From Acidobacteriota bacterium (lineage in GTDB: Bacteria > Acidobacteriota > UBA890 > WLXD01): a stretch of 64,000 bases of DNA. The DNA lies in contig CBDBHB010000008.1 of assembly GCA_965205505.1 (NCBI GenBank), forward strand, positions 1,056,001-1,120,000, read 5' to 3'. A program made the position numbers and the translations under genes. How positions within the stretch are numbered: the stretch's first letter is position 1; every line of letters starts with the position of its first letter. The notes beneath the pieces are model-generated. The model worked only from the letters and a program-made list of their open reading frames with translations. It searched no databases and was not told the DNA's origin. Of this stretch, positions 1 to 64,000 are shown one piece after another.

Positions 1-313
1 CGACGAGCGCGCCGTTGACGTCGATACCTTCCGTCGTGAGGTTCTCGCCGAACTCGCCATACTCGAGCGAGCGCCCGAGATCCTCCTTCCACCACCGCAT
101 GTCCTCGATAGCGTAGGCGTAGACTGCCTTGTCGGGCCCACCGTGCGCGGCGCGATCGGCCTGGTCGTCGCCCTCGAGATTTACCCCGCGAGCGGCTACA
201 CGACCCGCGACCGGCGCCTTCCAGATCGCGCTGACGGCAGGGCGGCCATTGAAGTCGAACTCGCGGACACCACCGACGTTCACCGATAGAAGAGCACCTC
301 GAGCGAGTACCAT
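1..313 (-). CDS. MOSC domain-containing protein (YiiM-like), runs off the window edge
   Basis: Manual translation MVLARGALLSVNVGG...SAIWKAPV...LEGDDQADRAAHGGPDKAVYAY...GEFGENLTTEG; GGAGG-like RBS upstream of ATG at 313. Confidence 0.85.
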   Translation of the reverse strand, partial: MVLARGALLSVNVGGVREFDFNGRPAVSAIWKAPVAGRVAARGVNLEGDDQADRAAHGGPDKAVYAYAIEDMRWWKEDLGRSLEYGEFGENLTTEGIDVNGALV

Positions 314-415
314 TTCTTCCTCCGATCATGGTCGTCCAAACGACGCTACCTGGCTGGCCGGAAGGTTAGTCTGTGGACATCATTGCCGACAGATCGCTGC
401 TCAGAAGCTTTCGCA

Positions 416-1189
416 TCAGACTCGCGCGTCAACGTAGTGAGTGGCCCAGGCGGCGAGCAGCTCGGCCGCATATCGGGCGTCCCGTTCCTTCGAAAGCAGA
501 TGGTCAGCACCATCCAAGGAGATAAGGCTCTTGGGATGTCGAGCCACGTCGTAGATCCTGGCGGCGTGATCGATACTGACAACGGCGTCCGTCGGGGCGT
601 GCATCACCAACAGCGCTCGATCCAGGGTGGCGATCGCTTCGTGAAGCTTGTGCGCCTTCAGGTCGTCCAGTAGCTGCTTCTTGATAGTAAAGGGCCTGCC
701 GCCGAGCTCGACCTCGGCCTCATCGCTCTCCTCGAGGGCAGGCGCGATGCGCACCAGTGTCTCGCTCAGATGCCTTGTCTCGCTGGGTGCACCCACGGTG
801 GCAACAGCGAGCACCTCCGGAACACGATGCGCAACGGCCAGCGCCGCCGCACCGCCGAGGCTGTGTTCGATCAGAATCTGCGGCGCGCGGTACCGCTGGC
901 GCATGAAGTTGGCGGCCGCTACCAGGTCTTCGAGGTTGGAAGAGAAGTTTGTATCGGCGAAATCTCCTTCACTCTCACCCAGGCCTGTGAAGTCGAAACG
1001 CAGCACGCCGATACCGCGACACGCCAGCGTCTGACTGATCCAGCGAGCACCCTTGAGATCCTTTGAGCACGTGAAGCAGTGGGCAAACAGGGCATACGCC
1101 CGGGGCTCGTCGACGGAGCTGTCGAGGCGGGCAGCAAGCTGGACGCCGGAGGCCCCAGGAAACCTCAATAGCTCGTGCCGGGTACTCAA
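416..1189 (-). CDS. Alpha/beta hydrolase (like the N-terminal domain of OsmC-fused hydrolases)
   Basis: ALFAHCFTCSKD, LRFDFTGLGESEGDF, HSLGG, HPKSLISLDGADHLL; TTG start at 1189 after AAGGAG. Confidence 0.85.
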   Translation of the reverse strand: MSTRHELLRFPGASGVQLAARLDSSVDEPRAYALFAHCFTCSKDLKGARWISQTLACRGIGVLRFDFTGLGESEGDFADTNFSSNLEDLVAAANFMRQRYRAPQILIEHSLGGAAALAVAHRVPEVLAVATVGAPSETRHLSETLVRIAPALEESDEAEVELGGRPFTIKKQLLDDLKAHKLHEAIATLDRALLVMHAPTDAVVSIDHAARIYDVARHPKSLISLDGADHLLSKERDARYAAELLAAWATHYVDARV

Positions 1190-1366
1190 ATCTGACGCTC
1201 CTTGCTTGATGCTCGGCCCGCGGCGATCCTCGCGGAGCTCCCGCACCCGTCGAGGTGCGACCTCCGCCGTAGAATCGCACCAACGGAGCCCACCGCGACC
1301 ATGATCAACTACCCTGGCGGAACAGATCCCGTAATCGGATCGATCTTTGCCATAGGACATTAGCGA

Positions 1367-2824
1367 ATGAGCGCCCTGATTTGTTCCAACAGAACTGTTC
1401 TCTCTCCCGGCCATCCGGTTCGCTGCTGGGCAACAGCAGTTTTGGCGGTTGTCCTGGCTGTGTCCTTGGGGGCGTGCTCGCGAGTCAGGCCCCACACCCA
1501 GCCTGACGCTTCGTCCCATCTGGAGACCATCTCCTTCGGCTCCTGCTGGCACGACGACACCGGGACCACCGGGCCGACAATCAGTCGCCTGGCCTCCCAG
1601 GATCCCGACCTGTTCTTGTGGCTCGGGGACAACGTCTACGCCGACACGACGGACATGGCCGAGATGCGCGACACCTACGACGCCAAGAAGAACGGCGCCA
1701 CCTATCGGCCTTTTCTTCAGGCGCGTATACCCGTGATGGCCACCTGGGACGATCACGATTTCGGTGAGAACAACGCCGGAGACAACTATTCCAGCCGCGC
1801 CGAAAGCCAATTGGAGTTCCTGCGCCATTTCGACGTGCCGACCGACGATGTCCGCTATGGCGTGCAAGACGGGGTCTACAACGCCACGTTGTTCGGGTCT
1901 GCAGCGCAGAGCAACCGGGTGAACGTGATCATGCTGGACGCCCGCTACCATCGCTCCCCGACCTTCCTCGAATACGGCGCCTGCCAGGGGGCCGTCTCCA
2001 CCATGCTGGGGAACGATCAGTGGTCGTGGCTAGAGCGACAGATGAGTGCGACCTCGGAGATCACTCTGATCGCCTCCGGCACGCAAGTGCTGCCGCCGCT
2101 CAACCGGGACAGAGCCCTGACGGACTATTGTGCGTACGGGGACGGTACGGAGTTCAACGCCGCCATCGCCAACCTCGACGAGACCAACGATTCGGGGACG
2201 GAGTACGAATCGTGGGCCGAGATGCCGGCAGAGCGGGAACGGTTGCTACGCCTGGCCCAGAAAGCCGTCAACACCGGCAAGACCAAGCTGGTGATTTTCG
2301 TCTCCGGGGATCAGCACTGGGGCGAGCTGCTGCAGAAGACGACGCCGCCCTCCGCCGCGGAGGGGCCGGCGGTGACTTTCTATGAAGTGACGGCGTCCGG
2401 GTTCGATCAGAACTTCCCAGAAGATGTGCCCAGCCCGAACCGCCTTCCGGTTTGGGCCGACACGCAGGGCAACGGAACGTACGACAACCGGTGCAAACTT
2501 CCGTTCAGCCATACGGGCACGACCTATGAAGGCTGCACCAGGGCAGACCGCACGGCGCCATGGTGCTACACGCAGTTGGACGCGAACGGGAACGGCGTCC
2601 CCGCCGCATGGGGCCATTGCGCGCCCGCCGGAGCGACGATTCCGACTGGTCAGGCAGGGGTGATCAGCAGCAACATTTCTGCCTACACAACGCAGGACCG
2701 ACACATCATCAACAAACCGGAATCGAAGTACGGCACCATCGAGATCGACTGGGTCACCAAGAAGGTGACCCTCAAGCTCGAAACCCCGACGGAGGTCGCC
2801 GTCTCGACGATCATTCCCTTCTAG
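1367..2824 (+). CDS. PhoD-family alkaline phosphatase, probable lipoprotein, with an FN2-like insert
   Basis: FGSC, WLGDNVYAD, TWDDHDFG, MLDARYHR, SGDQHW motifs; LGAC lipobox. Confidence 0.85.
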   Translation: MSALICSNRTVLSPGHPVRCWATAVLAVVLAVSLGACSRVRPHTQPDASSHLETISFGSCWHDDTGTTGPTISRLASQDPDLFLWLGDNVYADTTDMAEMRDTYDAKKNGATYRPFLQARIPVMATWDDHDFGENNAGDNYSSRAESQLEFLRHFDVPTDDVRYGVQDGVYNATLFGSAAQSNRVNVIMLDARYHRSPTFLEYGACQGAVSTMLGNDQWSWLERQMSATSEITLIASGTQVLPPLNRDRALTDYCAYGDGTEFNAAIANLDETNDSGTEYESWAEMPAERERLLRLAQKAVNTGKTKLVIFVSGDQHWGELLQKTTPPSAAEGPAVTFYEVTASGFDQNFPEDVPSPNRLPVWADTQGNGTYDNRCKLPFSHTGTTYEGCTRADRTAPWCYTQLDANGNGVPAAWGHCAPAGATIPTGQAGVISSNISAYTTQDRHIINKPESKYGTIEIDWVTKKVTLKLETPTEVAVSTIIPF

Positions 2825-2906
2825 CAGGCTCTAGCAGGCCGCGCCGACCAGATGATGTAGACGCTGTACTATCGTCGCAACGCCAACCACAACTCGGGGA
2901 CACATC

Positions 2907-3041
2907 GTGCTCGTACCGATGATGATCGCGCTGGTCACCGTCATCCTGGCCTTGGGGCTCGCCTTCGTGCTGGCTAAACGGGCGCGCCGGCAAGCCAGGG
3001 CCGTGCTCTCTGGTGAGCACGGCCCGTCGGAAGGCACCTGA
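2907..3041 (+). CDS. Putative 44-aa single-TM small protein
   Basis: MLVPMMIALVTVILALGLAFVLAKRARRQ...; GGGGA upstream; stop abuts a GTG at 3043 in the next gene's frame. Confidence 0.4.
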   Translation: MLVPMMIALVTVILALGLAFVLAKRARRQARAVLSGEHGPSEGT

Positions 3042-4659
3042 GGTGCGCGCCGTGGGAGATCTAGCTCCGAGCTTTGCGTTGTCGCGAGCCGGAGGAGAAC
3101 GCTGGAGCTCGGACAGCGAGACCGCTAGGGGCCCGGTACTGCTGGCGATTCTCGAGACCGACTGCCCGACCTGCAGGCTGGTCGTGCCGTACTTGAAGCG
3201 CCTCGACGAGACACTCGGCTCGAACCCCGGACGCGTCATCGCGATCTCCCAGGATCCGGAAGACGACACCCGGCAGATGGTCGAGAGTCTGCACATCGAG
3301 CTGCCGACGTTGCTCGATCGTGACCTCGAGGTGTCGCGTCTCTTCGAACTATCCAGCGTGCCCGCACTAATCCTCATAGGCACTGACGGACGTATCGAGT
3401 TCACCGGCATGGGATTCCACAAAGGCGACCTCAACGAGATCGCCGCCCGCATGCTCGTGGCGCTGAACCTCGAGCCCCAGACGATCGCCGAGCCGAACGA
3501 CGGCGCGCCGGAAAGCAAGCCCGGTTGCGCTTCACGGCATCTCGAGCCCCCGGTGGACATCACACTCGACCGTGCGGCTCCCATCGATCTACGCCCAGAG
3601 ACGGGAGCTCGCGCCACGCGCATCGCCGTCGACGACGATACCGATTTGTACGACTATTGCATGGAGGCTGGGTTCTCTCCGTGCCTTCCGGTTGTTCCGC
3701 CAACGGCCGCTCGGGTCGATCGCCTACTGGCAGCAACACCGCTGTCCCCCGACCAGGTGGTCGGCTTGATTCCGCCGTGCTACGGAGCGGCCACCGTCGA
3801 GAAGATCGCCGCCAACGCGGTGATGGCCGGTTGCCGGCCAGCGTACATGGAGGTACTGGTGCCGCTAGTACGCGCCGCCTGTGACGAGCGCTTCAACCTT
3901 CACGGCTTGCAGGCGACGACGCATTCGGCAACGCCGCTGACGATCATCAGTGGAGAAATCGTCAAGCGCCTCGGGTTCGGCAGCGGAGCGGGGCTGTTCG
4001 GCAATACCGCCCGAGCGAACAGTTCTGTCGGCCGCGCGTTTCAGCTGCTGATCGCAAATCTCGGAGGCGCGCTGCCGGGCGAGATCGATATGTCGACGCT
4101 CGGGAATCCGGGACAGTTCTCCTATTGCATCGCCGAAGATGAGGCCGCGAACCCGTGGGAGCCCCTGCACGTCGAGCTCGGGTTCGGACCGCAGGACAGC
4201 ACGATCACGCTGTTCGGAGCGGCCGGGATTCAAGAGGTCAGCGAGCATACGGCGCGGGCGGGCGCCTCGCTCCTGCGGACAATTGCCGCGGCGCTCGCGG
4301 TGGTCTGGAGCTGGCGTGTATGCGGACGGGTCGATGCGGTGCTGATCGTCTCTCCGGAACACGCCGCAACACTGGCGACCAATGGCTTCTCGAAAGCGAG
4401 CGCGCGCGAGTTCTTGTTCGAGCATACCGGTGTGCCGCTGCGGGCATTCGATCACGATGGCACGGAGGGAACGCAGATTCGCCACACCTACGAAGAGATC
4501 GTGATCGACGGCGAGCCGCACTACCGCAAGTTCAGCGACCCGAGCCAGATTCGAATCGTCGTCGCCGGCGGCACCGCCGGTAAGTTCTCCGCGGTGATCG
4601 GCGGCTGGCCGTCGGGCCCCGGCGGCACTCAGATCGTTACTTACCCGGTCGCGTGGTGA
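3013..4659 (+). CDS. Redoxin (AhpC/TlpA-like CxxC) domain fused to the uncharacterised domain commonly encoded beside UGSC proteins
   Basis: GDLAPSFAL...DCPTC...KPGC; C-terminal LPVVPPT...ATVEKIAANAVMAGC...QATT...GNPG; real start may be GTG 3043. Confidence 0.75.
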   Translation: MSTARRKAPEVRAVGDLAPSFALSRAGGERWSSDSETARGPVLLAILETDCPTCRLVVPYLKRLDETLGSNPGRVIAISQDPEDDTRQMVESLHIELPTLLDRDLEVSRLFELSSVPALILIGTDGRIEFTGMGFHKGDLNEIAARMLVALNLEPQTIAEPNDGAPESKPGCASRHLEPPVDITLDRAAPIDLRPETGARATRIAVDDDTDLYDYCMEAGFSPCLPVVPPTAARVDRLLAATPLSPDQVVGLIPPCYGAATVEKIAANAVMAGCRPAYMEVLVPLVRAACDERFNLHGLQATTHSATPLTIISGEIVKRLGFGSGAGLFGNTARANSSVGRAFQLLIANLGGALPGEIDMSTLGNPGQFSYCIAEDEAANPWEPLHVELGFGPQDSTITLFGAAGIQEVSEHTARAGASLLRTIAAALAVVWSWRVCGRVDAVLIVSPEHAATLATNGFSKASAREFLFEHTGVPLRAFDHDGTEGTQIRHTYEEIVIDGEPHYRKFSDPSQIRIVVAGGTAGKFSAVIGGWPSGPGGTQIVTYPVAW

Positions 4660-4693
4660 GACCATTCCCCGGCCATTTCATTGGAGCCCTGTC

Positions 4694-5230
4694 ATGTCAG
4701 AGATCCTGGTAAGTCCACTCGACGAGGCGGCACAAAGCCCTCAGGCGGCGGCGCCGCGTCTCGACCAGCTGAAGGGCAAGACGATCGCGCTCTTCGACAT
4801 CAGCAAGCGCGGCGGCAGCGTGCTTCTGGAGCGGTTGGAGCAGCTGCTGCGCGAACGCCACGGCGTGGTGGATTTCGTACGAGAGACCAAGCCAACCTAC
4901 ACGAAGCCCGCCCCGGAGGAGCTCCTGGAGCGACTCGGCCTTGCCGACGGAGTCATCGAGGCACTGGCCGACTGAGGGTCGTGCACAACGTGCAGTTTGC
5001 ACGACAGCGTCGCGCTCGAGAGCCGAGGTGTTCCCACGGTTCCCATCGTCACAGACGAGTTCCGAGTGGCCGCCCGCATCCAGGCGAGCCGGCTGGGGCG
5101 CCCCGATCTCGATGCGGTATTCGTACCCCATCCGATCCAGGATCAAACTGCAGAAGAGATCCAGGCACGGGCAGAAGCGGTGGTCGACGAGATCGTGGCT
5201 CGACTCACCGCCCCGGGCGTCGAGACCTGA
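4694..5230 (+). CDS. UGSC-family selenoprotein (Sec at TGA 4973-4975)
   Basis: ORFs 4694-4975 and 4997-5230 are in one frame, giving ALAD-U-GSCTTCSLHD...GVPTV; hairpin directly after the UGA. Confidence 0.85.
4978..5005 (+). promoter_or_regulatory. Candidate bacterial SECIS hairpin
   Basis: GTCGTGCA-C-AAC-GTGCA-GTT-TGCACGAC; perfect 8-bp outer stem starting 3 nt after the UGA. Confidence 0.6.
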
Positions 5231-6208
5231 TCACAAGCCCAGCAGCCGCCGCGCGTTGCCCCCGAGAAGCGCAGCACGGTCGGACTCCGAGACCTGCAGC
5301 GCAGCAATCGACGTTTTCATCTTCTCCAGGCTGCCGATCATGTGGGGATAGTCACTGCCGGCAACGACCTGGCCGGGTCCGGAGAATTCGATGGTCAGCT
5401 GCAGGCACGCCGGATCGAAGTTGACCGTGTCGTAGTAGAAGTCTTTCAGATACTCGCTTGGGAGCTTGCGCAGGTTCTCCCGGCAGCGGCGGAAGGCCTC
5501 GTAGCCGCGGTCGAGTCGTTCGGCAAGAAACGGGATTGCCCCGCCGTTGTGGCACAGCACCCAGCGGATGTTCGGGAACCTCTCCGGTACCCCGGCGAAG
5601 ACCAAATGCGCTGCCGCCAACGTGGTGTCGAAGAGGAATCCCACCAACGGCATGAGCATGAACTCTTCCATCGCCTCGACGCCGAGCGGGTATGTGGGGT
5701 GGATGTAAACGACGGCACCGCTGTCGTTGGCGCGCTCGTACAACGGCCAGAAGCGCTCATCCAACAACGCTACTCCGCTGGCGTTGCTGTAGAGCATCAC
5801 GCCCGGGAGCTCGAGTTGCTCGAGGAGGCGCTCGAGCTCTCGTGCGGCAGCATCAGGGTTGTTGAGCGGCAGGTGCCCCAGCGCTGCGAAACGATCGGGC
5901 TGCGCCGCCACGGCTTCGGCCAGTCCGTCGTTGATCACCGCCGCCAGCTCGGCGGCTCGCTGCGGCGACTCGATGCTGGTTCCGGGGGCAGTGAAGCTGA
6001 GCACCTGCTTGTCGACGCCGGCGTCATCGAGGACACGACGGCGATAGTCGATGTCGCGGTGGCCGAGCACGAGTACGTTGTAGTCGCCAGGCGAGTGCAA
6101 CACAGGGTTGCCGTGGTCGTCGGTGGTGATGCGGAAACTGCTGGGCCCGGCCTTGATCGCCTCGACATAGTCGGGTGGGAAGTAATGGTTGTGGAAGTCG
6201 ATGATCAT
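5231..6208 (-). CDS. Amidohydrolase-2 family protein (ACMSD/decarboxylase-like)
   Basis: MIIDFHNH, YIHP, HNGGAIPF, YYDT, GSDYPH motifs. Confidence 0.85.
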   Translation of the reverse strand: MIIDFHNHYFPPDYVEAIKAGPSSFRITTDDHGNPVLHSPGDYNVLVLGHRDIDYRRRVLDDAGVDKQVLSFTAPGTSIESPQRAAELAAVINDGLAEAVAAQPDRFAALGHLPLNNPDAAARELERLLEQLELPGVMLYSNASGVALLDERFWPLYERANDSGAVVYIHPTYPLGVEAMEEFMLMPLVGFLFDTTLAAAHLVFAGVPERFPNIRWVLCHNGGAIPFLAERLDRGYEAFRRCRENLRKLPSEYLKDFYYDTVNFDPACLQLTIEFSGPGQVVAGSDYPHMIGSLEKMKTSIAALQVSESDRAALLGGNARRLLGL

Positions 6209-7581
6209 GCGGATCTCGCTGAAGAAGACAGAGTTGTCCAGACCATATACACAGGCAGACCGGCCACGACGATGCCGAGCCCCGACAGGCTTCCGGCAGT
6301 ATCGTTGACGATGTGGTTGATGACGATGGCGAACGCGGCGAGCGCGAAGGCGATCGGTGTGAACGGATACCCGACGAGGCGATACGCGGGTAACGGCGCC
6401 GCAGATACTCGCAGCTTGATCAAGCCCAGCGCCATGACACCGAAGAATATCCACTCCGTGTAAACAACGCGCGTGAACAATGCTCGATACGTTCCCGTAA
6501 GCACCAGTGCCGACGACCACAACGCCTGCACGATGATGGCTCGATGAGGCGTGCGGAATCGCGAGTGCACCTTCCCGACCCAACCGAACAAGAGACCGTC
6601 CCGCGCCATCGCGTAGTAGACCCGCGGACCCGAAAGAACGATTCCAGAAAGGGCTCCGAAGGTCGAGAACAGCACCAGTGCGGTCATCGCCTTGCCGCCC
6701 CGGTCGCCGAGCACGGTGGCGGCTGCATCGGCTGCGATTCGCTGCGACTGGATCACCGTGTCGAGGGGTAGCAGGTAGAAATACATACCGTTGAGAGCGA
6801 TGTAGCAGGTAGTAACGACAGCCACGCCCCAGAAGAGAGCACGGGGAATCGTGGTGTGTGGCTCGATCGTCTCCTCGGCGTTGTAGCTCACCATGTGCCA
6901 GCCGCCGAAGGCGAACAGCGCCGCCGATACGGCGAGGGCAAAATCGGACAGACTGCCGCCGCCCAGGATCGCGAAGCCCTGAGCAGCAACTCCGCTCACG
7001 CCGGAATCGATCGCCGCGCCGGCGTCGACCGCGTCCTGCGATGCTGGTTGCCCCAACGCCAGCCCGACGATGACGATCAAGACGATCGCAGCCACTTTGA
7101 CCAGGGTAAACGCGGCCTGGAGATTGCTACCGTGCCGCACGCCGCGGTAGTTGACAGCCGACAACACCAGGATGGTCGCTACCGCCACCATCCGCGTCGA
7201 GGTGTCGTCGAGCGGCACGACGAAGCCCGCGTAGGAAGCGAACACCATGGCCAGGGCAGCAATGATCCCGGAGTGCATGACCCAGAACATCGCCCAGCCC
7301 CAGAGAAAGCCGAGCCAGTCACCAAATTGCCTGCGCAGGTAGACGTAGACTCCCCCGCTCGCCGGCATCGAAGATGCCAACTCGGCGATGACCAAAGCGC
7401 CGAACATGGTGAGCACGCCGGCGGTCAGCCAGACCAGCGCCGCGCCGGCCATCGACGGCACCTGCCCGATGACCTCGGATGGCTGTACGAAGATCGAGGC
7501 ACCGATGATCGTGCCGACAACCATGGCAATGGCGTGTCGCAGCCCGATGGCGCGATGGAGCCCTGTCCCTGGCGCGCTCAT
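6205..7581 (-). CDS. APC-family amino acid permease
   Basis: VGTIIGASIF, AELASSMPASGGVYVYL, FAFGGW, HSRFRTPH; many TM helices. Confidence 0.9.
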   Translation of the reverse strand: MSAPGTGLHRAIGLRHAIAMVVGTIIGASIFVQPSEVIGQVPSMAGAALVWLTAGVLTMFGALVIAELASSMPASGGVYVYLRRQFGDWLGFLWGWAMFWVMHSGIIAALAMVFASYAGFVVPLDDTSTRMVAVATILVLSAVNYRGVRHGSNLQAAFTLVKVAAIVLIVIVGLALGQPASQDAVDAGAAIDSGVSGVAAQGFAILGGGSLSDFALAVSAALFAFGGWHMVSYNAEETIEPHTTIPRALFWGVAVVTTCYIALNGMYFYLLPLDTVIQSQRIAADAAATVLGDRGGKAMTALVLFSTFGALSGIVLSGPRVYYAMARDGLLFGWVGKVHSRFRTPHRAIIVQALWSSALVLTGTYRALFTRVVYTEWIFFGVMALGLIKLRVSAAPLPAYRLVGYPFTPIAFALAAFAIVINHIVNDTAGSLSGLGIVVAGLPVYMVWTTLSSSARSA

Positions 7582-7932
7582 CCCAACTCTCGTAGCGTAT
7601 CCATCAGTCGGTCTCGTCGGAAAAGCCAATGCGGGCGTTGTTGAGGAACGCGATGCGTGTTCCGATCGCGAACACTATTCTGAATTGGCCCGAAGGCGCT
7701 AGCTGACCTCGCGCTTCACCCTGATTCGACAGCTCCGGCAGGCGCGACGCGTTTGGCTCCGACGACTGGCTGAGTAATCAGCACTACAGGTACTCGCGCT
7801 TCGGAGGTCACGCGTTTGTTGCCGATTTCGAGTTAACTTGACAGTATCTCGATCGGGATTGAACGTCGGGCGAGCGCTTGATGCTGCCCGACAAGACCGC
7901 ACTCACAACAACTCTCAAGAGAGGCTCGCATC

Positions 7933-8886
7933 ATGCAGATCATCAGTGCCGACCAGGTACATGCCGCACTCAGCTATCCCGAATTGGTCGACGCTTTGCA
8001 CGACGCTTTCGGCAAGGACTACAACCAGCCGCCGCGCCAGGTGTTCTTGCTCGATGACGCCGACGACAACTTCGACGCCTTTGCGCTGCTGCCCGCCTGG
8101 AACGACAAGATCATTGCCGTCAAGGCGTTCACCTATTTCCCGAGCAACTCACCGCCGCACGATCTTCTCTACTCCAAGATCATGATCTTCGACCGGCCCC
8201 ACGGCGTGCCCTTGGCGCTCGTGGACGGCGCTACGTGCACCTTCTGGCGCACAGGCGGCGTTTCGGGCTTGGCCACACGTCTGCTGAGCCGCGAGGACTC
8301 GTCCACCATGTTGCTGTTGGGCACGGGCAACCTGTCCACTTACATGATCCGAGCCAATGCCGCGGTGCGCCCCCTCGCGAAAATCATGGTCTGGGGAAAC
8401 CCCGATGGCATGCCCCCAGTGGCCGACGCCGAAGCTCTCGTCTCACGAGCGTCGGAAGAACTACCCGACATCGAATTCTCGGTAGTTACAGACCTCGAGA
8501 CCGCCTGCGGCGAAGCCGATATCATCGTTAGCGCCACCTCTTCTCCCGACATCTTGGTCAGAGGTGCCTGGATCAAAGAGGGCACGCACCTCGACTTCAT
8601 CGGCAACCACCACGCCGACAAGCGGGAATGTGACACCGAAACGATCACCAAGAGCCGCGTCTACGTGGACAGCTACGTCAACGCCTTCAAGGAAGCCGGT
8701 GAGATTCTGGTGCCTATCCAAGAGGGAGTGTTCACGAAGGAAGACGTTGTCGCCGAGCTGTCCGAGATGTGTTCGGGCACGGCCACGTTACGAACCGATG
8801 ACAAAGAGATCACCGTGTTCAAAGCCATTGGCCAGGCATTGACCGACCTGGTGGCTGCGAGCATGGCGCACTCGGCGTCGGAGTAG
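7933..8886 (+). CDS. Ornithine cyclodeaminase/mu-crystallin family protein (pyrroline-2-carboxylate reductase-like)
   Basis: ALLPAW, VKAFTYFP, TFWRT, LLGTGNL, KEAGEI, ITVFKAIG. Confidence 0.85.
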   Translation: MQIISADQVHAALSYPELVDALHDAFGKDYNQPPRQVFLLDDADDNFDAFALLPAWNDKIIAVKAFTYFPSNSPPHDLLYSKIMIFDRPHGVPLALVDGATCTFWRTGGVSGLATRLLSREDSSTMLLLGTGNLSTYMIRANAAVRPLAKIMVWGNPDGMPPVADAEALVSRASEELPDIEFSVVTDLETACGEADIIVSATSSPDILVRGAWIKEGTHLDFIGNHHADKRECDTETITKSRVYVDSYVNAFKEAGEILVPIQEGVFTKEDVVAELSEMCSGTATLRTDDKEITVFKAIGQALTDLVAASMAHSASE

Positions 8887-8974
8887 AGTCCGAAGCAGAC
8901 TCGAGCGTGCGCGTCTGACACTCGCTCCGTTGGGTCGGCTCGTGTGAAACCTCTGCTCGGTTGTTCCTGAAGCG

Positions 8975-9049
8975 CTCCTCGGCGCAGACGGGATGGGCCA
9001 GGTGTACCGAGCCCGCGATACGACGCTGGATCGTGATGTCGCCATCAAG
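8975..9049 (+). pseudogene. Ser/Thr protein kinase N-lobe fragment
   Basis: Reads LLGADGMGQVYRARDTTLDRDVAIK (Gly loop and VAIK). Confidence 0.8.
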
Positions 9050-9077
9050 GGGCTCCGACGTCTTGCCGGGGCCACGG

Positions 9078-10877
9078 TCAGGGGTGAATGACGCTTCCCT
9101 CCTCAGCACCCATGTAGTTGGCCGCCGGAGTGTGCAGCATGTACGAATAAACGATTTCTCCGGCCGGGATGTGTGGCCGCTGGTCCGCCTGCCACGGCAG
9201 AACGGTGCGTAGGCCGGCCAGGGCGTCCTCCGCGGCCCGACCGAACGAACGGGCCGGGTTCTCCGCTTTGCGGACCTCGACCCAGTAGCTCGCCGAGAGC
9301 ATCTCCTCCGCGGTGATTCGGAGGGCGATATCCACGGCCTGTCGAGCCCGCGCTACACGTTGGCGAGTGTACGACTCCATGTCCTCGACATTTCGGACGA
9401 GGCTGAGGCCTTGCGCCGGTATTGGGTTCGTAAGAGTTTGGATCTCGGCCATCAGGTCCGAGATCGACCAGCTCGAGCCCCGCGAAGGTGCCTTGGCGCG
9501 CACTTCCGCGGAGAGCACATCGGCGGGCGCAATCACAGTGAAAAACGTGTCCGGGAAGCGCATGACACGCTGCACCGAGCTGGCCATACTCTCCGCCAGG
9601 GCCATCGAGAACGCCTGCAAGTCGTTAGCCATGGGCTGGGCCACGAAGTTCGCGTTCGAGAGGATGTAGCCGCCTTTGTCCGAGTACGGCCCGGGCTCCA
9701 CGTAGTAGCGTCTTAGCCAGGGGGTGTCGAGCTCCCACGAGTCGCTCGGTGCGGCGCCGGGCACCACGGCCGGGTTGTGGTCGGACGAGTTGATTTGGAT
9801 CAGGACGGTGCGCTTGAGCCGATCGTAGGCCTCCCATAGCGCGCCGCTTCGCTGGCTGTAGTCGCGAAAACTGAGCGGGTCCTGGATGATCCGGCCGCCG
9901 TCTTCCTCGTAGTCGAACAGGTAACTGCCGCGTATGAGATTCAGCAGGCGACGTGCCTGCATGTTCTGGAACGGGAAAGGCCTTGCCTTCTGTGGCACGG
10001 CGGTCAGCGGCGTGATGCTCGAGTTGAGGCCGAGCATGCTGGTTGCGAAGGTCAGCTCCGACCAGTCGAGCATGCGCTTGGCCTCATGGAGTAGGAGCGC
10101 GGCCTGGCCGGCCGAATAGGCGTTCGAGCTGGTGAGGGCCGCATTGTCGGCGGCGAAGGGCTCGAGCTCGTCCAGACCGGCCCTCTCCAGGGCCTCTGCC
10201 GCCGTCATGGGCTCACCCTTCCAGTACGCGTCGCCGACGCCAACCATCGTCCCGCCGACGTTGGACATCATCGGCAGGTCACCCTCGCCCGGCGAGCCAC
10301 GCGACCAGACGACAGGCGTGACCCGCTCATTGATCAGGTCGATGAGCATCTGCGTGAGACCTGGCGAGGCCGACTCGTAAACCATGGTGTTGGCGCGAAC
10401 GACCATCATCGCCCGCACGATTTCCTCTTCCCCGACCACCGGGCCGACCCCCGACCGCGCACCACGCCGGAAGCTGGCGAGCTGCCGATCTTTGAGCAGC
10501 TGCTCATTGTCGGGCCGGAGCGCGTCCCCCTCGAAGATGACCGTTTCGCGCCCTGAACCAGCGCCACGATTGAAGAAGTAGATGGGGATGTTTTGGCGCG
10601 TGCCCTCGAGCAGGAGGTTGTAGGCGTCGAGCGAGCGCTGACGTGCCGCCGTGCCGTACTCCACCTTCGCCCCGCGGCGCGCTACCGCAACGACCTCGTC
10701 GATCGTGAGGTCCTTGCCGGTGAGGATGATCGTCGTACCTGTGTCGGACGGGTTGATTGGGCTCATCGCCGCCGCTCGAGTGGCGACGGTCGGGGGCGCG
10801 GACGCTTGAGTGGCGACGGCCGCGGTCGCGATCGCCAGCGTCGCTACGAGCCCGCCCAACAGACTGTGTGGCTTCAT
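9078..10877 (-). CDS. Aromatic amino acid lyase (HAL/PAL) superfamily protein with signal peptide; MIO motif replaced
   Basis: LTGKDLTIDEVVAVAR, VRAMMVVRANT, GSPGEGDL, QDPLSFR, QINSSDHNP, NVEDM. Confidence 0.8.
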   Translation of the reverse strand: MKPHSLLGGLVATLAIATAAVATQASAPPTVATRAAAMSPINPSDTGTTIILTGKDLTIDEVVAVARRGAKVEYGTAARQRSLDAYNLLLEGTRQNIPIYFFNRGAGSGRETVIFEGDALRPDNEQLLKDRQLASFRRGARSGVGPVVGEEEIVRAMMVVRANTMVYESASPGLTQMLIDLINERVTPVVWSRGSPGEGDLPMMSNVGGTMVGVGDAYWKGEPMTAAEALERAGLDELEPFAADNAALTSSNAYSAGQAALLLHEAKRMLDWSELTFATSMLGLNSSITPLTAVPQKARPFPFQNMQARRLLNLIRGSYLFDYEEDGGRIIQDPLSFRDYSQRSGALWEAYDRLKRTVLIQINSSDHNPAVVPGAAPSDSWELDTPWLRRYYVEPGPYSDKGGYILSNANFVAQPMANDLQAFSMALAESMASSVQRVMRFPDTFFTVIAPADVLSAEVRAKAPSRGSSWSISDLMAEIQTLTNPIPAQGLSLVRNVEDMESYTRQRVARARQAVDIALRITAEEMLSASYWVEVRKAENPARSFGRAAEDALAGLRTVLPWQADQRPHIPAGEIVYSYMLHTPAANYMGAEEGSVIHP

Positions 10878-10924
10878 CGCACGTATCCTCGCCTGGTGAA
10901 GTTGCAGAGCCTGACAGCTGACGC

Positions 10925-11140
10925 CGCGGCTTTTTCGGTGGCGGTCAGCGGCGGACCGTCGCAACGTTGACCCAGCTCGACCACGGGCCGGAGAGGCATG
11001 GGTGGCCTCAGCTTCTACCTGGCGGAGAGGCGTTGCTGTTTACCGCCGAGCAGGAGGGCGATGATACCAGCACTGGGGTACTTGATCCAAAGAATGGGAA
11101 TCGGAAGGTGGTGATGCGGGGCGCATCTCACGGACGCTAG
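10925..11140 (+). pseudogene. Fragment of the TolB-like propeller of a Ser/Thr kinase-TolB protein
   Basis: LTQLDHGPERHGWPQLLPGGEALLFT...VLDPKNGNRKVVMRGA resembles the HRWPQxLPGGxAxLFT repeat. Confidence 0.55.
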
Positions 11141-11197
11141 AATACGGCACCTCGTCAGCCATCTCGCGGCGACGAGGAGACCCACGAGGAGACTGGC

Positions 11198-12514
11198 ATG
11201 ATCAAATCGGGGACTGCAATAGTCGGCGTTCTTCTGCTGGTGGCGGCTACTCCCCAGGGGCAAGAAGCCCCGGGCGGCCAGTTCTGGGCGCGCTGGCGCG
11301 GCCCCCTCAACACCGGCGTGTCGCCGACCGCCAACCCGCCCCTCGCATGGAGCGAATCTGAGAACATCCGCTGGAAAGTGGAGATTCCCGGCCGAGGTTT
11401 CGCCTCACCGGTCGTGTGGGATGATCGTATCTTCGTGACGACGGCGGTCCCGGCGGACCTTGCGGGGGATGCCCAACACGACCCGCGGGGAGGCGAGGCA
11501 TCACGCGGTGTGCATCGATTCGTCGTCATGGCGATCGATCGAGAAACAGGTCGCACAATCTGGGAACGGATCGCGCGCGAGCAGGAACCGCACGAGGCGG
11601 GACACCCGGCCAACAGCACCTGGGCATCAAGCTCGCCTGTGACGGATGGGGAACGCGTCTACGCCTACTTCGAGTCGTTCGGTCTTTACGCCTACGACAT
11701 GGACGGCGCGCTGATTTGGGAGACGGACTTCGGCGACAAGGGGATGCGGAATGAGTTCGGCGAGGGATCGACGCCGGCGCTGTTCGGCAACACGCTCGTC
11801 ATCGTCTGGGACCACCTGCACGGGAACTCTTCTGTCATCGCCGTGGACGCCCGCACGGGCGAAGAGCTGTGGCGCGTGCCGCGAGATGAAATCGACACGT
11901 GGGCGACCCCGATCATTCTGGACGTCAACGGACACCCGCAGGTAATCGTGCCCGCCATGGAGCGCGTTCGGAGCTACGACCTCGAGAACGGGAGCGTCGT
12001 CTGGGAAAGCGACGGTCTGACGATGAACGCCATTCCCTCTCCGGTGTACGAGAACGGTCTGGTGTTCCTCATGAGCGGCTTCAGGGGAAACGACCTCAAG
12101 GCCATCCGCGTGGCCGGCGCGCGCGGCGACGTCGATGGGACGGATGCCATCGTCTGGACGCTGGACCGTGACACGCCGTACGTACCGTCGCCGGTGCTCA
12201 TCGATGGCATTCTGTATTTCCTGAAGAGCAACTCAGGTGTCCTGTCGGCGCTCGACGCCGCGACAGGCGTGCCGCACTATCGGAACCAGCGGCTTGACGG
12301 TCTCTCGAGCGTCTTTTCCTCGCCCGTGGCGGCCGAGGGACGCGTGTACTTTACTGGGCACGACGGGACCACGGTGGTGGTCCGTTCTGGGGCGGAGTTC
12401 GAGGTGTTGGCCACAAACACGCTGGATGACGGCTTCGACGCCTCGCCCGCCCTCGTGAACAACAACATCTACCTGCGCGGATACCAGTACCTCTACGCGA
12501 TCAGCGAACAGTGA
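11198..12514 (+). CDS. PQQ-binding-like beta-propeller repeat protein, secreted
   Basis: WARWRGP, WSESENIRWK, ASSSPVTDG, TPYVPSP, FSSPVAAEG. Confidence 0.85.
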   Translation: MIKSGTAIVGVLLLVAATPQGQEAPGGQFWARWRGPLNTGVSPTANPPLAWSESENIRWKVEIPGRGFASPVVWDDRIFVTTAVPADLAGDAQHDPRGGEASRGVHRFVVMAIDRETGRTIWERIAREQEPHEAGHPANSTWASSSPVTDGERVYAYFESFGLYAYDMDGALIWETDFGDKGMRNEFGEGSTPALFGNTLVIVWDHLHGNSSVIAVDARTGEELWRVPRDEIDTWATPIILDVNGHPQVIVPAMERVRSYDLENGSVVWESDGLTMNAIPSPVYENGLVFLMSGFRGNDLKAIRVAGARGDVDGTDAIVWTLDRDTPYVPSPVLIDGILYFLKSNSGVLSALDAATGVPHYRNQRLDGLSSVFSSPVAAEGRVYFTGHDGTTVVVRSGAEFEVLATNTLDDGFDASPALVNNNIYLRGYQYLYAISEQ

Positions 12515-12533
12515 GCACGCCGGTACGTCCAAG

Positions 12534-12850
12534 TTGACGGCGTGGCTGCTCAGACCCGATCCTGTGGAACGTCGGCGCGAGATGGCACCGGGCAGCCCGT
12601 GGCTGACTGCGGGCCTGCTCGCCGTCAGCCTACTGCTCGGCATCGCAGTCCTCGAGGTGGGGGTGCGTCTTCTGATCCCGGTCCGAAACGTCGGGCTCTC
12701 GTTCACCGTCTACGACCCCGTCTATGGACGACGGCTCAAGCAAGACGCCTCGATCCGGCGGATCACGCCCGGGTTCACGATGCAGCTGACAACGAACTCT
12801 CTCGGCCATCGTGGGCCCGAGCCACGCGAACCGCTCGACGTTCCCATCCT
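12534..12850 (+). pseudogene. Truncated N-terminus of a membrane-anchored SGNH-like protein
   Basis: TM followed by LEVGVR...YDPVYG...TTNSLGHRGPE, then similarity is lost. Confidence 0.4.
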
Positions 12851-12999
12851 CTGGACGCCCGCGTCGCCCTGGGCCGAGTGTTGCTCGCCGGCCTCGCTTC
12901 TCCCTTGGATCCACGTAAGCTCCAGCGATAGGCTTCAGGCGCTTACCCACCCTGGCTCGGGAGCGCCATCGTGACCGCCGTCCACCGGAGAACAGCGAG

Positions 13000-14823
13000 A
13001 TGGCTATGAAGACGATTCGGATCCTAACCCTGATACTTCTTGTCCCGGTCTCTGCAGCTGTGGCGCAGCAGTCCCGCCTGCCCGCGACAGCCGTGCAGGT
13101 CGCCCGGCCCGGAGGGAAGTTGCCGGGCAACGTCCAGATCTCGCTCGTCAAGATCGCGGACGGCTTTCAGGACCCGACCAATGTTGCCAGCGCCGGGGAC
13201 GGCACGGGCCGGATCTTCGTGGTCGAGCGCGCCGGCCGGGTGCGGATCGTCCACTGGGACGGGCGAGTACAGAAGGAGCCGTTTCTCGATCTCACCAACA
13301 TCAATCCCCTGGGGAGCGACGTGCAAACGGGCTTCGTCGAGCAGGGGCTTTACGCGATCGCGTTCCATCCCAGTTTCAGGGAGAACGGGTATTTCTATGC
13401 GCACTACGCGTCGCTGCCGTTCAACGGAGACGGGGTGATCGTGCGTTTCCAGGTCGACCCCGAGAGCCCGAACATCGTGACGGCGGAGCGCACACGCCAG
13501 ACCGCGAAGGTCCTGATGCGGATCGAGCAGCCGTACTACAACCACAACGGCGGGCAGATCGAGTTCGGTCCCGACGGCTATCTCTACATCGGGTCCGGGG
13601 ACGGCGGTTGGGAAGGTGATCCACTGGAGGCTGGGCAGGATCTCTCGACGCTGCTCGGCAAGATGATCAGGATCGACGTCGACACCTCCGACAACGATCG
13701 CATCCCCTACAGAATTCCCGAGACGAACCCCCTAGCCAGCGCCAGTGACGAGCGGCTGATGCAGCTTTTCGGAATCTCGGAGCTCGAATTCTCGAAAATC
13801 AAGACGAGGGGACGCCCGGAAATCTGGGCTTACGGGGTGCGCAACCCATACGAGTTCTCCTTCGACCTGAAGACGGGCGATCTGTACATCGCCGACGTCG
13901 GACAGAACCACTGGGAGGAGATCATCTTCCAGCCCTCGGCGAGCCGTGGAGGAGAAAACTATGGCTGGCCGAGGATGAACGGAACGAAGTGCTACCCCAT
14001 GACGGGCGCTTCCGACCAGTGCCCGCAGGTGGGATTGCTGCCGGCAGCGGAGTATCCGCACGAAGTCCCTTACCCGGGCGCAGCGCCGCTCACGGGAGGC
14101 TTTGGCTGCTCGGTGCAGGGACTGGGGGTGGCGAATTACGGCGGAATGAACGGGGTTTATCTCGTGGGGGACTGGTGCTCGGGGCGTGTCTTCGGTCTCG
14201 GATGGGACGGCGAGCGCTGGCAGCTCGAGGAGCTCCTGCAGACGAACCTGCAGTTCACAGCCGGCGGCTATGACGAAGACGGGTTCGTCCTCGCCGTCAA
14301 CTGCAACTGCTTCTACACGTCGGACCGCGGTCCCGCCGCGAATCCGCCGGGCTCGCTCTGGCGCATCGTCCCGTCGAGGGAAGTCGGGCCCGGCACCGAG
14401 GTCGCAAGAGTGGTCACCGCGGATTCGACGGGCGCAGTGGAGGGCGGCGGTCCCCTGGTGTTTCGGAACGCCTTGGATGACACGCCGCTGGATTTCAACA
14501 GCGAGCCGGAGGCAAGCCTGTCCGCGACGATCCGGCAATTCCGGGATTCCGGGCTGAATCCCTACAACGGGAATGCGACGGCCGTCGGCGAGGGAAGGAC
14601 GACCTATCTCCAGGAGTGCGCCTCCTGTCACCTGGAGGACGGTACCGGCCGCATCGGGTCGAGCCTCGTCGACGATCAATACACTCACGCGCGCGTCTCC
14701 ACGGACGTCGGGATGTTCGAGGTGATCTACGCCGGCGGGGTGGGCGCGATGCAGCCCGCCGCCGGCCGCATCACCCTCGACGAGATGCTGAAGATCATGG
14801 CGTTTCTCGACTCGTTGAAGTGA
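13000..14823 (+). CDS. PQQ-dependent sugar dehydrogenase (GSDH) fused to a C-terminal cytochrome cL-like domain
   Basis: NHNGGQIEFGPDGYLYIGSGDGG, YGVRNPY, NYGWP; C-terminal NPY...CASCH...DVGMFEVIYAG. Confidence 0.85.
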   Translation: MAMKTIRILTLILLVPVSAAVAQQSRLPATAVQVARPGGKLPGNVQISLVKIADGFQDPTNVASAGDGTGRIFVVERAGRVRIVHWDGRVQKEPFLDLTNINPLGSDVQTGFVEQGLYAIAFHPSFRENGYFYAHYASLPFNGDGVIVRFQVDPESPNIVTAERTRQTAKVLMRIEQPYYNHNGGQIEFGPDGYLYIGSGDGGWEGDPLEAGQDLSTLLGKMIRIDVDTSDNDRIPYRIPETNPLASASDERLMQLFGISELEFSKIKTRGRPEIWAYGVRNPYEFSFDLKTGDLYIADVGQNHWEEIIFQPSASRGGENYGWPRMNGTKCYPMTGASDQCPQVGLLPAAEYPHEVPYPGAAPLTGGFGCSVQGLGVANYGGMNGVYLVGDWCSGRVFGLGWDGERWQLEELLQTNLQFTAGGYDEDGFVLAVNCNCFYTSDRGPAANPPGSLWRIVPSREVGPGTEVARVVTADSTGAVEGGGPLVFRNALDDTPLDFNSEPEASLSATIRQFRDSGLNPYNGNATAVGEGRTTYLQECASCHLEDGTGRIGSSLVDDQYTHARVSTDVGMFEVIYAGGVGAMQPAAGRITLDEMLKIMAFLDSLK

Positions 14824-14942
14824 TGACAAACGAGCGTGCCGCCTCTGTGCGGACGCGTCGGCGTGCAGCGATCTGGTAAGAATACCGCTTCGGGGGATCT
14901 GCTTACCGAAAGCGATGTGGATCTCCAGAGATTGGAGCGCCC

Positions 14943-17249
14943 GTGACAACAAGCTCCTTGAACCATGGCGGTGCTGTGCCTACGCGCCTCGCGCGCCTGT
15001 TGGTGGTGACCTGTGCGTTGCTTCCGGCAGCGTGGATCCCAATGGCCGAGGCAGCCGTTGGAGGGATCACGGCGGGGGCACAGGTGCCGGGCGCCGTCGA
15101 CGCGGAGAAGTCCGTCGCTGCAACCCGGGTGACCGTCGCGCCGACGCTCGACGGTCGCCTCGACGACCAGGTCTGGACGGAAGCGGTCGTGGCCTCTGAA
15201 TTCCGCCAGCGGGAGCCGATCGAGGGAGCGCCGGCATCCGAGAGAACCGAGGTTCGCATCCTCTACGACGACGACAACCTCTACTTGGGGTTCGTTCTCT
15301 TCGATAGCGACCCGAGCGGGATTCGCGCCACCCAGCTGCGACGCGACAGCCTCCGGCTTCGCACCCAGCGGCCGGGCAGAGGTACTGGTGGAGACGGCGC
15401 CGGAGCCGCAGCGGCCGGACGATCCGACGACACCGTGAGCGTGATCCTGGACACCTTTCACGATCATCGCAACGCCTTCGTGTTCACCGTCAACGCGTTG
15501 GGCACGCGCAGCGATGCGACGGTGCGAAACGAGCGCGAGGTCAATCAGGATTGGGATGAGCGCTGGGAGGCGGCGGCCCAGATCACCGACCGGGGATGGG
15601 AGGCCGAGATGAGCATTCCCTGGGCCAGCTTGCGTTATGCGCAGGGCAATCCGATATGGGGGATCGACTTTCGGCGCCAGATTCGTCGCAAGAACGAGGA
15701 GGTTGTTTGGAGCAACTACGTCCAGGACTACGAGTTCACGACGATTTCCCAGGCGGGCCAGTTGCGGGGCCTTATGGACCTGCGACTGACGGGGCGTTTT
15801 CGCCTCAAGCCCTATGTGCTCGGTGGATACGATTCCTTCCAGCAGCGGGAGGCCCCGATCTCGGAGAGCTCTGCCGCGTTCGGCATCGAGGACTTCAAGA
15901 TCAAGCTGACCTCAAACCTCACCTCGCAGCTGACGTTCAACACCGATTTCGCCCAGGTGGAGGTCGACGAGCAGAGGGTTAACCTGACGCGATTCTCGCT
16001 TTTCTTCCCGGAGAAGCGCGAGTTCTTCCTGGAGGCGGCCAACAGCTTCAGCTTCGGCAACACGGAAGGCGGGCTCGGAAGCCCGCCCCCATCGCGACTG
16101 TTTTTCTCGCGACGCATCGGCCTGGATGAGGATGGCAACTCGCTGCCGATCGATTTCGGCGCCAAGCTGACGGGCAAGATCGGTCGCGGAAACCTCGGCT
16201 TCTTGAACGTCCAGACGGGAGACTCGCAGTTCGGCGAGGGCCGCAACTACAGCGCCTTGCGATGGCGTCAGGATCTGCTGGCTCGATCGAGCGTCGGTGC
16301 CTTCGTCTCCAACGTTCAGGGGCCCGGAGGGGACACCAACCGGGTCGCTGGTCTCGATGCCAACTTCACCTTTCTCGACCACCTCAATATCTCCGGCTTC
16401 GCCGCCACGGCGCGCGACAACGAGGTCGAGGGTGACTCCTGGATCGGACACTTCCAAACGCGCTGGGAGAGCGATCTATGGGAGGCGAACGCCGAGATCA
16501 TGGTGATCGAGGAGGACTTTCGCACCGACCTCGGCTTCATCCCTCGCACCGATATCATCAAACAGAGGCTCACCGGCAGCTACAAGCCGCGGCCGGGGTT
16601 GTCGTGGTTGCGTCAAGTGGAGATCAATCCGGTCTTCGATCGCAACACCACGACTGACGGGCAGCTAGTGACGCGCACCAGCATGTTGCTGACCCGTGTC
16701 ATCTTCGAGTCTGGCGACTCGTTCTTCGCGACCATTCGCAATCGTTTCGAGTTGCTCGATGTTCCCTTCGACGTTCATCCGACCGTCACGATTCCCGCTG
16801 GCGGATACGACTTCAACCAATGGTCGATCACCTTCAGCAGCTATCCGGGTCGGCGAGTCAGCGGTGGCTTGTCGATCCGGACCGGTGAGTTCTTCGACGG
16901 CGACAGGCTTTTCCTAACCCCGCGGTTGAGCCTGAGGATGAACGAGAACTTCAGCCTGCGCGCCGACTACAGCCGCAACTGGGTCAATCTTCCCGGCGGG
17001 TCGTTCGTCGTTCATCTGGCGCGACTGCGCGCCGACGTTTCGTTCTCAGATCGATGGCTCACCGACGCGTTGGTGCAATACGACAGCGTGACCGACGAGA
17101 TCTCGGTGTTCGGTCGTCTCCGCTACATCTATCGCATCGGCGACAGCTTCTATCTGGTGTATCGGCAGACACGCCGTGTCAGCGGCGAGTTCTCTGGACT
17201 CGAAGACCGGTCCTTGACCACAAAGATGACCTACGCGTTTCAATGGTAG
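14943..17249 (+). CDS. CBM9-like plus DUF5916 outer-membrane protein
   Basis: LDGRLDD, TEVRILYD, NTDFAQVEVD, NLTRFSLFFPEKREFFLE, FFSRRIG; C-terminal aromatic residue. Confidence 0.85.
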   Translation: MTTSSLNHGGAVPTRLARLLVVTCALLPAAWIPMAEAAVGGITAGAQVPGAVDAEKSVAATRVTVAPTLDGRLDDQVWTEAVVASEFRQREPIEGAPASERTEVRILYDDDNLYLGFVLFDSDPSGIRATQLRRDSLRLRTQRPGRGTGGDGAGAAAAGRSDDTVSVILDTFHDHRNAFVFTVNALGTRSDATVRNEREVNQDWDERWEAAAQITDRGWEAEMSIPWASLRYAQGNPIWGIDFRRQIRRKNEEVVWSNYVQDYEFTTISQAGQLRGLMDLRLTGRFRLKPYVLGGYDSFQQREAPISESSAAFGIEDFKIKLTSNLTSQLTFNTDFAQVEVDEQRVNLTRFSLFFPEKREFFLEAANSFSFGNTEGGLGSPPPSRLFFSRRIGLDEDGNSLPIDFGAKLTGKIGRGNLGFLNVQTGDSQFGEGRNYSALRWRQDLLARSSVGAFVSNVQGPGGDTNRVAGLDANFTFLDHLNISGFAATARDNEVEGDSWIGHFQTRWESDLWEANAEIMVIEEDFRTDLGFIPRTDIIKQRLTGSYKPRPGLSWLRQVEINPVFDRNTTTDGQLVTRTSMLLTRVIFESGDSFFATIRNRFELLDVPFDVHPTVTIPAGGYDFNQWSITFSSYPGRRVSGGLSIRTGEFFDGDRLFLTPRLSLRMNENFSLRADYSRNWVNLPGGSFVVHLARLRADVSFSDRWLTDALVQYDSVTDEISVFGRLRYIYRIGDSFYLVYRQTRRVSGEFSGLEDRSLTTKMTYAFQW

Positions 17250-17325
17250 TTTGGCCCTTCGCAGCCGCTGAGCTGCCCGGCGCTGTCTGGCACGCCGTGG
17301 ACCGACCTCACCAAGGATCCGTAGC

Positions 17326-18600
17326 GTGTTGAGTACCGAGCCCTTCTGGCGCAGCCAATTTCCGCGGCCCGACGACTTGCCGGTCTCGGCCACCCTGCCG
17401 GAACGGGTTGACGTTGCGATTGTCGGTGGCGGCTATACGGGTCTCAACGCGGCGCGCGTGCTCGCGATGAGTGGGGCCACCGTCTCCGTCCTCGAGCGGG
17501 AGACCATAGGGTGGGGAGCGAGCTCTCGTAACGGCGGCCTGGCAACTCCTGGCATCAAGCGCCCCATCAAATCCATCCTCGCTAAGTACGGCGAGGCTCT
17601 AGGCCGGACGTTTTGGCAGGCGTCGCTGGATGCCATCGACCTCGTGGAAGAGATTGTCACGACCGAAGGCATCGACTGCGGTTGGCAGCGTCACGGCCAT
17701 GTTTACCTCGCCTGCAAACGAGCGCACTTTGCCGCCATGCAGAAAAGCGTCGCGTGGTACCGGAACACGCTCGGACACGAGGTCACGGTGGTGGCTCCCT
17801 CCGACCTCTACACCGAGATCGGAAGCCGCGTCTTCCACGGCGGTTTGACCGATGCTTTCAGCGGAGGGCTCCAGCCCGCGAAGTACGTCTACGGCCTGGC
17901 GAAGGCGGCCGCACATCATGGCGCCCATCTTCATGAAAAGGCGGACGTGCAGCGTATTACACGTCGAGGCAAAGGCTTCGATCTCCAAACGCGCCTGGGT
18001 ATGCTCGAAGCGCAGGATGTGCTCATCGCCACGAACGGCTATACGGATCGGCTCGTGCCGGCTCTCAAGCCGAGAGTCTTTCCAGTCGGGAGCTACATCA
18101 TCGTCACCGAGCCTTTGCCACGGGAACTGCAAGAGGAGCTGAGCCCCAAGGGCCGCATGTTCTACGACTCCAAGAACTTCCTCAACTACTTCCGCCTGAC
18201 ACCGGACGGGCGCATGCTTTGGGGTGGCCGTAACGACCTCAGCACGGACCTCGACCTGCAGCGAAGTGCGGACGCGCTGAAGGCGCAATTGCTTCACACG
18301 TTCCCGCAGCTCGAGGGCGTTGCTTTGACCCACAGCTGGACGGGTAGGCTCGGCATCACCTTCGATCTAATGCCGCATATCGGCCGCGTCAATGGTGTGC
18401 ACTATGCCTTCGGCTATGGTGGACACGGCCTAACGATCGCGACCTATCTCGGTACGGAAGTGGGCAAGTTGCTAACGGCACAAATAACGACGAGTCCTTT
18501 CGCGGAAATACCCCACGAAACGAAGTTCTACTATCGTGACGAGCCCTGGTTCATCCCGCTCGCGGCGCGTTACTACCGTTTGCTCGACTGGGTCAGCTAG
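17326..18600 (+). CDS. FAD-dependent oxidoreductase (PuuB/DAO-like)
   Basis: DVAIVGGGYTGL, GASSRNGG, YFRLTPDGR, GYGGHG. Confidence 0.85.
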   Translation: MLSTEPFWRSQFPRPDDLPVSATLPERVDVAIVGGGYTGLNAARVLAMSGATVSVLERETIGWGASSRNGGLATPGIKRPIKSILAKYGEALGRTFWQASLDAIDLVEEIVTTEGIDCGWQRHGHVYLACKRAHFAAMQKSVAWYRNTLGHEVTVVAPSDLYTEIGSRVFHGGLTDAFSGGLQPAKYVYGLAKAAAHHGAHLHEKADVQRITRRGKGFDLQTRLGMLEAQDVLIATNGYTDRLVPALKPRVFPVGSYIIVTEPLPRELQEELSPKGRMFYDSKNFLNYFRLTPDGRMLWGGRNDLSTDLDLQRSADALKAQLLHTFPQLEGVALTHSWTGRLGITFDLMPHIGRVNGVHYAFGYGGHGLTIATYLGTEVGKLLTAQITTSPFAEIPHETKFYYRDEPWFIPLAARYYRLLDWVS

Positions 18601-18629
18601 CGAGTTGCTCGACTGGGTCAGTTAGCGAG
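18580..18629. repeat. 25-bp tandem duplication across the stop codon of the oxidoreductase
   Basis: TTGCTCGACTGGGTCAGCTAGCGAG / TTGCTCGACTGGGTCAGTTAGCGAG. Confidence 0.85.
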
Positions 18630-18773
18630 CCACTCGCCATCCCCGCTATCGCGGTCATCTCCCAGCACGTCAGGACGCGGTTGCCAAGCTCCGGCCACGC
18701 GCGACCCGTAGTGCTCTCCGGCTCGAAATCGACTGTCGAGCCCGCGGGCCTGAAAACTGTAACGTAACGAGTA

Positions 18774-21410
18774 ATGCTGTCGCCGGTCTCTCCAGCTTCG
18801 TGGAACGGCCTCGCCGTGCGCGCGTGCGCGCGTCCACTACTCGTGTGCACGACGCTCGTGCTGACGATCGCCCCACCCTCAGCGGCGGAGCCAACCCCCA
18901 CGGGCAGCGCCCCTACTGACTCCGCGAGCCAGAGCCAGGGCACGCGGGAGCAGGAACGACGAACCGACCGGCCACCGCGCTCGCGCCGCGTCATCCCGGT
19001 GCGCATGGTGAGCGACCGGCCCGGAACGGGCATCCTCGTCAACGTTCAAGCGCCGAGCGAGCTTGCACCGCTGCAGCAGAGGCTGCCGACGCCCCCACCG
19101 CCAGCGCGGCGTGTCATCCCCGTGCGCATGGTGACACCTTCGAGACCTGGTTCCTCGGGCGGTGTGCAGATCGTCGTCGTGCCGGTCGCGCCGCCGGAGC
19201 GGTTCGGAACGGCCAACCCGCCGCCGAGAACGCCTGGTGCCGCCGCTATGACCGAGGTACCGGCAGCAGCGCGCACCATACGAGCCCCCGGCGTTGCACC
19301 CAGCATGGTGGTCGGGCGCGCGCCGGAAGTACCGGTGCTCGACGGGCTGGTGAACGAGGCCATCTGGGACGGCGCCGACGTCGCCAGCGACTTTCTTCAG
19401 CGCGAGCCCAACGAGGGACAGCCAGCATCGGAGCGCACCGAGGTGCGCATTCTCTACGACGACGAGAACGTCTACGTCGGCGTCATCGCCTACGACAGCG
19501 CCCCGAGCTCCATTCTCGCGGCCGAGTTGCGACGCGACGCGCTCGGTGGACGCAGCGGCGGGGGGAGAGGGGGGTCCGACGACACCTTCACCGTCCTGTT
19601 CGACACCTTCCACGACGGCCGCAGCGCCTTTCAGTTCACCGTCAACGCACTGGGCACCCGACACGACGCGCTGATCAGGAACGAGAGCGAGCTCAATAGC
19701 GACTGGGACGAGGCGTGGCAGGCGGCGGCACAGATCACCGCGCGCGGCTGGGAGGCCGAGCTCGTGATCCCGCTATCGATCCTGAGGTTCTCCTCCGGCG
19801 CTGCCGACTGGGGAGTCGACTTCGAACGCCAGATCCGGCGCAAGAACGAACAGGCGATATGGAGCAACTACCGACGCGATTACGAGTTCATCGCCGTCTC
19901 CCAGGCCGGTGACCTGCGCGGATTCGAGGACCTCTCGGTCACGCAGCGCTTCCGCCTCAAGCCGTATTTCCTGGGCGGCGCCACGTCGGTGTTCCAGGAC
20001 CCCGGACGGCAATCCGACGTCACCAATCAGCTCGGCATCGACGTGCTCAAGGTGAAACTGACCTCGAACCTCACGGCCGATCTCACCTACAAGACCGATT
20101 TCGCCCAGGTCGAGCTCGACCAGCAGCGCGTCAACCTGACGCGCTTCTCGCTGTTCTTTCCGGAAAAGCGCGACTTCTTCCTCGAGGGGGCCAACAACTT
20201 CAGCTTCGGCCAGCTTCAGCGCGACCGCTTCGACAGTTCCGACCCGCCCATCATCCGTCTCTTCCACTCGCGCAACATCGGGCTGTCGGATGACGGCGCG
20301 CCGATTCCGATCGACTTCGGCGGTCGGGTGACCGGCAAGGTCGGCGCCAGCAACCTCGGCTTGTTGCATGTGCAGACCGGCGACCCTACGGTCGGCGGCG
20401 GGCACAACTACAGCGCCTTCCGCTGGCGACAGGACATACTAGCCCGTTCCAACGTCGGAGCCATAGTGACCAACGTCCAGAGGCCCGACGGCGCCATCAA
20501 CACGGTCGTCGGAGCCGACGCCAGCTTCACCTTCTTCGACAACCTCAACATCTCGGCGTTCGGCGCGCGTACCACCGACGACGAGCTCGACGAAGGTAAG
20601 CTCGCCGGCCAGATCAGGGTCTCGTGGCAAAGCGACCTGTGGGGCGCCAGCTTCGACGTCATGCGCATCGACCCCGGCTTCCGAAGCGATCTGGGATTCG
20701 TTCTTCGGGAGGACATCATTCGTCGAGCCTACCGGGGCTCGTGGATCCCTCGACCGAGCGTTCCATGGCTCCGGTCGGTGAACTTCAACGTCGCCGACAC
20801 GACCTTCCACGACACATCCGGCACGTTGATCAGCGCGCGACGGTGGGTGGCGTCGGTCATCAATCTCGAGTCTGGGGACAGCCTCGGTGCCTTCTTCGTC
20901 GATAACTTCGATCGACTGGACCTCCCCTTCCAGATCCATCCAGACGTGATCATCCCGCCCGGGGATTACGACTTCCGCTACGTGTTCCTCTTCCTGTCCA
21001 CGTATGGTGGCCGCCCATTCAGCGCTAGCGTCAGTGCACGCATTGGCGAGCTCTACGACGGCGATGTCGTCACCATCGAGCCGCGCGTATCGTTCAGGCT
21101 CAACGAGCGCTTCCGCATCTCGCCGAGCTTCAGCTACAACCGGATCGAGCTGCCCGGGGGGAGCTTCACGACCAACGTGCTCAACGCCAACGCCAACTAC
21201 AGCTTTTCTGACCGGTGGCTCACCGACGCCTTGGTCCAGTACAACAGTCAGTCGGACTCGCTGTCGATCTTCGCACGGCTGCGCTACATCTATCGCGTCG
21301 GCGACGACATCTATCTCGTCTACCGTCAGGCGGGCGACTACGACGGCCTCCGCTTCGGGCGCCACGACCGTTCGGTGACTCTGAAGGTGACACGCTCTTT
21401 CAACTGGTAG
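18774..21410 (+). CDS. CBM9-like plus DUF5916 protein (paralogue of 14943-17249) with a Pro-rich N-terminal extension
   Basis: Same motifs as 14943; RRVIPVRMV occurs twice in the N-terminus. Confidence 0.8.
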   Translation: MLSPVSPASWNGLAVRACARPLLVCTTLVLTIAPPSAAEPTPTGSAPTDSASQSQGTREQERRTDRPPRSRRVIPVRMVSDRPGTGILVNVQAPSELAPLQQRLPTPPPPARRVIPVRMVTPSRPGSSGGVQIVVVPVAPPERFGTANPPPRTPGAAAMTEVPAAARTIRAPGVAPSMVVGRAPEVPVLDGLVNEAIWDGADVASDFLQREPNEGQPASERTEVRILYDDENVYVGVIAYDSAPSSILAAELRRDALGGRSGGGRGGSDDTFTVLFDTFHDGRSAFQFTVNALGTRHDALIRNESELNSDWDEAWQAAAQITARGWEAELVIPLSILRFSSGAADWGVDFERQIRRKNEQAIWSNYRRDYEFIAVSQAGDLRGFEDLSVTQRFRLKPYFLGGATSVFQDPGRQSDVTNQLGIDVLKVKLTSNLTADLTYKTDFAQVELDQQRVNLTRFSLFFPEKRDFFLEGANNFSFGQLQRDRFDSSDPPIIRLFHSRNIGLSDDGAPIPIDFGGRVTGKVGASNLGLLHVQTGDPTVGGGHNYSAFRWRQDILARSNVGAIVTNVQRPDGAINTVVGADASFTFFDNLNISAFGARTTDDELDEGKLAGQIRVSWQSDLWGASFDVMRIDPGFRSDLGFVLREDIIRRAYRGSWIPRPSVPWLRSVNFNVADTTFHDTSGTLISARRWVASVINLESGDSLGAFFVDNFDRLDLPFQIHPDVIIPPGDYDFRYVFLFLSTYGGRPFSASVSARIGELYDGDVVTIEPRVSFRLNERFRISPSFSYNRIELPGGSFTTNVLNANANYSFSDRWLTDALVQYNSQSDSLSIFARLRYIYRVGDDIYLVYRQAGDYDGLRFGRHDRSVTLKVTRSFNW

Positions 21411-21571
21411 GTTTCGTCAGCCGGCGCGGAAGCTGGCTCGAAGGGACGCCTACGGCCAGCTAGAGGCAGGCCACGGAAACGAGGCGCGATACGGTAAAGC
21501 AGCGACGGCGTGCGGAGGTCGCTACCAGACAGCCCGCCTGAAACCCATCGAGAGATCCAGGAGGATTTGGA

Positions 21572-22735
21572 ATGGCTTCGCGAGGATCACGGTTTTCCTT
21601 TCGGCACGGCAGCATCGTTCTCACGTCGATCATCACGATTCTGTTGTCGGCAGCCAGTCCCACCCGAGGCCAGTCCCGGATAAGGCGTTATCTCTACGTG
21701 GGGACACCGGACGGGGCTCAGGCGTATATGCAGGCGCCGGACCGCCGATCCGCTCCCGGCATCCTCATCTTCGACATCGACAACGGCCACGAGCTCGTCC
21801 GACGGATCGACATGCCGCGCTTCGCGGAGGGTCTACGCGGCTATTACGGTGGTCTGCGCGGCTTTACCGGCAACCTTTTGACACACAGTGTCTATTACTC
21901 CATCGCCGAGGGCGGCCTGGGGGCGTTCGATCTGGAGACGGAGGAGATCGTCTGGGAGCAGAGCTACCACGACGGGGGTTGCTGCGATCGATCGTCGATC
22001 ACGATGGATGGCAAGAAGATCTATGCTCCCACCGGATGGTGGTATCCAGGGGAAGATAGCGGCCTTGTAGTCGTCGACGCGAAAAACGGCGAGCTGATCA
22101 AACGCATCCCTGTCGGCCCTGAGGCCCACAACAGCATCGTCAGCCTCGATGGCCGGCGCGCGTACCTCGGTACGATAATGATGCTGACGGTCATCGATAC
22201 GAGTACCGACCGCATCATCCGGCAGATCAAGGACGTGGGCGAAGACCGCGTGTTCCCCTTCACCATGGATCGCCAGAATCGCATCGGTTACGTGTGTCTC
22301 GGCGAGCACGTCGGGTTCCACGTAGTCGACTTGGAAACCGGAAAGATCATGCATCGGGTTCTGGCCGGGGACGAACCGATCCCCCATCAATCGCACGGAG
22401 TGGCGCTCACGCCCGATGAAACCGAGCTCTGGGTCAGCGATCAAACGAATCGCAAGTTCTACGTTTTCGACGCCACCAAGATGCCGCCGGAGCCGAAGGA
22501 TCAGGTGGAGGTGTCCGAGGACGGACACGGGTGGTTAACGTTCAGCATCGACGGTCAGTACGCGTGGACCCATACGTCCGATGTCTTTGATGCGAAGACG
22601 AAAAAGCGCGTCGCCACTTTGAAGGATGAAGCAGGCAAGCCGATCGCCAGCTCGAAGTTCCTCGAAGTGCACTTTCGCGACGGCAAAGTCGTAGCGGTAG
22701 GCAACGAGTTCGGTCTGGGACGCAAGAGAGATTGA
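21572..22735 (+). CDS. YncE-like beta-propeller protein, secreted
   Basis: YLYVGTP, HNSIVSLDG, SHGVALTPDETELW, GWLTFSIDG. Confidence 0.7.
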   Translation: MASRGSRFSFRHGSIVLTSIITILLSAASPTRGQSRIRRYLYVGTPDGAQAYMQAPDRRSAPGILIFDIDNGHELVRRIDMPRFAEGLRGYYGGLRGFTGNLLTHSVYYSIAEGGLGAFDLETEEIVWEQSYHDGGCCDRSSITMDGKKIYAPTGWWYPGEDSGLVVVDAKNGELIKRIPVGPEAHNSIVSLDGRRAYLGTIMMLTVIDTSTDRIIRQIKDVGEDRVFPFTMDRQNRIGYVCLGEHVGFHVVDLETGKIMHRVLAGDEPIPHQSHGVALTPDETELWVSDQTNRKFYVFDATKMPPEPKDQVEVSEDGHGWLTFSIDGQYAWTHTSDVFDAKTKKRVATLKDEAGKPIASSKFLEVHFRDGKVVAVGNEFGLGRKRD

Positions 22736-22765
22736 CCCACGTTACCGGTATCACATGGACACTAC

Positions 22766-22852
22766 TGTTAGCGCCTATGCAAAACTGCTCCATTGGTGAC
22801 GATCGAAAACTGACTGTGAGACTCAGGCCTAGCCGCGAAGGGTCCGCCCCGG
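22766..22852 (+). mobile_element. IS21-like terminal repeat, copy 1
   Basis: TGTTAGCGCC...AAAACTG...GACGATCGAAAACTGAC; 36 bp identical to the reverse complement of 34746-34781. Confidence 0.65.
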
Positions 22853-22951
22853 CACGGTTCCCCAGGGGCTCATTCCCCGGTCCAGTCCTTCCGTTGTTGC
22901 TCGCCCAACGAGTCGGTAGAGTCGCGGTAGTCCTCCTGGCTGGGAGATCAC

Positions 22952-25010
22952 GTGGAGATAGGCGACAAGCGGGGTCACTACGAGGTGGTGGGCCGCCTAG
23001 GCAAAGGCGGCATGGGAGAGGTGTATCGGGCGCGCAGCTTTTGCTACTTCCGGTGTGCAGCTCTGTTGCTTGCCATCCTGCTGGCCCCGAGCTGCTCGGG
23101 CCTTGACTCAGGCCAGCCGCCGCTCACCGCCGAGGTTCCCCTACACCTTGAGGAACATCTCGACGCCGCCACCATCGCGGGCTCTGAGGTGCCCACAGAC
23201 GCTCCGACCGTATTGGAATGGCGCTTCGACAAACTCCAGGAGGATTGGAAGCCGGTAGTCCCGTGGAACCCGACGATAGATCCAGTCGAGGTCACGCAGC
23301 TCGACGACGCGCTGCGAGTCACACTGACGGACGGCACGAGGGGTCCGAACGGCAGGCCTGGGGGCGGCCTCGTTCTCGAGGCGCCTGATTGGGACTACGA
23401 GGATCTGGCGCACCTCGTGGTGCGTGCTCGCAACTCCGATGATGTCAGGGACTTCTGGATCGGCTTCAATCGACGCGAAGGGGCCGGTACGGATACAGAC
23501 TTCCCCAATCCGTTCGAGCACGGAGGCGATGGGGCCCCTGTTGTAAGTGACGGTACGGTGCAAACCTACCGGCTGCGGCTGGATTACTTCGAGGGGCGTC
23601 CGCCGCCTGAGGAATCGATTCGGCAGATCGCCTTGTGGTTCAATCCCCGCAATCTGGCCAGCATCGATATCCTTTCCATCACGCTGATCCCGAAGGTCGC
23701 CAACTACGCTGAGGCGGGTGCAGCCGCGCGCACGGAAATCCGCAACCGGATCTATCGGCAGGCTCTGTATACGCACAAGCCGGGGCGCGTGGAGTATCGG
23801 GTGAGAGTTCCCGAAGCCGGCCGGCTCGACTTCGCCATGGGGGTTCTGCGCGACGACGTGCCCGTGACTTTTCGGGTCACGGCGATCCCTGATGGTGCCG
23901 GGGATGGTGAACCGACCACGGTGTTCGAGGAGTACTACGCGGACAAGGAGGCGTGGGGCCAACGTTCGGTGGATCTGGCTGACCTTGCTGGCCAGACGGT
24001 GACGCTCGGCCTGGAGGCCGACTCCGAGGATGGAGGGCGGGTCGCTTTGTGGGAGCACCGACCGTGACGGGCGACGGGCAGTCGCCTCTTCCCAACGTCG
24101 TCTTCTACGTCTTCGACGGCGGTGCGGCGGACTACATGAGCGTTTACGGCTACAACCGTCGCACGACCCCGACCCTGGAGCGACTGGCCGAGGAGGGCGT
24201 CGTGTTCGAGCGAGCGTACAGCAATTCTGGCTGGACCCTGCAATCGACGGCCTCGTTCATGACTTCCCTGCAGACGAGTGTGACGGGGGGCTTGACCGGC
24301 GGCAACACCTACCCTGTGCCTGCTGAGGCCGTGACCATGGCCGAGCACATGCACCGGGCCGGCTACCAGACCGCGGTGTTCACGGGGAACCCCAACGCCG
24401 GGACGTTGAGCGATCTCCAGCGTGGGGTCGATCTGTTCCGGGAGGACTGGGAGGACTTCTCATACTTCGGTAGGAGTAATCGCAAGGAGTCCTCGAAGTA
24501 CCTCCATGAGGGGTTCTGGATCTGGCGGGAGGACTATCCCAGCCAGCCGTTCTGGGCCTTCCAGACCACGGACACGCATGGGGACTTTCCGGCGCCGCCA
24601 CCTTTTGGCGGGCTCTTTGTCACAGCGGATGCGTGGGAGAGCTGGAATGAGTCGTTTGAGCGCCTGAGTAAGGTTGGCGGGCCTGGTCGCTATGGCGGGC
24701 GTGATCCCTATTCGCCCGCCTGGGATTCCACGGGGATCAGCCGGACGGCATTCTACTCTGTGGCGAAGGGCCTGTACGACGAAGCAATGGCCCACAACGA
24801 CTATCGGCTCGGGCAGCTCATCGACCGGCTGAAGGCTGAAGGCTGAAGGGGAGTGGGAAAACACGCTGTTGATCATCGGGGGCGATCACAGCATCCGGGC
24901 GGCCGCCGGCGACATGGGCCTCCTGCTCAACGACTCGCTGCCTCCCCCATGGAGCCAGCCGATCCTCCGGCCCACGATCTCTAGGGTGCCCCTCATGTTC
25001 GTATGGGCCG
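22952..25010 (+). pseudogene. Sulfatase-like gene with a kinase N-terminal fragment fused in front; frameshifted (~24050, ~24840) and cut by IS3
   Basis: MEIGDKRGHYEVVGRLGKGGMGEVYRAR; PNVVFY...YGYNRRTTP...LYDEAMAHND...ENTLLIIGGDH; GGCTGAA duplication near 24834-24847. Confidence 0.75.
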
Positions 25011-25044
25011 TGACCTGCCCCAAGTGTTGAGGCCACTTCGTAAC

Positions 25045-25774
25045 TCATAGAATCGGTGCTGGCAAGAGGTTGTTGCAGCTGGCGGAGCGGAGCGTAGCCG
25101 GCTTTAACAACGTCGCTTTCGGTGCAGGCGGCCGATAGCCCAACGAGCTGTGTGGCCGCACCTGGTTGTATTTGCGGCGCCAGGCTTGCACCAAGCTCTG
25201 CGCCTCCTTGAGCGTGTAGAAGATCTCCCCGTTCAGCAGCTCGTCGCGTAGCTTGCCGTTGAAGCTCTCCACATAGCCGTTTTCCCACGGCGAGCCGGGC
25301 TCGATGAACAGCGTCCCCACGCCGAGCCTACCGAGCCAGTCGCGAACCGCCTGGGCAGTGAACTCCGGTCCGTTATCCGACCGGATGTGCTCAGGTATGC
25401 CTCGGTGCACGAACAACCACCCGAGCCGCTCTAGCACGTCCTCACAGTTGAGCTTCCGCGCCACGTCGATCGCCAGGCTTTCTCGCGTGTACTCATCGAC
25501 GATCGTCAGCAGCCTCATAGCTCGACCGTCGTGCCTCCGGTGGTGGACGAAGTCATACGCCCAGACGTGATCTTTGCGCTGTGATCGCAGGCGGATGCAC
25601 GAGCCATCGTTGAGCCATAGTCGGCTCCGTCAGCATCTGCTCTTGTTGCGGCCCTCTTGGCACGTACCTCTGCGTCGTGCGTGGTTGTTTCAGTACCCGA
25701 CACGCCCGCCTCTCCGAGACGCCCAGTCGCCCCCGTACATGCGCCACCGCCTCGCGCCGCCGAGCTGGGCTCAG
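25045..25774 (-). pseudogene. IS3 transposase OrfB (rve) with an internal deletion and frameshift
   Basis: VSERRACRVL jumps to RLWLNDGSC...WAYDF; [39 protein letters not shown]. Confidence 0.85.
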
Positions 25775-26049
25775 AAGTTTCCCTCCGCCACTTCCTTCAG
25801 GATCGACAGGTCGAGCTCTTTTTCCGCCACCAGCTTCTTGAGCCGGACATTCTCCTTCTCCAGCTGCTTGAGCTTCCTGGCCTGGTTGAGCTTCAGTCCC
25901 CCGTATTCCCGTCGCCACCGATAGTAAGTGTGCTCGGTGATCGCTAGCTTGCGGCAGGCATCCTTGACCGTCGCACCTCGAGCCAGCTCCACTTCAGCCT
26001 CCCGGAGCTTCCGGACGATCTGCTCGGCACTGTGCCTCTTCGTCGGCAT
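25771..26049 (-). CDS. IS3 transposase OrfA
   Basis: HSAEQIVRKLREAE...TYYRWRREYGG...LEKENVRLKKLVA. Confidence 0.9.
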   Translation of the reverse strand: MPTKRHSAEQIVRKLREAEVELARGATVKDACRKLAITEHTYYRWRREYGGLKLNQARKLKQLEKENVRLKKLVAEKELDLSILKEVAEGNF

Positions 26050-26128
26050 TCTGACCTCCCCTTTTCGACCCAGATCGTGAGATTACTTCTGGATCCGATT
26101 TGGGGGGTCAGGTCATCACGGACAGGAG

Positions 26129-26512
26129 GTGCTGCGTTCACTGGAAGCCGCCGTGAGAGCCATGAAAGAGGCGACGCTACAGCACCCGGGCACGTCGGCC
26201 AAGGCGACGTTGCCCGCGAAGAAGAAGGCGCCGACCGGGAAGAAGGCACGCAAGAGGCGCCAGCAACCGAACCGGAGACGGAGCTACGAGCTTGCGCTGG
26301 AGTTGCTAAGCGGCAGCAGCGAGTCGATGACGGCACCCGAAATCCAGCGTAGCCTCAGCAAACAGGGCCAGGGGTTCGCCCACCAGGCGATCGTGTACGG
26401 GCTGGAGAAGCTCGTAGATACACATAAGGCCAAGAGGCGCAAGACGAAGGGGCGCGTGAGGTACCGGGCGATCCCTGAGGAGCCGGCGGCGGAGGAATCT
26501 GCAACCCTCTGA
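26129..26512 (+). CDS. Basic wHTH-like protein, probably 5'-truncated by IS3
   Basis: Lys/Arg-rich, then ...MTAPEIQRSL...LEKLV...GRVRY. Confidence 0.4.
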   Translation: MLRSLEAAVRAMKEATLQHPGTSAKATLPAKKKAPTGKKARKRRQQPNRRRSYELALELLSGSSESMTAPEIQRSLSKQGQGFAHQAIVYGLEKLVDTHKAKRRKTKGRVRYRAIPEEPAAEESATL

Positions 26513-26587
26513 AAGCCCGCATAATTTCCCCTGTTAACAGACCAGTTGGCTTCGTGTGGACGGCTCGGGACAAGGAGGGTGTAGGTC

Positions 26588-27667
26588 GTGAGTCTATGGG
26601 AGTTCCGAGAGAAGACCATATTGCCCCTTGAACCGACCGTCTTCGCCGACGAGGGGGTTCTCGAACAGGCGCATCTGCAAAAAGTCCTCGCCAGGAACAT
26701 ATCCGCTATCGATCCGGATCTGCTCGTCATCGCGGAGGAGTACTCCGCCTGGGAAGATAGTCGACGCCGGATCGACATCTTGGCCCTGGACCGGGAAGCG
26801 AATCTGGTTGTCATCGAGCTGAAACGCACGGAAGACGGAGGGCACATGGACCTCCAAGCCATCCGTTATGCGGCAATGGTCTCGACGATGACGTTCGCGA
26901 AGGCGGTTGAAGCGTTCGAGCATTACCTTCGCAGGTCGGGCGTCGATGATGACGCCGAGGTCAAGATGCTCGAGTTCCTCGAATGGGACGAGCCAGTCGA
27001 GGAAGACTTCGCCAACGATGTGTCCATCATACTGGCGTCCGCAGAGTTTTCGCGGGAGATCACAACGGCGGTCCTGTGGCTGAACAGCAAGTACGCGATC
27101 GATATCCGCTGTGTCCGACTGAAGCCATACAAGCTGGATGAGCGCCTCGTGCTGGACATTCAGCAGATTGTCCCGCTCAGAGAGGCGACCGAGTATCAGG
27201 TGCAGCTGCGTGAGAAGGCTGTCGAGCAGCGAACCGCAAGGCAAGGGAGCCGGACGTGCTACGACCTAACGGTGGCGGGCCGCACGTACTCAAAATTGCC
27301 CAAGAACGGGCTCATGCTGCACATCGCGCGAGCCGCGGTGAACTCTGGCGTGCGACCGGAGGAACTCGCGGTGTTCCTCCCCCATCGGGACCGGAGCTGG
27401 GTCTCGGTGGAGGGCGAGTGCTCCAACGAGGAATTCCTCCAAAGGCTGAGCGATGTACGCAGCGTGCGCGGTAGGCCGATCGACCCAAAGCGTTACTTCA
27501 CAGGCCCAGATGAGCTCATCCTCTTTGACGGTCGAACCTACGCATTCACAACCCAGTGGGGAAAGGGCACCGTGGAGGTGGCCAAGCGGGTGGCTGCCAG
27601 CTTTGGAGATCTGGCGATCGAGGTACAGCCGTTCGGCGGGGAAGACCCAGGCGAGGGCCCGCTGTGA
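26588..27667 (+). CDS. NucS/DUF91-like PD-(D/E)xK nuclease with an unknown C-terminal domain
   Basis: EQAHLQ...RRRIDILALDREANLVVIELKRTEDGGHMDLQAIRYAA. Confidence 0.75.
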   Translation: MSLWEFREKTILPLEPTVFADEGVLEQAHLQKVLARNISAIDPDLLVIAEEYSAWEDSRRRIDILALDREANLVVIELKRTEDGGHMDLQAIRYAAMVSTMTFAKAVEAFEHYLRRSGVDDDAEVKMLEFLEWDEPVEEDFANDVSIILASAEFSREITTAVLWLNSKYAIDIRCVRLKPYKLDERLVLDIQQIVPLREATEYQVQLREKAVEQRTARQGSRTCYDLTVAGRTYSKLPKNGLMLHIARAAVNSGVRPEELAVFLPHRDRSWVSVEGECSNEEFLQRLSDVRSVRGRPIDPKRYFTGPDELILFDGRTYAFTTQWGKGTVEVAKRVAASFGDLAIEVQPFGGEDPGEGPL

Positions 27668-27872
27668 TCTGCCGGGCAGGCCCAACACGTCCAGAAGAAT
27701 AGCGGCCCAGAGCGTTGCAGAACTCCTCGTATTGCCGAGGCTCCCAGAAGCATACCTGCATCTGAACGCGGCCCCAGCCTCGACCCTGAAAGATCGTCTC
27801 ATCCTCTCGGTGTTGGGTGCCGCGTCGCGCAGCTCCCGGCCTACGGGCCGGGAGAGGATTGAGGGGTTGTGC

Positions 27873-27900
27873 GCTTCCCCCGCACGCGCGGGGATGGACC
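27873..27900 (+). CRISPR. Solitary type I-E-like CRISPR repeat (no array)
   Basis: GCTTCCCCCGCACGCGCGGGGATGGACC with a CCCCGC/GCGGGG stem. Confidence 0.6.
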
Positions 27901-27919
27901 TGGTGTGTGACCACAGTCC

Positions 27920-28125
27920 CCCTGACCTGCCCCTCGTCAAGCTGTGAGCCCTTGATCTGTTCCGCGGCGGGATATCGCCAAATCGCTTTCAGCGAATCGA
28001 ATCGTTCCAACAGCCCATCGTGGCACTCGCTGGGAATCACGATCGCCCCGACAAAGGAGAGCGCGTTGCGACTGGCCGAGAGGATTCGCAAAACACCTGA
28101 TTCGTCCGGGATACGTGCATCGTAC
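27920..28125 (-). pseudogene. DUF3800-like N-terminal fragment
   Basis: DESG...SFVGAIVIP...QIKGSQLDEGQV. Confidence 0.4.
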
Positions 28126-28534
28126 AAATACTGGAGCACCCGCTCGGGGGGTCGCGCGGGATCAGCTGCGGCCGCCGCGGCCCGCGGGTGAATCTGGCTG
28201 AAGCTCCACCGATGACGCCCTGGTTTGGCCGCCTTGCTTCACAAGGTACTCACTACCGGCGGTGGTGATTTCCAGGCAGCGCTCTTTGTGGATGTACCTG
28301 ATGAGCCCCTGCGTGATGGACATCCCCGGACCAACCCGGCGGGATACTTGCTCGATGAATGCGCGGCTCCCGCACCTTGGCATATCGTAAGTTCAGCCAA
28401 CGCATCGTGTCCCTGTCCTGATCGCGTCTCGTCCTATACCCTTCGCGTCTGCAAAACGTCCGTGGGATCCGTGGGCTTGCTACGACACGCCACGAAGACC
28501 GGCCTGCTTCGCGCGTGGTGCGCTTTTCGCTTGT

Positions 28535-29041
28535 TTATTGATCTTGTTCGGCGGTTCGAGGCATCCGCATCACTGGAGCGACGAATTGGGGCAATTGAGC
28601 TCGGTTCGTGATGCTCGTAAGAAACTCACGCCAGTAGGGCCAAGCATTGAACAGAGCATTCCAGTGTGCGAACTGGTTCGCGTCCTCCGAACTCAACGGA
28701 TCGTCACCCTTGACTTCGTAGAGAACTCGGAAGCCTGCTCCGACGCGATAAGGAGGGTCTTCTTCGTCATCAAACAGAGTCACGAACGATAGGATGCATC
28801 CCAGCAGTGTTGTGTCTTCGGCGACGTTCCATTCCACGTTAACTCCGATCTCCGGGGTGGCTTCGGGTAGGGCTACCTCAGCGATCACGGCGTTATCGCT
28901 ACGATCGAAAAAAGCGCCGAGCAACTCGACGTTGAGAATCTCCACGCGGGCAGCTACGCGCCCCACCGCTTCAGCGTCGTACTCGGGCACTTCGGGCACG
29001 TCTGTGCCGTTCTCAACGGTCTTGTTCGACTGCGCGCTCAT
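28535..29041 (-). CDS. SecB-like chaperone (TAC system)
   Basis: Acidic, 168 aa; YRVGAGFRVLYEV...FAHWNALFNAWPYWREFLTSITNRAQLPQFVAP; ATGA overlap with the antitoxin. Confidence 0.75.
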   Translation of the reverse strand: MSAQSNKTVENGTDVPEVPEYDAEAVGRVAARVEILNVELLGAFFDRSDNAVIAEVALPEATPEIGVNVEWNVAEDTTLLGCILSFVTLFDDEEDPPYRVGAGFRVLYEVKGDDPLSSEDANQFAHWNALFNAWPYWREFLTSITNRAQLPQFVAPVMRMPRTAEQDQ

Positions 29042-29484
29042 GCTGCTCTCGAGATCGGCGTCCCATCGACAACACGAAGGGCGGGTGTGGTCCGCCACCT
29101 CGGCGCTGTCCTTGGCATCTTGAACTCGTGGAATCGATAGCCTGGCCGGGGGCGGAGTCGCGAGAGCCAAGCTGGAGCCGGAGGATCGTTGAGTGCAGGT
29201 GTTCCCGTACGATCCCGCACTGGAACCGGGTCCAGTTCGAACCGCAGACCCATCGCCCAACCCAAGGCGGCCAACGACCGCAGCGTCAGGTTTTCGCTAC
29301 CGCTCAGGATCTGACTGACTCGGCTCTCGGACACATCCAAGCGCTTGGCGAGTTCGCGTTGCGACAATCCGAGGGAGTCGCGTAGCGCGATCAAGGTGTC
29401 GATTGCCTCGTTGACGACGACCTGCTCTTCATAGGCTCGTCGGACCACTGGGTTTGTTAGCGCACTGCTCGGCAGGTTGGTCAA
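29038..29484 (-). CDS. HigA-like Cro/C1 HTH antitoxin with a C-terminal extension
   Basis: LSQRELAKRLDVSESRVSQILSGSENLTLRSLA; tail of roughly 60 aa. Confidence 0.8.
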   Translation of the reverse strand: MTNLPSSALTNPVVRRAYEEQVVVNEAIDTLIALRDSLGLSQRELAKRLDVSESRVSQILSGSENLTLRSLAALGWAMGLRFELDPVPVRDRTGTPALNDPPAPAWLSRLRPRPGYRFHEFKMPRTAPRWRTTPALRVVDGTPISRAA

Positions 29485-29918
29485 CGCTTCTCCTCCGCTG
29501 TGGCTTCGCGCCAGGCGCTCGTGATCGAGTCGCCCTGTTCAATCTCTTGCTTCTTCAGTTTGTTCTTGGTCTTCGTGAACCCGCACGCCAACCACACCGT
29601 CTGGTGATCTCGAAAGCCCAGCGCCCGGAGGTGGGGAGGCGTGGAGCCCGGTTTGGTCACCTTCAGTTCGTGCAAGCGATGTTTGGATGTCGGTATGGTC
29701 TCCCAACGACCGGCAGGCGGACGTGCGGACCGGAAAGAGGTCTCTAGCACCTTGCAGGCGGCCAAGAACTGCCCGGTACCTTTCTCGCCCAGTTCGGTGT
29801 CATGCCAGTCTTTCGCAGGCATCGAACCGTTTGGCAAGCGCATCGCTCTCACGGTGAGCCAGTCCCCATCGAAGAGAACATCGTCGTCTGGCTCTCCGAT
29901 CCCGGATACTTTAGCCAT
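29481..29918 (-). CDS. RelE/HigB (Gp49-like) toxin
   Basis: NGSMPAKDW...LHELK...RALGF...LACGFTKTKNKLKKQEIE. Confidence 0.7.
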   Translation of the reverse strand: MAKVSGIGEPDDDVLFDGDWLTVRAMRLPNGSMPAKDWHDTELGEKGTGQFLAACKVLETSFRSARPPAGRWETIPTSKHRLHELKVTKPGSTPPHLRALGFRDHQTVWLACGFTKTKNKLKKQEIEQGDSITSAWREATAEEKR

Positions 29919-30015
29919 AGATTAAGTCCCAAATCAAGGCGAGAATACCATTCCCCTCGTGCTGCTAGCGCAATCGGACGACCCCTTAGGCGACATCGGA
30001 CGTTACCTCGGCGAC

Positions 30016-30132
30016 ATGGAAGACGATGAGGAATCGGGGGTCTCCGAACCGTACTCGTTGCAGCAGTGTGCCGAGGCCCTTTCTATGCCGTTGGAGCGCC
30101 TGCAGTAATGGGTGGCGGCGATTCACCGGAAG
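30016..30132 (+). pseudogene. McrB-like GTPase fragment
   Basis: EPYSLQQCAEALSMPLERLQ*WVAAIHRK resembles the segment before the McrB Walker A motif. Confidence 0.4.
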
Positions 30133-30456
30133 CCAGGGGCCGCGCCCCCCGTGTCATTCACGCTTGCCCTCTCCTGTGGTTGACTTCGCTAGCAAAAAGA
30201 AATCGTTCCTCGCTCTAGCAACGGTGACGTGCTGGTGCGGTTGCGGATGCGATACAGGGAACCGGTCGCTCCTCTTGCCAGCCCACTTCCAAGCACCAGC
30301 GACTCTTCTGTACGACATGAGGAATGCTCTCCCTCCGGGTTGCCGGTCAATGACTTGCTCCGACCTCTGATCCCTGTAACGGCCCGACGGATTCCTTGCC
30401 ACGGGCGATGCCTCAGGGCTCTATCTCTTGAGCTTCGCGGCAGGTTCGATGGTTTG

Positions 30457-31380
30457 CTAATCGTCAGCGGGCGAAGCCATCGCCGAGCTCTCCCGCAGCT
30501 GGATCCATTCGTTGCGGAGCTCTCGGAGCGGCGTCCCGTCGAGCCGAGGGACACGCCACGCCTGCCAGCCGTCGCAGGCTACGACGTTCGCAGCTTCCTT
30601 CGCAGCACGGGACGGCGATGAGAAGCTTCTGCCGGCCTCCAGCTCGATGGAACCGTTTCTTAGAACGGTGGCGGTGTAGGACTCGCCCAGTCGTGGGCGG
30701 TCCCATCGAAGCTGCTCTCCCACTTCGATGAGAACTGCATCCAGTAGATCCGCCATCCGGACGCGTCTTCCTCTAATCTTTAAGTGTGCAACACCCTGCT
30801 CCGCAGCGGCGGCCCCGAGTTCGGGCTCGTAATCACTGCCCACGTCAAGGAAGCGTCTGCCCGCCCGGTCCTCGTAGATCGCGACGGTAATCACCTCAAC
30901 GGGCACGCCGTTCTCGCGCAGGAAATCCAGCGCCGATTCTGTGCGTCCATGAAAGTCCCCGGCCACAAGGACAAGGCTGGGAGTCTTACTCAGCGTCAAT
31001 GGGGTAGCGGACTCAGTGAATTCCTGCCAGTCCGTGAAGAAAGCTTTCGGGCCACCCTGATATAGGTCCGACAACTCGTCGAGACTCGTGGTCCGCGCCC
31101 AGCCTGCGTACTCCAGACATTGGGCGAGTTGTCGTCGATCGAGATCCCGCTTGACCTCGATCACGACTACGTCTGCCTTCTGGTTGAGCGCAACGACGTC
31201 CGGGCGACCGCCGTTCGTGAGACTGGCCTGTCGAGCCACCGGAAACAGTGTGTCGCCGGTGAACTCATCGAGGTTCGCCCAGAGAAGGTCCTCGATCAGG
31301 CTCTCGTACAGTTCACGCCCGCCGCGCAGCTGCCGGAACGGCACGAGCTCCTTGTTATTGTCGATCTCAAACAGCGGCAT
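30457..31380 (-). CDS. NucS-like PD-(D/E)xK nuclease with a C-terminal RAMA-like modified-DNA reader domain
   Basis: PDVVAL...VVIEVKR...QCLEYAGW; C-terminal MADLLDA...ATVLRNGSIEL...FSSPSRAA...DGWQAWRV. Confidence 0.75.
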   Translation of the reverse strand: MPLFEIDNNKELVPFRQLRGGRELYESLIEDLLWANLDEFTGDTLFPVARQASLTNGGRPDVVALNQKADVVVIEVKRDLDRRQLAQCLEYAGWARTTSLDELSDLYQGGPKAFFTDWQEFTESATPLTLSKTPSLVLVAGDFHGRTESALDFLRENGVPVEVITVAIYEDRAGRRFLDVGSDYEPELGAAAAEQGVAHLKIRGRRVRMADLLDAVLIEVGEQLRWDRPRLGESYTATVLRNGSIELEAGRSFSSPSRAAKEAANVVACDGWQAWRVPRLDGTPLRELRNEWIQLRESSAMASPADD

Positions 31381-31998
31381 GGCGAACCTGTTGTTCGGAG
31401 TGGCTGGGCACGCAATGATCTGTACCGGGGGTTTCGAGAGGCCATCTTAGTTGACTCGGGTGGTGAGGTTCGGACCTGTGTCACGGCCCTCCACGTAAGT
31501 TCTCGGCGATCCTGAGGCCTCCGTTGCCGCACGTCGTCACTCGTGAGCTGACACGGGCATCGTTCGCCAGCCCGGAGCATACGTCTCGCTGGGGGCAGCG
31601 CGGCGCCGACCCTAGAGCACCCCACGGAGGGGCTGCAACGCGATCCACCCGGCGCGAGGCCCCGCCATCGTGCTGATTGAACTGGCTCAGCGACCGGCGG
31701 GCACCCACGAGGCTCCGTAGAGCGTTTCTAACGGCCGGCAAGGGCAGTGCCTGGGCCATCCATGCAGAGAACGCACAGGCCCGACGTTGAGCACCGGTCT
31801 GGCACCGGAGGTGGCCGGTGAGCCCACGGCAGAGACAGTTTCTAGCGGCAGGTCCGATGCGCTGGGAGCAACCTCCGCCCGGCGGCGCCGCTCTTGTTAC
31901 CTCAGTGTTACCTAACGAGCCATTCGGCCTCCGAACAAACGGACAGGGGATTCGGCTTCGTTCGCCAAATCCCCTTTCATATCAACGGCTTGCGGAAA

Positions 31999-32057
31999 GT
32001 GCCCAAGGAGGGACTTGAACCCCCACGGGCCGAAGCCCACCAGGTCCTGAACCTAGT
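31999..32057 (-). other. 3' fragment of tRNA-Leu(CAG), att-like
   Basis: Reverse complement CTAGGTTCAGGACCTGGTGGGCTTCGGCCCGTGGGGGTTCAAGTCCCTCCTTGGGCAC; 5' acceptor strand and D arm absent. Confidence 0.8.
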
Positions 32058-32720
32058 GGGCGGGTGCGGGCGGTGCCCTGTCGGTGTCTCAACGACTGCG
32101 TGCGCGGAACGCACACTCAATGACCTGGTCACCCGTCTGGCACCGGAGACGGTCGGCAGGCTTGTTGTGGGGGGCCCGTCGGTCTCCAACGCCCGGCCTG
32201 TGGCTCCAGGGTTGCGGCCACAGCAGGGCGTTGGCGGCCCCGCAGCCGTGCTACGGCGGAGTCTAGGTGTGTGCATTCGTGTAACTACCGTGGAGCTAGA
32301 TCGCCCGTGGACCGAACGAGAGTTCGAGGGGGGGGAGTCCGACTGGGACCCTTGCGCTCCGGCTGCCGGGACGGCGAGGTTTCACGGGGTCCCGTAGCCC
32401 CAACCAGCTCGGGGAAGCGAGGGTTGCCTACACCAGCCGCCACCTGCTCGCTGAGCAGGACGGCGGCTCCGAGGACAACAATCAACACCCAGAGGGCAGA
32501 CACCACGGATCCGCGGCGTGACTCCGGACAGGCTCTTCGGCACGGTGTGGACTCCTGGACTCGCGTTAGAAGCGAGGCTGGACCCTTTGCGGCACACCAC
32601 GGCAAGCTGTGGACCCCGGTGCCGTTGCAAGAAGCGTGTATTTTAGTGAGTCTGGACCCCCAAGAGGACCCCCATAACCATTCTTGGCTCTAGATGTCAT
32701 GCTAAATTATTGAAGACAAA

Positions 32721-32773
32721 GAGCCGGCGCGCGGATTTGAACCGCGGACCTGCTGATTACGAATCAGCTGCTC
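32721..32773 (-). other. 3' fragment of tRNA-Thr(CGT), att-like
   Basis: Reverse complement GAGCAGCTGATTCGTAATCAGCAGGTCCGCGGTTCAAATCCGCGCGCCGGCTC; 5' end absent. Confidence 0.8.
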
Positions 32774-32944
32774 CCGATCGGCACCGTGGGGCCTCCTTCT
32801 TCTTCTCGATCTAGGATGTGCGGACTGCCGCATCGTTAGATCGCTGTCAGCTACTGGGTCCGAGACGCTCTTAGTTATCCCTTTCTATAAAATTAGGTCC
32901 ATTGCTAATGTTATCCAAAGAGCTAACTGAGTATGGTTTCTTCG

Positions 32945-33002
32945 AAGCTCCACCGAGCGGCTCGGCGATCTCGTAGGGGCCTAGTTTGGTGCCGGGTTCC
33001 AT
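32945..33002 (-). pseudogene. Ser/Thr kinase extreme N-terminal fragment
   Basis: MEPGTKLGPYEIAEPLGG. Confidence 0.7.
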
Positions 33003-33033
33003 GGCGTTACCACAGTGGCGTGAATCGTCTCGC

Positions 33034-34287
33034 TCAGAAGGTTTCCTGCTTGAGCTTGAACATATCGGTGAGCTCCGGGCTGCGATCGTCGCCCACGACA
33101 CGGTGGGCGGCGTACTCGCCCATCATGATGCCGTGCTTGTAGCCGTGGCCTGAGCCACCGCCGACGATCCAGACGTTGTCGAGCTCGGGGTGGCGGTCGA
33201 CGATGAAATGGTTGTCGATGCTGTACTCGGTTTGGCACACGCGCGACTCGAGCACCGGCTGGTCGGCAAGAGCCGGGAAGGTGCGCGTCACGAACCGGCG
33301 GGTCTGCTCGATCTCCTCGGCGGTGACGATCCGTTCGCCGGTGTCCGGATCGAACGGGACGTTGTCGAAATAGGGCGCCACCTTCCAGCCGCGGCCCTCG
33401 ATGCTCGGGAAGCCGTAGACGAGCGGCATCCCCCAGGTCGGACAGTTGGGGTAGAGAAACCGGTCATCGTCGCTCGGCACCCCGTACCAGAAGGTGATCC
33501 GCCGCGGGGTGCGCAGCTTCTTCTTCATCACGGAGGGAAACACTTTGGGAAGCCACGGACCGCACGCGAACACGAAGGTGTCAGCCGACACCGACTCGCG
33601 GGTCGAGAGATCGAGCTCCAGCAGCTTGCCTCCGGCTCGCCTACCGAGCTCTGCCCTGGCGGTAGTCAGGGTGCCACCTCCACGTTCGAAGGCGCTGGCA
33701 ACGGCGAAGCAGGCCCGACGCGCCATGAGGACACCGGTGCTGGGGACGTAGAACCCGAACTCGAAGTCCTCGTGATTGAACTGAGGAAAGCGTCGCGACA
33801 GCTCGTCGTGCGGAATCACTTCGTTGTCGATCCCATGGCTGTCGAACACGCTCTTGGAGGCTCGCAGGTACTCGGACCATTGGGGCGCGAGCGTGAGCTG
33901 ACCCGTACGGTAAAAGAGTGGCAACCCGCCCCACTCTCTCTGACGCGCTTCCCACCGGTCGAACGCCTGCATGACCCACCGAGTGTAGATCTCGCGCTCG
34001 CCATACTGGGCGCGGATCTGCCGGGTTTCCCCGCCCGAGGCCGCGCGGGCGTTGCCGGCGCCGTAGGCGTCGATAAGCGTGACCCGGTGCCCCATCTCGC
34101 GCAGGTAAAGCGCCGTCCAGCCGCCGAACGCTCCTGCCCCGATAACCGCTACGTCCGCCGTCGATGTGGCCGCCGACCCGGACGCCTGCACTGGGGTGGC
34201 CGCTGCCTGCGGCGGTCTTGCGCCGCCCAATGCCAGAGCACCAGCCCCGGTCAGCTTGAGGAACGTGCGTCGATCATGTCGTGACAT
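33034..34287 (-). CDS. Tat-exported FAD-dependent oxidoreductase (sarcosine oxidase-like)
   Basis: DRRTFLK signal; DVAVIGAGAFGG, ASGGETRQIR, GGGSGHGYKHG. Confidence 0.85.
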   Translation of the reverse strand: MSRHDRRTFLKLTGAGALALGGARPPQAAATPVQASGSAATSTADVAVIGAGAFGGWTALYLREMGHRVTLIDAYGAGNARAASGGETRQIRAQYGEREIYTRWVMQAFDRWEARQREWGGLPLFYRTGQLTLAPQWSEYLRASKSVFDSHGIDNEVIPHDELSRRFPQFNHEDFEFGFYVPSTGVLMARRACFAVASAFERGGGTLTTARAELGRRAGGKLLELDLSTRESVSADTFVFACGPWLPKVFPSVMKKKLRTPRRITFWYGVPSDDDRFLYPNCPTWGMPLVYGFPSIEGRGWKVAPYFDNVPFDPDTGERIVTAEEIEQTRRFVTRTFPALADQPVLESRVCQTEYSIDNHFIVDRHPELDNVWIVGGGSGHGYKHGIMMGEYAAHRVVGDDRSPELTDMFKLKQETF

Positions 34288-34315
34288 GGCGCCCTCCGCG
34301 GTTGGCGATGATGGC

Positions 34316-34402
34316 CTCGCGTGCCCGGTACACCTCGCCCATGCCGCCAGCGCCGAGCTGCTCGACGACTTCGTAGGGGCCTAGTCGAGTGCCAGGGTCC
34401 AT
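34316..34402 (-). pseudogene. Ser/Thr kinase N-terminal fragment
   Basis: MDPGTRLGPYEVVEQLGAGGMGEVYRARE. Confidence 0.8.
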
Positions 34403-34490
34403 GGCGCTACCACAAGGGGTGGGTGAGCGCCTGAAGACTACAGCTGGGGGACGCGAGGGTCCACGGGTGGGACCGCAATGGATGCCTCTC

Positions 34491-34595
34491 AGCGCCCTTC
34501 TAACGTTCACGGGCACACAGCCCGCCCAAGTGCCGAGGCTGCCGACGGCTCGTAGCCGGGCGTTCTTGGAGCCTCTAAGAAGGCACATGACTGGT
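34491..34595 (+). repeat. ~105-bp dispersed direct repeat, copy A
   Basis: AGCGCCCTTCTAACGT...GAGGCTG...CGTAGC...CTAAG...ATGACTGGT; aligns with 36342-36445. Confidence 0.7.
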
Positions 34596-34717
34596 ACCAC
34601 AGAACGCCTAGCGCCACACACACGTCTCTATCCCGCCACGGTCTGGCAACGGGCTAATCGCACGCAAATCACCCCCCGACAGGCCCTCGCTTTCCCCACA
34701 CGGCGGCAGCAGTCTGT

Positions 34718-34803
34718 CCGGGCGGACCCTCTGCTACCAGGCCGGGAGTCTCACAGTCAGTTTTCGATCGTCACCAATGGATCAGTTTGCATCGGCGCTA
34801 GCA
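34718..34803 (-). mobile_element. IS21-like terminal repeat, copy 2 (inverted)
   Basis: Reverse complement TGCTAGCGCCGATGCAAACTGATCCATTGGTGACGATCGAAAACTGACTGTGAGACTC. Confidence 0.65.
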
Positions 34804-34952
34804 ACCTCAACGAGACCCAGCCATGATGGGTTGACAGACGGTCATTGAAATCGAGTTTCAGTCAGGAACGCCTTGTCTGCATCTGAGAGTTTCTGAAGAA
34901 TGAGAACAAGCTGGACAAGGTTAGTCACGTTCTAGTCAATGCTCGGGTCGTC

Positions 34953-36200
34953 ATGCCATCAGCTCATATCGCACGACGCCGATATCTAGCTGCACTGGTC
35001 CTGTGCGGGCTGGTCCTGACGACAGCCAGGGCTGAGGCGCGCACCCACTTCACCGTTCTCGAGGACGGCTCGATCCAGGTCGAGATCTACGCCTACGTGT
35101 GGGGGCCCGGCGCATCGCCGGAGCTGGCGGCGCGCTGGAAGCGCGCCATGGACGAGTTCTGGAATAAGCTGGCCGCCCTGCATTCGTGCCGTCCCATACG
35201 CTTTGTCTCATACGTCCAGTACACGGAGGCAGGGTCCGATATCGAGCTGCCGCCCGAAGATATGCTGGGCAACCTGGTTGCCGGTCTCGCGACGCCGGAG
35301 GGCTGGGACACTATCTACGTTCCCGACGCCAGCGACGCCGACTATCGCGCAAACGTCTTGCCGTTTGGCTACAGCCTGCTGTACGGCTGGCAGCACGACG
35401 AGTGGGACGACGACAACTTCGTCGACGACAACTTCGTCGACGACAACTACGGTTGGATGCCCAACGGGATCGACGACGACGTGGTCGCGCACGAGGGTGG
35501 CCACCTACTTGGTTTGGCGGATCGCTATACGGATCGGATCGACGCCGACGGCAACACGGTGTCGGTCCCCGATCGCGGCTGGGAAAATACAATCATGGCC
35601 GATCGGGACGTGGCGATGGGGAATCCGAAGCATGCCGAGGCCTTCGACGAGATGATCCGCGAAGCCGAGGAGCAGCTCGGAATCGACATCCCGGCCTGCC
35701 TGCGCTTCACCATCGAGCTCGAGGCGACGCAGTTCGATATGCCCAACCGCTGCACCGTCGACGAGCTGGACGTCAACCTCGGCGTGAGCATCGGTGCCGA
35801 CAGCGGCTACACGCACGGCTCGGGCACGATGCGGTGGCGCGAGCGCAGGCGCTGCGAGGGGACCTACCTCGACCACCACTCAACGATCAATCCAGTGATC
35901 GTCATGGTCGAGACCGAGCTGCAGCAAGCCGGCGGACGATCCGGCTACGTGGTGCGGCTTGTCTCCCAAGACGAGACTAGTACGAGGCTGACCAGCGGCC
36001 AGACCGCGCAAGTCCAGGGTACGCTCAATGGCTTCCTCGCTGCCTGTCCGCTGCCGCAACTCGGCGGCACGCTCGCCGAGTTCTTCTATACCGACCGCAT
36101 AGAGGACGGCGCATCCTATCGTTGCACAATCAACTTGGACCGGCGGAGCTTCCGAGCGGAGGGTAGCGCCACACTGTGGGTGTGGATGGACCGCCATTAA
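34953..36200 (+). CDS. Secreted zinc metallopeptidase-like protein
   Basis: Signal peptide; AHEGGHLLGLADRY...NTIM (metzincin-like); 15-bp tandem repeat at 35409-35448. Confidence 0.7.
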   Translation: MPSAHIARRRYLAALVLCGLVLTTARAEARTHFTVLEDGSIQVEIYAYVWGPGASPELAARWKRAMDEFWNKLAALHSCRPIRFVSYVQYTEAGSDIELPPEDMLGNLVAGLATPEGWDTIYVPDASDADYRANVLPFGYSLLYGWQHDEWDDDNFVDDNFVDDNYGWMPNGIDDDVVAHEGGHLLGLADRYTDRIDADGNTVSVPDRGWENTIMADRDVAMGNPKHAEAFDEMIREAEEQLGIDIPACLRFTIELEATQFDMPNRCTVDELDVNLGVSIGADSGYTHGSGTMRWRERRRCEGTYLDHHSTINPVIVMVETELQQAGGRSGYVVRLVSQDETSTRLTSGQTAQVQGTLNGFLAACPLPQLGGTLAEFFYTDRIEDGASYRCTINLDRRSFRAEGSATLWVWMDRH

Positions 36201-36341
36201 GGGCGTTGGTCCATGGCTCGGAGCTGAGGCCAGACCCGCCTCGTACTCAGGCCAATTTCGGAAGCCCAGATCGAGACTTGTCAGGTCGCTCAAATCGTTC
36301 TCTGACGAAAGCCCCCTGCCGGGATTCATCGCGGCCCCCCC

Positions 36342-36445
36342 AGCGCCCTTCTAACGTCCAAGGCGCACAACTCCCGAACCCGTGGAGGCTGTCGGCGGCC
36401 CGTAGCGGGGCCTTCTCGGGCCTCCTAAGCAGACATATGATTGGT
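36342..36445 (+). repeat. ~105-bp dispersed direct repeat, copy B
   Basis: Aligns with 34491-34595. Confidence 0.7.
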
Positions 36446-36515
36446 GTCTGCTCTGGCATCGCGGACGGGGGGAATCGAAGGTCGCTGAGTGGCTCGCGAG
36501 ACTCGGCTGGTAACG

Positions 36516-36634
36516 CTACGGGTCCGTAGGCACGAGCCGCTTCAGCTCGTCGAACCGGTTGGTAACCAGCGTCACATGGCCGCCGGTGGTCTGGCGCACT
36601 GGCTAGTGCCGGGGGAACGACACGAAACGCTGAC
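36516..36634 (-). pseudogene. C-terminal tail fragment of a kinase-TolB protein
   Basis: QRF...HVTLVTNRFDELKRLVPTDP* (compare the NWFEELKRLVP consensus). Confidence 0.65.
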
Positions 36635-37110
36635 AACGACTATCGCACGGTCCCCAAGAGACCCAAGTTTCGCGGGTCGCCGCCAGTCCTAGCGGGAGGC
36701 GAGCCCCAGCATAGCGACCCGCATGCCTGAGCCTAGTCCGACGGGCTCGGTGCGACCTGACACAGGCTGACACCGTGGTCTTCGGAGCCTTGAAGCGCGG
36801 CCGCGCTCCTTCGCGAACTCGTTCGCGTCGCAGACAAGCGCCTGGGGCTCGGGGGGTTGGGAGTCCTGCCCAAGGCGCAGGTTTCCTTCCTCCTGCACGT
36901 CCGTGCCCACTTCCAGTTATAAAAAGTGCTGTGCTGCCATCATTGTCATCAAAGAATAATGTCAGTAATGAAAGATAGTTTACACACCTTAAAAGACACT
37001 ATTACGTTGTCTAAGTTATGTAACCACGCAAGACATCAGAAACGCGGCACCTGCAACAGTTCGGCCTGTAGCAGATTCTCGCAACGCAACACTCGAAGGA
37101 GGAAGGCATC

Positions 37111-38247
37111 GTGAGACGGATTACGTCCCTTGTTACCGCAGCTTCGGTGTTGTTGCTCGCCACAGCGACCATAGCCGACCATTTAGTCGTGCCGGGCATA
37201 AGCATCAAACAGCTCGACGAGGCAGACTTCCATACCCTGTTCCCTAGCAGCCCTATTTGTGCGCTGGGAGTTCTTCTACTCCCCGGCTTCGAACTCAGTA
37301 ACCCTGATGACACATTGTATACGGACGGTGATACAGTCGCCCGAATCCAGTCGGCTGTGTATGAAGGTACGGGGGCTGCTGCTGGCCTCTTCGCCTATGC
37401 GTACCAGAGCGATTGCACCGGTGGGAATGTGGCACCCTACACCGTCGAGTTCCCACTCGCCGGCGCGACCCTGCATGCAACGAGCGGTGGTCTGAGTACC
37501 GAGCCCCTCACCTACATATCCACCCATTTCAATTCGCCGGTGCCCTTTGAGCCCCTCCCACGCACCCTCTTCACCGGCAACCTTGCCAACTTCAACCTGT
37601 CGGAGTTTGGTGGGTCTTACGGGATCGGCGGCGACACCGCGGCTGGATGGACGGACGCCAGACAGGTGGGCGATTTGGTTGAGGGCATCTCGACAACTGA
37701 TAACTTCTGGTCTAGCTCGATCCTTCTTTTCGTGACCGACCGGCCGCCGGTCGTCAGCCACGCCACGGTGACCGCTGGCATAGCCGCCGGCCAGCCCAAT
37801 ACGGTGGCCGCGTGCCTGCCCCAGCCGGGAGTCGGGCCCGCACCGGGTCTGCCTCCAGGTGACATCATCGTCGAGCCGACAGATGAGATAGGCGAGGTAA
37901 CAAGCGTCAAAGTTGACATAAAGCCCGGCAGCGACCCGAATGCCCTCAACACCAAGCGCCGCGGTCAGCTGCCCATCGGTATCTACGGCTCCGCCACCTT
38001 CGATGTGCGCGAGATAGATCTTTCCACTCTCATGGTTGAGTGCATGGGCAGCACTTCAGTCGGTATTCGCTTCGCGTTTGAGGATCTGGTCGTAGAAGAC
38101 GGGTTCCTTGATCTGATCCTTCACGTTCCAGTGGAGTCCTTCCCATGGGGCGCGCCCAGAGGCGCGCTGGTTACTCTCACGGTATCGGGCCTCCTCTATG
38201 ATGGAACGCCGTTCGTCGGAGAAGATGTCGTAATGGTCGTCAAATAG
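37111..38247 (+). CDS. Secreted hypothetical protein with a C-terminal DIKPGSDPN domain
   Basis: Signal peptide; VDIKPGSDPNALN...IYGSATFDV...DGFLDLILH...DGTPFVGED; AT-rich upstream region; GGAGG RBS. Confidence 0.7.
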   Translation: MRRITSLVTAASVLLLATATIADHLVVPGISIKQLDEADFHTLFPSSPICALGVLLLPGFELSNPDDTLYTDGDTVARIQSAVYEGTGAAAGLFAYAYQSDCTGGNVAPYTVEFPLAGATLHATSGGLSTEPLTYISTHFNSPVPFEPLPRTLFTGNLANFNLSEFGGSYGIGGDTAAGWTDARQVGDLVEGISTTDNFWSSSILLFVTDRPPVVSHATVTAGIAAGQPNTVAACLPQPGVGPAPGLPPGDIIVEPTDEIGEVTSVKVDIKPGSDPNALNTKRRGQLPIGIYGSATFDVREIDLSTLMVECMGSTSVGIRFAFEDLVVEDGFLDLILHVPVESFPWGAPRGALVTLTVSGLLYDGTPFVGEDVVMVVK

Positions 38248-38306
38248 AGATGGCGGCCTCGACGAGCTCGAGGCGATTCCGGGTTCGCTCCTCTGCCGGG
38301 CAGCTC

Positions 38307-38450
38307 TATCGGGAAGACAATCGCCAGGATCTTGTCGGCAACGCTACGGCCTCCCATTGCCAGCCAGACCGCCAGGCACACGAGCACGTTGCAGAGAATA
38401 CCGCGACCTAACTAACGCGGCGACGAACGAGAGTGCCGCCGACCCGCGAG
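38307..38450 (-). pseudogene. Formate/nitrite transporter fragment
   Basis: GILCNVLVCLAVWLAMGGRSVADKILAIVFPI. Confidence 0.7.
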
Positions 38451-38662
38451 CGGCGAGTACAGCCCTGAGCTTCTCGGAAGACACGTTGCGTCGACGCCGG
38501 AGGCACACGGAGTGTCTTCGTCCCATGTCGCCCGGCACCGGAACGATGTAGGCTCGTCTTGGCTCGAGCACCGCGGACCGGACGCCTACGGTCGATGAGG
38601 CTCGGGATCGGAGTGAGCCCAACGCGGAGGCCGCTCCTGCTTCGGATGGCAAGAGAGGATCG

Positions 38663-39889
38663 ATGATCGCTCTCGGAGATCTTCGTCGATACTTCGTCGG
38701 GACCGCGACCATCGGCGCGTGCCTCGCCTGCGTTTTCCTCGCCGCTGTCGAGAGTGCCGTTGCCGAGAGCGCCGTTGCCGAGACGCGCGGCTACGTGATC
38801 GCGATGGTTCACACGGCGACCTACGCAGACGCCGACACTTGTCCCATGGGCGGCAACGGGGGGCCGGTCGAGCTCCGGACACGACGCCTGATGGGCACCG
38901 GCTACAGCGAGGCGGAGGCCCTCGCGATCGTCGCCAATGAGGGACGGGACGCCGAGGGGAAACGGGTGGAGGCGGCGGAGCTGTTCGGCAGTTTTGCCCT
39001 CGGGCAGGGCTGGGGCGGTCTCGAGGTCAACCCGGGCAACGCCCCGTATCTGCTGCCGGACCCACACATCGAAACGGCGCAGGGCCGGTTCGCGCCTGGC
39101 TTCAATCTCGACGGTCGGGCGGACCCCGATGACTTCGAAGATCCGGAGACCCACGAGAAGGGCGTCGACAACGAGATATGGCGGGTTATCGGCTGCTTCG
39201 ACACGTTCCATGTCAGAAAGCCTGTCCGGGCGTACAACGAGAACATCACCTGGGATGCGGTGCTCGACGGGATGCCGGCGTGGCTGATCTCCGTTTCCGG
39301 CGAGGATCTCAGCCGCGACGGGGATGTGACGGTGACATTCGACCGGGCACTGAACGTCGCTCTGCGCGACGCGACCGGCGGTCTCTTGTCTGGCGCGACC
39401 TACACGATCGATCCCGATCCACGCTCGCACAGCGTGTTCAGGGGACGTATCGACAACCGGGTATTGACCATCGAGCCGGGGGACTTCTCGATGCAGGGAG
39501 AGTCGCAGTTCTACGCGATTCTCCGTCTTACTCACACCCACCTGCGTCTTCAGATGCTGCCCGACGGGAGCGTGACGGGACTCCTCGGGGGCTACCAGCC
39601 CTGGTCTGATTACTATCAGTGGCTGGCCGTTCGCGGAGAAACCGACGGGCAGATCGATCTGCCGGGCGTCTATTACGCCATGAAGCGCCTCGCCGACGGC
39701 GTGCCCGATCCGGCGACCGGTGAGAACACCGCCATCTCGGCCACCTACTGGCTGGAGGCCGTACCGGCGTTCCACACCGAGTTGTCGGGCGGCGTGGTGA
39801 GCGTCGCAGTGGGGCCAGGGCCGAAGCTCAGTGGCCCGGCAGCGATCCAAATCGTGTCGCCGCCGGGCGAGACGGAAGCGCAGCAGTGA
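38663..39889 (+). CDS. Secreted hypothetical protein
   Basis: Signal peptide; GFNLDG...GVDNEIWRVIGC...ISATY; overlaps the next gene. Confidence 0.7.
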   Translation: MIALGDLRRYFVGTATIGACLACVFLAAVESAVAESAVAETRGYVIAMVHTATYADADTCPMGGNGGPVELRTRRLMGTGYSEAEALAIVANEGRDAEGKRVEAAELFGSFALGQGWGGLEVNPGNAPYLLPDPHIETAQGRFAPGFNLDGRADPDDFEDPETHEKGVDNEIWRVIGCFDTFHVRKPVRAYNENITWDAVLDGMPAWLISVSGEDLSRDGDVTVTFDRALNVALRDATGGLLSGATYTIDPDPRSHSVFRGRIDNRVLTIEPGDFSMQGESQFYAILRLTHTHLRLQMLPDGSVTGLLGGYQPWSDYYQWLAVRGETDGQIDLPGVYYAMKRLADGVPDPATGENTAISATYWLEAVPAFHTELSGGVVSVAVGPGPKLSGPAAIQIVSPPGETEAQQ

Positions 39890-41598
39890 CAACCGACTCG
39901 GCGACAGCAGGTCGCGCTGCAACACGTACGGGACGCTGCCCCCCCGCGCCCTGTCGGCGGCGACACCGTCGCCGGCTGTCGATACGGCGGATGTTGCCGC
40001 TCGCCCTGGGGTTTCTACTAGTAGCCCCCGCTGCGTCCCCGGCGCCGAATCCCCCCGGAGACTTGAGCTTCGTTCGTCTGACGGAGTCGCAGTACCGGCG
40101 GGCCATCCACGACATCTTCGGCGACAGCATCCGTGTTGACGACAGCGCCGTCGATCGCGGCGCCCGCGAAGGCGGGCTGCTGGCGATCGGAGCCCGAAAG
40201 CTGACGCTGAGCGCAGCCGAGCTCGAGCGCTCCGAGGCGCTCGCGCAACGAATCGCCGAGCAAGTGATTGATCCGCGACGCCGCGCAACCCTGATTCCCT
40301 GCACACCGAACGACGCGGGTATACCGGACGACGCGTGCGCCACGCGGTTCGTCACCCGGGTGGGGCTGTTTCTGTTCCGCCGTCCGCTCGAGGACGGCGA
40401 GGTTCGCGCGTATGTCGCCATGGCGAATGCCGCGACGCACACCCTCGACGACTTCTATGCCGGCTTGCGTGCGTCACTGGTCGGGATGCTCGTCGCCCCC
40501 GACTTCCTGCTTCGCCTCGAGCGCTCCGAGCCGGACCCCGACCGACCGGGAACGATGCGGTTGGACGCCTATTCGCGGGCCGCGCGGCTCAGCTTCTTTC
40601 TCTGGGACAGCACACCGGACGGTGAGCTGATCGAGGCGGCGCGATCCGGCGAGCTGCTCACGCCGGAGGGATTGAGCCGACAGGTCGAGCGACTGCTCAA
40701 CTCGCCGCGCCTGGAGAATGGCCTGCGCGCGTTCTTCTCGGACATGCTGGGGTTCGACGAGTTCGCAACGTTGACCGTCGACTCGAGCCTTTATCCCAAG
40801 TTCACCAAGAATGTCGAGGACGACGCCCGAGAGCAGACCCTCCGCACGATCGTCGACCAGCTGTTGCACAAGAACCGCGACTACCGAGAGCTGCTCGTTA
40901 CCCGCGAGACTTTCCTGACGCCCTCGCTCGCCGCCATCTACGGTGTGCCGCTGGCGCGATCGCAGGAGATGGGCGGGGCTGTACCGTGGGTTCCCTACCG
41001 CTTTGCGGATGACGACCCGCGAGTCGGCCTGCTGACGCACGTGAGCTTCCTGTCCCTGCACTCCCATCCCGGGACCACGTCGCCGACGCTGCGAGGCCAG
41101 GCGGTGCGCGAGAACCTTCTGTGCCAGATCGTGCCGCCGCCGCCCGGGGACGTCGATTTCAGCTTCGTCCAGGACACCAACAACCCCGACTTCAAGACCG
41201 TGCGCCAGCGCTTGTCGGTGCATCGGGAGAATCCGACGTGCGCCGGCTGCCACAGCCTCACCGATCCGATCGGCCTCACGCTCGAGGTGTTCGACACCTC
41301 CGGCGTCTACCGCACGACCGAGAACGGAGCGCCCATCGACCCGAGCGGCGAGCTCAACGGAAAGCCGTACGAGGAGATCACCGGTCTCGTGGAGATCCTC
41401 CGGCAAGAGCCGGCGGCAACGTCCTGTTTGATCAACCGGGCCTTTTCCTACGGCGCCGCCAGAACACCGACGCGGGATGAGCGCGCCTGGCTCGACGAGC
41501 TGACGTCGGAGCTGCGACGCGACGGCGTGAGGTGGCGCAACCTGATGCGTCGCATCACGCAGCAGCCCGACTTCTACACCCTCGGTACCGACGCCTGA
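39886..41598 (+). CDS. DUF1592/DUF1588-type (PSD/PSCyt) protein
   Basis: RLTESQYRRAIHDIFG, RLSFFLWDSTPD, TSPTLRG, CAGCH, DPIG. Confidence 0.85.
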   Translation: MTTDSATAGRAATRTGRCPPAPCRRRHRRRLSIRRMLPLALGFLLVAPAASPAPNPPGDLSFVRLTESQYRRAIHDIFGDSIRVDDSAVDRGAREGGLLAIGARKLTLSAAELERSEALAQRIAEQVIDPRRRATLIPCTPNDAGIPDDACATRFVTRVGLFLFRRPLEDGEVRAYVAMANAATHTLDDFYAGLRASLVGMLVAPDFLLRLERSEPDPDRPGTMRLDAYSRAARLSFFLWDSTPDGELIEAARSGELLTPEGLSRQVERLLNSPRLENGLRAFFSDMLGFDEFATLTVDSSLYPKFTKNVEDDAREQTLRTIVDQLLHKNRDYRELLVTRETFLTPSLAAIYGVPLARSQEMGGAVPWVPYRFADDDPRVGLLTHVSFLSLHSHPGTTSPTLRGQAVRENLLCQIVPPPPGDVDFSFVQDTNNPDFKTVRQRLSVHRENPTCAGCHSLTDPIGLTLEVFDTSGVYRTTENGAPIDPSGELNGKPYEEITGLVEILRQEPAATSCLINRAFSYGAARTPTRDERAWLDELTSELRRDGVRWRNLMRRITQQPDFYTLGTDA

Positions 41599-41608
41599 GG
41601 AGCGGAAC

Positions 41609-42952
41609 ATGAGCGAATTCGACAAGATCAGCCGGCGTACCGTGCTGCGCGGCGTTCTGGGCGGGACAGGCGCCGTGGCGGTCGGGTTGCCAGTGCTCGA
41701 GTGCTTTCTGAACACGAACGGTACCGCCTACGCCGCCACTGGCTCATCGCTGCCACCCTGCTTCGGGACGTGGTTCTGGAGTCTCGGGCTGTCCCCCGGA
41801 CACTGGGAACCGACGGCCACGGGACCCGACTACGTCCTGCCGGACCACCTCGCCGCCCTGAATCCCATCAAGGAGAAGATGAACCTGTTCAGCGGCATGC
41901 AGGTGTTCCTCGACGGCAAGGCCAATCAGAACCACTATTCCGGCGCCCAGGGGCAAGCCACCGGCATCGTCTCCAAGAACGGCAGCGACTACACCACGAG
42001 CATCGACCACATCATCGGCGAGACGATCGGCAAGGGTACGAGGTTCCGATCGATCGAGATGGCGTGCGACGGCGACAGCCTCGCCGGCTGGAGCGCGCGC
42101 GGCTCCAACGGGATGAACCCCTCCGAGATATCGCCCCTGCAGCTGTACAGCCGTATCTTCGGCGACGGGTTCATTGATCCCAGCGCTGCCGAGTTCAAGC
42201 CCGATCCGGCCGTGATGGTGCGTCGAAGCGTGCTTTCTGCGGTTTCCGACGAGCGCAAGAGCCTGATGGCCACAGTTTCCGCGTCGGACCGGGCACGCCT
42301 CGACGAGTACTTCACGTCGCTGCGCGATCTCGAGCAGAAGCTGGCCTTCGAGCTCGAGCGGCCCGCCGATCTGCCCGCCTGTACGGTTCCGGTGGAAGCC
42401 ACGGACGACATCGGCCCGCTCGTGGGCCAGGTGGGGGAAACGCACCGACAGTTCGCGCAGCTGGCCGCGCACGCGCTGGCGTGCGGCCAGACGCGGGTCT
42501 TCAACCTGACGCTGGGCAACGCGTTTTCCCGGCTCCGCATCCCCGGAGATCCCAGTGGCTACCACTCGCTGACGCACGAGGAGCCGATCGATACCGACCA
42601 GGGGTATCAGCCCAAGTGCAAGTGGCTCGCGGAGCAGTGCATGGGCTTCTTTGCGGAGCTGGTGCAGACCTTGGACTCGATCCAGGAAGGAGACGGCACG
42701 CTGCTGGACCGAACCGTGGTCTTCGCGTTCACCGACCACGGCGAGGCGCGGATGCACTCGATGAAGCGTTACCCGATTCTGACCGCTGGCAGCGGCGGCG
42801 GCAGGATGAAGACGGGCCTCCACATGGCAGCCGAGGGCGACGCGGCCACCCGCGTCGGCTTGACCCTCCAGAAGGCGTTCGGTGTGGTGAGTGGGGCCTG
42901 GGGGACCGAGTCCAACGAGGTATCGAGCCCCTTCAGCGAGGTGCTGGCATGA
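41609..42952 (+). CDS. DUF1552 domain protein
   Basis: ISRRTVLRG, DRARLDEYFTSLRDLE, ALACGQTRV, YHSLTH, EGDGTLLD. Confidence 0.85.
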   Translation: MSEFDKISRRTVLRGVLGGTGAVAVGLPVLECFLNTNGTAYAATGSSLPPCFGTWFWSLGLSPGHWEPTATGPDYVLPDHLAALNPIKEKMNLFSGMQVFLDGKANQNHYSGAQGQATGIVSKNGSDYTTSIDHIIGETIGKGTRFRSIEMACDGDSLAGWSARGSNGMNPSEISPLQLYSRIFGDGFIDPSAAEFKPDPAVMVRRSVLSAVSDERKSLMATVSASDRARLDEYFTSLRDLEQKLAFELERPADLPACTVPVEATDDIGPLVGQVGETHRQFAQLAAHALACGQTRVFNLTLGNAFSRLRIPGDPSGYHSLTHEEPIDTDQGYQPKCKWLAEQCMGFFAELVQTLDSIQEGDGTLLDRTVVFAFTDHGEARMHSMKRYPILTAGSGGGRMKTGLHMAAEGDAATRVGLTLQKAFGVVSGAWGTESNEVSSPFSEVLA

Positions 42953-44337
42953 GGCAGGGAGGTGCCAGGATGCGGAGTCGTTTGTCCCGCTCGGGCCGCT
43001 CCGCGGCCGTGCCGCTGGTCGCGGCTGCCGTTGTCGCCTCGCTTGCTGTCGGGCCGCCAAAGTCGCCACCGAGCGGCGACATCGTGGCGCCGCCGACCGT
43101 GCCGCCGGGCGTCACGCTCGTGGAGGTGATGCGCGAGCTGATGGCATCGTCGGATCAGGTGTTGTGGACGCGGCTCGGTGCCGCCGACGGGTGGACCCTG
43201 CTGTTCAGCGACGCTGATCCGCCGGGTGTTGCCACCTGTGTGGATGACTGTGCCCGGCAGTTCCCGCCGCTTCTGGCGCCTGACGGAGCGGAGTCTCACG
43301 GGGACTGGTCGCTGGTGCGCCGGCCCGACGACGGCACGCAATGGGCGTATCAGTCGCGCCCGCTCTACACGTGGTCGGAGGAACAGGAGCCGGGGGAGGT
43401 CGCCACCAACGTCGGGTTGGCCGAGACGACGGGGTCAAAGGTGGCCGAATACCTGGTTCCGGCCGGCTCGCTGATGCCCCCCGAGGGGTGGCACGTAGCT
43501 CGGTTCGACCCGGGCGCGTCGATCTCCGTACCTGATGGTATCGAGGTGAGGTTGGTTGCCTCAGCCCAGGCAGTCGTTCTGACCGATTTCGATGGCCGTA
43601 CGCTCTATGCCTTCGACGGCGATGCCGCCGACGATGGTCAAACGTGCACCGATCATGGCTGCGACATTCAGTGGCTTCCCGTGGCCGCGGCCCAGCTCGC
43701 CATGGCTTTCGGCGAGTTCTCCGTGGTGACCCGTGGCGATGGGTCTCGGCAGTGGGCCTACAGGCATCAGCCTTTGTATCGGTACGCCGGCGACCCGCTT
43801 CCGGGAGATGTCCATGGAGACAACGCCGATCCCCGGTGGCAAGTCACCGTGTTGACGCGGAACTTCCGGCCGCCGCAGGTGGCGGTCACCTCGCTGGCGG
43901 GCTACGGCGACGTTCTCTCGATCAACGGCATGACCCTCTACATGGGCACGGCTTTCGAGAAGTACTGGGGGGGACGAAGCATGCGCGACAGCTTCAAGGT
44001 CCTTTACTCCAGGGGGAAGCTATTAGGCGGCGGTGCCTGTGTGGGTGACGAATGCCTCGAGACCTGGCGTCCGGTCGCTGCCGCTGCGGACGCTGAATCG
44101 AACGGGTTCTGGGAGGTGATCACGCGTCGTGACGGAACCCGACAGTGGGCGTACAGGGGCTTCGCCCTCTACACTTTCGCCGGTGATGAGGCTCCCGGGC
44201 AGCACCGGGGGCAGGCCACATATACCTTCGTCAAGCTGGACGGGTCGCCCGAAAACCTCGAGCGAGCCACCTGGTTGGCCCATATCGGCAGCATGTCGGG
44301 CGGAGCGGGAGTGTACTGGAACATTGCCAAGCCGTGA
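42949..44337 (+). CDS. Protein with several COG4315/Lipoprotein_15-like repeats
   Basis: Three C..C...(W/F)xP...RxDGxxQWAY..LY units. Confidence 0.75.
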   Translation: MRQGGARMRSRLSRSGRSAAVPLVAAAVVASLAVGPPKSPPSGDIVAPPTVPPGVTLVEVMRELMASSDQVLWTRLGAADGWTLLFSDADPPGVATCVDDCARQFPPLLAPDGAESHGDWSLVRRPDDGTQWAYQSRPLYTWSEEQEPGEVATNVGLAETTGSKVAEYLVPAGSLMPPEGWHVARFDPGASISVPDGIEVRLVASAQAVVLTDFDGRTLYAFDGDAADDGQTCTDHGCDIQWLPVAAAQLAMAFGEFSVVTRGDGSRQWAYRHQPLYRYAGDPLPGDVHGDNADPRWQVTVLTRNFRPPQVAVTSLAGYGDVLSINGMTLYMGTAFEKYWGGRSMRDSFKVLYSRGKLLGGGACVGDECLETWRPVAAAADAESNGFWEVITRRDGTRQWAYRGFALYTFAGDEAPGQHRGQATYTFVKLDGSPENLERATWLAHIGSMSGGAGVYWNIAKP

Positions 44338-44362
44338 TCTGAAAACGAATCAAGGAGGTAGC

Positions 44363-44728
44363 ATGCGGCGCGTCCTGGTCGTCTTGATAGCTGTTGTCCT
44401 CGTGAACACGGTACCGGCTCTCGCCAGCGAGGTTACCGTCACCGGTGAGCTCGTCGACCACGTGTGCTTCTCCAGGAGCGGCGCAGACGGCGGTGCGGGC
44501 CCCGACCACGCCGCCTGCGCGCAATCGTGCGCAAGCAACGGGCAGCCCGTGGCGCTCGTGACCGACAGCGGCGATGTCTACAGGCTGGCGGGCACCGTCA
44601 CCGACAACAACAACGCCGCCCTGGTGCCGCACATGAGCCACACGGTCGAGGTGACCGGCGAGTTGGGCGAGGTGGACGGGATTCCGACCATCACGGCCGA
44701 TGCCGTCACGCACGTCTCCGCTGGCTGA
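44363..44728 (+). CDS. Small secreted protein with a DxxC...HxxCAxxC motif
   Basis: AGGAGG RBS; signal peptide; VTGELVDHVC...HAACAQSCASNG. Confidence 0.75.
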   Translation: MRRVLVVLIAVVLVNTVPALASEVTVTGELVDHVCFSRSGADGGAGPDHAACAQSCASNGQPVALVTDSGDVYRLAGTVTDNNNAALVPHMSHTVEVTGELGEVDGIPTITADAVTHVSAG

Positions 44729-44732
44729 GCGC

Positions 44733-45179
44733 ATGCAAGTGAGGACGTTCGCGATCGCGGCGGTGCTGACCCTTGCAGTGGCCGCGCCGGTGTCGGCGCA
44801 GATCATGGAGATGAACGGGACCTGGGAGATGATTCCCGACAAGTGCCTCGGCTCCTGGCCCGACCAGGAGACGCTGGTGTTCAAGAGCGTCGAAGGCATC
44901 CAACGCTACACTGCAACGTGGATCGACAACGGCGAGAGCGGAGGCCGCGAGTACGAGATTCAGTACGACGGGCACGACCACGCGGCCAGCAGCGTCCTGG
45001 CCGACACCGTCTCGGTCCGTCGTCTCGGCGAAAAGTCGGAGTTCGTGATGAACAAGCGCGACGGGCAGATCGCCGAGACCTACACGCGCGTGCTGGTCGA
45101 CGACGACCGCACCCTGATCTCGGTCGGTCGCAGTGCGACCGGGGAAGTTCGTTGGGTGCGGGTCTTCGAGAAACAGTGA
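44733..45179 (+). CDS. Small secreted beta-barrel (lipocalin-like) protein
   Basis: Signal peptide; NGTWEM...YDG...DDRTL...VRVFEKQ. Confidence 0.65.
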   Translation: MQVRTFAIAAVLTLAVAAPVSAQIMEMNGTWEMIPDKCLGSWPDQETLVFKSVEGIQRYTATWIDNGESGGREYEIQYDGHDHAASSVLADTVSVRRLGEKSEFVMNKRDGQIAETYTRVLVDDDRTLISVGRSATGEVRWVRVFEKQ

Positions 45180-45410
45180 GTCGGTCGGTCGCCGCATCGA
45201 GATGACGAGACGGTTGGACCGGACCGACCCCGCAATCGGAGTCCAGCACACGGGCCCCACGGGATTCGACCCGTGCCGACGGGGATCGGCGTACGCCCGG
45301 GCACGTACGTTGCTGGGACCCAAGTAGAAAGTGAGTGGGCGGCGCTGATGTCAGCAGCCGCCCCATCCCGCCAAGCTGGCCGGATCCCCTTTGTTCATGG
45401 GCCTTACCTA

Positions 45411-45465
45411 GGTAGCGGGGGCAGGATTTGAACCTGCGACCTTCGGGTTATGAGCCCGACGAGCT
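45411..45465 (-). other. 3' fragment of tRNA-fMet(CAT), att-like
   Basis: Reverse complement AGCTCGTCGGGCTCATAACCCGAAGGTCGCAGGTTCAAATCCTGCCCCCGCTACC; 5' CGCGGGG acceptor strand absent. Confidence 0.8.
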
Positions 45466-45616
45466 TGCCGGAACTCACTCGGAGGCCATCTTGGCTGGCC
45501 ACGCCCCATTCCCGAAGCACCACTTTTTTCGACTCGGACTTCGATATGGTCTTAGGGTATTTCGCAACGTTGCCACTGTGACCAGCACTCTCATGGGCGA
45601 ATGGAGTCTGAGCTCG

Positions 45617-46618
45617 ATGATCACCACCACACAAACCCACGTCTGCCTGATTCTGATCCTTGGTCTGGGGATCTTCGGTTGTGCGCGAACCACCGCCCGG
45701 GTGAGCCTCGACCCGATCGACGCCGAGACGCCTCGCAACCTGACCCGCCACCGCGCCGAGGACCGTACACCCACCTGGTCGACGCTGGGGCAGATGCTGC
45801 TCTTCGAGTCGGACCGCGCCGGCAATCGCGACATCTGGTCGATGGTTCCGGACGGCTCCTCCGCCCTGGCAATGACCGATAACGCCGGCGACGACATGTA
45901 CCCGGCCTGGTCGCCCGGCGGTGGGCGGTTCGTGTTCCAGAGCGCGCGGGGCGGTGTTGCCGGTCTATGGGTCATGGAGATCGGCACGCAGCGGGTGACG
46001 CTGTTGCTCGAGGACGACAGCCCGGAGCTGACACCCGACTGGTCGCCGGATCTGCGGTGGATCGCCTTCACGTCGGAGCGCTCCGGCAACCCCGACCTTT
46101 GGGTGGTCGCGGCTCCGCCGCCGGGGTCGAGCACCGGCTCCGCGCCGCCGCCGCGACAGCTCACCGATAACTCCTACCGCGATGTTTGGCCGCGCTGGTC
46201 GCCCGACGGCGCCTCCATCCTCTTCTTCTCGCGTCGCGACACCGCCGGGGAGCGCGACGAGCTCTACCTCATGCGCTGGAGCGACGGGTCGGTGCGGCGA
46301 TTGACGGTCAACCCGTCACACCACGACTTCGGGCCCTCCTGGTCACCGGACGGAGAGCACATCGTCGCCGCCGTGTCGGACTCCGTAAGCGACCGCGCCC
46401 TGGTGATCTACGACCTCGGTGGCAACCCCGTGCACCGATTCGCCGAAGGCTATCACCGAGTGTTCCAGCCGGTCTGGTCACCCGATGGCCACTCGATCGC
46501 CTACGCCGGGCGAGTGCGAGATGGGGTGGGCGCGGAGATCTTTGTCACGATGGTTCCTGAGCTGTCGATCGCCGCTCACGGGGAGATACAAAGCCCTGAT
46601 GCGGAGCTACCCCGGTAA
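45617..46618 (+). CDS. TolB-like PD40 repeat lipoprotein
   Basis: IFGC lipobox; repeated PxWSPDG. Confidence 0.8.
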   Translation: MITTTQTHVCLILILGLGIFGCARTTARVSLDPIDAETPRNLTRHRAEDRTPTWSTLGQMLLFESDRAGNRDIWSMVPDGSSALAMTDNAGDDMYPAWSPGGGRFVFQSARGGVAGLWVMEIGTQRVTLLLEDDSPELTPDWSPDLRWIAFTSERSGNPDLWVVAAPPPGSSTGSAPPPRQLTDNSYRDVWPRWSPDGASILFFSRRDTAGERDELYLMRWSDGSVRRLTVNPSHHDFGPSWSPDGEHIVAAVSDSVSDRALVIYDLGGNPVHRFAEGYHRVFQPVWSPDGHSIAYAGRVRDGVGAEIFVTMVPELSIAAHGEIQSPDAELPR

Positions 46619-46704
46619 GAAAACGGGGCATTGCAACCGGCGGGAGCCACACAACCGGCGGGAACCTCTCGGGAATGATCATCGGTTCTGTTTCGTGCGA
46701 TGCT

Positions 46705-46768
46705 GACCGAAAAATATTTCTGTCGGTCTTGACATCTGCCGATCTACCGACAAGAATACTTTTCGGTA
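46705..46768 (+). promoter_or_regulatory. Sigma70-like promoter flanked by two palindromic operators
   Basis: TTGACA at 46729, AAGAAT 17 bp later; ACCGA-N12-TCGGT twice. Confidence 0.65.
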
Positions 46769-46833
46769 TCTACTCGCGCCCTTTTTCACCTACCCGAGGG
46801 CACCAGCCAAGCCCTCCAGTGAGGAACCCGCCG

Positions 46834-47682
46834 ATGACAGAGCAAGTCAACGCCCGCCGCTTCGAGGTCGCATTGGAGGTCGCAGCTTCACGCGAAGATG
46901 TCTGGCACTCCATCGCCACCGGCGACGGGCTGGCCAACTGGTTCCCGGCCAGCGCTGAAGTCGTGCCCGGCGTCGGTGGCCGCATCGTGTGGGACTGGGG
47001 CGACGCCTACCGATGGCCCTTGACCATCGACGCCTGGGAGACGGGCGAGCGGCTCATGGCGCGCTACGAATCGCGTGTCGAGGACGAGGACGGCGGCAAG
47101 GTGCCGCTGTTCGTCGAGTTCCTCCTCGAAGGTGAGGGTGGCCATACCCGGTTGCGACTGGTCCACTCCGGATTCGGCCCCGGCACCAACTTCGACGAGG
47201 AATACGACGGTATCAGCCAAGGGTGGCCGGTCGAGCTACAGAGCCTGAAGGTGTACCTGGAGCATCACCGAGGTACCCATCGACAGCTCGCCTGGGCCCG
47301 GACGTCGACACCATTGGCACCCGACGCCGCCATGCACCGTCTGCTTGGCGACGACGGAATCCGACTTCGTCCGGCAATCAACGAGCTGGAGCAAGGCGCG
47401 CCCTTTGTGGCACAGCTCGGGCCCGACGCGCCGCTGGAATGCACCGTCGCGAGCTCGCCAACCGCCATCGGTCTCTGCGGCACGTCCCGCGCACTCGACC
47501 ACGCCTTCTTCCATGCGCACACCTACCATCATCCTCAGCAAGACACCACCCACGTCTGGCTCTGGCTAGCTCAGTACAACGCCCCGGCGGAGCGCGTCGG
47601 GCGCTATCAGACAGCGATGGACGCGACACTCCGTAGGGCGTTCGCCTCCTCGACATCGATGACGACCGGAGCCGTGGCGTGA
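46834..47682 (+). CDS. SRPBCC (AHSA1-like) domain protein
   Basis: EVAASREDVW...GLANWF...TRLRLVHSGF...GW. Confidence 0.8.
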   Translation: MTEQVNARRFEVALEVAASREDVWHSIATGDGLANWFPASAEVVPGVGGRIVWDWGDAYRWPLTIDAWETGERLMARYESRVEDEDGGKVPLFVEFLLEGEGGHTRLRLVHSGFGPGTNFDEEYDGISQGWPVELQSLKVYLEHHRGTHRQLAWARTSTPLAPDAAMHRLLGDDGIRLRPAINELEQGAPFVAQLGPDAPLECTVASSPTAIGLCGTSRALDHAFFHAHTYHHPQQDTTHVWLWLAQYNAPAERVGRYQTAMDATLRRAFASSTSMTTGAVA

Positions 47683-48317
47683 CGGAGGCCTTGTCGGCTG
47701 GTGATCGCATCGATGTGATCGGCGAGACGAAACGTGCCCAGGTGCTCTTGCACCCCATCCGGTTGGCGATTCTGGAGGCGCTCGAGGCGCCCGGCTCCGC
47801 CAGCAAGCTAGCGGGGCGTCTCGACGCTTCTCGTCAACGGCTCAACTATCACCTACGCGAGCTCGAGGCGGCTGGACTGGTGCGTCTGACCGAGGAACGG
47901 CGGCGCGGCAGCGTCTGCGAGCGTATCTATCGCCGCGCCGGCGACACCTACGCGATCTCGGCCGCAGCCCTCGGCAACCTGGGTACCAGTCCGGAGCGGG
48001 TCGCAGATCATCGGTCATCGGCCTACCAGATCGCCGTGGCCAGTCAGGCGATCGCCGACATCGCGAAGCTGCTAGAGGGTGCCGAAGTCGCCGGTAAGCG
48101 CCTCCCTACCCTAACGCTAGATGGCGAGGTTGCCTTCGCGTCCCCAGAGTCACGCCAGAGGTTTGCCGAAGAGCTCACCGAGACGGTCGCCGAACTCGTG
48201 CGGAAGTACCATGCCGAGGGGCCCGAGGATCGTGTCTACAAGCTATACGTCGGCGCGTACCCGAAGCCCAAGCCGACACCGGAGACCAAGGCCGCCCCGA
48301 ACTGCGATAGCCCTTGA
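47679..48317 (+). CDS. ArsR-like winged-helix transcriptional regulator
   Basis: LLHPIRLAILEAL...SRQRLNYHLRELEAAGLV. Confidence 0.85.
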   Translation: MTEALSAGDRIDVIGETKRAQVLLHPIRLAILEALEAPGSASKLAGRLDASRQRLNYHLRELEAAGLVRLTEERRRGSVCERIYRRAGDTYAISAAALGNLGTSPERVADHRSSAYQIAVASQAIADIAKLLEGAEVAGKRLPTLTLDGEVAFASPESRQRFAEELTETVAELVRKYHAEGPEDRVYKLYVGAYPKPKPTPETKAAPNCDSP

Positions 48318-48349
48318 CCAACGCTACCCACCAAACCGAGAACACGAAC

Positions 48350-48773
48350 ATGGCTGACATCTTTCATGACTTCAGGATCCAGGCATCGCCCGAGCGTGTT
48401 TTCGAGGCCATCAGCACCCCGGCCGGACTCGATCAGTGGTGGACGAAAACCTTCGCCGGCGAGGCCCGCCTGGGCGCCGAGTACGAGCTCGGTTTCGGGC
48501 CAGGATACGGCTGGCGCGCCAAGGTAACCCGCTGTGAGCCCGGCTCCGAGCTCGAGCTCGAGATGGTCGACGCGCATGGAAGACTGGCTCGGCACGCGTG
48601 TCGGTTTCGCGCTCACCGCCGAAGGCGATGCCACCACCGTGCGCTTCCACCACACGGGATGGCCGCAAGCGAATGCCCACTATCGGCACTCCAGCTACTG
48701 CTGGGCCATGTACGTACGGATCATGGGGCGTGTCCTCGAGCACGGCGAGAGCGTTCCCTACGAGGAGCGTTAG
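48350..48773 (+). pseudogene. SRPBCC domain protein, frameshifted near 48575
   Basis: MADIFHDF...GLDQWWT continues in another frame as EDWLGTRVGF...SSYCWAMY. Confidence 0.75.
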
Positions 48774-50298
48774 TCGCCGGCGGTGGCGCGCGCCGTGTAG
48801 ATCCGACCGAAGCGATCGACGGCCTCGACCATGACGTCGCGGGCGGTGTCGGACACCGGCGCGTAGAACAAGTGCCCCGTCGGCCTCGGCTCCACCCACG
48901 GCTGGCGGGGCGGTAGCCCCTCGCCGGCGTGCAGCTTGACGCTCATCGGGTCGGGGCCGATGCGTCGCGCCATCTCGCCGCGCCGCACTCCATCCTCGTA
49001 CAACAGGACGGTCCACTGCGGATCCCAGTCCCAGACGTTGGCGACGATCTCGTCGGGCGCCGCAGGGTCGGTGCCGCGTGGGTACACGCGCATCTGGTGG
49101 TCGAACCCCCTCCCGGTCGACTTGTATCGCCAGGTAACTTCCTCGCCGGCGATCTCGTAGACCGAGTACCCCGCGGTGTGCCGTCCCAGCAGATCGGTCC
49201 GCTCCACCAGGCACCGCACACGGTGCCGCTGACATGCTCGTGGGTCCCCTGCTCGAACACGTGCTCGTTCTCGTGCGTATGCCCGGTGAGGATGTGTGCG
49301 ACATACGGCTCGAGCAGCCGATAGAGCTCGTCGCGGTTGGTGATCGCCCCTGACAGGGTCGGGCTCGACTGTCCGCTGCGAACGTGGACGCTCCCCAGCG
49401 CCGGGACGTGCGTCGCCACGATCACCGTACGACCGGGCGCAACCAGGGCCAGATCGTTGCGCAGCCAGGTCAGCGCCTCCTCGGTCAGATAGGCGATATA
49501 TCCCTCGCCGTGCCAGAACACGTCGTCGAGGACGGCGTAGTGGACGGCTCCACGATCGAAGGAGTAACGGCTGGGGCCGAAGTGCCCGCGGAAGGTTACC
49601 GTGGAGGCCGCGTCGGTACCGGCCTGGTCGACATCATGATTGCCGACGACCTGGAAGAACGGAACACCCATGAGCGACACGGCGCGCTCGTACTCAGGAT
49701 AAAGCGCCAGGTTGTCGTACATGATGTCGCCATCGGCGATGCCGACGACCTCGCGATCGCCGAGGCCCCGCAGGGTGAGCTGCACGTCGGGGATCGTCTG
49801 CGTGTGAAACCACCGCATCTCCTCAGGGGTTTTCGTCTGGGGGTCAGCAAACAGCAGCAGCGCGTGCTCCTCGTCGGAGACACCGAGCCTCTGAAGCTCG
49901 AACACCGTCTGCTGTGTCGAACGTTGCGGATCGATGGCGGCATAGTGGCGCGCCGTGCCCGTCGGATTGGTCGGGACCCGAAATCCCGCCGGCGTGGTGA
50001 TGTGCACGAACTCCCGATCCGAGGAGGTCACCAGCTCGAATGTTCCGTCGGAGCCAGTCGCGACCACCTGCAACCCGTCGCTCACGCCGACTCCGGAGAT
50101 TCCGCCGTCGACGGTCCGTACCTGACCGCGGACTCGGATCGGTAACCCCGTCACCGGCGCCGCTTGCAACGGCGCGAACGGATCGGCGATCAGCCGTTCG
50201 GCGAGCAGCGATCCAGCGAAGGCACCGAAGCCATAACGCAGAAACCGGCGTCGGTTGAGAACGGAGTTGGCAACAGACGTCGAGTACTGATTGCCCAT
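48770..50298 (-). pseudogene. Tat-exported calcineurin-like metallophosphoesterase, frameshifted near 49180
   Basis: NRRRFL, ADPQ, GDIMYD, GNHD, GHTH, CGAWW; C-terminus GYSVYE...VANVWDWD is in another frame. Confidence 0.8.
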
Positions 50299-50558
50299 CG
50301 TTCCCCTCGATCCGTAGCTTGGCAAAGACCGGCAGTTCACTACGAGCCCGCTGCCGTCAAATCTCTGGAGCGGTTTGATGCTATCGGGACTGCAAGCAAC
50401 CCACCAGGATTTTCACGAGCAATCGAATTATGCTGACATGGTTGGCAGTGACCTCGGTCAACTGGTCATCCGGTCGAGAAGAAAGCGACGGCTAGCGCCC
50501 AGAACCTCTGCACCGAGGCCCGATTCTCACACCGAGAGCCCGGTGCTCGTCTCTGGAA

Positions 50559-50591
50559 GGGAACCCTTCCCCGCGTTGGAGAAGGGTTCCC
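50559..50591. terminator. Stem-loop downstream of the GST gene
   Basis: GGGAACCCTTC...GAAGGGTTCCC; no clear U-tract. Confidence 0.45.
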
Positions 50592-50663
50592 GACTCAGCA
50601 GCCCGGGCCGCGCGGCATGCAGGCATCGGCGATCATGCGCGCGGCGAGCACCCTACCGTGTCT

Positions 50664-51335
50664 TCAGGCCATCGACATCGTGCGCTGACCCATGGCCGCG
50701 TCGTAGGCCATCAACTTCCGAAGCCACGCACGGGTCTGCGGGCGATCGTCGCCGAGCTTCAGGTTGTCGTGAAAGAACTGCGCGATGGGATGCTGCGCCG
50801 CCATCTCGGCGGTCATGTCCGCCAGGTACAACGGCGCGGCACAGACGATATCGGCGGCGGTGAGGCCATCGCCCACCAGGAACTTGTCGGCGCCCACCTT
50901 CTGCTCGAGGTCGGCCGTGCACTCGGAGAGCATCTGGTTGGCCTGGGCGAGCGCGTCAGGGTCGGCCTCGGGCGAGAACGCCTGACCGAAGACCATGCCG
51001 ATCGCCGGGCCGATCTGCGTGCTGGCAAAACCCTCCCACGTCTCGATCTCGCCGAAGGTAGTGTAGTCGTCGGTGAAGATCGATGGCGTGTCGTGGAAGT
51101 TCGCCTCGATGTAGCGCAGGATCGCGCCCGAATCGAAGATCACGGTCTCGCCGTGCTGCAGAATCGGAAAGCGCGGCTGCCGCGACAAGCTCACTGCCGT
51201 GGCGCGGTCGCCGGGATAGTTGTCCAGCTCCACGGGTACGCGATCGTACTCGAGCCCCTTGTAGCCGAGGGCGATACGGATCTTGACACTGTTGGGGGAG
51301 CCGGTGAGCTCATGCAGCGTGAGCGTAGCGCTCAT
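50664..51335 (-). CDS. Glutathione S-transferase family protein
   Basis: SPNSVKIRIAL, PIL, FDSGAILRYI, FLVGDGLTAADI. Confidence 0.85.
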   Translation of the reverse strand: MSATLTLHELTGSPNSVKIRIALGYKGLEYDRVPVELDNYPGDRATAVSLSRQPRFPILQHGETVIFDSGAILRYIEANFHDTPSIFTDDYTTFGEIETWEGFASTQIGPAIGMVFGQAFSPEADPDALAQANQMLSECTADLEQKVGADKFLVGDGLTAADIVCAAPLYLADMTAEMAAQHPIAQFFHDNLKLGDDRPQTRAWLRKLMAYDAAMGQRTMSMA

Positions 51336-51503
51336 GGATTCCTCCATCGTGTTTGGGGTGGCCGTTTCGTTCGAGTCGCTTCTGCACGACCCGCTTCTAC
51401 CCTATGACGTTTGATCGGCGTCGTTTCGGACCGTGCCAGGGTTTTTGTTCAACCCTTCACACACCCGGAAGATATCTGTTCTCCCCGGAAGTCGCTTGAA
51501 TCA

Positions 51504-54500
51504 TCACCGCTCCCCTGAGTCGGTCGGCTCCAAGCGCCACCACCACTGGGGCGCCAATGGCCGCTGCCGGGGCCAGACCTCGGTGAGCGTGTCGGCCTCG
51601 TACAGTCGGCCGTTCTTCATTACGTAGCTGATCGACGTCGTGTTCGCGAGGTCCTCGAGTGGATTCTCGTCGAGCACCTGGAGATCGGCGAGCTTGCCTA
51701 CCTCTAGTGAGCCGATGTCACCGGCCAAACCGATGGCGTCGGCGCTACCGAGTGTCGCGATGCGCAGCGCCTGATGGTTGCCCATGCCGCCGGAAGCCAT
51801 CATCCACAGCTCCCAATGCGTACCCAGACCCTGCACCTCACCATGCGAGCCGAGGCCAGCTTTGCCGCCCGCCTCCACCCACTTGGCGAGCTGTATCGCG
51901 TGCAGCGGGTGAACGTACTGGTCGTCGCGATAGAACTGCACACTCTTCCACTTGTCGAGCTCGTCGTGCGGCGTGAAAAACTTCGGTCGCTCGATCTCGT
52001 CGACGTTGGTATGCGTCAGGTAGTACTCGCGACCGGAAGGGCCTCCGTAGGCAACGATGAAGGTGGGCGTGTACGTCAGGCCGCTGAACTGCCCGAGCTC
52101 GACGACGTCCCCGTAGAACGGACTTATCGGCAGGGAATGCTCGAGGCCAGCGTAGCCGTCCTGCATGAGTGTGAGGTTCATGGCGAAGTTGGAGCCGCCC
52201 TCGGTGGTGGGCGTCAACCCCAGCTCCCGCGCTGCCATGATGACCCACTGGCGCACTTTGCGATCACCGGCCATGTACTGCTTGATGGTGCGGGTATTGA
52301 AGTGATCAGAGTAGCGGCGCAGCACGTCACGCGCGTCGTCGAGGCTCTTGATGTCGTCGGCGGAGAACACCCCCGGCCCCGTGGAGTAGAGGCGCGGCCC
52401 GACAAGCTCGCCCACCTCCATGAGATCGCTGTAGGTCACGATGTCTTCGGACGACGTCTGCGGGTCGCGCTGCGTGGTGACGCCATAGGCGAGCTGTGCG
52501 AGGAATTGCGAAACCTGACCGCGATGAAGCCCCCACGCCACCCACGTATGGGCGTGGATATCCACCAGCCCCGGTAGGATGGTCTTGCCGGCCAAATCGC
52601 GGACCTCGGCGTCAGAGGGATAGTCGACCTCGCCGGACCGGCCGATGGCGACGATACGGTTGTCGGTAACCACGATATCCCCCGAGGGGATGACCTCCAC
52701 GCCGCGCATGGTGATGAGCCTGGCTCCTCGAAGGACCAGTGTTCCTCGCGGCTTGTCTTTAACTACCCGGATCTCCACATCGACGCGGTGCGCCTCATAC
52801 TCAGGCCGTTCGTCGTCACCGTTTTCATCCTCGTTGGCCTCGTCAGCGTCCGAATCTTCTTCGGCTACCGCCGTTACGACGTCGCCCTCGCTCGCATCCG
52901 CCGCGGCGTTGTCGGCCTGTTTCGACGCTTCCGTCACCGCTTCCGCCATGGCGATGTCGTGGCGGAAGAAGCTGCGCCCGATCGAGTAGTAGGCAACGGC
53001 ACCGTCGTTAGTCCAGCCGATGAAGTCGCCGCCGATACGTGTCAACCGCCACGTCGGTACGACCGATGACTCGGACGCTGAAACCTCTGGCGCCTCGCCA
53101 CCCACCGGCGGCACGGTGATCATGTAGACGTTGCGGCTCACGCGCACTAGCGCCCGATTGCCGTCGGGCGAGATCACCACCTCGTCGGGCGTCGGTGGGT
53201 CACCACGCGGGCCTCCGGGCGAGGGCGCCGTTACCTTGATGATCGGCCTGAAATCGGTACCGTCGTAACGCATCGACAGCAGGCCTTCCGACCCGGCCCA
53301 CACGTAGACGCGCTCGGGATCTGGCCCAAGGTGGGGCGCGTTGCGCCCCTGCTGTGTGGCCCCGGCGCCAACCCAGGTAATGCGTGTCGGCACACCACCG
53401 TCGGCCGGCAACCACACGTACTTGAGCTCCGCGGCGCCACCGTGCCGACCGAAATCTTCCAGCGTGCGCATGCGGTGCATCCTCGATCCGCGCACCGCCA
53501 CCAGCCGCGATCCGTCGCGCATGTAGCTCAGCTTGTCGAAGAACGCCGCAGTGGGCGTGAGTCGCTCCGGCTCCCCGGTGCTGTCGGCCCGAACCCGATA
53601 AATGTTGCCGCCGTCAGTGTCGTTCCAGGTGACGTAGGAGATGAACTGCCCGTCCGGCGACCAGGCCGGCGCGTGCTCCACATCGGTCGACGAGGTCAGC
53701 CGCGTCGCGTCTCTGATGACGGGATGCGCCGCAGTCCCCTGCCCCGGGCCGGCTTCTGCCGCGGCCATGAGGTCGTCGAGGTCCGTCGGAAGCGGCGGCA
53801 GATCGGCAATCCACAGGCGATCGAGCGCCGCAAAAACCACCCGCGAGCCATCCGGAGAGGGTCGCGCGCCGCGGATCTGCGACACCGTCAACATCTCGTC
53901 ATCGATCGGATAGTCGAACTTTACCAGTGGACCGAGTTCCTGGCTGACCGCAGCGGTGAAGGGAATCGGGGTCACCGCCCCCGAGGGCACCTCCACCCGC
54001 CAGATCTTGCCGTCGTAGCTGGTGATCAAGGCGCTGGAGTCCGGCGTGAAGGCCGAGCCGGGGTAAACGTCGCGATCGCGCCTACCGCCTCCTTGGCTGT
54101 CGTCACGCTGGACATCCATCAACAACCAGCGTTCCTCGCCGGTCGACAGGCCGATGAGCTTGAGTGCCTCGCGCGCGTCGTATCGCGTGGCGTAGACGAG
54201 CCAGCGTCCATCGGGGCTGGCGATCGGGCGCAGGGCACCCTCGAGCTCATGGCTGCGCACATGAACCCGTCCCGTGTCACGATCGAGCTGGCCGATCTGA
54301 TAGGGCCCCACCAAGCGTGCCGAGCTGCGAGCACCGTGATCCGGACCGAAGTCATCGCGCCACGCGGCGTGGCTGGCAGTGACGAAGCCACCGCCCAGGT
54401 CTCCCCGCAGATTGACCCACAGGTAACGAGGATCATCCGACAGCGCGGCGCCGAAGAGCCCCGGTTGCGATCCATCGTCGTCGTCGGCCGATCCGGTTAG

Positions 54501-55040
54501 CTGCAGACCCGATCCCCCATCGACGTGATAGAGCCACAGCTGCGATCCCTTGGTGGCGATCACGTAGTCGCCGTCGGGAGTCCAAATCGGCGACAGGTAA
54601 TTGTCCTTCTCGCTGGTGGTCAGCGCGTGCGCATCGCCACCATCGGCATCGGCGATCCACAGGTTCTCGGACCCGTTGCGGTCGCTCACGAATACCAACT
54701 GCGAGCCGTCCGGCGAGTAGCGTGGCTGCATATCGTAGGCTTGACCATCGGTAATGCGAGTCGCCGTTCCGCCAATCACTGGGAGCGTGTACAGATCGCC
54801 CAGAAGCTCGAACGCTATGGTGCTCCCGTCCGGCGACAGGTCGAGCGAGATCCAGGTGCCCTCGTCGGTAGTGAACTCCAGGGTGCGCGTGGTGATCAGG
54901 GGCAGCCTATCGGACTCCTTGGCCGCGGCGGCCGACTCGTCATTTTCGGCCGGCGTCTGAGCAAGTGCCGGCAGCGCAACCAAGGCACAGACGACGAGGC
55001 ATCGGACGACTCCGGCGTAGCGAGATGGAAGGCTGCTCAT
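51504..55040 (-). CDS. Secreted amidohydrolase with N-terminal PD40/TolB repeats
   Basis: EGTWISLDLSPDG; LPGLVDIHAH; GSHG; IGSLEVGKLADL. Confidence 0.9.
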   Translation of the reverse strand: MSSLPSRYAGVVRCLVVCALVALPALAQTPAENDESAAAAKESDRLPLITTRTLEFTTDEGTWISLDLSPDGSTIAFELLGDLYTLPVIGGTATRITDGQAYDMQPRYSPDGSQLVFVSDRNGSENLWIADADGGDAHALTTSEKDNYLSPIWTPDGDYVIATKGSQLWLYHVDGGSGLQLTGSADDDDGSQPGLFGAALSDDPRYLWVNLRGDLGGGFVTASHAAWRDDFGPDHGARSSARLVGPYQIGQLDRDTGRVHVRSHELEGALRPIASPDGRWLVYATRYDAREALKLIGLSTGEERWLLMDVQRDDSQGGGRRDRDVYPGSAFTPDSSALITSYDGKIWRVEVPSGAVTPIPFTAAVSQELGPLVKFDYPIDDEMLTVSQIRGARPSPDGSRVVFAALDRLWIADLPPLPTDLDDLMAAAEAGPGQGTAAHPVIRDATRLTSSTDVEHAPAWSPDGQFISYVTWNDTDGGNIYRVRADSTGEPERLTPTAAFFDKLSYMRDGSRLVAVRGSRMHRMRTLEDFGRHGGAAELKYVWLPADGGVPTRITWVGAGATQQGRNAPHLGPDPERVYVWAGSEGLLSMRYDGTDFRPIIKVTAPSPGGPRGDPPTPDEVVISPDGNRALVRVSRNVYMITVPPVGGEAPEVSASESSVVPTWRLTRIGGDFIGWTNDGAVAYYSIGRSFFRHDIAMAEAVTEASKQADNAAADASEGDVVTAVAEEDSDADEANEDENGDDERPEYEAHRVDVEIRVVKDKPRGTLVLRGARLITMRGVEVIPSGDIVVTDNRIVAIGRSGEVDYPSDAEVRDLAGKTILPGLVDIHAHTWVAWGLHRGQVSQFLAQLAYGVTTQRDPQTSSEDIVTYSDLMEVGELVGPRLYSTGPGVFSADDIKSLDDARDVLRRYSDHFNTRTIKQYMAGDRKVRQWVIMAARELGLTPTTEGGSNFAMNLTLMQDGYAGLEHSLPISPFYGDVVELGQFSGLTYTPTFIVAYGGPSGREYYLTHTNVDEIERPKFFTPHDELDKWKSVQFYRDDQYVHPLHAIQLAKWVEAGGKAGLGSHGEVQGLGTHWELWMMASGGMGNHQALRIATLGSADAIGLAGDIGSLEVGKLADLQVLDENPLEDLANTTSISYVMKNGRLYEADTLTEVWPRQRPLAPQWWWRLEPTDSGER

Positions 55041-55182
55041 CGGTCTCCAGGGGCTACGGCGAGCGCTCGGGGTCCGTTGCCCCGTTCCGGCTGCAAGGGT
55101 TACGCTGCGCCCTCACCTGTCACCGCTCGCCAGGCTCTTGAAACGGCGCCTGTCGAGTCTACATTGGTAGGAACGTCGTTCC

Positions 55183-55305
55183 ATGTCGCTTGCCGCCGGC
55201 ACCGAGCTGGACCACCCCTACGTGGCGGCGATCTACGGGCTCGAGCGGTCGGCGAACGATAACGATACGACTTCCGGAGACACCAGAGCGCTGAGGCATG
55301 GGTGA
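55183..55305 (+). pseudogene. Collapsed Ser/Thr kinase remnant
   Basis: MSLAAGTEL joined to DHPYVAAIYGLERS...TRAL (N-terminus fused to the HPNI region). Confidence 0.65.
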
Positions 55306-55314
55306 GACGATCCG

Positions 55315-55798
55315 ATGATGAGTGACGCAAGCAACACCGACGATGGCGCGGCCGTACGGATTCCACCGCCGCTGATCTATCTGGCGGGGATCATCGTCGC
55401 AAGCCTGGTGCACGCCTACGTGCGGCCAATGCCGCTGATGCTCGAATTCGGGCCGCGGCTGGCGGTGTCGCTGACGTTCGTGATGCTAGGCATCGTGCTG
55501 ATGGCGGGCGCGGTGGGTCTGTTCAAGCGCACCGGACAGGACCCCAAGCCATGGAAGTCGACACCAGAGATCATCTCCACTGGCGTCTACCGCTTCACCC
55601 GCAACCCGATGTACCTGGGCCTAGCGCTACTGCAGATCGGCATCGGCGCCGGATTGGAGAACGGGTGGATTGTGGTGTTTGTGCCGCCGGTACTGCTCGC
55701 TGTCTCGGACGGCGATCCGTCACGAGGAAGCCTATCTGGAAGGCAAGTTCGGCGACGTGTACCTGGAATACAAGCGCTCGGTGCGCCGCTGGCTCTGA
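55315..55798 (+). pseudogene. ICMT/PEMT-family methyltransferase, frameshifted near 55705
   Basis: IPPPLIY, GVYRFTRNPMYLG; tail AIRHEEAYLEGKFG...YKRSVRRWL is in another frame. Confidence 0.8.
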
Positions 55799-55835
55799 GC
55801 AACAACGCCGACACGTTGAGCTGCTCCGCAGCCAA

Positions 55836-56624
55836 TCAGCTGACAATTCCCTGCTCCTCGAGAAAGCGAAGCACGGCGGTCCAGGGGCGTGGGCAGTCAT
55901 TGTGTCCGCACGGCATGCGAACGATCGGTGTCCCCGCGGCGCGGGCAAGCGCCTCGCCATGGCCATAGGGGATCACCTGATCTAGTTCACCGTGCAACAC
56001 GAGGGTCGGAGCCACGCGCGACGCTGCCACCGCCAGGTTGTCGAAGGGATCGAGCACCAGAGCTCGCGGCAGATACCACGGTCCAGCCGCAGCTACGCTG
56101 GTGAACGTCGACTCCAGCACCAGCGCTGCAACTGGCCGAACGGCGCCAAGCGCACAGGCAGCGCCGCCGCCCAGAGAACGCCCGTAGGCGACGATTCGGG
56201 CGCCGTCGACATCTGGCTGCTGAAGGAGGAAATCGAAGGCTGCGACCATCGTGTCGGTGATCGACTCCTGGGTCGCCTTGCCTCCCGACCGGCCGTAGCT
56301 CGGGTACTCCACCAGGAGCACACCGAGCCCAGCCTCGGTGAGGTGCCCGACCGGCGCCAGCCAGTCGTCGATGAGCTCGCCGTTGCCGTGCGAGAAGATG
56401 ACCACCGGAAACGGTGCCAAGGTCGGGGCGGGACGCAAGAGCCACGCTTCGACCGCCGCGGCATCCCCGAGCCAAGCGGTCTCCGCCCCAACTGGCAGCG
56501 CCGGCGCGGGCCCCGGATGAGGTAGACGCGGATACATCACGCCTCGCTGCACGCCCAGGATCACGCCGACGTAGGCGAGGCCGAGCAGCGCAATAACGGC
56601 CGCGCTAGTCAACGATCTCTGCAA
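55836..56624 (-). CDS. Alpha/beta hydrolase (Bem46/ABHD-like)
   Basis: HGNGELI, YGRSLGG, LESTFTS, HGELD, GHND. Confidence 0.8.
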   Translation of the reverse strand: MQRSLTSAAVIALLGLAYVGVILGVQRGVMYPRLPHPGPAPALPVGAETAWLGDAAAVEAWLLRPAPTLAPFPVVIFSHGNGELIDDWLAPVGHLTEAGLGVLLVEYPSYGRSGGKATQESITDTMVAAFDFLLQQPDVDGARIVAYGRSLGGGAACALGAVRPVAALVLESTFTSVAAAGPWYLPRALVLDPFDNLAVAASRVAPTLVLHGELDQVIPYGHGEALARAAGTPIVRMPCGHNDCPRPWTAVLRFLEEQGIVS

Positions 56625-57531
56625 GTCTCAGCAACCTAGCGGGGTGTCTCACGAACCGGGCGGCTGCTCTCTTCAAGCTCTTCACGGCATCCCAAGCGGC
56701 ACGCTGCAGCAGGTTCGCGTCGGCCGCCGAGAGGGCACTGATATCACTTGCGGCACCTTCCCCCGACTGGCCGAAGCGCGTGCTGAGGCGCAATGCAGGC
56801 AGTCCTTCCGGTGACCGTCCCAGCAGGGTCGCGTAGAAGACACAGGCCGCAACATAGGTTCCGCTCGGTGACGGGTGGCTTTGGTCCTCGTGGTACAGCG
56901 CCAGGGTCGGCCTCCCCTGAATCGCCAGGGCCCAGGCGATACCGACCGGCGACACCATCGCGCCGAGCTCGTCGGCGATACTCGTGTAGGCGTCGGTCAA
57001 TGCCTGTTGCGTCTCCGGGCGATGCTGTCGGGCCCAGGTGAGATAGAACACTGTTCGGGCACCGGACTTCCTGATCTCCGCGTCCAGCAGCCTGGCGTAC
57101 TTGAAGAACTGCTCGCGATCGGTGATCGGGCGAGTGCTCTGCTCCTGCAGCACGACGTGGCTCCAGCCGCCCTGGCGGATCGCTTCGACGGCGTTACCCT
57201 CCGACCAATGACGCTCGAGGGTCGCCCCACCGACCGTCACCTTCGCCACCTCCACGGCAGGAGCATCCGGGACCAACGCCGCCAGGCGCTGGGTCAGCAG
57301 CGGTAGATCGTTCACATACGTGTAGCTGTTACCGATGAACAGCACACGCAGACCGGCCTGCGACGTGACGGTAGGCGCTGCGGTCGCGTCGGCGAAGGTC
57401 GGGCTCGCCGCCGACCCGCAGACGGATAGTACGACCAACACGACGACGATGGCGCAGGGGCGCTGCGTCGCGGGCATCCGAGGTCTGCTACGAGCCGTCG
57501 TCACGAGCCCGAGCATCCTACGCTCCGCCAC
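56605..57531 (-). CDS. SGNH/GDSL hydrolase; start uncertain (57477-57531)
   Basis: VLFIGNSYT, VVLQEQS, DQSHPS. Confidence 0.8.
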   Translation of the reverse strand: MAERRMLGLVTTARSRPRMPATQRPCAIVVVLVVLSVCGSAASPTFADATAAPTVTSQAGLRVLFIGNSYTYVNDLPLLTQRLAALVPDAPAVEVAKVTVGGATLERHWSEGNAVEAIRQGGWSHVVLQEQSTRPITDREQFFKYARLLDAEIRKSGARTVFYLTWARQHRPETQQALTDAYTSIADELGAMVSPVGIAWALAIQGRPTLALYHEDQSHPSPSGTYVAACVFYATLLGRSPEGLPALRLSTRFGQSGEGAASDISALSAADANLLQRAAWDAVKSLKRAAARFVRHPARLLRLAEIVD

Positions 57532-58306
57532 GCGGCAGGAAGAGCTCCACCTGAAAGCCCTCGGCGTAGCTGGCGTCGATTCTCAGCTCCGCGGCAATCG
57601 TGGCGTTCAGCTCGAGGATCCGGTCGTCGAAGCCGCTACCGCGATGCTGCAGGTTCCGCTCTTGCTGTGACCGGTGGAACCGCAGCATCTGCCGCTTCCA
57701 TTGCGAGTCGCTCTCGTCGAACGGGAGATACGCGTCGACTCGTATGTCGATGGTCTTGGGATCGCGCTGGTACAGCGCCAGCACGTGTCTCGCGGCATTC
57801 GGCGCCATCTCGCGGAACGTCGCGAACGTGCGACGGTGCCCGGCGTTGGTGTCGTTACCATGGGGGAGCATCACGATGTCGGGCTCGATTCCGTAAAACA
57901 GCGCCGCCAGGGCGTCGCGCGAGTCAGCGTCCAGACGCAGCTCTCCGTTATCGCTGACCGGGAGGCGTAGGAACACGACGTTGTCCGGGGGGAGCCCGAA
58001 GAAGCGCAGCGCTTCAACCTGCTCCGTCTCGCGAACATCGATCTTCCGCTGGTCGGTGGCGGGCGTCAGGAACGAGTCCAACACACCGGACGCGCCGCCG
58101 GTGAGCACCGCCAGGGTGATATCGGCGGCCGCCTCGAAGAAGTACCTCATGGTGACCGCGACCTCGTCGAAGTCGTCGGGGTGCTGTGCCAGTACGAGAA
58201 TACGGAGCGCCGGCGGCGGGCTCAGCTCAGCCAGTGACTGGGGGCCTTCGGCCGCCCCCCCAAGCTGGAGGAGAAACTCGGTACACGCCGTCGTGGTCGT
58301 AGTCAC
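57518..58306 (-). CDS. PIG-L family deacetylase
   Basis: HPDD, RETEQ, DTNAGH, FHRSQ. Confidence 0.8.
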   Translation of the reverse strand: MTTTTTACTEFLLQLGGAAEGPQSLAELSPPPALRILVLAQHPDDFDEVAVTMRYFFEAAADITLAVLTGGASGVLDSFLTPATDQRKIDVRETEQVEALRFFGLPPDNVVFLRLPVSDNGELRLDADSRDALAALFYGIEPDIVMLPHGNDTNAGHRRTFATFREMAPNAARHVLALYQRDPKTIDIRVDAYLPFDESDSQWKRQMLRFHRSQQERNLQHRGSGFDDRILELNATIAAELRIDASYAEGFQVELFLPRGGA

Positions 58307-59085
58307 GCCGCCCAGTGCTGATCGCGCACAAACAGCAACCGATCATCGTCCGACATGTCCGGCCGGAAACCATAGCCCTCTTCAGCGAAGTCCTTGAGAC
58401 CGTCGAGTCTGTCCACCCGATTCTTGACGACGAACCGCGCCATCAACCCACGAGCGCGTTTCGCGGAGAAGCTGATTGTCTTCGGCTGGCCGTCGCGGAT
58501 CTCTTTGAACAGGGCCGTAACCAAGGGTGGCTTCAGCTCACCAGAGCGGACGCCCTTGAAGTACTCGTTCGACGCGAGGTTGAGGATCAGCCTGACCGGA
58601 CGTTGTTCGTGCTCGGCATTGAGTGCCTCGGTCAAGCGGCCGCCCCAGAAGTCGTACAGGTTCTTGCCGCGCTCGTTGTCGAGCCGCGTCCCCATCTCCA
58701 GACGATAGGGCTGGATCAAGTCCAGCGGCCGAAGCAACCCGTAGAAGCCAGACAGAATGCGCAGCCGGCGTTGCGCCCACGTGAGGTCGCGCTTCGACAG
58801 GCTCGCCGCGGCCAGCCCGCGGTACACGTCGCCGCCGAAGGCCAACAGGCACGGCTTCGAGTTGTCGGGTGTAAACGGCAGCGTCATCTCGTGGAATCGC
58901 TGCCGATTTAGCTCGGCCAGCGGCTGGCTGAGCTTCATCAGCTTGCGCAAATCGGCAACGGTGAGCTTGCGGCAGCGCTTCAGCAACAGCTTGATGTCGC
59001 GCTCGAAGCGCGGCTCCGTGGTCGGCAGCCCGTCGGCGCGGAATCCAAAGTCCATCGTCTTGGCGGGAGAAAGCAAGGTCAGCAT
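58303..59085 (-). CDS. yaaA: Peroxide stress protein YaaA
   Basis: LSPAKTMDF, FGGDVYRGL, YGLLRPLDLIQPYRLEMGT, NLASNEY, AKRARGLM. Confidence 0.92.
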   Translation of the reverse strand: MLTLLSPAKTMDFGFRADGLPTTEPRFERDIKLLLKRCRKLTVADLRKLMKLSQPLAELNRQRFHEMTLPFTPDNSKPCLLAFGGDVYRGLAAASLSKRDLTWAQRRLRILSGFYGLLRPLDLIQPYRLEMGTRLDNERGKNLYDFWGGRLTEALNAEHEQRPVRLILNLASNEYFKGVRSGELKPPLVTALFKEIRDGQPKTISFSAKRARGLMARFVVKNRVDRLDGLKDFAEEGYGFRPDMSDDDRLLFVRDQHWAA

Positions 59086-59108
59086 GGGTCACTCGGTCTC
59101 GATGTTCT

Positions 59109-59212
59109 AGCAGGCCGTGGTGAAAGTGTGGTGGGTCTGGTTCTCCTCTCTCCTTGCTTCCACTTCGCAAGACCCTGTCGCCAGACCCACCACACTTTCA
59201 CCACGGCCTGCT
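59109..59212. mobile_element. MITE-like element with 32-bp perfect inverted repeats
   Basis: AGCAGGCCGTGGTGAAAGTGTGGTGGGTCTGG, 40-bp spacer, then the exact reverse complement; CTAG at both sides. Confidence 0.65.
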
Positions 59213-59397
59213 CTAGGCAACCGGAAAACACGGTGCCAGGGGCTGTGGGTAGGCGGATAGATTCTACCTCTTGCGGAGGAAGTTCTCGGTTCCGCCGGAG
59301 CACGCCTCGAGTACCGGAGCAAGGAACTCTTTTGACACCCAGGGGCTGGCATTCTAGGTTGCCCGGCAGTTGGCGATCACTACACGTGGAGGCTGTC

Positions 59398-60117
59398 ATG
59401 GCAGACAAGGACGAGAAGTTGTCACGACGTGGGTTTCTCGGCGGGACCGCAGCCGCTGCCATCGGCGGCCAGGCACTTGCGGCGTCGAGCCAGGACCAGT
59501 CCGCGGAAGAGCAAGCGCCGCGCCTGGTCTCATCGGTGACGATCCCGCCGCAGTCGGGGCGCGGGGTGTTCCTGGAGCGCGATCAGTGGATCAAGGTGAT
59601 CACTCCCGAGGGCACGCAGGTCTCGGATCTGTTCGCCTTCGTGCGCCACGCACCAGACGAGTATCTGTGCCCCCGAACCACGATGACGCGTCAACGGCGC
59701 CTGTATCCCCAGGTGGGCGAGCCGTTCTACAGCAACAAGCGACGGCCGCTGCTGATGCTCGAAGAAGACACCGTCGGCGTGCACGATCTCTTCTATCCGG
59801 CTTGTGACAAGTACATGTATCGCGACTACTGGGGAGACGAGAATCATCCGAGCTGTCGCGGCAACCTGAACGCCGTGTTGAAAGAGCTCGATTTCGAGCC
59901 CGGCGGCTACGCCGAGCCCCATAACCTGTTCCAGAACTCTCCAGCGATCGACATGGAAGGGAATCTGCAAGTCCGCGAGTCACCGGCAAAGCCGGGAGAT
60001 TATGTCCTGCTCAAGGCGCTCGATGACCTGCTGGTAGTTGCCACCTCGTGCTCGGTCGATCGCGGCGTGCTCAACGGCGACCGGCCCAAGGAGATCCTCC
60101 TGGAGGTCTACGTGTGA
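59398..60117 (+). CDS. DUF1989 (urea carboxylase-associated) family protein with a Tat signal
   Basis: SRRGFLGG; GTQVSDL, HDLFYPAC, HPSCRGNL, NLFQN; GGAGG RBS; TTGACA-17-TAGGTT upstream. Confidence 0.8.
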   Translation: MADKDEKLSRRGFLGGTAAAAIGGQALAASSQDQSAEEQAPRLVSSVTIPPQSGRGVFLERDQWIKVITPEGTQVSDLFAFVRHAPDEYLCPRTTMTRQRRLYPQVGEPFYSNKRRPLLMLEEDTVGVHDLFYPACDKYMYRDYWGDENHPSCRGNLNAVLKELDFEPGGYAEPHNLFQNSPAIDMEGNLQVRESPAKPGDYVLLKALDDLLVVATSCSVDRGVLNGDRPKEILLEVYV

Positions 60118-62054
60118 CGGCGGTGCGAGGCGCGACATCCGCGTCTGCCACAGCGATCTGTCTGCTGCTACTCGGTGGCGTTGCCTCCTTGGCACCCGGT
60201 AGTGCGAGCGTCCAAGAGCAAGACCGAGCAGCCGCCAGCTTCACTCTGCTCGACGCGACCATCCCGGAGCTGCAGCAGGCGATGGCGAGCGGAGCGGCCA
60301 CCTCGGTCGACTTGGTCGACGCTTATCTGGCACGCATCGAGGCATACGATCAGGCCGGCCCGCGACTGAACGCCATCCTGCACCTCAACCCGAAGGCCCG
60401 CGAGCAGGCCGCGGAGTTCGACCGGGAACGCCGCGATCAGGGACCCCGGGGACCGTTGCACGGTGTGCCGATCATCCTCAAGGACAACTACGACACCGCC
60501 GATATGCCGACGTCGGCCGGGTCGGTAGCGCTGGCCGGTTTCACCCCGGTGGCCGATGCCTTCCAGGTACGCAAGCTTCGCGAGGCCGGGGCAGTGATCC
60601 TCGCCAAGGCGAACATGGAAGAGCTGGCGATGGGCATCACGACGATCAGCTCGCTGGGCGGGCAAACTCTTAATCCGTACGATCCCCGCCGCAATCCCGG
60701 AGGCTCGAGCGGCGGCACGGGGGCAGCCGTCGCAGCCGGCTTCGCCGCTTTCGGCATGGGATCGGATACCTGCGGATCGATTCGCATTCCGGCCTCACAC
60801 AACAACCTTGTCGGCCTGCGGCCCACCAAGGGGCTATCGAGCATCGCTGGCATCGTTCCCCTCTCGCACACGCAGGACGTCGGCGGACCGCTGGCTCGTA
60901 GCGTCACCGATCTGGCCATCGTGCTCGATGCGACGATCGGGCCGGATCCGGACGACCCGGCAACCGCCGTGCTGGAGGGCCGAGAGCTACCGCGCTTCGA
61001 GGACGGGCTCGGCAGCGCAGCAATCGCCGGGACGCGCTTCGGCAAGCTCACCGCGCTGATCGAGCGGGATGTCGCGGAGGACTCGGTTGTCGATGTTATC
61101 GACGCCGCCTTCGAGCATCTCCAGGAGCAGGGGGCAGAGATCATCGATGTCGAGGTGCCGGGAATGCTGGACTTGATAGAGAAGTCCGGCGTCATCCGCC
61201 ACGAGTTCAAGTTCGATTTCATCGACTATCTCTCGGCCCGTGCCGGCGCCCCGATCAGCTCCCTGACAGAGATGCTCCAAGGCGGCCTGCATCATCAGGC
61301 GATGACGAGCCGCTTCGAGAACATCGACGAAGTCGAAGAGCGCGGCTCGGCGGAATACCTCGCCGCACTCAACTGGCGCGAGATCCTGAGAGATACGGTC
61401 GTCCAGGTACTCGACGAGCACGAGCTGGACGCCATCGCGTACCCGACGATCGTGCAGCGCCCGAAGCATGTCGGGGAGCGCCAACGAGGCAGCAACTGCG
61501 CGCTGAGCGCGCAAAGCGGGCTGCCGGCGATCTCGATCCCGGCAGGCTTCACGGCCGATGGCCTCCCGGTGGGATTGGAGCTCCTCGGTCGCCCCTTCGA
61601 CGACGTGCCACTCGTAGCGCTGGCGTTCGCTTTCGAGCAGGGCACGAGTCACCGCGTGTTGCCCTCCGTAACTCCGTCCTTGGTCAACGGGGCGGCGCCG
61701 CCACCGTTGTCGTTCGAGGTATCCGTAACCGAGCGAGAAGACGCCGGTGGGACTTCGACCGTCCGGGGTGCAACGTTCATCCTGGATTCGACGCGGAACC
61801 GACTCCGATACACGCTGACCATCCCCGAAAGCGCATTCGCGGAAGTGCTTGCGGTGACCCTTCACGTCGGAGAAGAGGGTCAGGGTCCCGCCATCGCCCG
61901 CCTCGCCGGCATCGGTGCCAAGCAAAGGGCCGGTGAGATCGAGTTGCGTCCCGCCGATCGGTGGGCGCTGGACAAGGGAGAGATCTACCTACGGGTGTTC
62001 ACTCGCGCTGTTCCGCAAGGCACGCGGCGGGGGCGCCTCGTATTGCCGCGGTAG
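60114..62054 (+). CDS. Secreted amidase (amidase signature) with a C-terminal CHRD-like domain
   Basis: LHGVPIILKDN, PGGSSGG, GSDTCGSIRIPAS; C-terminal LRYTL...TLH...GP...GEIYLRVFT. Confidence 0.85.
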   Translation: MTAVRGATSASATAICLLLLGGVASLAPGSASVQEQDRAAASFTLLDATIPELQQAMASGAATSVDLVDAYLARIEAYDQAGPRLNAILHLNPKAREQAAEFDRERRDQGPRGPLHGVPIILKDNYDTADMPTSAGSVALAGFTPVADAFQVRKLREAGAVILAKANMEELAMGITTISSLGGQTLNPYDPRRNPGGSSGGTGAAVAAGFAAFGMGSDTCGSIRIPASHNNLVGLRPTKGLSSIAGIVPLSHTQDVGGPLARSVTDLAIVLDATIGPDPDDPATAVLEGRELPRFEDGLGSAAIAGTRFGKLTALIERDVAEDSVVDVIDAAFEHLQEQGAEIIDVEVPGMLDLIEKSGVIRHEFKFDFIDYLSARAGAPISSLTEMLQGGLHHQAMTSRFENIDEVEERGSAEYLAALNWREILRDTVVQVLDEHELDAIAYPTIVQRPKHVGERQRGSNCALSAQSGLPAISIPAGFTADGLPVGLELLGRPFDDVPLVALAFAFEQGTSHRVLPSVTPSLVNGAAPPPLSFEVSVTEREDAGGTSTVRGATFILDSTRNRLRYTLTIPESAFAEVLAVTLHVGEEGQGPAIARLAGIGAKQRAGEIELRPADRWALDKGEIYLRVFTRAVPQGTRRGRLVLPR

Positions 62055-62793
62055 CTACCTGGTGGCGAGGAACATCTCGTGTGCCCCCGGTTCCACCTCG
62101 GAGTGCCCGAATGGCAGCACCGCGGTGCCGACGAAGCCGACGTCGGCCAGCATCGCCAGCCAGTCATCTCGCGCGAACAGGCCACAGGTCGCATGGTCGT
62201 GTTCTACGCGTACCGTGCCGTCAGCCGATCGAAGCATGTACGCCATGTCGTGCGTGTAGCAGCTGTCGTCGGGGTCGGGGTCGGAAGTCCACTCCAGGTA
62301 GCGCAACGCTCGCCCGTCGCCGTCGTGTCCGCCATGATCGGTCGAGGGACGGAAGTTCTCACGCAAGTGATCCGGGCACACGAGCGCCGCGCCGCCCGGT
62401 GTGCAATGCTCGAAGGCGGTCTGCAGGGCGGCACGCAGGTCGTCGGCGGTCGCCATATAGTCGACGGCGTCGTGAATGAACACGGCGTCGAATTGGCGAC
62501 CCAGGCGCACGGTACGCATGTCGCCCTCGAAGTGCTCGCACTCGGGATTGAGCGTCCGGCTCACCTCCAGCATCCCCGGCGAAAGGTCGACCAGGGTGAT
62601 GTCGAAGTGGGCCTTCATATGAGAGGCGTTGTTGCCTCCGCCGCTGCCCCAGCTCGAGTAGCGATCTCGGTGCCTGTTCGAGCGCTTCCACCAGCGCTCT
62701 GCGGTAGATATCAGCTTCCTCGGCATAGTCCTCGGGCGCCGACAGCAGCGGCCACCACGAGGCCAGCTCGCCGTAGAGCTTTGGAAATCCCAT
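62055..62793 (-). pseudogene. Class I SAM methyltransferase, frameshifted near 62650
   Basis: KLYGELASWWPLLS...LLELG / SGGGNNAS...VDLSPGML...GDMRTVRL...HDAVDY. Confidence 0.8.
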
Positions 62794-62957
62794 GGTGACA
62801 TTCCAGCACAATCGCGGCTCGTCGTCGGCCGGCCAGCGAGCTAGTGGCTGTAACAGAGCACTAGTCGTTTCGTTGGTTCGAGTTGTCCATGTCCGAGAAG
62901 ATCAGCCAGCGCCCGTCGGGCCCGTGCGCATAATGTCCTCTAGACTCCCGTCGCTGT

Positions 62958-63110
62958 CTAGCTGGCTGTGGGCTGCTCCAGCCTGTCGGCGATCCACTGA
63001 TTGATGCTCTTCCCATCGCGCCTCGCCGCCACATAGATATGGCGATGGAGCTCCGACGACAGTCGCAGCATCAGCCGGCCCGAGAAAGGCTTGTCGGGAT
63101 GCGGCCGATG
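62958..63110 (-). pseudogene. HicB antitoxin C-terminal (RHH) fragment
   Basis: PDKPFSGRLMLRLSSELHR...GKSINQWI. Confidence 0.65.
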
Positions 63111-63193
63111 GGAAACGGCCCGAACGCCGTTGAGATAGATGCGGACCCGCGATCCCCGTCCCTTGGCAGCTTGCCGATCGAATCTTCGGCCCG

Positions 63194-64000
63194 CTAGCTC
63201 CACTGGCGCCATCCCATCCAGCCGAAGAACGCGATGGCGCCCAGCAGCGCCGCGACCGTCGGCTTCCTGTTGGCGAGGTCCCCCACCCACTCGCGCCGGC
63301 CATTGAGGATCAGCAGCACCAGCGCGAGCATCGGAATAAACATCGCACCGATCACGGCGTAGAGTTTTTGCACCTCCCTGAAGCTCATCAGCAGGCCGAG
63401 CGTCGGCACCATCGCGATTCCCAGCAGGTAGCCTCGGTAGGGAGCCGATCGTGTGTCGATCGCAACCCCTGGCTCTTGACTCCCGGCCGGGTCGGGACTG
63501 CGGATGAACAGACGCCAGACATCAGCAAACAGGTACGGTACCGACTGCCACACGCCCAGCAGGCTGCTGAAGACGGCGCCAAACGCACCGATCAGGAATA
63601 GCCAACGGCCCCAAAGCCCCAAGGAGCCCTCGAGGCTATCGGCGAGCGACACGAGCAGCCCGGCGCCCTGGCCCTCGATGCGTACCGTGGTCCCGATGAT
63701 CACCATGGCGATCCCAAAGAGGATGGTCATGGCATACGCCACCCCCAGATCAATGCGGCAGGTCGCAAGATCACCTGGCCCCACTCGTCCCTTCTCACGG
63801 ATCCAGTAGCCATAGCACAGCACGGTCAACGTGCCGCCGACGCCGCCGATCAACGCCACCGTCCAAGTGATGCCCTCCCCGCCTGCGGCAGGGATCGTGG
63901 GAACGAACAACCCGCGGAGCACCTCCCCCGCCCCCGGAGACAGCAGAGCCCCAGTCAACAGGACAGTGCCGAACATCACCGCGATGCAGACGCTCATCAC
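63194..64000 (-). CDS. Nramp-like divalent metal transporter (partial)
   Basis: LIGGVGGTLTVLCYGYWIREKG, GAVFSSLLGVWQSVPYLFAD. Confidence 0.75.
   Translation of the reverse strand: MMSVCIAVMFGTVLLTGALLSPGAGEVLRGLFVPTIPAAGGEGITWTVALIGGVGGTLTVLCYGYWIREKGRVGPGDLATCRIDLGVAYAMTILFGIAMVIIGTTVRIEGQGAGLLVSLADSLEGSLGLWGRWLFLIGAFGAVFSSLLGVWQSVPYLFADVWRLFIRSPDPAGSQEPGVAIDTRSAPYRGYLLGIAMVPTLGLLMSFREVQKLYAVIGAMFIPMLALVLLILNGRREWVGDLANRKPTVAALLGAIAFFGWMGWRQWS

Follow-up and report, generated by a model that had tools for sequence, protein, structure and literature searches.

The question raised by this locus is whether the TGA triplet at position 4973 of the window, by which we mean the whole 64,000-nucleotide stretch of DNA analysed here, ends a small gene or serves as an internal selenocysteine (Sec) codon of a larger one. 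Under translation table 11, ORF listing gives two pieces, 4694..4975 (93 aa) and the TTG-started 4997..5230 (77 aa). Translated with TGA as U, the frame 4694..5230 reads as 178 residues, with U94 lying within ALAD-U-GSCTTCSLHD (Table 1). The initial annotation had joined these two ORFs of one frame at TGA 4973 and had stated that standard ORF calling halves the gene, and both statements agree with the translation. It had also assigned the joined product to the UGSC family, and the product indeed passes the curated cut-offs of two family models: Pfam PF24696 is matched with 173.2 bits (cut-off 25) by residues 6–172 on model positions 3–171 of 172, and NCBIfam NF041046, "UGSC family (seleno)protein", with 154.2 bits (cut-off 125) by residues 28–172 on positions 2–147 of 147. 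U94 opens the U/C-G-S-C motif (U94-G-S-C97), at a site for which the family requires Sec or Cys. Judged from its sequence by these two curated models, the 178-residue product belongs to the UGSC family over its full length. The gene is present in a single copy in its genome. A protein atlas search returned clusters only from the same unnamed family, and searches of PDB sequences, run with either the protein or its profile as query, produced chance-level matches only, for example to putidaredoxin and the ATP synthase gamma subunit.

Table 1. Features of the UGSC locus and its upstream partner gene (positions in the 64,000-nt window).
Feature	Position	Strand	Details and basis
Upstream partner gene	3013..4659	+	Ends 34 nt before the UGSC start; redoxin/AhpC-TSA domain plus upC
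CPTC motif of the redoxin domain, residues 51–54	3163–3174	+	Translation, Pfam domain
upC, C-terminal domain of about 400 aa, "Unknown_1" of the 2008 paper	3433–4656	+	No Pfam family
GGAG, likely ribosome-binding site	4683..4686	+	7 nt 5' of ATG 4694; read from sequence
UGSC-family selenoprotein gene (predicted)	4694..5230	+	178 codons plus terminal TGA; single frame; matches to PF24696 and NF041046
ATG start; terminal TGA	4694; 5228–5230	+	Read from sequence
In-frame TGA, predicted selenocysteine U94	4973..4975	+	TGA column in 30/31 loci, TGC (Cys) in 1
U-G-S-C-T-T-C motif (U94, C97, C100), UxxCxxC pattern	4973..4993	+	Translation and alignment of 26 sequences
8-bp stem, alternative pairing with the same 3' arm	4978..5005	+	4978–4985 / 4998–5005, -15.0 kcal/mol
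Conserved hairpin, predicted SECIS apical hairpin	4989..5003	+	Arms 4989–4994 / 4998–5003, loop G-U-U 4995–4997

Incorporation of Sec depends on a dedicated machinery, for which the initial annotation had proposed to look and which the source genome (5.98 Mb in 9 contigs, 96% complete) encodes in full. Profile searches identified selA (516.6 bits, at two equal-scoring places on contig 6), selB (354.6 bits), and selD (322.8 bits), all above the curated cut-offs, together with a tRNA-Sec (68.2 bits, likewise above its curated cut-off) whose anticodon was determined as TCA (UCA) by ARAGORN. The TGA itself is also widely retained. Among 41 genomes comprising the own genome and samples of its genus, family, order, and phylum, a UGSC match occurs in seven, each with exactly one in-frame TGA; all four same-genus genomes possess this codon. 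On the level of the phylum, 44 of 401 genomes contain a UGSC match, and the 89 matches listed have one TGA in 83 cases, two in one case, and none in five. The codon column was compared in 31 fetched loci, our own included. As had been anticipated for UGSC homologs, it holds either U or C, with TGA in 30 loci and TGC (Cys) in a single one, L031, which reads CGSCCSCC. All 26 aligned sequences agree at D93, U/C94, G95, S96, and C97; at least 90% of them share C100, and H103 is nearly invariant. Furthermore, a comparison with seven orthologs over the 78 codons that begin with the TGA shows substitutions mostly on third codon positions, with differences after the TGA at codon positions 1/2/3 of, for example, 1/1/10 (L024), 4/5/32 (L025), and 7/12/32 (L026). 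The orthologs conserve the in-frame UGA, and coding conservation is found on both sides of it. Because of the complete machinery, the conservation of the TGA, and the coding character of the sequence downstream of it, a pseudogene, a sequencing error, and two independent small ORFs can be excluded.

The reading of TGA 4973 as a true stop, brought about by nonsense mutation or sequencing error and leaving a dead gene or else a pair of small proteins, of 93 aa and of 77 aa (the latter started at TTG 4997), would fit table-11 calling, which yields exactly these ORFs, and the use of TGA as the gene's own terminal stop, but its probability is close to nil in view of a TGA that occupies one and the same column in 30 of the 31 loci, which come from many genera, the third-position substitution bias that follows it, the complete Sec machinery, and the segment GSCTTCS between the TGA and TTG 4997, which comprises the most conserved residues of the protein. 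A second possibility is that UGA 4973 is read through without Sec, either by near-cognate insertion of Trp or Cys or in a reassigned code. The existence of a Cys-form relative, according to which Cys is tolerated at this site, would be compatible with such a reading. However, 26 of the 31 homologous genes themselves end in TGA, so that termination is a regular function of this codon in these genomes; the source genome encodes SelA, SelB, SelD, and a tRNA dedicated to Sec; and conservation of a SelB-type hairpin is confined to the forms with TGA. We therefore consider read-through of this kind very improbable. The sequence comparisons indicate that TGA 4973 is read as selenocysteine and that the gene is a real selenoprotein gene.

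Bacterial Sec codons are recognized with the help of an adjacent SECIS element, and the initial annotation had pointed to a SECIS-like 8-bp stem at this site. Such a stem is present: the inverted repeat GTCGTGCA (4978–4985) and TGCACGAC (4998–5005) is perfect and starts 3 nt after the TGA. The element that is conserved, however, is an inner hairpin of 6 bp, CGUGCA-GUU-UGCACG, at positions 17–22 and 26–31 counted from the U of UGA, with the loop G23-U24-N25. In an alignment of the 45 nt from the TGA onward from the 30 Sec-form genes, which represent 27 distinct sequences, 99.4% of the 162 cells of the 6-bp hairpin are paired, as compared to 75.8% of the cells of the 8-bp stem, single pairs of which are broken in 8, 10, 13, or 18 sequences. 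Two pairs of the inner hairpin display compensatory changes (G-C to A-U and C-G to G-C), both contributed by L037 alone, whose protein motif also deviates (UGSCSSWC). Only one of 500 shuffled controls reached the observed pairing or covariation score, and controls slid along the alignment attained at most 66.7%. Codon choice in the 30 Sec-form rows supports the hairpin independently, as the Ser in the loop is encoded by AGT in 28 of them and the flanks contain NCG, TGC, and NTG in 29 each, while His is encoded by CAC in 27 and by CAT, which corresponds to a G-U wobble, in three. The Cys-form L031 employs unrelated codons and lacks the hairpin. Part of this nucleotide conservation reflects coding constraint, because the protein motif is conserved as well. 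At +17..+31, the window hairpin has the characteristics of a SelB-type element, a stem-loop that follows the UGA directly and bears G/U in its apical loop at a distance of about 20 nt. A scan of positions 4600–5300 against Rfam (E up to 10) gave no match.

Sequences of the source genus can adopt either pairing. Locally the 8-bp stem is the more stable one, at -15.0 kcal/mol in the window, while the 6-bp hairpin by itself has -7.4 kcal/mol; a fold that retains this hairpin reaches -15.8 kcal/mol at best. The 66-nt stretch at this site folds at -24.9 kcal/mol and its shuffled versions at -23.85 ± 2.97 kcal/mol (z = -0.35), which is unremarkable for such GC-rich DNA and not beyond chance. What exceeds chance at this region is not stability but the retention of the TGA, the frame, and the smaller overlapping hairpin across the 30 Sec-form sequences. 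One could nevertheless argue that the perfect 8-bp stem, with its 12-nt top, is the SECIS element, as it represents the minimum-free-energy fold in the window, persists in L024 and L028, the closest relatives, and has an apical loop, GUGCA, that also starts with G-U. Against this stand not only the low proportion of paired cells among the 27 distinct Sec-form sequences, but also the replacement of its 5' arm (codons GGG TCG TGC A) by AGC TGC T in a whole clade, and the register of the inner hairpin, which is common to four other selenoprotein genes of the genome and to fdhF of E. coli and is not that of the 8-bp stem. This assignment thus appears improbable. According to the alignment, the SECIS element is the inner 6-bp hairpin 4989–5003, which shares its 3' arm with the 8-bp stem.

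The four other genes were found by scanning the whole genome (5.98 Mb) for a TGA followed by a stem in the same register and a loop starting with G-U. Out of 55 such places, 16 have open frames on both sides, and five of these 16 belong to known selenoprotein families, the UGSC gene among them. The remaining four encode two molybdopterin oxidoreductases of the formate dehydrogenase type, an AhpD-like/carboxymuconolactone decarboxylase protein with the motif C-G-Y-U, and an OsmC-like protein, which brings the additional UGA-interrupted genes of this type in the genome to at least four. In E. coli fdhF (NC_000913) the corresponding element is UGCA-GGUC-UGCACC; its loop includes G23 and U24, and U26–C30 form its 3' arm. 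Both assignments apply to the window hairpin too, at equal distances from the UGA, whereas the loop of the latter consists of 3 nt (GUU) instead of 4 (GGUC) and its lower stem differs. G23 and U24 of fdhF are presumably the contacts of SelB. For the bulged U17 of the fdhF element, no counterpart was identified in the window hairpin. By analogy with the canonical bacterial pathway, SelB loaded with GTP and Sec-tRNA(UCA) would bind the hairpin 4989–5003 and decode UGA 4973, and the terminal TGA 5228, which has no such hairpin, would terminate translation.

The AlphaFold2 model of the UGSC protein, calculated from the 26-sequence alignment (pLDDT 91.8, pTM 0.87), shows a parallel beta/alpha domain with strands at residues 30–35, 60–65, 86–92, 115–120, and 142–144. 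In this model U94 is positioned between strand 3 (86–92) and the N-terminus of the helix 95–110, and a helix N-terminus is the usual place for a redox-active CxxC or UxxC pair. Comparison of the model to known structures with Foldseek and VIA-align retrieved matches resembling flavodoxins, receiver domains, TIR domains, and Rossmann folds, with 8s7v_H as the best VIA match (Z 11.7, rmsd 3.6, 136 aligned residues). Since these matches are generic and many of them reach Z 9–10, no specific structural relative can be named; the fold is predicted to be a flavodoxin-like alpha/beta domain. No thioredoxin was among the top 50 matches of either Foldseek or the VIA list. The 2008 survey of the GOS metagenomes, in the text accessible to us, regards the UGSC fold as "likely" Trx-like (PMC2398784), from which the flavodoxin/Rossmann-like model obtained here deviates without being proof of a difference.

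A candidate partner of the UGSC protein is encoded immediately upstream. The N-terminal domain of this protein matches the AhpC-TSA and redoxin families of Pfam (53 and 49 bits). Its C-terminal domain, here referred to as upC, had no Pfam match even at E 10 and no sequence match in the PDB. A model of upC has a pLDDT of 82.2; structure searches with it led to class-I fumarate hydratase and cyanuric acid hydrolase folds, but with a best VIA Z of 5.2 and Foldseek TM values of at most 0.26 these proteins were not taken as relatives. In 26 upC sequences LPVxPP, C134, N155, ATT (161–163), RAN (194–196), C232-x-AE, H246, and E309-H310 are among the invariant elements, and C134 is replaced by Ala in fused forms. 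Judged by eye, neither the UGSC protein nor the upstream protein carries an obvious hydrophobic signal sequence at its N-terminus.

A tblastn search of flanks of about 1.5 kb located upC next to UGSC in 18 of the 30 other loci and did not find it within these flanks in the remaining 12. In L037 both proteins are encoded in one frame of 552 residues with UGSC first, and in three loci of another lineage (L074–L076) a UGSC-like domain with the motif GH-U-SSC is followed in frame by a upC-like domain; the genomes of this lineage have eight UGSC matches each. A large protein collection contains six longer Cys-form proteins with PF24696, which are 407–586 aa in length. Among the best 120 of 5442 upC matches (E up to 0.001, 8000 candidates scored), the combination of redoxin and upC was the commonest architecture, with redoxin Pfam domains in most of the 120, and the names given to these proteins in their sources, peroxiredoxin or TlpA-family reductase, derive from the N-terminal domain alone.

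Apart from upC, no neighbor recurs generally in the surroundings of UGSC, as seen in 123 ORFs picked heuristically around 16 distant loci. The convergent amidohydrolase_2 gene at 5231–6583 is common to the four same-genus loci only, and the other neighbors in the window include an amino acid permease, an ornithine cyclodeaminase, and an aromatic amino acid lyase besides this amidohydrolase. A LarA-like gene follows UGSC in three of the 16 distant loci, and in five of them peptidases are encoded within about 4 kb, namely two S15 X-Pro peptidases, one DPP-IV, and members of families S46, M28, and M20.

The Sec region of the protein also bears a faint resemblance to selenoprotein B of the glycine, sarcosine, betaine, and D-proline reductases (GrdB, GrdF, GrdH, PrdB), for which the families TIGR01917 (GrdB), TIGR01918, and TIGR04483 were used in the test. 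The window protein matches TIGR01917 with E 0.002 (residues 74–163 on positions 329–413 of 431), and weak matches to GrdF and TIGR01918 were obtained as well. When the 26 UGSC sequences were scanned singly, GrdB (TIGR01917) was matched by 19, GrdF by 18, TIGR01918 by 10, GrdH by seven, and PrdB by five of them, always over the Sec region and with best E-values from 1e-4 to 5e-2 (1.8e-4 for TIGR01917); no other family was matched by more than two of the 26 sequences. The curated cut-offs of selenoprotein B were not reached, as TIGR01917 scored 17.1 instead of 602.2 bits and TIGR01918 12.9 instead of 65.45 bits. Because all scores are far below these cut-offs, UGSC is not a member of the GrdB/PrdB family. 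On the level of the motif, the spacing U94-xx-C97-xx-C100 corresponds to the UxxCxxC pattern that the available text of a 2026 review assigns to GrdB (PMC13188914), whereas in length the window protein, with its 178 aa, contrasts with selenoprotein B models of about 430 positions.

These likenesses could mean that UGSC, rather than acting as a redox carrier only, is a miniature relative of selenoprotein B, in which case its Sec might attack a substrate bound to upC, leading to reductive cleavage of a carbon–heteroatom bond, and the redoxin domain might reduce the resulting Se-S bond. Besides the recurrent profile matches and the shared UxxCxxC motif (PMC13188914), the neighbors related to amino acid or peptide metabolism in the window and the proline-specific and other peptidases near five of the 16 distant loci would be in line with this idea. 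The scores far under the curated cut-offs argue against it, as do the Pfam models, none of which besides UGSC matched the 26 sequences at E up to 1. No GrdA-, GrdE-, or PrdA-type family was detected in the window ORFs 416–14823 or in the 123 heuristically picked ORFs around the 16 loci, and the neighborhoods are not conserved except for upC. A search for longer relatives retrieved the six fused Cys-forms and no GrdB-like protein, and the papers retrieved by full-text search list the two families separately, with no statement that links them found in the text consulted. Altogether we regard this reading, with its kinship to selenoprotein B and its cleavage reaction, as a rather doubtful possibility. 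Still more speculative is the broader picture in which UGSC, upC, and a CxxC redoxin constitute a widespread three-module selenoenzyme, separate here, fused elsewhere, and with up to eight paralogs per genome, whose Sec subunit would come from selenoprotein B stock and which would perform reductive carbon–heteroatom cleavage on an amino acid-derived substrate outside the clostridial Stickland context.

Our preferred reading, that 4694–5230 is one UGSC selenoprotein of 178 residues, which is decoded by SelB with the aid of the hairpin and which we infer to function together with its upstream partner, is very probably correct. According to this reading, the UGSC protein would be the small subunit that bears the selenium in a module of two genes, presumably in contact with the upstream protein, and upC would form the catalytic or substrate-binding body of the module. 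Motif, model, and partner suggest that Sec94 acts as a redox-active nucleophile that might alternate between the selenol state and a Se-S bond to Cys97. The CPTC redoxin domain could then re-reduce the Se-S bond, if electrons flow in this direction. Arguing against this functional part are the absence of a recognizable fold relative of upC in the structure searches, the Ala that replaces C134 in the fused forms, and the 12 of 30 loci in which upC did not turn up within the short flanks. The conserved redoxin–Unknown_1 partner, the fusions, and the faint GrdB-like signal are leads on UGSC function and not results.

The family as such is not a new one. Publications of 2007–2008 already describe UGSC and the domain fused to it, with function unknown (Zhang & Gladyshev), and reviews of 2022 and 2026 list the family, the latter together with NF041046, and describe the functions of such families as largely uncharacterised. 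The consulted parts of this literature, from the 2007/2008 papers through the 2026 review, agree in this respect with the initial annotation, which had called the function uncharacterised. The same annotation had considered the selenoprotein "hidden", which is true for naive ORF callers only: these cut the UGSC gene in two because Sec is written as a stop codon, while an NCBIfam equivalog model for the family exists and the product scores above its cut-off. Since this curated model is passed, the find is correct but not new: a genuine selenoprotein gene, interpreted correctly, from a family that had been described before. Its annotation should give one selenoprotein of 178 codons and mark 4973 as a translation exception, rather than list two small ORFs. 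What is added to the known family is the corrected SECIS assignment and incremental leads on the partner.

With Sec in the UGSC motif and a full-length match, nothing sets the window gene apart from other members of the published family. In the GOS aquatic metagenomes UGSC ranked among the selenoprotein families of highest abundance, a major family more frequent in non-marine samples, with 255 Sec-forms and 21 Cys-forms in Table 2 of the survey (PMC2398784), and this excess of Sec-forms recurs here in the 83 of 89 listed matches that have one TGA. The survey also reports that some UGSC proteins are fused to a conserved domain named "Unknown_1" and presents its motif in Fig. S1A as AVNAVMAGCxPEYMPV...ATT...VVNGP (PMC2398784). 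This motif is that of upC, and the UGSC–upC fusion had thus already been noted in print; the order with UGSC first recurs in L037 and L074–L076. In the UGSC literature, to the extent that it was available in full, we found no description of the three-part arrangement of UGSC, upC, and redoxin. Unlike the Unknown_1 fusion of the 2008 survey (PMC2398784), the upC of the window is encoded by a separate upstream gene and carries a redoxin domain with a CPTC motif at its N-terminus.

Outside the window, the genome to which it belongs (G000) contains four further ORFs that are each interrupted by a single in-frame TGA, followed by a hairpin in the same register relative to the UGA as that of the UGSC gene. 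Two of them encode formate-dehydrogenase-type molybdopterin oxidoreductases, one an AhpD-like/CMD protein (C-G-Y-U), and one an OsmC-like protein. All four are likely selenoproteins, and ORF calling with translation table 11 would split every one of them. The selA gene was found at two places on one contig of this genome, in opposite orientation and with equal scores (516.6 bits each), so that the second copy may stem from a duplication with inversion or from a repeat introduced by the assembly.

Coordinates of features in G000, the window, and UGSC loci (L numbers) of related genomes
Feature	Sequence	Position	Strand
TGA-interrupted ORF	G000 C9	1541200-1544106	+
TGA-interrupted ORF	G000 C9	1517183-1520194	-
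TGA-interrupted ORF	G000 C9	608664-609326	+
TGA-interrupted ORF	G000 C7	304136-304840	+
selA	G000 C6	10376-11734	+
selA	G000 C6	191379-192737	-
Downstream gene set	window	5231-10964	
LarA-like gene	L066	8680-9984	
LarA-like gene	L067	8405-9775	
LarA-like gene	L068	10124-11389	
PhoD-like phosphatase ORF	window	1367-2824	+

Within the window, the UGSC gene and its downstream neighbor end with their stop codons back to back (5228-5233). From that neighbor onward, the genes encode amidohydrolase_2 (-), an amino-acid permease (-), ornithine cyclodeaminase/mu-crystallin (+), and an aromatic amino-acid lyase (-). The set resembles a cluster for amino-acid catabolism that directly adjoins the selenoprotein gene. 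The first three are also present in the same-genus locus L072. In three genomes of one family, UGSC is closely followed by a LarA-like gene, whose product has both the N-terminal and the C-terminal domain of lactate racemase. Separately, the PhoD-like phosphatase ORF matches the fibronectin type II domain (PF00040; 27 bits, cut-off 22.2), bacterial reports of which are rare.

In G197 (L073), the UGSC match contains two in-frame TGA codons and the upstream redoxin-upC ORF, of which upC is the C-terminal domain, measures only 418 aa. The upC match in L028 (G002) falls into two pieces with their junction at 2410-2412, suggesting a frameshift or sequence error.

One lineage (G224, G287, G296, and G393; L074-L077) possesses eight UGSC-like matches per genome. 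At L077, neighboring UGSC-like copies have neither Sec nor Cys at the site, and at the other three loci (L074-L076) a UGSC-like domain with the motif GH-U-SSC is fused to an upC-like domain.
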